A stretch of 21,553 bases of DNA, from the NCBI RefSeq assembly GCF_006345805.1, contig NW_021823679.1:1-21553 (forward strand), read 5' to 3'. The DNA is from Octopus sinensis. Lineage: Eukaryota. The notes below the pieces were generated by a model. It did not search any database. It saw only the letters and a program-made list of their open reading frames with translations, and was not told where the DNA came from. Every line of letters begins with the position of its first letter. Position 1 is the first letter of the stretch. Of this stretch, positions 1 through 21,553 are shown in pieces. The translations under genes and the position numbers were made by a program.

Positions 1-30
1 GTGGTTATGAAGTTGACATCGATGGCAATA

Positions 31-105
31 TGACGACGACGATGACGGTGTTTATGATGATGGCGGCGGTGGCGGCGGCGGTGGCGGCGGCGGCGGCGGT
101 GGTGA
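31..105. repeat. compound (GAC/GAT)n-(GGC/GGT)n trinucleotide microsatellite
   Basis: Directly visible; explains the poly-Ala/Thr ORFs at 5-212. Confidence 0.85.
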
Positions 106-191
106 TGTTTCTGATAGCAATAGTGTTAGTTAAAGGGATGAAGATGATCGGGTGTGGGCGCGGGGGGTGGGGGTGGAGAAGTAGCCATATT

Positions 192-314
192 AAATCGACT
201 TCCAATACTTGATTAGTACTTTATTTTTATGAATCCCAGAAGAATGGAAAGTGAAGTTTACCTCAGTGGGATTTTGAACACAGAACGGATTGAACCGTAA
301 CCAAATACCACAAG
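192..314 (-). mobile_element. degenerate copy of SINE family B (tRNA-derived)
   Basis: Aligns by eye with 12231-12345 (atcgac..agtactt.attt.at..a.ccc.gaag.atg.aa...aagt..acctc.gtgg.atttgaac.cagaacg). Confidence 0.55.
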
Positions 315-453
315 TCGTTATGCTCCCCCACCCCACCCCACCACACCTCAATGACTTCTTATTTTCATATTTTCGGGATTATCTTTTCCGCAGATTTCGT
401 TATACAATGATTTGGCCATGATGTCATGCTTCACTGGGAAATGAAATCTGGAT

Positions 454-680
454 ACTCTCTTTACTCCCTTTTTACTTGTTTCAGTCATTTGACTGCGGCC
501 ATGCTGGAGCACCGCCTTTTAGTCGAGCAACTCGACCCCGGGACTTATTCTTTTGTAAGCCCAGTACTTATTCTATCGGTCTCTTTTGCCGAACCGCTAA
601 GTAACGGGGACGTAAGCACACCAGCATCGGTTGTCAAGCAATGTTGGGGGGACAAACACAGACACACAAACACACACACA

Positions 681-715
<35 letters not shown>

Positions 716-877
716 GACGGGCTTCTTTCAGTTTCTGTCTACCAAATCCACTCACAAGGCTTTGGTCGGCCCTAGGCTATAGTAGAAGACACTTGCTCAA
801 GGTGCCACGCAGTGGGACTGAACCCGGAACCATGTGGTTGGTAAACAAGCTACTTACCACACAGCCACTCCTGCGCC
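454..877 (-). mobile_element. full-length tRNA-derived SINE, family A (CORE-like), with internal (TA)n/(TG)n and (GAGTAAA)-like tail
   Basis: Minus strand begins GGCGCAGGAGTGGCTGTGTGGTAAG (A box), GGTTCAGTCCC (B box), then CORE-like ACCTTGAGCAAGTGTCTTCTAC. Near-identical second copy at 6587-7087. Possible short TSD TGGAT at 449-453 and 878-882. Confidence 0.9.
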
Positions 878-985
878 TGGATGTCTATCTAAGCATGACT
901 CCAAGTTTTGTTTAAATAGACATGACTCCGCGAACAACAACACATTACAAAATGATGAATAACATCATACCTATATAATTTCTGT

Positions 986-1146
986 GGAGGCGCGTGGCTT
1001 AGTGGTTAGGGTGTCCGCATCATGATCGTAAGATTATGGTTTCGATTCCTGGACCGGGCGACGCGTTGTGTTCTTGAGCTGAACACTTCATTTCACGTAG
1101 CTCCAGTCCACTCAGCAGGCAAAATGAGTAACGCTGCGATGAACTG
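986..1146 (+). mobile_element. tRNA-derived SINE, family C (V-SINE-like), 3' truncated
   Basis: A box TGGCTTAGTGG, B box GGTTTCGATTCC, then TTGTGTTCTTGAGC..ACACTT..CTCCAGTCCACTCAGC..AAATGAGTA..CTGCGATG, resembling the V-SINE central domain (recalled, not searched). Confidence 0.7.
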
Positions 1147-1272
1147 CTTACCAACCACTTGGTTCCTGGTTCCGTCCCACTGCGTGGCATCTTCAGCAAG
1201 TGTCTTCTACTATAACCTCAGGCCGACCAAAGCCTTGTGAGTGAAAGAAGCCCGTCGTATATATGTATGTGT
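1147..1272 (+). mobile_element. 5'-truncated family A SINE fragment, inverted relative to 454-877
   Basis: CTTACCAACCACTTGGTTCCTGGTTCCGTCCCACTGCGTGGCATCTT..GCCGACCAAAGCCTTGTGAGTG..AAAGAAGCCCGTCGTAT matches the reverse complement of 712-848, with a ~20-bp deletion. Confidence 0.85.
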
Positions 1273-1442
<170 letters not shown>

Positions 1443-1507
1443 CGACATATAGGTCGATCGACGCATAAATCATACGTCTGTACTTACACACATATGTGTA
1501 TGTAATG

Positions 1508-1674
1508 TACAACGGGCTTCCTCACAGTTTCCTTCAACTAAATTCAGTAAGAAAGTATAGGTCGGCCCGGGGCTATAGCAGAAAATGCTGACCCAAGGAG
1601 CCGCGCAGCGAATTGAACTCCAAACCACCGTAGTTGCAAAGCCTGTTTCTTAATCATATAGCCATGCCTGCATC
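1508..1674 (-). mobile_element. diverged family A SINE head
   Basis: acaacgggcttc..cagtttc..ggtcggcccggggctatagcagaa..cccaagg.gccgcgcag..tgaac..agcca.gcctgc aligns with 714-877. Confidence 0.75.
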
Positions 1675-1891
1675 CCTGGAAAAGAAAAAGAAAAAAAAAA
1701 AAAACAGCATGACCATGGTTAACGCTTTTCTATTCGTTGGTCTGATTGATTAGGGTTTGCCTAGGGTTAAACAAAAACAACGTCAATGAGAGCTTTGAAA
1801 CAAAATGTCATTTTTTTTTATAGCTGCGCAAGAATCACAATTTGGTCAGAATCTAACAGAAATAAAATAACAAAACTAGAAATAAAATAAA

Positions 1892-2140
1892 GAATCAATC
1901 GACCTCCTCATTTCCGGCTACCCATTTTCTCTAAGCTAGAAATGTATCCATAGACATGACCGGGTAGATGGCAACTGCATCCAGTGGGCAGACGCTTCTA
2001 CATCAAAAACTGGAAATAGATGTTATAAGCACGCACCAGATCCGGTGAAATGTGGCAAAGACTTGGCTACAGTTTTGTGAGACGTGTCTGTTCTGACTAA
2101 CAATGAGATCAAAGACAACCACCCCGAATATCATTATAAA
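1892..2140 (+). mobile_element. decayed Dong/R4-clade non-LTR retrotransposon fragment (end of CCHC knuckle to start of restriction-like endonuclease)
   Basis: Frameshifted translation ESIDLLISGYP / KCIHRHDRV / KTGNRCYKHAPDPVKCGKDLATVL*DVSVLTNNEIKDNHP / IIIK matches the R4-type pattern ETIxHIISGC..Y..RHD.V..WY.H.P..V..ILWD..I.TD..I..NRPDII. Confidence 0.75.
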
Positions 2141-2390
2141 AATGGGGAAGAAAACAAAAAGAAAAAAAAGGGAAAGAAAAGGATAGAAAAAGAGGGGAGA
2201 GAGAGGTCAGAACGTCGCTCGGGGGGTATTGAAAAACTATTAATAAATATGTACAAGGACCTTGGGATAAAAATGAGGTAGGTTATGAGTTTAAAAATGA
2301 TGATAATAATAATTGGAGCAACCGGGTATAATAAAGGAGAATACGAAGAACAACATAATCGCCACACCCGGGATCATAAATTTATGCACC

Positions 2391-2468
2391 GGGGTCTTTA
2401 AGTGGTCGCTCGGATTGCTAGAAACAACAGCTAAATTCCTCTCAGATCGTCTCCTGTGTCTTAGAAAT
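2391..2468 (+). mobile_element. solo arm related to the MITE-like terminal repeat at 3918/4323
   Basis: tggtcgctcggattgctagaaacaacagctaaattcctctcagatc..tcttagaaa resembles tgatcatttgacctgttggaaatagtaaccaaatc..tcttaaaa (3931-3999). Confidence 0.45.
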
Positions 2469-2718
2469 GAAGAAAAAACAAAAAGGAAAAAGAAGAAAAC
2501 TGACATTTTGGAATAACGCATTTTGGAAGTGCATAATAAATATTGGAGATCTATGCCCGAAAATTCCCTCCCCACTCAAAAAAAAAAAAAAGAAACCAAA
2601 ATGACGGGAGGGTCATCACAGGGGCGCTTTTGACCATATTATTAAAAACTGAAACTCTTGGTCTATGGTGAATAACAAATGACATGAAAGCCTACGTCAT
2701 TATAAGAATGCAATTTAG

Positions 2719-2780
2719 AGCGTTAATCGAGGTGTACTGACAAACCAAAAGCGTTAATCGAGGTATAGACAAAACAAAAG
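2719..2780. repeat. two-copy ~31-bp tandem duplication
   Basis: AGCGTTAATCGAGGT(G/A)TA..GACAAA.CAAAA starting at 2719 and 2750. Confidence 0.8.
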
Positions 2781-2838
2781 CCTATCGAACGAAGCCGTGG
2801 TTTGGATTTCATGCTTTTCTGTTTACCTTTGAATAAAC

Positions 2839-3080
2839 GCGCACACACACACACGTACATTCACACATACATAAACACACATACCTACACACCCACGCAC
2901 ACATATTTATGAGTGTGCGTACGTGAGTGTATGTACATGTATGTATGTATGTAAGTATGCATGCATGTATTTGTGTGTGTATGTGTATGTAAGTGTATGT
3001 GTATGTAAGCATATGTATGTATGCATGCATATGTATATCTATCTATCTATCTATCTATCTTTCTATCTATCTATCTCTAT
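2839..3080. repeat. mixed (CA)n/(TATG)n/(TATC)n simple repeat
   Basis: Directly visible. Confidence 0.85.
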
Positions 3081-3173
3081 AAACTTAAATAATTGTTAAA
3101 CAGGATAGTAAACATTAAGGCAAGGTAAACATCCCAAGTCGTATGCAATATTATTGTAGGAAGAAATTCAAAA

Positions 3174-3229
3174 ATCTTACAGCTGTTTCTGAGATATCCC
3201 CGAGTACAGGATATTCCGTCATCAGAGAC
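3174..3229 (-). ncRNA. minimal type I hammerhead ribozyme motif (Penelope-like element type), family H1
   Basis: Minus strand: GTCT | CTGATGA | C-GGAATATCCT..GGGATATCTC-A (stem II) | GAAA | CAGCTG (palindromic stem III) | TA | AGAT (pairs with GTCT). Core CUGAnGA, GAAA and GUA site are intact. Confidence 0.8.
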
Positions 3230-3524
3230 AAGTAGGGGGAAAATATGGTAAATGAGAATGGTATATATTAATGTGATGACAACATAGAGGAAAAGAGTAG
3301 AAGAATAAGGAGATTAAAAGAAAGATAAAACATAGAAAAAGTTTCAGGTATGGTAGAGAGAAAGAGGGGCACAGAAAGAGGAATGTGAGAGAAAGGGGTA
3401 GAGTGAGAGAGTGAGAGAGAGAGAGAGAGTGAGAGAATGTGAGAGAGACAGAGTGATATATATGCGTGTATATATATATACACACGAGAGGTATAGGTAT
3501 CGAACTCAAAAATGTTCTCACACC

Positions 3525-3572
3525 GTCTCTGACGAAGGCATATCCCTAATATCCCAGAAACAGCTGTAAGAC
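3525..3572 (+). ncRNA. minimal type I hammerhead ribozyme motif, family H1
   Basis: GTCT (3525-28) | CTGACGA (3529-35) | stem II GGCATAT/ATATCCC | GAAA (3557-60) | CAGCTG | TA | AGAC (3569-72, pairs with GTCT). Shares CAGAAACAGCTGTAAGA exactly with the minus-strand copy. Confidence 0.8.
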
Positions 3573-3629
3573 TATTTCCTTATAAATGTCCTGAAAACTC
3601 CTCACAGCCTTGGCTTTGTTATCTCATTC

Positions 3630-3632
<3 letters not shown>

Positions 3633-3660
<28 letters not shown>
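3633..3660. repeat. (AC)n microsatellite
   Basis: Directly visible. Confidence 0.95.
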
Positions 3661-3663
<3 letters not shown>

Positions 3664-3917
3664 CAAACATGTAAATATACGTATATATACTGTGACTTCA
3701 CCTCATTTGTATCGTTAACGCCCCCCGAGTAAAGCGGATTCGTTACATGTTCTTATTTTACGTTTTTATTAATGCTTGTCTCTAAATAAGAAATTAATAT
3801 TTATTTATTTTGCCAATGATGTAAAGTTAATTTGTTTGGTTTAATTAATTAGATTGAGGCTTACCAGCCAAATGAATCAACTGCCGCAGTATATTTCCGG
3901 CAGTTACTTTGAGTTAT

Positions 3918-4323
3918 GGGAGCCTCCACTTGATCATTTGACCTGTTGGAAATAGTAACCAAATCTTCATTAAAATACATCGTAAATCACTTCTTAAAAA
4001 GAAAAAAAGAAAGAAAAGAAAGGGATGAGATAGTAATTGAGGGAACGACTTTAATTAAGACCTACTTAATCAAGGCTGAATTGTAGGTAAGGAGGAAGGT
4101 TTAAAAACAATTTTATTCTGAAGCCGAAATGAATACTGTTGTTCTTGTGTAGTTTCCTTGAGCTTTGATAAAAAGGCATTCCACTCGTGACTACCCGTTT
4201 TTTTTTTCTTAAAATAGTGTATCTATTTAAGTCCTTCCTTTTATCTTTCATGAATGTAAGGTGTGATCTGATGGAAATTTTGTTGCTATTTTTAGCAGGT
4301 TAAGCGACGGCGGAGTGACTCCC
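3918..4323. mobile_element. old MITE-like element with degenerate ~65-bp terminal inverted repeats
   Basis: Left GGGAGCCTCCACTTGATCATTTGACCTGTTGGAAATAGTAACCAAATCTTCAT versus reverse complement of right end GGGAGTCACTCCGCCGTCGCTTAACCTGCTAAAAATAGCAACAAAATTTCCAT; no coding interior. Confidence 0.6.
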
Positions 4324-4862
4324 TCATTGACTGAAAGAGATAAAATCTGCTTTGTGGTACTCTGGGAATCTCTGAAACGAAAAGGTTTAAATTAATTGAA
4401 GAAATCAATATTGGATATTGGAACTTTCTTAGACTGTGTCGGAATATTTTAAAATTTTTGTTTAGTTTTTACATATTTTGTTTTGTTTCTTCATTTTCTG
4501 TCTTTTCTTTCTGTTTTATTTTTGGTTTAGAAATAGTTGCAGAAGTCAGAATTCTTCAAGAATATTTTATTCATTGATTCTTTTTCAAAATTCTTAAAAT
4601 TGTATAATTGAGGACAATTCAGTAGATTCCAAGAAACGGGTCAAGAGAACCTAAATGGAGTTGAAAAGACAAAAACAATAAAAAAAAGAAAGAAAGAAAG
4701 AAAGAAAAAAGAAGATAATGTTTGGTTCCATCTTTTGTAAAACAGACGTCCATATTGAGTGGATACCAGGTGAAATAACACGTGTAATTGTCTAAAACAC
4801 ATCTGCTCCCCGTCTTGAAATCTATTTAAATAAAGGTTTAGCTTTTTATTTTTTGACTTTTT

Positions 4863-4889
4863 ACACACACACACACACACAGACACACA

Positions 4890-4961
<72 letters not shown>

Positions 4962-4962
4962 G
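4863..4962. repeat. (AC)n microsatellite
   Basis: Directly visible. Confidence 0.95.
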
Positions 4963-5310
4963 CACAGAGCAACAAACACAGACCAGACAACGATACAAAT
5001 GCATACGCACACAAAAAGAGAGAGGGAGGCAGAGCAAAAGACGCACACATACGCGCACAAGCATACATAGGCACATGCGAAGACACACTCAAACGTACAT
5101 GCATATCTGCTATTAATTATTTTGCTTTTGATTTAGACGTTTCTCCAGATACTCGCAGATAATTCATAGAGCTCAGCCAATACTGTCCTCACTGAACTGC
5201 CGACGCTAGATGTCATATCATACAGTGGCTTATAAATAACCAAGGCTAGAGAGTACACAGGCACCGAACTAGCATTTAATGTTTTATATGTATGTATACG
5301 TCGATTATTA

Positions 5311-5470
5311 CTACCGTTTCTTTACGGCTTGATTTGAGACACGTCCGATGGAAACTTTGTCTTTCACACTTCCGGGGGTCAATAAAAACTCCCAATAAAA
5401 CGCTTGCGTAATTTAACGATTATACAACAACAGAAATAATGCGTGATCTTGTGAACTCTGCTATAAACGA
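5311..5470 (+). mobile_element. highly degenerate family B SINE copy
   Basis: aactttgtctttcacacttccgggggtcaataaaa matches the family B central block GACTTTGCCTTTCATCCTTTCGGGGTCGATAAA. Confidence 0.4.
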
Positions 5471-5475
5471 CCGAG

Positions 5476-5642
5476 TGTGATGCATTGGCCGAATCGTTAG
5501 AGTGTCGGGGAAAATATCCGGTATTTCTTCCGGGTTTTCACATCCTGAGTTCAAATCACGCCGAGGTCAACTTTGTCACTTTGTCTTTTATCCCCCCGGA
5601 GTCGAGAAAATGATGAAAGAATACACCAGTCGCGTACTAGGG
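5476..5642 (+). mobile_element. family B SINE copy
   Basis: TGGCCGAATCGTTAG (A-box region), CTGAGTTCAAATC (B box), GAGGTCAACTTTGTC..CCGGAGTCGAGAAAAT..ACCAGT. Confidence 0.7.
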
Positions 5643-5650
5643 ACGAAATA

Positions 5651-5837
5651 GGAAAATTATTAGCGTGTCGGTCAAAATGTAGGGCGGTATCTCTTCTGGC
5701 TTTTTAAAGTTCTGAGTTCGAATTTCGCCAACATAGACTTTGCTTTTCATCTTTTGCAGTTGAGTACAGGTAATCGACTAATCACTAATCTATCTCACTT
5801 AAAAATTCTGGCCTTGTGCCGGAATTTGAAACAATTA
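5651..5837 (+). mobile_element. family B SINE copy
   Basis: TTAGCGTGTCGG..GCGGTAT..GTTCTGAGTTCGAATT..GACTTTGCTTTTCATC..tail GGCCTTGTGCCGGAATTTGAAAC. Confidence 0.7.
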
Positions 5838-5930
5838 AAGGGCGGTGAGCTGGCAGAATCGTTAGCACCCGGGCAAAATGCTTCGCGACATTCCGTCTTC
5901 CTTTACGTTCCGGGTTCAAATTCTGCCGGG
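5838..5930 (+). mobile_element. family B SINE head (A and B box) fused directly to minisatellite array 1
   Basis: GGCGGTGAGCTGGCAGAATCGTTAGCACCCGGGCAAAATGCTT..TACGTTCCGGGTTCAAATTCTGCCG, then the array begins. Confidence 0.8.
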
Positions 5931-6249
5931 ATCTCATTTGGCGAACCGCTACGTCATTTTATCGAATTCGTTTGGCGTACCGCTAAGTTATTCTATCGAT
6001 CGTTTTTGGCGAACGGCTAAATTATTCTATCACTATCATTTGGCGAACCGCTAAGTCATTATATCGCTATCGTTTGGCGAACCGCTAAGTCATTATATCG
6101 ATATCGTTTGGCGAACCGCTAAGTTATTCTATCGATCTCGTTTGGTGAACCGCTAAGTTATTCTATCGGTTACATTTGGTGAATCGCTAAATTATTCTAT
6201 CAATCTCATTTGGTGAACCGCTAAGTTATTCTACTGGTTTCATTTGGCG
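5931..6249 (+). repeat. 34-bp minisatellite array 1 (~9.4 units)
   Basis: TTTGG recurs at 5937, 5971, 6005, 6039, 6073, 6107, 6141, 6175, 6209, 6243 (strict 34-bp period); consensus TTATTCTATCGATCTCATTTGGCGAACCGCTAAG. Confidence 0.95.
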
Positions 6250-6533
6250 GGACTGTGCACAAGCCATTAGTCAGACAAAAAAGGAGGCAGAAGAAAGCAA
6301 AAAACTCGAATTTGGCCGCAAAATAACCTATGGGCATAAGGGGTCGGTTTATCGATTCTTTTAATGGCTTTCTGGGGTGACTGGGGAAATGAAAAGATCT
6401 TCACGACAACCCTCAGACAGTTTTGAAAGCCCATAGAAAATGAGAGCCTTTTACGTGAAAAACTGTGGATTTGTATAAAGGATACACATACACACAGATA
6501 CACAGACATTTTGCCGTTTATATATATAGAGAT
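6250..6533 (-). mobile_element. possible non-autonomous Helitron-like 5' terminal fragment
   Basis: Minus strand starts A|TCTCTATATATATAAACGGCAAAATGTCTGTGT.., resembling Helitron 5' TC termini followed by a short microsatellite; no 3' hairpin-CTAG end found. Confidence 0.35.
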
Positions 6534-6586
6534 ATCGAAAAAAATCCCTCATATACCAATATAGCATAAAGCTATATATTTAATGG

Positions 6587-6812
6587 TACTCTTTTACTCT
6601 TTTACTCTTTTACTCGTTTCAGTCATTTCACTGCGGCCATGCTGGAGCACCGCCTTTAGTCGGGCAAATCGACCCCGGGACTTATTCTTTGTAAGCCCAG
6701 TACTTATTCTATCGGTCTCTTTTGCCGAACCGCTAAGTGACGGGGACGTAAACATACCAGCACCGGTTGTCATGCAATGCTAGGGAGACAAACACAGACA
6801 CACAAACACACG

Positions 6813-6878
<66 letters not shown>

Positions 6879-7087
6879 ATATATAGATAGATAGATAGAT
6901 AGATATATATATATATATACATATATACGACAGGCTTCTTTCAGTTTCTGTCTACCAAATCCACTCACAAGGCATTTGTCGGCCCGGGGCTATAGCAGAA
7001 GACACTTGCCCAAGATGCCACGCAGTCGGACTGAACCCGGAACCATGTGGTTGGTAATCAAGCTACTTACCACACAGCCACTCCTGC
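6587..7087 (-). mobile_element. near full-length family A SINE, second copy
   Basis: Collinear with and highly similar to 454-877; longer internal (TA)n/(GATA)n; (TACTCTTT)x3 tail. Confidence 0.9.
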
Positions 7088-7454
7088 TGTATGATTAATA
7101 TAACTTTAATTCTTTAGCGTATATAATGTTATTTTTTAGGCCTGCAGAATGTGTTCCTGGATTCTCGGAACTTCCCAGTTGAGAGACACCAAAACCATTA
7201 TCCTTCTCTTCTCCACTTTTTCCCGACCCCCACCTTGAATACTGTTGTTCACTGTGGTCTCCCCACGCGAAACAAAGTTAGCTATCTACATACATACGTG
7301 TGTGTGTGTGTGTGTTTGTGTTCTCTTTTCTTATTTGGCCAAAGACCAACCAAAAAGAGCTGAAACGTTGTCGCCTGGCAACATCAGAATAGTGATAGAC
7401 TAAATACCTTACGGTAGTTATGTCCCTTTGATTTCTGATTTCCACTTCATTTAT

Positions 7455-7552
7455 TTTTTAACCCGAGGTAGATAAAATAACTAACAGTCAAGTACTGGGG
7501 TCGATATAAGCAGGCGTATCTCTACATACCTTATATGTAACCTTGTGCCTGC
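7455..7552 (+). mobile_element. degenerate 3' half of family B SINE
   Basis: ccgaggtagataaaataa..cagtcaagtactggggtcgatataa..ccttgtgcct. Confidence 0.55.
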
Positions 7553-8989
7553 TTTACACTAGACATCCTTATTATAATAATTGTTCCTGTCATTCTTTTT
7601 ATTGTTGTTTTTGTGTCGTGCTTATACATCTGTCGCAATATAAACACCAAAAATAATAAGAACAAAACAAACAGTACCTCTATCTAAAAGGCTGGTGGAT
7701 ATTCTAATATTCTACGTTGTCCTGCATTAGAAGCTGTCTCTTTTATCCTTTTCTCTATAATTGAATCCAGTCGATGTTTAAGTATCTTAGCATATACCAT
7801 GTGTACTCTCGAACTAAAGTGTAGAAAAACAGTTCCAATGCTAGGAAAACAAAATATATGATTGCGTTACGTAGTAGGAAAAAAAAAAAAAAACTCAAGC
7901 TTACACACATACAAGAAAAGACAATACAAAACAAAATTACACGTATCAGTTTAAGCTGTCCGCTTTCTATTTGCTCTCCAATTAATGCCACTGTCCATGC
8001 TATCCTTCTCGTTGAACCTCTTGGTCAGCTGTAGTCATCGTGATGAATCGAAAGTAAATGAGTTAAATCTCGTTCAAATAAACTGCCATTCCGGAACAGC
8101 AGTAAAAAAGATTAAAATAAAAATAAGCTGTAGATTTTTTAGAGCCCACACAGGCCTCTTAAAATATCTTACACTTGGGAATAACGAAATCCAAGAGATA
8201 ACTCGTAAAACTGGTAAAGATAACGAATTTAGTTGTGTGCTTCGAATTGTCGGTTATATTATATGAGTGAAAAATTGCAAATGGCGGCTTGGGGCTCAAA
8301 ACGAGGTCACCGAATCTTAAAATGATTGTAAATTTTAATACTCAGGAAATCTTAATTGTTAGTGCTAAATTTTAAACTATGTCACAGAATTTACGAAAAT
8401 ATCGACGGTGAGTTAGTTGCTACTAAATGACCCAGCTGTCTAAAATGATGGATTTTAAATACTTTCAGCGAATGGTAGTATCGTAATAAGTAATAACGGT
8501 AAATTTTGAATGGCATCCATCATTTGTTAAGAGTGTGGCTGCGAATATTAAAATGGTTCCAACTAGTCTTGGACGTCTTTACTTTGGTTTTACTAATGAC
8601 AACAATTCTAGGCTAGTCGAACTGTGTTCAATAAATATGCCTATAGCGAAATCATTGGAATAATTCCAAATTTATAAGATTGGCGTTTTTTTCTCATTTC
8701 TTCTTTTTTTTATGTTTTACGATTCTTAGACTACCAAGATTTAAGAATCATAAAATAGGTTGGCAAAGACCATAAACTACGTTGATTGGTTGAATCAGTG
8801 GACAATTCTTACTTCTTCACTTTCTGACACAAGGAAATTATCTTTACGGTTCCACTTTTATTTTCACCTTTAGTACAGTTAAAGAAAACACAGGAAGAAA
8901 TTAACAGATAATATTGACAGGAATCTTTTACAGACTCAGAAATTTGGCGAATTGACCGTAGTAATAGTAGTAGTGGTAGCAGCTACAAA

Positions 8990-9272
8990 TCTTGTCACAA
9001 GGCCAGCAGTTTTAGGAGTAGGGGAGGGGAGGGGGAAGGAGGGGAAGGAGAAGGAGGGGAAGGAGAAGGAGGAGAAGGAAAGGAAGGAGAAGGAGAGGAA
9101 GGGGAAGGAGGGGAAGGAGAAGGAGGGGAAGGAGGTGGAGGGGAAGAAGGAGGAGAGGAGAGGAAGGAAGAAGAAGAGGTTAGTTAGTTACATCTACCCA
9201 CGTACTTGACCAGTACTTTACTTTACCGACCCTGGTAGTATGAAAGGCAAAGTTGACCTCGACGGGATTTTA
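8990..9272 (-). mobile_element. family B SINE 3' part with expanded polypurine tract (9020-9179)
   Basis: cacaaggccagcagtttt [GGAAGGAG-type repeat] ..cagtacttt..accgaccc..tatgaaaggcaaagttgacctcgacgggattt is the reverse complement of the family B body and tail. Confidence 0.7.
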
Positions 9273-9346
9273 AAACAACGTATTGAGCGAGAAAACTTTC
9301 TGATAAAACACAAGGCCACTAATTTTGAGCGGGGAAGGGTCTATAC

Positions 9347-9528
9347 CAGCAATTCGCAACCGGGTCCCGTATAAGATTTTGCTGTTAAAATTAATCTGCA
9401 GTAACTTGGTTATACTTAGGCAATACACTAAATAGTTTAACTATTTTTAAAATACAATTTCTAATAATATTTGATTATAAAAATGTATTTTGATTTTTTA
9501 GACATCGGATGGCCAGGAGGGAAGGTCC
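9347..9528 (+). mobile_element. possible hAT/Charlie-type non-autonomous transposon left end, truncated by the LINE
   Basis: CAGCAATTCGCAACCGGG resembles the Charlie-type TIR CAGTGGTTCTCAACC; preceded by GTCTATAC (NTCTAGAN-like target). Second TIR not found. Confidence 0.4.
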
Positions 9529-10017
9529 ATTATATTGAAAGACTTCAGACAAAAATCCTGCCTCCTCATTGATATGACCGTCCCAGTCGACATAAATGTA
9601 TCTGTCAAGACCTACCAAAAACTAAGCAAATATAAAGATCTTGAAATAGAAATTGGCAAAATGTGAAACCTCAAGACTAAAACAATACCTGTTGTCACAG
9701 GTGCCCTAGGAATGATTGCAAAGGGAGCTGATTGCTACCTAGCTCAGATACAAGGGAACCCCAAAATGGCAGAAATTCAAAACATAGTGCTTATGGGAAC
9801 TGCCCATATCCTACGTAAAATACTATGTAATCTAAAATTTTAAAACAAACTCCTAATTTTCTTGTTTTCTTAAACATTCTCTAGAACAACACTATGTACA
9901 AAACCAAATATATGGCACCCTAGGCATAACACCAACATGAACTTCTAACTTGTTGTCTCTGGGTCAGACTTGGAGCCAACCTGTACAAATACAAAGCAAA
10001 AGTCAAACATTTGACGT
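9529..10017 (+). mobile_element. 3' end of a Dong/R4-clade non-LTR retrotransposon (restriction-like endonuclease C-terminus and 3' UTR), 5' truncated
   Basis: Frame from 9529: IILKDFRQKSCLLIDMTVPVDINVSVKTYQKLSKYKDLEIEIGKM*NLKTKTIPVVTGALGMIAKGADCYLAQIQGNPKMAEIQNIVLMGTAHILRKIL; RLE motifs (ID..P, K..KY.DL, PVV.GALG, GTAHILRK); one TGG>TGA stop at 9664; followed by (TAA)n. Confidence 0.9.
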
Positions 10018-10150
<133 letters not shown>

Positions 10151-10167
10151 CCTTTCTACTAAAGGAT

Positions 10168-10478
10168 TCGATCTCATTTGGCGAACCGATAAGTAATTAT
10201 ATCGATCTCAATTGGCGAACCGCAAATGCATTTTATCGATCTTATTTGGCGAAACGGTATCGATCTCTTTTGGCGAACCACTAAGTTATTGTATCCATCT
10301 CATTTGGCAAACCACTAAGTTATTATCTCGATCTTATTTGGCGAACCGCCTAAGTTATTTTATTGATCTCGTTTGGCGAGCCGCTAAATTATTCCATCGT
10401 ATCATTTGACGAAACTTTAAAGTTATTCTATCGATCTTATTTGGCGAACCGCGAAGTTACTATATCGATCCCATTTGT
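10168..10478 (+). repeat. 34-bp minisatellite array 2 (~9 units, one with a 10-bp deletion)
   Basis: Unit starts at 10177, 10211, 10245, 10269, 10303, 10337, 10372, 10405, 10440, 10474; same consensus as array 1. Confidence 0.93.
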
Positions 10479-10894
10479 CAAATAACAACAGTAACAACAA
10501 AAGCAACAAACCATAGTTTCTTCCTGCTCTTAACCCATCAGTCAAAGATGTCCAGTAAAACCCCTTTACCGATCCTCATCCCTAAAATATAATAAAACAA
10601 AACTGTATTGATAAGGTTTTGTAATAACGACTTTTGGTGACAGACGAGAATTAGTCTCGAAGAAGGGGGCGACGGTTATCAAACTTACTACTGCTAGCCT
10701 GTACAATGTTTAGATCGAACCCTGCTCGTAAAATAAGGGTCTGGATTGACTGCTTCAGTTATTATCGATGTACGGTTTTTAATTTTAGAATTAAGCTCGG
10801 ATATCTGTCTTCATACCAAACATATCCCGTCTCCGACCCACACGCACGATGTTTCCTCTCTCTCTTTTTCTTTTTCTATCAATTCTATAATTCT

Positions 10895-11304
10895 TCCTAA
10901 TTTTGGGCTCAAGTAGTTTTGAGGGGTGGGGTGGGGGGGCTAGTCGATTGCATCGGCCCCAGTATTCAACTGGTACTTATTTCATCGACCTCTTATTTGG
11001 CGAACCGCTAGTTATTATATCGATCCCATTTGGCGAACCGCTAATTTATTCTATCGATCCCCTTTGGCGAACCGCCGCGTTATTTTATCGATCTCATTTC
11101 GCGAACCGCTAATTTATTCTATCGATCCTATTTGCCGAACCGCTAGATTATTATTATACCGATCTCCTTTGGCGAACCGCTAAGTTATTTTATCGATCTT
11201 ATTTGGCGAACCGCTAGGTGGCATTTGAACTCAGAACGTAAAACCGGAAGAAACGACGCTAAACATTTTGTCCGTCGTGCTAACGATTCTGCCAGGTCGC
11301 CGTC
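10895..11304 (-). mobile_element. family B SINE interrupted by minisatellite array 3
   Basis: Tail/body 10895-10992 (tagtcgattgcatcggccccagt..ctggtacttatttcatcgacc) and head 11217-11304 (ggtggcatttgaactcagaacgtaa..gctaacgattctgccag.tcgccg) flank the array. Confidence 0.8.
10977..11216 (+). repeat. 34-bp minisatellite array 3 (~7 units)
   Basis: Unit starts at 10996, 11029, 11063, 11097, 11131, 11168, 11202. Confidence 0.93.
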
Positions 11305-11679
11305 CCATCGCTACTATAATGGCCTCAATTCTTCGGAGCTGTCTTGATTTGTACCGCCTCTACTCGGGCACCTTCGACTCCCTCGGCTTTCCATCTCTCG
11401 TCACTCGTCTTGCGCATAACACTTTCTCGGTCTCATACCAACCACTAAGTTCTTACTTCTTAGGACATCTCTTCCCCCCACCCCGTCTCCTTACTCATGT
11501 CTTTCTTTGATTTTCTTTGTTCACATCACGAAGATTTTTATATGAGAAATTTTTAATTTCTTACATAATCAATTTACTTCAGAATCGGTGAGGTGGATGA
11601 CGGTGGGGAAGTGAAGATATCAAACACCGTGAATAAAGATATGAAATACATACAAACTAGCAGCAGAAAATATACGTTT

Positions 11680-11691
11680 ACACACACACAC

Positions 11692-11768
<77 letters not shown>
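11680..11768. repeat. (AC)n microsatellite
   Basis: Directly visible. Confidence 0.95.
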
Positions 11769-11770
<2 letters not shown>

Positions 11771-12156
11771 GCATTCTGGCATACATTATTCTAACTGCTT
11801 CCGGCACTTCAGAGATATTTTTCCTTAAATCTTCTTTTGAAGAATTCTATAGTTTAGCATCGAATATCACAGCCGATAGTGATGTTTTTCTGAAAATGTG
11901 ATTTTGTTAATTAGTCACAGGAGGAAAAATATGTCATAGTTTATAAATTTGGTCTACTATGATTACCAATATTATTGGAAACATGCTCTGCTTGTAAAGA
12001 TTTGGTTATCAGCGACGGAAGCAGTACTAGGTCAAAAAAACAGTCTGCATATTTTACTTAACGTGGATATATTGGAGAAAGCCACCCTCCTGCAGTATTT
12101 GTCTCGAGAAAACATCTCGCATAGAAGTATAGCGTTAAAAAGTATAAAAACATATC

Positions 12157-12390
12157 TATTTCTTTACTACCCACAAGGGGCTAAACACAGAGGGGACAAA
12201 CAAGGACATACAAACGGATTAAGTCAATTACATCGACCCCAGTGCGTAACTGGTCCTTAATTTATCGACTCCGAAAGGATGAAAGGCAAAGTCGAGCTCG
12301 GTGGAATTTGAACTCAGAACGTAACGGCTGACGAAATACCGCTATGCATTTCGCCCGGCGTGCGAACGTTTCTGCCAGCTCGCCGCCTTT
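12157..12390 (-). mobile_element. complete, young family B tRNA-derived SINE (Meta/MESC-like central domain) with 18-bp target-site duplication
   Basis: Minus strand GGCGGCGAGCTGGCAGAAACG (A box)..GAGTTCAAATTCC (B box)..GACTTTGCCTTTCATCCTTTCGGAGTCGATAAAT..ACCAG; TSD AAAGTATAAAAACATATC at 12139-12156 and 12391-12408. Confidence 0.92.
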
Positions 12391-12671
12391 AAAGTATAAA
12401 AACATATCGATAACAGAAACAGGCGTGCAGCAGCGGCGGCGGAATTTCGATTTCTGCTTTTTTTTAAATCGTTACCAGTAGCAAGTATCCATTAGCAACT
12501 GCATGCTAGGCCAAATTTAGTTTGTACGATATAGAAAACAGTGATTAACAAATCACTGGTGTCTCAAATAGCTGACAGGATGTGTAAAAATTCGGTATTG
12601 ATGACAGAAGTAGTATTAGTTTAAAATAGCATACTGTAAATCTTACTTAACGTAGATATATTGTAGAAGCC

Positions 12672-12842
12672 ACTGCTTAGCGGTATTTTGTTCGTCTTTA
12701 CGTTCTGAGTTCAAATTCTGCTGAGGCCAAATTTGAACGCAGAAAGAGTCGATGAAATAAGTACCAATTAAATACTACGGTTAATGTAATCGACTTAGCG
12801 CTTTCTCCAAAATTGCTAGCCTTGTGCCAAAATTTGAAACCA
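12672..12842 (+). mobile_element. family B SINE copy (5' clipped, internal deletion)
   Basis: TGCTTAGCGGTATTT..TACGTTCTGAGTTCAAATTCTGC..GTCGATGAAATAAGTACC..CCTTGTGCCAAAATTTGAAAC. Confidence 0.8.
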
Positions 12843-12861
12843 AAAATTACTCGATCGAAAT

Positions 12862-13064
12862 AAGGCGGAGAACTGGCAGAATCGTTAGTACACCGGCATT
12901 TCGTCCGTCTTCACATTCTGAGTTCAAATTTTCTCGAGAGCTGATTTTACCTTTCATCCTTTCAGGGTCGATAAAATAAGTATTAGCTGAAAACTGGGGT
13001 CGATGTTGTCGAATTACCCAACCACGCCGAGTTTGCTGGCCTTGTGCCAGAATTTGAAAGCAAT
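12862..13064 (+). mobile_element. family B SINE copy
   Basis: GGCGGAGAACTGGCAGAATCGTTAG..CTGAGTTCAAATT..CCTTTCATCCTTTCAGGGTCGATAAAATAAGTA..GGCCTTGTGCCAGAATTTGAAA. Confidence 0.85.
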
Positions 13065-13289
13065 AGTTGCTCGATCTTGATCCAAATTGGCTGTCCCAAG
13101 CAGGTTTGTCAACTGTACCCATTCATAACGTTTTTGTGGTACTCAGTTCAGCGTTGAGGTACGCTCGTCCTACAATTAAGGGCTTGCATGGGAGGTAATC
13201 CAGAAGTGCGTATTTCCCAAGGAGTTCACTGGGTTGTTGTTCTCTCTGTTACCGTCATTCTCGAGTGTGCGACAAACCTACGTGAAAAC

Positions 13290-13440
13290 GTATGTATGTT
13301 TGTTTGTATGCATATATTTATGTAGGTATGCGTGCATGTGTATGTATATCTGTGTATGCATTATGTATGTAGGCATGCGTGTATGTATATACATACATAC
13401 ATATATATATATATGTATATATATATATGTATGTATGTAT

Positions 13441-13527
<87 letters not shown>

Positions 13528-13861
13528 ATAATATATATATATCATATATATTATATATATATATATAAGTAACGCGTGTCTGAATCTACATGTATGATAT
13601 ACTGTATGCGAGAACATGTACAAGGAGGTATTCATTTATAGAGGCATGTTTAGTGGCTTGTTTGTATACGTGTGTATATACGTAAAAATTAAAGTACACA
13701 TGAAAGCATATTTATATATATATATATATATATATACATACGCATAATACATATATATACGTGCATACACGCACTCGCCCCACATACACACATATGCATC
13801 CATACATCCATGGATGAGTGCATATGTGTGGGTAAGCATGTATATCGATATATAAACCTGA

Positions 13862-13917
<56 letters not shown>

Positions 13918-14051
13918 GCAAATATGTACAAGTATGTACATGCAGACGTGTGTAAGTGTACATAACCTGTATCTGTACATTTATGTAGTTACGTAAACTT
14001 AAATATATCCTTGTTTGTACATATTTATATATTTATGCATTTATAAATATA

Positions 14052-14086
<35 letters not shown>

Positions 14087-14600
14087 TAATATATATATAT
14101 ATATATAATATATATACAATATGTATGTACACATGTATCTTACAACCATCTAGTTATGTACACATGAATATATGCATGTAGTCATGTATGTATATAAGTT
14201 ATATTTTTATATTATTTTTCATTCGCATATTTTTTTCTGGTCTGTTTTCATCATTATGGGTTTTCTTAGATATGTGTATGAACGTATATACACTTCTTCA
14301 AGTAAGTATATGCATGCATCTGTAGATCAAGAGATTTGCGGATGTGTTTAAAAGTATGTATGCATGTGTGTATGTATGTATGTATGTGCGTTTGTGTTGT
14401 GTCCATGTGTGGTATGGATGTGTAGATATATAAATTAACATATTTATGAATGGATATGCTTGTATGTACATATGTATGGATATATATACATTCGTATACA
14501 TACATGCACACACATACGTAATCGTTTATGTTAAACATATATTAATAACTATATAGGTATATGTTTTGTTTGTAAGACATAAAAACGTTATACATGAGTA

Positions 14601-14631
<31 letters not shown>

Positions 14632-14743
14632 ATATATATACATATATATATCTATATATATATAATATACATGTATAATATCTATTATATATACATATAT
14701 ATATATATATAATATACATGTATAATATATATATATATATATC

Positions 14744-14776
<33 letters not shown>

Positions 14777-14960
14777 ATATATGTATATATATATAATATA
14801 CATGTATAATATGTATATATATGCATATATTATATATAATATATATACACATGCACACAAATGTATTTGTATGTGTACATATACATTGACAACTGGCACA
14901 TTCTCACACACATACACACAAACAGACATACCTATACTCACATCTGTGTACATATATATA
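13290..14960. repeat. long low-complexity (TA)n/(TATG)n/(CATA)n region
   Basis: Directly visible; source of all YIYI-type ORFs. Confidence 0.9.
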
Positions 14961-15828
14961 ACGACGTATAATAGCGAAGTGTGAGTTATAGCATTAAAAC
15001 ATATTTGCCTATTAAAAAGCCATTTACAAAATAGACTACATACTGTGTCTTTCTGAGAACATCTTTATAAACTAGTTCACATATGTAAAATCAACATTAT
15101 CTCCCTGTATTTTATATCCATTAAATCAACTGTTCATAGGATATGGCGATTCGCCACAAGATATTCATACATATATTGCTTCTTCCTCAAAGACTGGGTA
15201 TATCGCTATTTTAGTTTTTTCTTCTAAATATCCTTTTTATATGGATTATGTTTCGTTTAAAATATTGATTTTTTTTCTAACGCACAGGACAAGAACTTTA
15301 TTGGAGGGAGGAGAATATGACTGTTTGATGTTCATGCCTTTCTCAAGAACATTAACTGCGTAAGTGAATTGAATTGCTTTTTAATGGGGAATCGAAACCG
15401 GTTCATGAAGACTACTCCCTTACAACTTACTTCTTCGTTTATGATGCTTCATAACATTATTAGATTTGCTTTGTTTTTGCCCAATTAGCGTGAATGGATC
15501 CGTTTTTGGTGTATACCATTTGTTATTTATTTATTTTTTAGTGCGAGAAGAATATAGTTTGGCGAAGATTCCAAGTTTTTTTTCGTTATTGCAAACGAAG
15601 GTTGCCTGATATATTTACTTAGAAAACATGGTTTTACCAAATTGGAATTTACAACCTTAAGATGGACGTTGAAGAGGAAAAGATATCACACCAAGAAATA
15701 CAATACAGTTAAAAAGCTAAGAAAAAATATTCCATATATATTTACGTGTGCATGCATGTATATATGTGTGTATGTAAAATGAAAACCCCTCTAAGCTTGC
15801 TGAGTTAGGAGGATGAGTAGACAACCTA

Positions 15829-15921
15829 CAGGGCGAAAAACGAAGCATATCTATGGCGGCAGAAATCATTGAAGTCTACGGCCATGCTACACTGTGTGCA
15901 CAGTCTTGGTCCAGCTATTTC
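15829..15921 (+). mobile_element. possible decayed mariner transposase N-terminal HTH fragment
   Basis: QGEKRSISMAAEIIEVYGHATLCAQSWSSYF resembles mariner HTH pattern KGxNAxxAAxxIxEVYGxxAxxxxxAQxWFxRF; short, no TIRs or DDD domain seen. Confidence 0.4.
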
Positions 15922-16680
15922 TCATGGAGAGCGGTAGTTCCCGCAGCATTCACCAACAAACTGGTTACTTTGGTGCAGAAAGTACCGTGGCTATGCAGGG
16001 GATTGAAACGTTTTCAACATAAAAGGGTCAGTCAGCAGAGAACCATGAAAATGAGAATGTAGACATGGTGTGCCACATTACTGGGAGTAAGCAACCTCTA
16101 ATCCATGTTAGAACACGACTCTGGGGGAGGGAAAACCCGAAGATAAAAACCTGCGAAACAATGACAAAATAAAGCTCAAGCAAATTAACACCAAATATAT
16201 AGTGCGTGTGTTTTTACTGGCTAAACTGGCAACATGACCATCCTTAAATACAACAATATCTGTTTCAACGCATATATGTATTCACGTACATACATATATA
16301 TGTGTGTGTGTATCTATGTACACACAGGTCCATGCATATATTTTGTGTGAATGAGAATGCGTGCCTGTGTGCATGCGTTTTGATATATAGATGTGTGTGT
16401 GTGTGTGTATGTATGCATGTCAGAAACCACCAGTTATGCTGAACCAGAGTACCCCACAACTCTTCTCACTTGTCACTGCTTGTACTGACATTTGGTGCAC
16501 TTCAACCTCCATTGCATGACCCAGGTCCGTCTTGAGCCCTAGGACTAAAAAATTTAACCCAGTCCTCATAGAGTATGAATGACGCGATTACAAAACACTC
16601 TACACTTCCAACGGGTCGCCAGTCCTTGTTCAAAAACTCAACGCACTGCCCGGTCCGGAAATGCAAACCACAATGTTATA

Positions 16681-16727
16681 TATTTCTTTACTACCCACAA
16701 GGGGCTAAACACAGAAGGGACAAACAA
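16681..16727 (-). mobile_element. 47-bp 3' tip of family B SINE (severely 5'-truncated insertion)
   Basis: 46/47 identical to 12157-12203. Confidence 0.85.
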
Positions 16728-17191
16728 AGTGCAACATCCTAACCTTTAAGCTAATCCCCTTCGCATGGTGCAAAACAAAAAGCACCCTATACTCTCTGAA
16801 TGATCGTGTCCCTTCAGATGATAGGTTTTTGCTGTATCGCACGTTCGACGTACGATATAACGGGACAATAATAATGTCTTCTCAAATCGTTCTACTCAAG
16901 ACACTGGCAATAACCCTCGACAATACACAGCTCTCGGCTTTACTCTGCCTTGAAGGCTCTCTGCGCATGTCCATTTATATTGTGGCACAGTCCAATAGGA
17001 GCCAACCAATAGGGGTGTTCTGCTTCCACACAACAGTTTTTAGTGATATTTCAACTCCAAAATGTTTCATTTGTGTTTCGCCTGTATTCCAGGCTTATTT
17101 CTTCTTCGACGTGGAATTAACTGTCCTGTCTTTCATCACTCAACATGTTTATTTGGTTTAGCACAGACTGATTAGTATTTCGAAGGCTCCT

Positions 17192-17193
<2 letters not shown>

Positions 17194-17225
<32 letters not shown>

Positions 17226-17383
17226 TATCATCGTCGTCGTCGTCGTCGTCGTCATCATCGTCATCATCGTCGTCATCATCGTCATCATCGTCGTCATCAT
17301 CGTCGTCATCATCGTCGTCATCATCGTCATCATCGTCATCATCGTCGTCGTCGTCGTCGTCATCATCATCATCATCATCATCA

Positions 17384-17427
<44 letters not shown>

Positions 17428-17665
17428 GTTGTTGTTGTTGTGTTGTTGTTGTTATTATTATTATTATTATTATTGTTGTTGTTGTTGTTATTATTGTTGC
17501 TGTTATTATTATTATTATTATTATTATCTTATTATTTATCTTTATTTTTGTTGTTGTTATTATTATTAGTTTTTTTTATTATTATTATTTTTTATTGTTG
17601 TTATTATTATATTATTATTATTATTATTATTATTTATTATTATTATATTATTATTTATTCTATTA
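17194..17665. repeat. compound trinucleotide microsatellite (ATC/GTC/ATT/GTT)n
   Basis: Directly visible. Confidence 0.95.
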
Positions 17666-17957
17666 TTTTGCTTTCTCTTCGTCTTTCTCTTGCTTCTTAC
17701 CTGCTTTTTAGCCCAGGTTCTCCCTTTCTTCTGAACACAGAGCTTTACTTCTTCCTTTTTCCTTTCTAGTCGTTTCCCCACTCTTCTCCGGCAACCATAT
17801 GTGTCCTCATCGTCTTATGATATTAGGGGTGTGCCGTTGTCTAGGGCAGGGGTAGGTTCCCATTCGTCGGGTTTTGGAAACAAGGACAATACGAACTCCT
17901 CCGCGAAATTCGGGATTATCTCTCTGTCTGCGATTATCTCTCTTACATTTGACCTGC

Positions 17958-18308
17958 CCCTCCTCCTCCTCCTCCTCCTCTTCTTCTTCTTCTCTTCTTC
18001 TTCTTCTTCTTCTTCTTCTACTTGTTGTTGTTGTTGTTCTTCTTCTCCTTCTCCTTCATCATTATCTACTTCTTCCTCTTCTTCCTTCTCCGCTTCCTAT
18101 TCCTTTTCTTCCTCCTCTGCTTCCTCTTCCTTTTCATCCTCTTCCTTTTCCTCATCTTTCTCCTCTTCCTTTTCCTCATCTTCCTTTTCCTCCCCTCCTC
18201 CCCCCCCGCCCCTCCTCCTCCAATTCGTAGCCCTCCTCCTCCTCCCCCATTCCGCCTCCATCCCTCCTCCTCCCATTCCTCCTCCGCCTCTCCCCACATC
18301 CTCCTCCT
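17958..18308. repeat. (CCT/CTT)n polypyrimidine low-complexity tract
   Basis: Directly visible; source of Ser/Pro/Glu-rich ORFs. Confidence 0.9.
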
Positions 18309-18356
18309 AATCTTTCATTCCCTTCTCCGAGTTCGATTGCAAGCAGTGACCTGAAC

Positions 18357-18381
18357 AATAATAATAATAATAATAATAATA

Positions 18382-18434
<53 letters not shown>

Positions 18435-18582
18435 ATAATAATAATAATAATGATAGTAATAATAATGATAATAATAATAATAATAATAATAATAAAATAA
18501 TAATAATAATAATAATAATAATAATCTAATAATAATATAATAATAATGATAATAATAATATAATAATAATAATAATATAATA
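18357..18582. repeat. (TAA)n tract
   Basis: Directly visible. Confidence 0.95.
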
Positions 18583-19135
18583 AATGCGCTGATGCAGTAC
18601 CAGGCAGTGGCTCTCATGGCTTCTGATCTTAACTGATTGGAAGTGTTTCATGTACATTGTTTTGTCTTGGTATAAAAGATGGGCTACAGCAAATTCTGCT
18701 CAATACCACAGATTTGCTTGTCAGTTGTTTGACCTTAAACAGTTGAGCATGTCCCTTAGTGGCTGACGATATGTGCATCTCTGATCACGAGCAGAAGTAG
18801 TGGGGGAGCATCATAGCCATGTGTTGAGAGGATTCTTTGGGGTTTGAATAATTCACCTCTGGAAACATGGGTGGTTCTTTCAACATCCTTAAACAACCCT
18901 TATTCAGGGACCTTTTGAGCGGGATGGGCTACTCGAACTGAAGTAAATTCTAACTAGGCCCCACCTGCAAGGTCATGTGCTGTTTATCTTGATATGAGAT
19001 CACCATGTCTCGCACATATGGTTGTGATGCATGTGCCTGGTGTACCCTTATCAGACGGGTAGTCATGATGGGTATATTGGGCTTCGTATATTTTACCCCA
19101 GTGTCACTTTGATGGCATGCACTGCTCTCTCACTC
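18583..19135 (+). mobile_element. (TAA)n-flanked non-coding retroposon, copy 1 (probably Dong/R4-type 3' UTR or dependent element)
   Basis: Closely similar to 19237-19710; both end ..GCACTGCTCTCTCACTC then (AAT)n; no credible ORF. Confidence 0.75.
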
Positions 19136-19236
19136 AATAATAATAATAATGATAATGTTGATAATAATAATGATACTGATGATGATAATGATAATAATAA
19201 TAAAAATAATAATAACAATAATAATAATAATAATAA

Positions 19237-19710
19237 GTCTTGATATAAAAGATGGGCTACAGCAAATATTCTGCCTCAATACAACAGATTTGTTGTCAGT
19301 TGTTGACCTTAACCAGTTGAGCATGTCCCTTAGTGGCTGACAATACGTGCATCTCTGATCACGAGCAGAAGTAGTGGGGGAGCATCATAGCCATGTGTTG
19401 AGAGACATTTTGGGGTTTGAATAATTCACCTCTGGAAACATGGGTGTTTCGTTCAACGTCCTTAAACAACCCTTATTCAGGGACCTTTTGAGCAGGATGG
19501 GCTACTCGACCTGAAGAAAATTCTAACTGGGCCCCACCTGCAAGTCATGTGCTGTTTATCTTGATATGAGATCACCATGTCGCGCACATATTGTTGTGAT
19601 GCATGTGCCTGGTGTACCCTTATCAGACGGGTAGTCATGATGGGTATGCTGGGCTTCGTATATTTTACCCCACCAGTGTCACTTTGATGGCATGCACTGC
19701 TCTCTCACTC
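19237..19710 (+). mobile_element. (TAA)n-flanked retroposon, copy 2 (5' truncated by ~80 bp)
   Basis: Starts at the position matching 18664 of copy 1; same 3' end; flanked by (TAA)n on both sides. Confidence 0.75.
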
Positions 19711-19778
19711 ATAATAATAATAATAATAATATAATAATAATAATAATAATAATAACAACAACAACAACAACAACAACA

Positions 19779-19952
19779 TCGGAAAATACATTAGGAATGA
19801 GAACCCAGGCTCGAAATTTCCCCAAGACACCTGAAGAAGGCTGGAGGGTATATCAGCCGAAACGTTGTTTTAACAAAGAAAGAAGATGAGGACAAATTTC
19901 CGTCGAATGTAAATAATGTACATAATTCCTCATCTCTTAAATATAGAACTGT
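19779..19952 (+). mobile_element. Penelope-like pseudo-LTR fragment
   Basis: Contains the PLE-type motif CCTGAAGAAGGC..GCCGAAACGTTG; follows a (CAA)n tract; boundaries approximate. Confidence 0.55.
19827..19870 (+). ncRNA. degenerate minimal hammerhead ribozyme motif, family H2
   Basis: ACAC | CTGAAGA (19831-37) | A-GGCTG..CAGCC stem II | GAAA (19859-62) | CG | TT | GTTT (3/4 pairing with ACAC); stem III reduced to the palindrome AACGTT. Confidence 0.55.
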
Positions 19953-20321
19953 GTTTTGGATAAAGTTTTCAGAAATAACCCAATAAGTTTACCGTTAATT
20001 TCGTGAAATAATCACGGGTCCCAGCAAGTATTTATAAATCACAGTATCAAAAGGTCGGCGGTGTGACATGGAAGATGTGTATTTTCCAACGTTCTCCTCT
20101 CCAGAGTTTTATATAAATCAACAGATCAGTACGGAATGTAATATTAATTAATAAATAAATGAGAAAACGGCCAGAATTCATGCAATCACATTTATTAGCT
20201 TATAGCTCATTCTACTCTAAATAACCGTGCAACTGGAGTTGAATGTTAATAGCAGAAACAACTGTTAGCTAATGCAAGTGATTACGTAACTATGATCTTT
20301 GTTACTCATTTACTAAGTAGT

Positions 20322-20351
20322 ATATATACATGTGTATATATATATATATAG

Positions 20352-20408
<57 letters not shown>

Positions 20409-20418
20409 ATATATTATA
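20322..20418. repeat. (TA)n microsatellite
   Basis: Directly visible. Confidence 0.95.
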
Positions 20419-20452
20419 ATACTTATTTACAAGCAGCAGAATATAACAAAAG

Positions 20453-20490
20453 CTGTTACTCAGAGTTTCACGTTCCCGTTCGTCGGACAG
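20453..20490 (-). ncRNA. minimal hammerhead ribozyme motif, family H3 (U4C core variant)
   Basis: Minus strand CTGT | CCGACGA | ACG-GGAA-CGT | GAAA | CTCTGAG | TA | ACAG. Confidence 0.65.
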
Positions 20491-20527
20491 GTTCTATTTT
20501 AACAAAACTGTTTTGTTAAAATAGAAC

Positions 20528-20564
20528 CTGTCCGACGAACGGGAACGTGAAACTCGAGTAACAG
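20528..20564 (+). ncRNA. minimal hammerhead ribozyme motif, family H3 (U4C core variant)
   Basis: CTGT (20528-31) | CCGACGA | stem II ACG/CGT with GGAA tetraloop | GAAA (20549-52) | palindromic CTCGAG | TA | ACAG (pairs with CTGT); predicted cleavage after 20560. Confidence 0.65.
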
Positions 20565-21553
20565 CTTTTGTTATATTTCTGCTGCTTTTAAATGAAGCAT
20601 ATTACTCTACCTCTGGTATTTGAGTTCACTGTTTTCCACCTTGTTTCACATTCATGTGCTTACTCCGGTATGTATATATATATTATATATATATATTATA
20701 TATTATTTATATATACGCATACACACACACACACACACACACACTCAGACATACTCTCTCACACACACATACATACATGTGGTGTGTGTAAGTGTAGTAG
20801 TATGTGATCTGTTGATTGACTAAAAAGGGCTCACACTGAAAAAAAAAAACTATTTCCAACCCCACTACAGACAACGCACACACAGCATTACAAACACATC
20901 CTTTACACACAACTTCACAAACTCGGACTACCAAAAGCGCTAGACACGTGTATTGGCCCCAAATTTTAACAAACATTTATTACATCTGAACTGTGATATT
21001 GTTCTTATAATTTGACATTTTATCATGTATACATTTGTTATTTTCATTATTGCGTAACGTTAATTCTGCCAAGGAAGGTGTGTAGTAGTTTGTGATATGT
21101 AGCTAAAATAGTTGAATGATCGATCTTGCAAGAAGCTTTATGGAGTAATCTCCCTTTAATAAGTCTCTCAAAACATCTACGTCATGAGAAGTAATTCTTA
21201 ATTATTCAAGAAGCTTCGCGTTTCTCTTGGAAGTTTCTAGAATGTCTAGCGTTCCATTAACAAAAACAGTTTGCTTGCTCTGCTCTTCGCTTCTTAGTCG
21301 ACTAGACTCTGAGCCATTCACGTCGTTGCTATGCCTGCCTATTTCTCTATGCCATATGACTGAAAGCCACCACTTAGCTGTTATTTCTACATTTCCTATC
21401 GCTGAACGTTCTTGCATAGATTACTTCATTCAACTAGATTCTACATTTTGATTATATTTCATCAATAACCAATGAATAAAATATATTTTTATGTAGTAAA
21501 TATATAGTTCTTAAATTCCTTCTTCTTTGTAAGAATTCTTCTAATAATATACA

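What the first reader, a model, noticed from the sequence alone, without database searches (positions are those of the whole stretch)
20419..20670. Fold-back element made of two back-to-back hammerhead ribozymes, inserted in (TA)n
Seen: a 157-bp palindrome (78-bp arms, two indels, essentially no loop) in which each arm carries, reading outward from the centre, a complete 37-38-nt type I hammerhead layout: stem I CTGT/ACAG, core CCGACGA, stem II ACG-GGAA-CGT, GAAA, self-complementary stem III, GUA site. The right arm continues ~80 bp and both sides end in TA-rich repeats. Known: minimal hammerheads with palindromic stem III occur in pseudo-LTRs of Penelope-like elements (PLEs), are thought to cleave as dimers, and PLE insertions often leave inverted partial ends. 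Inference: this is a non-coding PLE/retrozyme-like fold-back unit. A transcript from either strand would contain one ribozyme plus its full antisense upstream, so a long dsRNA hairpin would compete with ribozyme folding (self-silenced ribozyme, and a Dicer/ADAR substrate). The core has C instead of the canonical U4 in both arms.
Basis: partly seen in the sequence, partly recalled or inferred. Interest (0 to 1): 0.75.

Follow-up and report, generated by a model that had tools for sequence, protein, structure and literature searches.

The report
Two-armed stub of Hydra Penelope retrotransposon
This small DNA palindrome is one of hundreds of two-armed stubs of a known kind of jumping gene (a Hydra-type Penelope element), not a separate ribozyme element, and the stubs nearly always pair one short-ended arm with one long-ended arm, which likely means both cut DNA strands copied the same stretch of the element's RNA from two start points.

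Summary
The palindrome and both hammerhead layouts are real; it is slightly larger than stated (20422-20597, plus a 71-bp one-sided tail to 20668). It is the ribozyme-bearing end (pLTR) of a 3.4-kb Hydra-clade Penelope-like retrotransposon, traced to its RT-endonuclease gene. The genome holds about 700 such tight head-to-head junctions with the C4 core. In samples anchored away from the junction, 60 of 62 two-armed insertions pair one tail-less with one tailed arm. Inner ends pile up 1-17 nt upstream of stem I (67 of 162 arms) and are rare just beyond. Junctions vary, and the commonest occurs in both orientations, so each stub forms afresh instead of spreading as a unit. Best reading: both nicked strands of a (TA)n target prime reverse transcription at two fixed RNA sites and run to the RNA's likely 5' end, through an uncut ribozyme. 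U4C is family-wide (1,099 exact copies against 85 with U4); a sister subfamily has the canonical core and makes the same stubs. Inverted end plus tail is published; the one-of-each rule and the inner-end wall were not found in eight searches. This scan reported the same pattern in other genomes. Cleavage, transcription and silencing are untested.

The parts
20321..20421 (.). (TA)n target, left flank
   Evidence: Tandem repeat 20321-20418; sequence
20422..20490 (-). Left arm: inverted pLTR end from stem I (20490) to the short, tail-less 3' end (20422)
   Evidence: the same end is seen in 32 of 62 subfamily A arms
20453..20490 (-). Hammerhead layout of the left arm (38 nt; U4C core; family-type stem III with unpaired centre)
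20491..20527 (.). Junction: two copies of the family's 17-18-nt leader upstream of stem I, each turned round relative to its arm, with a 1-nt centre at 20509
   Evidence: Native leader seen in long copies; centre present in a contig of run X16
20528..20564 (+). Hammerhead layout of the right arm (37 nt; U4C core; predicted cut after 20560; 1-nt deletion makes stem III a perfect palindrome)
20528..20597 (+). Right arm up to the short end (first inferred RT start site)
20598..20668 (+). 71-bp tail, which in full-length copies runs on into the coding region; its end is the second inferred RT start site
   Evidence: (L105)
20669..20715 (.). (TA)n target, right flank

Best explanation
This is a minimal two-armed insertion of a Hydra-clade Penelope-like retrotransposon in a (TA)n repeat, likely made when both cut strands of the target primed reverse transcription at two fixed sites on the element's RNA and the two copies were joined head to head near the RNA's likely 5' end. 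Shown: the arms are the hammerhead-bearing end of a 3.4-kb RT-endonuclease element; outer ends fall at two fixed places (+70 and +141/142 from stem I); two-armed insertions carry one of each; inner ends pile up at -1 to -17; the ribozyme's cut site is intact in most arms. Inferred: (1) the two outer ends are RT start sites, by analogy with the purified anole enzyme, which nicks and extends both strands and starts at two sites that bound the tail; (2) one strand uses each site; (3) both copies come from one RNA or one particle; (4) the inner wall is the RNA's start; (5) the ends are joined through short A/T microhomologies, with an extra switch in this copy. The hairpin is then a by-product, and its ribozymes are passengers, probably weak (U4C) and masked in any read-through transcript.
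For: Parent: walking upstream from the arm reaches the coding region; L088 links RT and endonuclease to the C4-type end, and L105, L095, L212 show pLTR-ORF-pLTR with a 3,405-bp unit. Hydra markers RWK, DKT, CxCX5C, no cysteines between the GIY and YIG positions, terminal CxxC and CxH. The hammerhead has the same stem I, stem III and cut site as Hydra-2_aMil in the published table, with a different but still paired stem II. One-of-each rule: 27 of 28 (subfamily A) and 33 of 34 (subfamily B) two-armed insertions are short+tail, the other two having a damaged end; about 46% would be expected if ends were drawn independently (my arithmetic from the end counts). In the ribozyme-anchored A sample 29 of 34 are short+tail, 1 short+short, 4 damaged. 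Inner wall: 32 of 62 and 35 of 100 arms end at -17..-1, against 2 of 62 and 7 of 100 in the 76 nt from -99 to -24. Short arms pair with short arms: no short-anchored pair had a partner reaching -55 (0 of 32, 24, 8 and 22 in four overlapping samples), while long pairs are long on both sides (L207, L209-L211). Some pairs barely overlap or do not overlap at all (L243, L244, L252, L305), which one strand folding back on itself cannot give. The commonest junction has its long leader on the short arm in 5 and on the tailed arm in 3 of 8 copies. Arms of one insertion agree at 173 of 227 polymorphic site comparisons (0.76) against 0.50 when shuffled, 0 of 2,000 shuffles reaching it. Enzyme precedent: PMC11167929.
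Against: All mechanism is read from finished insertions; no RNA ends or biochemistry. Only 28 of 53 and 34 of 77 insertions had a detectable partner arm (partners under about 25 nt or over 450 nt away are missed). The anole enzyme showed no difference in start site between top and bottom strand, so the one-of-each rule is not predicted by that assay. Arm agreement could also come from gene conversion between arms or from two RNAs of the same source copy. The wall lies in a T/A-rich stretch with 4-nt palindromes, which could itself attract joins. Mixed insertions with a short inverted arm and a long forward arm start at -36 and -108, outside the wall (L100, L101). A few arms do start at the cut site (4 of 100 in B at +34/35, two of them one ambiguous insertion; 4 of 62 in A at +32 to +35). 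Samples are the first exact matches along contig C1, not random draws. Pfam and PDB sequence searches found nothing for the ORFs, so the clade rests on motifs, not on a tree.
Confidence: 0.72

Rival explanations
1. One reading: a non-coding fold-back retrozyme-like unit that spreads as a whole and whose hairpin silences its own ribozyme.
For: Hundreds of similar palindromes; the hairpin is very stable (-143.6 kcal/mol); one junction recurs 8 times among the first 49 listed places.
Against: 46 sampled fold-backs gave 46 different junction strings (strings include neighbouring point changes); the recurring junction occurs in both orientations relative to the tail; no head-to-tail arrays of the unit were seen in the sampled loci; solo, short, long and full-length copies form one continuum with the same outer ends.
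Confidence: 0.05
2. Self-priming: one strand folds back and copies itself (proposed for Penelope on an antisense template in PMC3846280), giving the head-to-head palindrome.
For: Explains arm agreement and near-loopless centres such as this copy's; published proposal.
Against: Both outer ends are fixed and each also occurs in solo copies next to (TA)n; non-overlapping pairs exist; asymmetric junctions face either way.
Confidence: 0.12
3. Two-strand priming is right, but the inner wall marks an RT stall or a microhomology hot spot just past the ribozyme fold, not the RNA's start.
For: The zone -17..-1 is T/A-rich with TTAA or CTAG palindromes, and junctions often use them; about a third of B arms pass through it (34 of 100 beyond -100).
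Against: Solo arms joined to (TA)n also end there; density falls 20- to 70-fold beyond the wall; an initiator-like TCAGTT (consensus recalled) lies at about -19 in subfamily B; arms that pass through are explained by the second pLTR copy at the RNA's 3' end.
Confidence: 0.25
4. Assembly or chimeric-read artefact.
For: The window is a small unplaced 21.5-kb contig; the centre is an unusually perfect palindrome.
Against: The arms differ at four places; about 700 similar junctions on chromosome-size contigs; family junctions appear in contigs of three public runs and this centre in one.
Confidence: 0.02

Closest known systems
Hydra clade of Penelope-like elements (Craig et al. 2021, PMC8557442; read: abstract, passages, section 11, supplement file 1 part 2 of 59)
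   Same: RWK, DKT, CxCX5C linker, no internal CCHH, terminal CxxC and CxH, (TA)n target, type I hammerhead with ACTC-N-GAGT stem III (same stems I and III as Hydra-2_aMil); Penelope-13_HM is listed with an inverted 5'-truncated copy carrying a hammerhead on each strand.
   Different: Longer unit (3.4 kb against 'generally <3 kb'); tail 71 bp against 30-40 bp; every Hydra hammerhead in that table has U4, this subfamily has C4; the one octopus family listed (Hydra-1_Obim) has a different hammerhead. Its protein was not compared.
Inverted pLTR plus one-sided tail of endonuclease-positive PLEs (PMC3846280, parts 1-4 of 5 read; PMC8557442 Fig. 2 legend)
   Same: Head-to-head inverted 5'-truncated copy, palindrome at the junction, tail on one end only.
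   Different: There shown on full-length elements and explained by self-priming; here both arms are 70-160 nt, make up a large share of all copies, follow a one-of-each rule and stop at a narrow zone.
Anole Poseidon enzyme in vitro (Frangieh et al. 2024, PMC11167929; parts 1-2 of 4 read)
   Same: Nicks and extends both strands at AT-rich DNA; two internal RT start sites bound the tail; uncut RNA is the main template; predicted dimer.
   Different: Different clade; no strand bias in start site was seen; the paper's text does not use this to explain inverted insertions (its one 'inverted' is a blocking group).
Minimal PLE hammerheads (Cervera and de la Pena 2014, PMC4209133; parts 1-2 of 4 read) and the U4C viroid variant (PMC3088659, passages)
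   Same: Short stem I, palindromic stem III, low activity even as dimers; pairs on opposite strands 100-700 bp apart already noted in Schistosoma; U4C known to lower activity yet allow viroid infectivity.
   Different: Pairs here are mostly 5-35 bp apart; U4C was fixed in a whole retrotransposon subfamily.
Animal non-LTR retrozymes (bioRxiv 10.64898/2026.07.22.740005; part 1 of 5 read)
   Same: Non-coding, pLTR-derived, type I hammerhead.
   Different: Retrozymes are head-to-tail tandem units; these stubs are head-to-head and made anew at each insertion.

Membership tests
Hydra-clade PLE (parent element) | Single ORF, RT followed by C-terminal GIY-YIG-type endonuclease | tested here: met
   YRDD then GVVY...YTG in L104 and L105. 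By motif only: Pfam 0 hits; 2,088 homologues among 7,991 scored, unnamed; the top one carries PF01541 (name GIY-YIG recalled).
Hydra-clade PLE (parent element) | RWK and DKT motifs | tested here: met
   Both in L105; DKT also in L062 of the window's subfamily
Hydra-clade PLE (parent element) | CxCX5C linker; CCHH cysteines absent between GIY and YIG; CxxC and CxH near the C-terminus | tested here: met
   All in L104; CxxC and CxH also in L064; L105 has lost one linker cysteine
Hydra-clade PLE (parent element) | Insertion into (TA)n | tested here: met
   TA-like 3' flank in 47 of 62 and 82 of 100 arms
Hydra-clade PLE (parent element) | Canonical hammerhead in the pLTR | tested here: inconclusive
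   Met in sister subfamily B (2,656 exact copies); the window's subfamily has C at core position 4
Hydra-clade PLE (parent element) | Placement in the Hydra branch of an RT tree | not tested
   No named reference proteins were fetched
Type I hammerhead ribozyme | Three stems around the core, ends in stem I, NUH site | tested here: met
   stems vary with pairing kept across the published Hydra table. Within this family no compensatory change was seen; copies decay mainly at CpG.
Type I hammerhead ribozyme | CUGANGA core | tested here: not met
   C4 in 31 of 35 arms sampled without regard to the core; 1,099 against 85 exact copies
Type I hammerhead ribozyme | Self-cleavage as monomer or dimer | not testable with these tools
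   Monomer fold about -0.2 kcal/mol; stem III self-duplex -10.7 (right) and -7.9 (left). No clear pile-up of insertion ends at the cut site.
Non-LTR retrozyme | Head-to-tail tandem units, each with a hammerhead | tested here: not met
   Arms are head to head; single insertion between TA repeats
Non-LTR retrozyme | Spreads as a fixed unit through circular RNA | tested here: not met
   Junctions vary and flip; circular RNA itself could not be tested

The most novel reading that the evidence does not exclude
These stubs are a genome-wide record of the Penelope insertion reaction: one particle primes both target strands, one at each of two fixed RNA sites, on a single uncut RNA that starts 13-20 nt upstream of the hammerhead; and a subfamily reached thousands of copies with a U4C ribozyme, so cleavage is dispensable for spread.
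Probability: 0.45. Interest if true: 0.6.

Novelty: new variant of a known kind. Interest (0 to 1): 0.38.

Why it matters
How Penelope-like elements make their inverted ends, and what their hammerheads are for, are open questions (PMC8557442 and PMC11167929 say so). The counts here favour two-strand priming over the published self-priming idea and predict an RNA start and a one-site-per-strand rule that an existing in vitro system can test. Two sister subfamilies, one with a canonical and one with a U4C core, give a natural comparison for ribozyme need. The locus itself is an ordinary, decayed copy.

Tried and rejected
Rfam: no hammerhead match. Pfam and PDB sequence search: no hits for the ORFs. 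I first filed the parent as Neptune from recalled motifs; the missing internal cysteines and section 11 of PMC8557442 moved it to Hydra. The first copy sample used a query that contained the turned-round leader and so favoured fold-backs; counts were redone from motif-anchored samples. One search failed to remove duplicate loci and is superseded. Alignments report the outer ends as +75/76 and +145 because they run on into the TA flank; the true ends are +70 and +141/142. A 3' splice site as cause of the wall was considered: subfamily B has an AG at about -7, but arms extend past it unspliced and the window's subfamily lacks it. A peak of insertion starts at the cut site was looked for and is inconclusive. 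Expression: no RNA holder listed (14 holders are guessed RNA only), and all runs were contigs, which cannot show RNA ends, editing or small RNAs. Three of four runs laid nothing on the centre at 97% likeness, which proves nothing. Lunse et al. (PMC5785218) was not held; its core variants may include U4C, and I saw only a review's passages. Only part 2 of 59 of the PMC8557442 supplement was read; supplements of the other papers were not opened and those of the bioRxiv preprint are closed.

Full report
Observation. The window ends in a repeat-rich stretch. A script placed the palindrome's centre at 20509 and found the hammerhead layout at two core positions only, one per strand. The arms are longer than stated (20422-20508 and 20510-20597) and differ by three 1-nt indels and one substitution. 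Rfam gave no hammerhead match. Folding puts the whole element in one long hairpin on either strand, with stem I of the ribozyme essentially never formed; the isolated monomers are marginal and stem III self-pairs between two molecules at -10.7 and -7.9 kcal/mol.

Copies. The window is a whole small contig of a 2.72-Gb animal genome (octopus-like by size and repeats, my inference). The right arm had 1,842 first-look candidates, 40 scored; the 39 other copies were 89-95% identical. Exact motif counts: 1,099 for the window-type 28-nt core with C4, 85 for the same with U4 (C4 sits in a CpG, so decay can give these), 2,656 for a sister subfamily B with the canonical core; all reversed controls 0. 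A third type with C4, U7 and a G at 11.1 turned up. Head-to-head junctions of C4 arms with up to 30 nt between them number 709 against 31 for the control.

Parent. Copies that extend upstream share an AT-rich 3' region that leads into a coding region. Searching with that region gave near-complete elements: L088 links the ORF to the C4-type end, and L105, L095 and L212 of subfamily B show pLTR, tail, ORF, pLTR with 3,405 bp between ribozymes. The protein has RWK, DKT, YRDD, a CxCX5C linker, a GIY-YIG-like segment without internal cysteines and terminal CxxC and CxH, which is the published definition of the Hydra clade. The published Hydra ribozyme table lists Hydra-2_aMil with the same stem I, stem III and cut site. 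Pfam and PDB gave nothing; 2,088 unnamed homologues exist. No tree was built.

Anatomy of insertions. Positions are counted from the first base of stem I; the predicted cut falls before +34. To avoid selecting for the junction or the ribozyme I anchored on a 22-nt motif downstream of the cut site and analysed the first 62 of 2,871 A matches and the first 100 of 2,414 B matches along contig C1. Outer ends fall in two classes, short (+70) and tailed (+141/142): 32 and 27 of 62 in A, 59 and 40 of 100 in B. Of 53 A insertions 28 had an adjacent inverted partner, 27 of them short+tail; of 77 B insertions 34 had one, 33 short+tail. Inner ends: 32 of 62 and 35 of 100 lie at -17..-1, 2 and 7 in the 76 nt from -99 to -24, 7 and 34 beyond -100, 21 and 22 between 0 and +49; 2 B arms lie at -20. 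Both arms carry a whole ribozyme, as in the window, in 11 of 53 and 19 of 77 insertions. A ribozyme-anchored sample gave the same picture with one short+short pair among 34.

Unit or by-product. Among 46 distinct A fold-backs no two junction strings were the same (part of this sample came from the biased first search). The genome-wide list does show a recurring junction, 8 of the first 49 places, but fetching those showed the long leader on the short arm in 5 and on the tailed arm in 3, so it is re-made and not inherited. The two arms of one insertion agree at polymorphic sites more than arms of different insertions (173 of 227 against a shuffled mean of 0.50). Short arms pair with short arms and long with long. 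Some pairs share little or no sequence. The window's own centre is a variant with both leaders turned round; a contig of run X16 holds it unchanged, and family junctions occur in contigs of runs X15, X16 and X19.

Mechanism. The purified anole Poseidon protein nicks and extends both strands of AT-rich DNA, starts copying at two internal RNA sites that bound the tail, and uses uncut RNA. Read onto these counts, one target strand is primed at +70 and the other at +141. An RNA that begins in the upstream pLTR offers both sites within about 160 nt of its start, so both copies run off quickly and are joined, giving the stub; the same sites at the RNA's far end give long two-armed copies. The wall at -13..-20 then marks the RNA start; an initiator-like hexamer (consensus recalled) sits at about -19 in B, and Drosophila Penelope starts inside its pLTR. 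These steps are inferred. The published alternative is self-priming on an antisense template; fixed ends on both sides, non-overlapping pairs and flip-able junctions argue against it. A stall or microhomology hot spot remains a fair rival for the wall.

Ribozyme. Most arms span the cut site, so their template was uncut, in the C4 and in the canonical subfamily alike. Starts near the cut site are few (4 of 62, 4 of 100) and confounded by a local palindrome. U4C is reported to lower activity but to be viable in a viroid; no Hydra ribozyme in the published table has it. I could not read the paper on PLE ribozyme variants.

What is known. Inverted 5'-truncated copies with a one-sided tail are standard PLE anatomy, and ribozyme pairs on opposite strands were noted in 2014. 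Eight literature searches showed no paper stating the one-of-each rule or the inner-end wall; the library lacks most subscription papers. A sequence look-up in this scan's notes found nothing; a word look-up made after my analysis showed unreviewed reports of the same two-strand reading in other genomes, which are leads and not support.

Verdict. Real feature, ordinary origin: a decayed stub of a new Hydra-clade family. The family-level regularities are a modest, testable clue to Penelope insertion. Interest 0.38.

Noticed in passing
window 19825-19870 (+): A second, unrelated minimal hammerhead with a canonical core and 5-bp stem II; 2,662 exact copies of a 33-nt motif in the genome. In 30 loci it follows an (AAT/AAC)n run, and several copies carry a B-box-like head upstream (recalled consensus), suggesting a SINE-like repeat with a ribozyme. 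A similar head lies at window 18330. One opposite-strand pair within 200 bp among the first 100 matches, so it rarely folds back.
   Followed up: partly
window 5930-6249, 10168-10477, 10995-11216: Three separate arrays of the same 34-bp minisatellite.
   Followed up: no
window about 18660-19130 and 19237-19710: Two neighbouring direct copies of a roughly 470-bp repeat, each followed by (AAT)n.
   Followed up: no
L376-L395; L105: Three subfamilies differ at core position 4, position 7, loop II and position 11.1 (U, G or A against A10.1); the one with the most intact ORFs has the canonical core. Whether U4 was kept or regained was not tested.
   Followed up: partly
L105:2764-4863: In subfamily B the reading frame is open from just after the ribozyme core through the tail into the RT, with no ATG for 67 codons; the window's subfamily has stops in this stretch.
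   Followed up: no
L102 (reverse strand, oriented 6496-8380): A second, more distant Hydra-like element lies next to a copy of this family.
   Followed up: no
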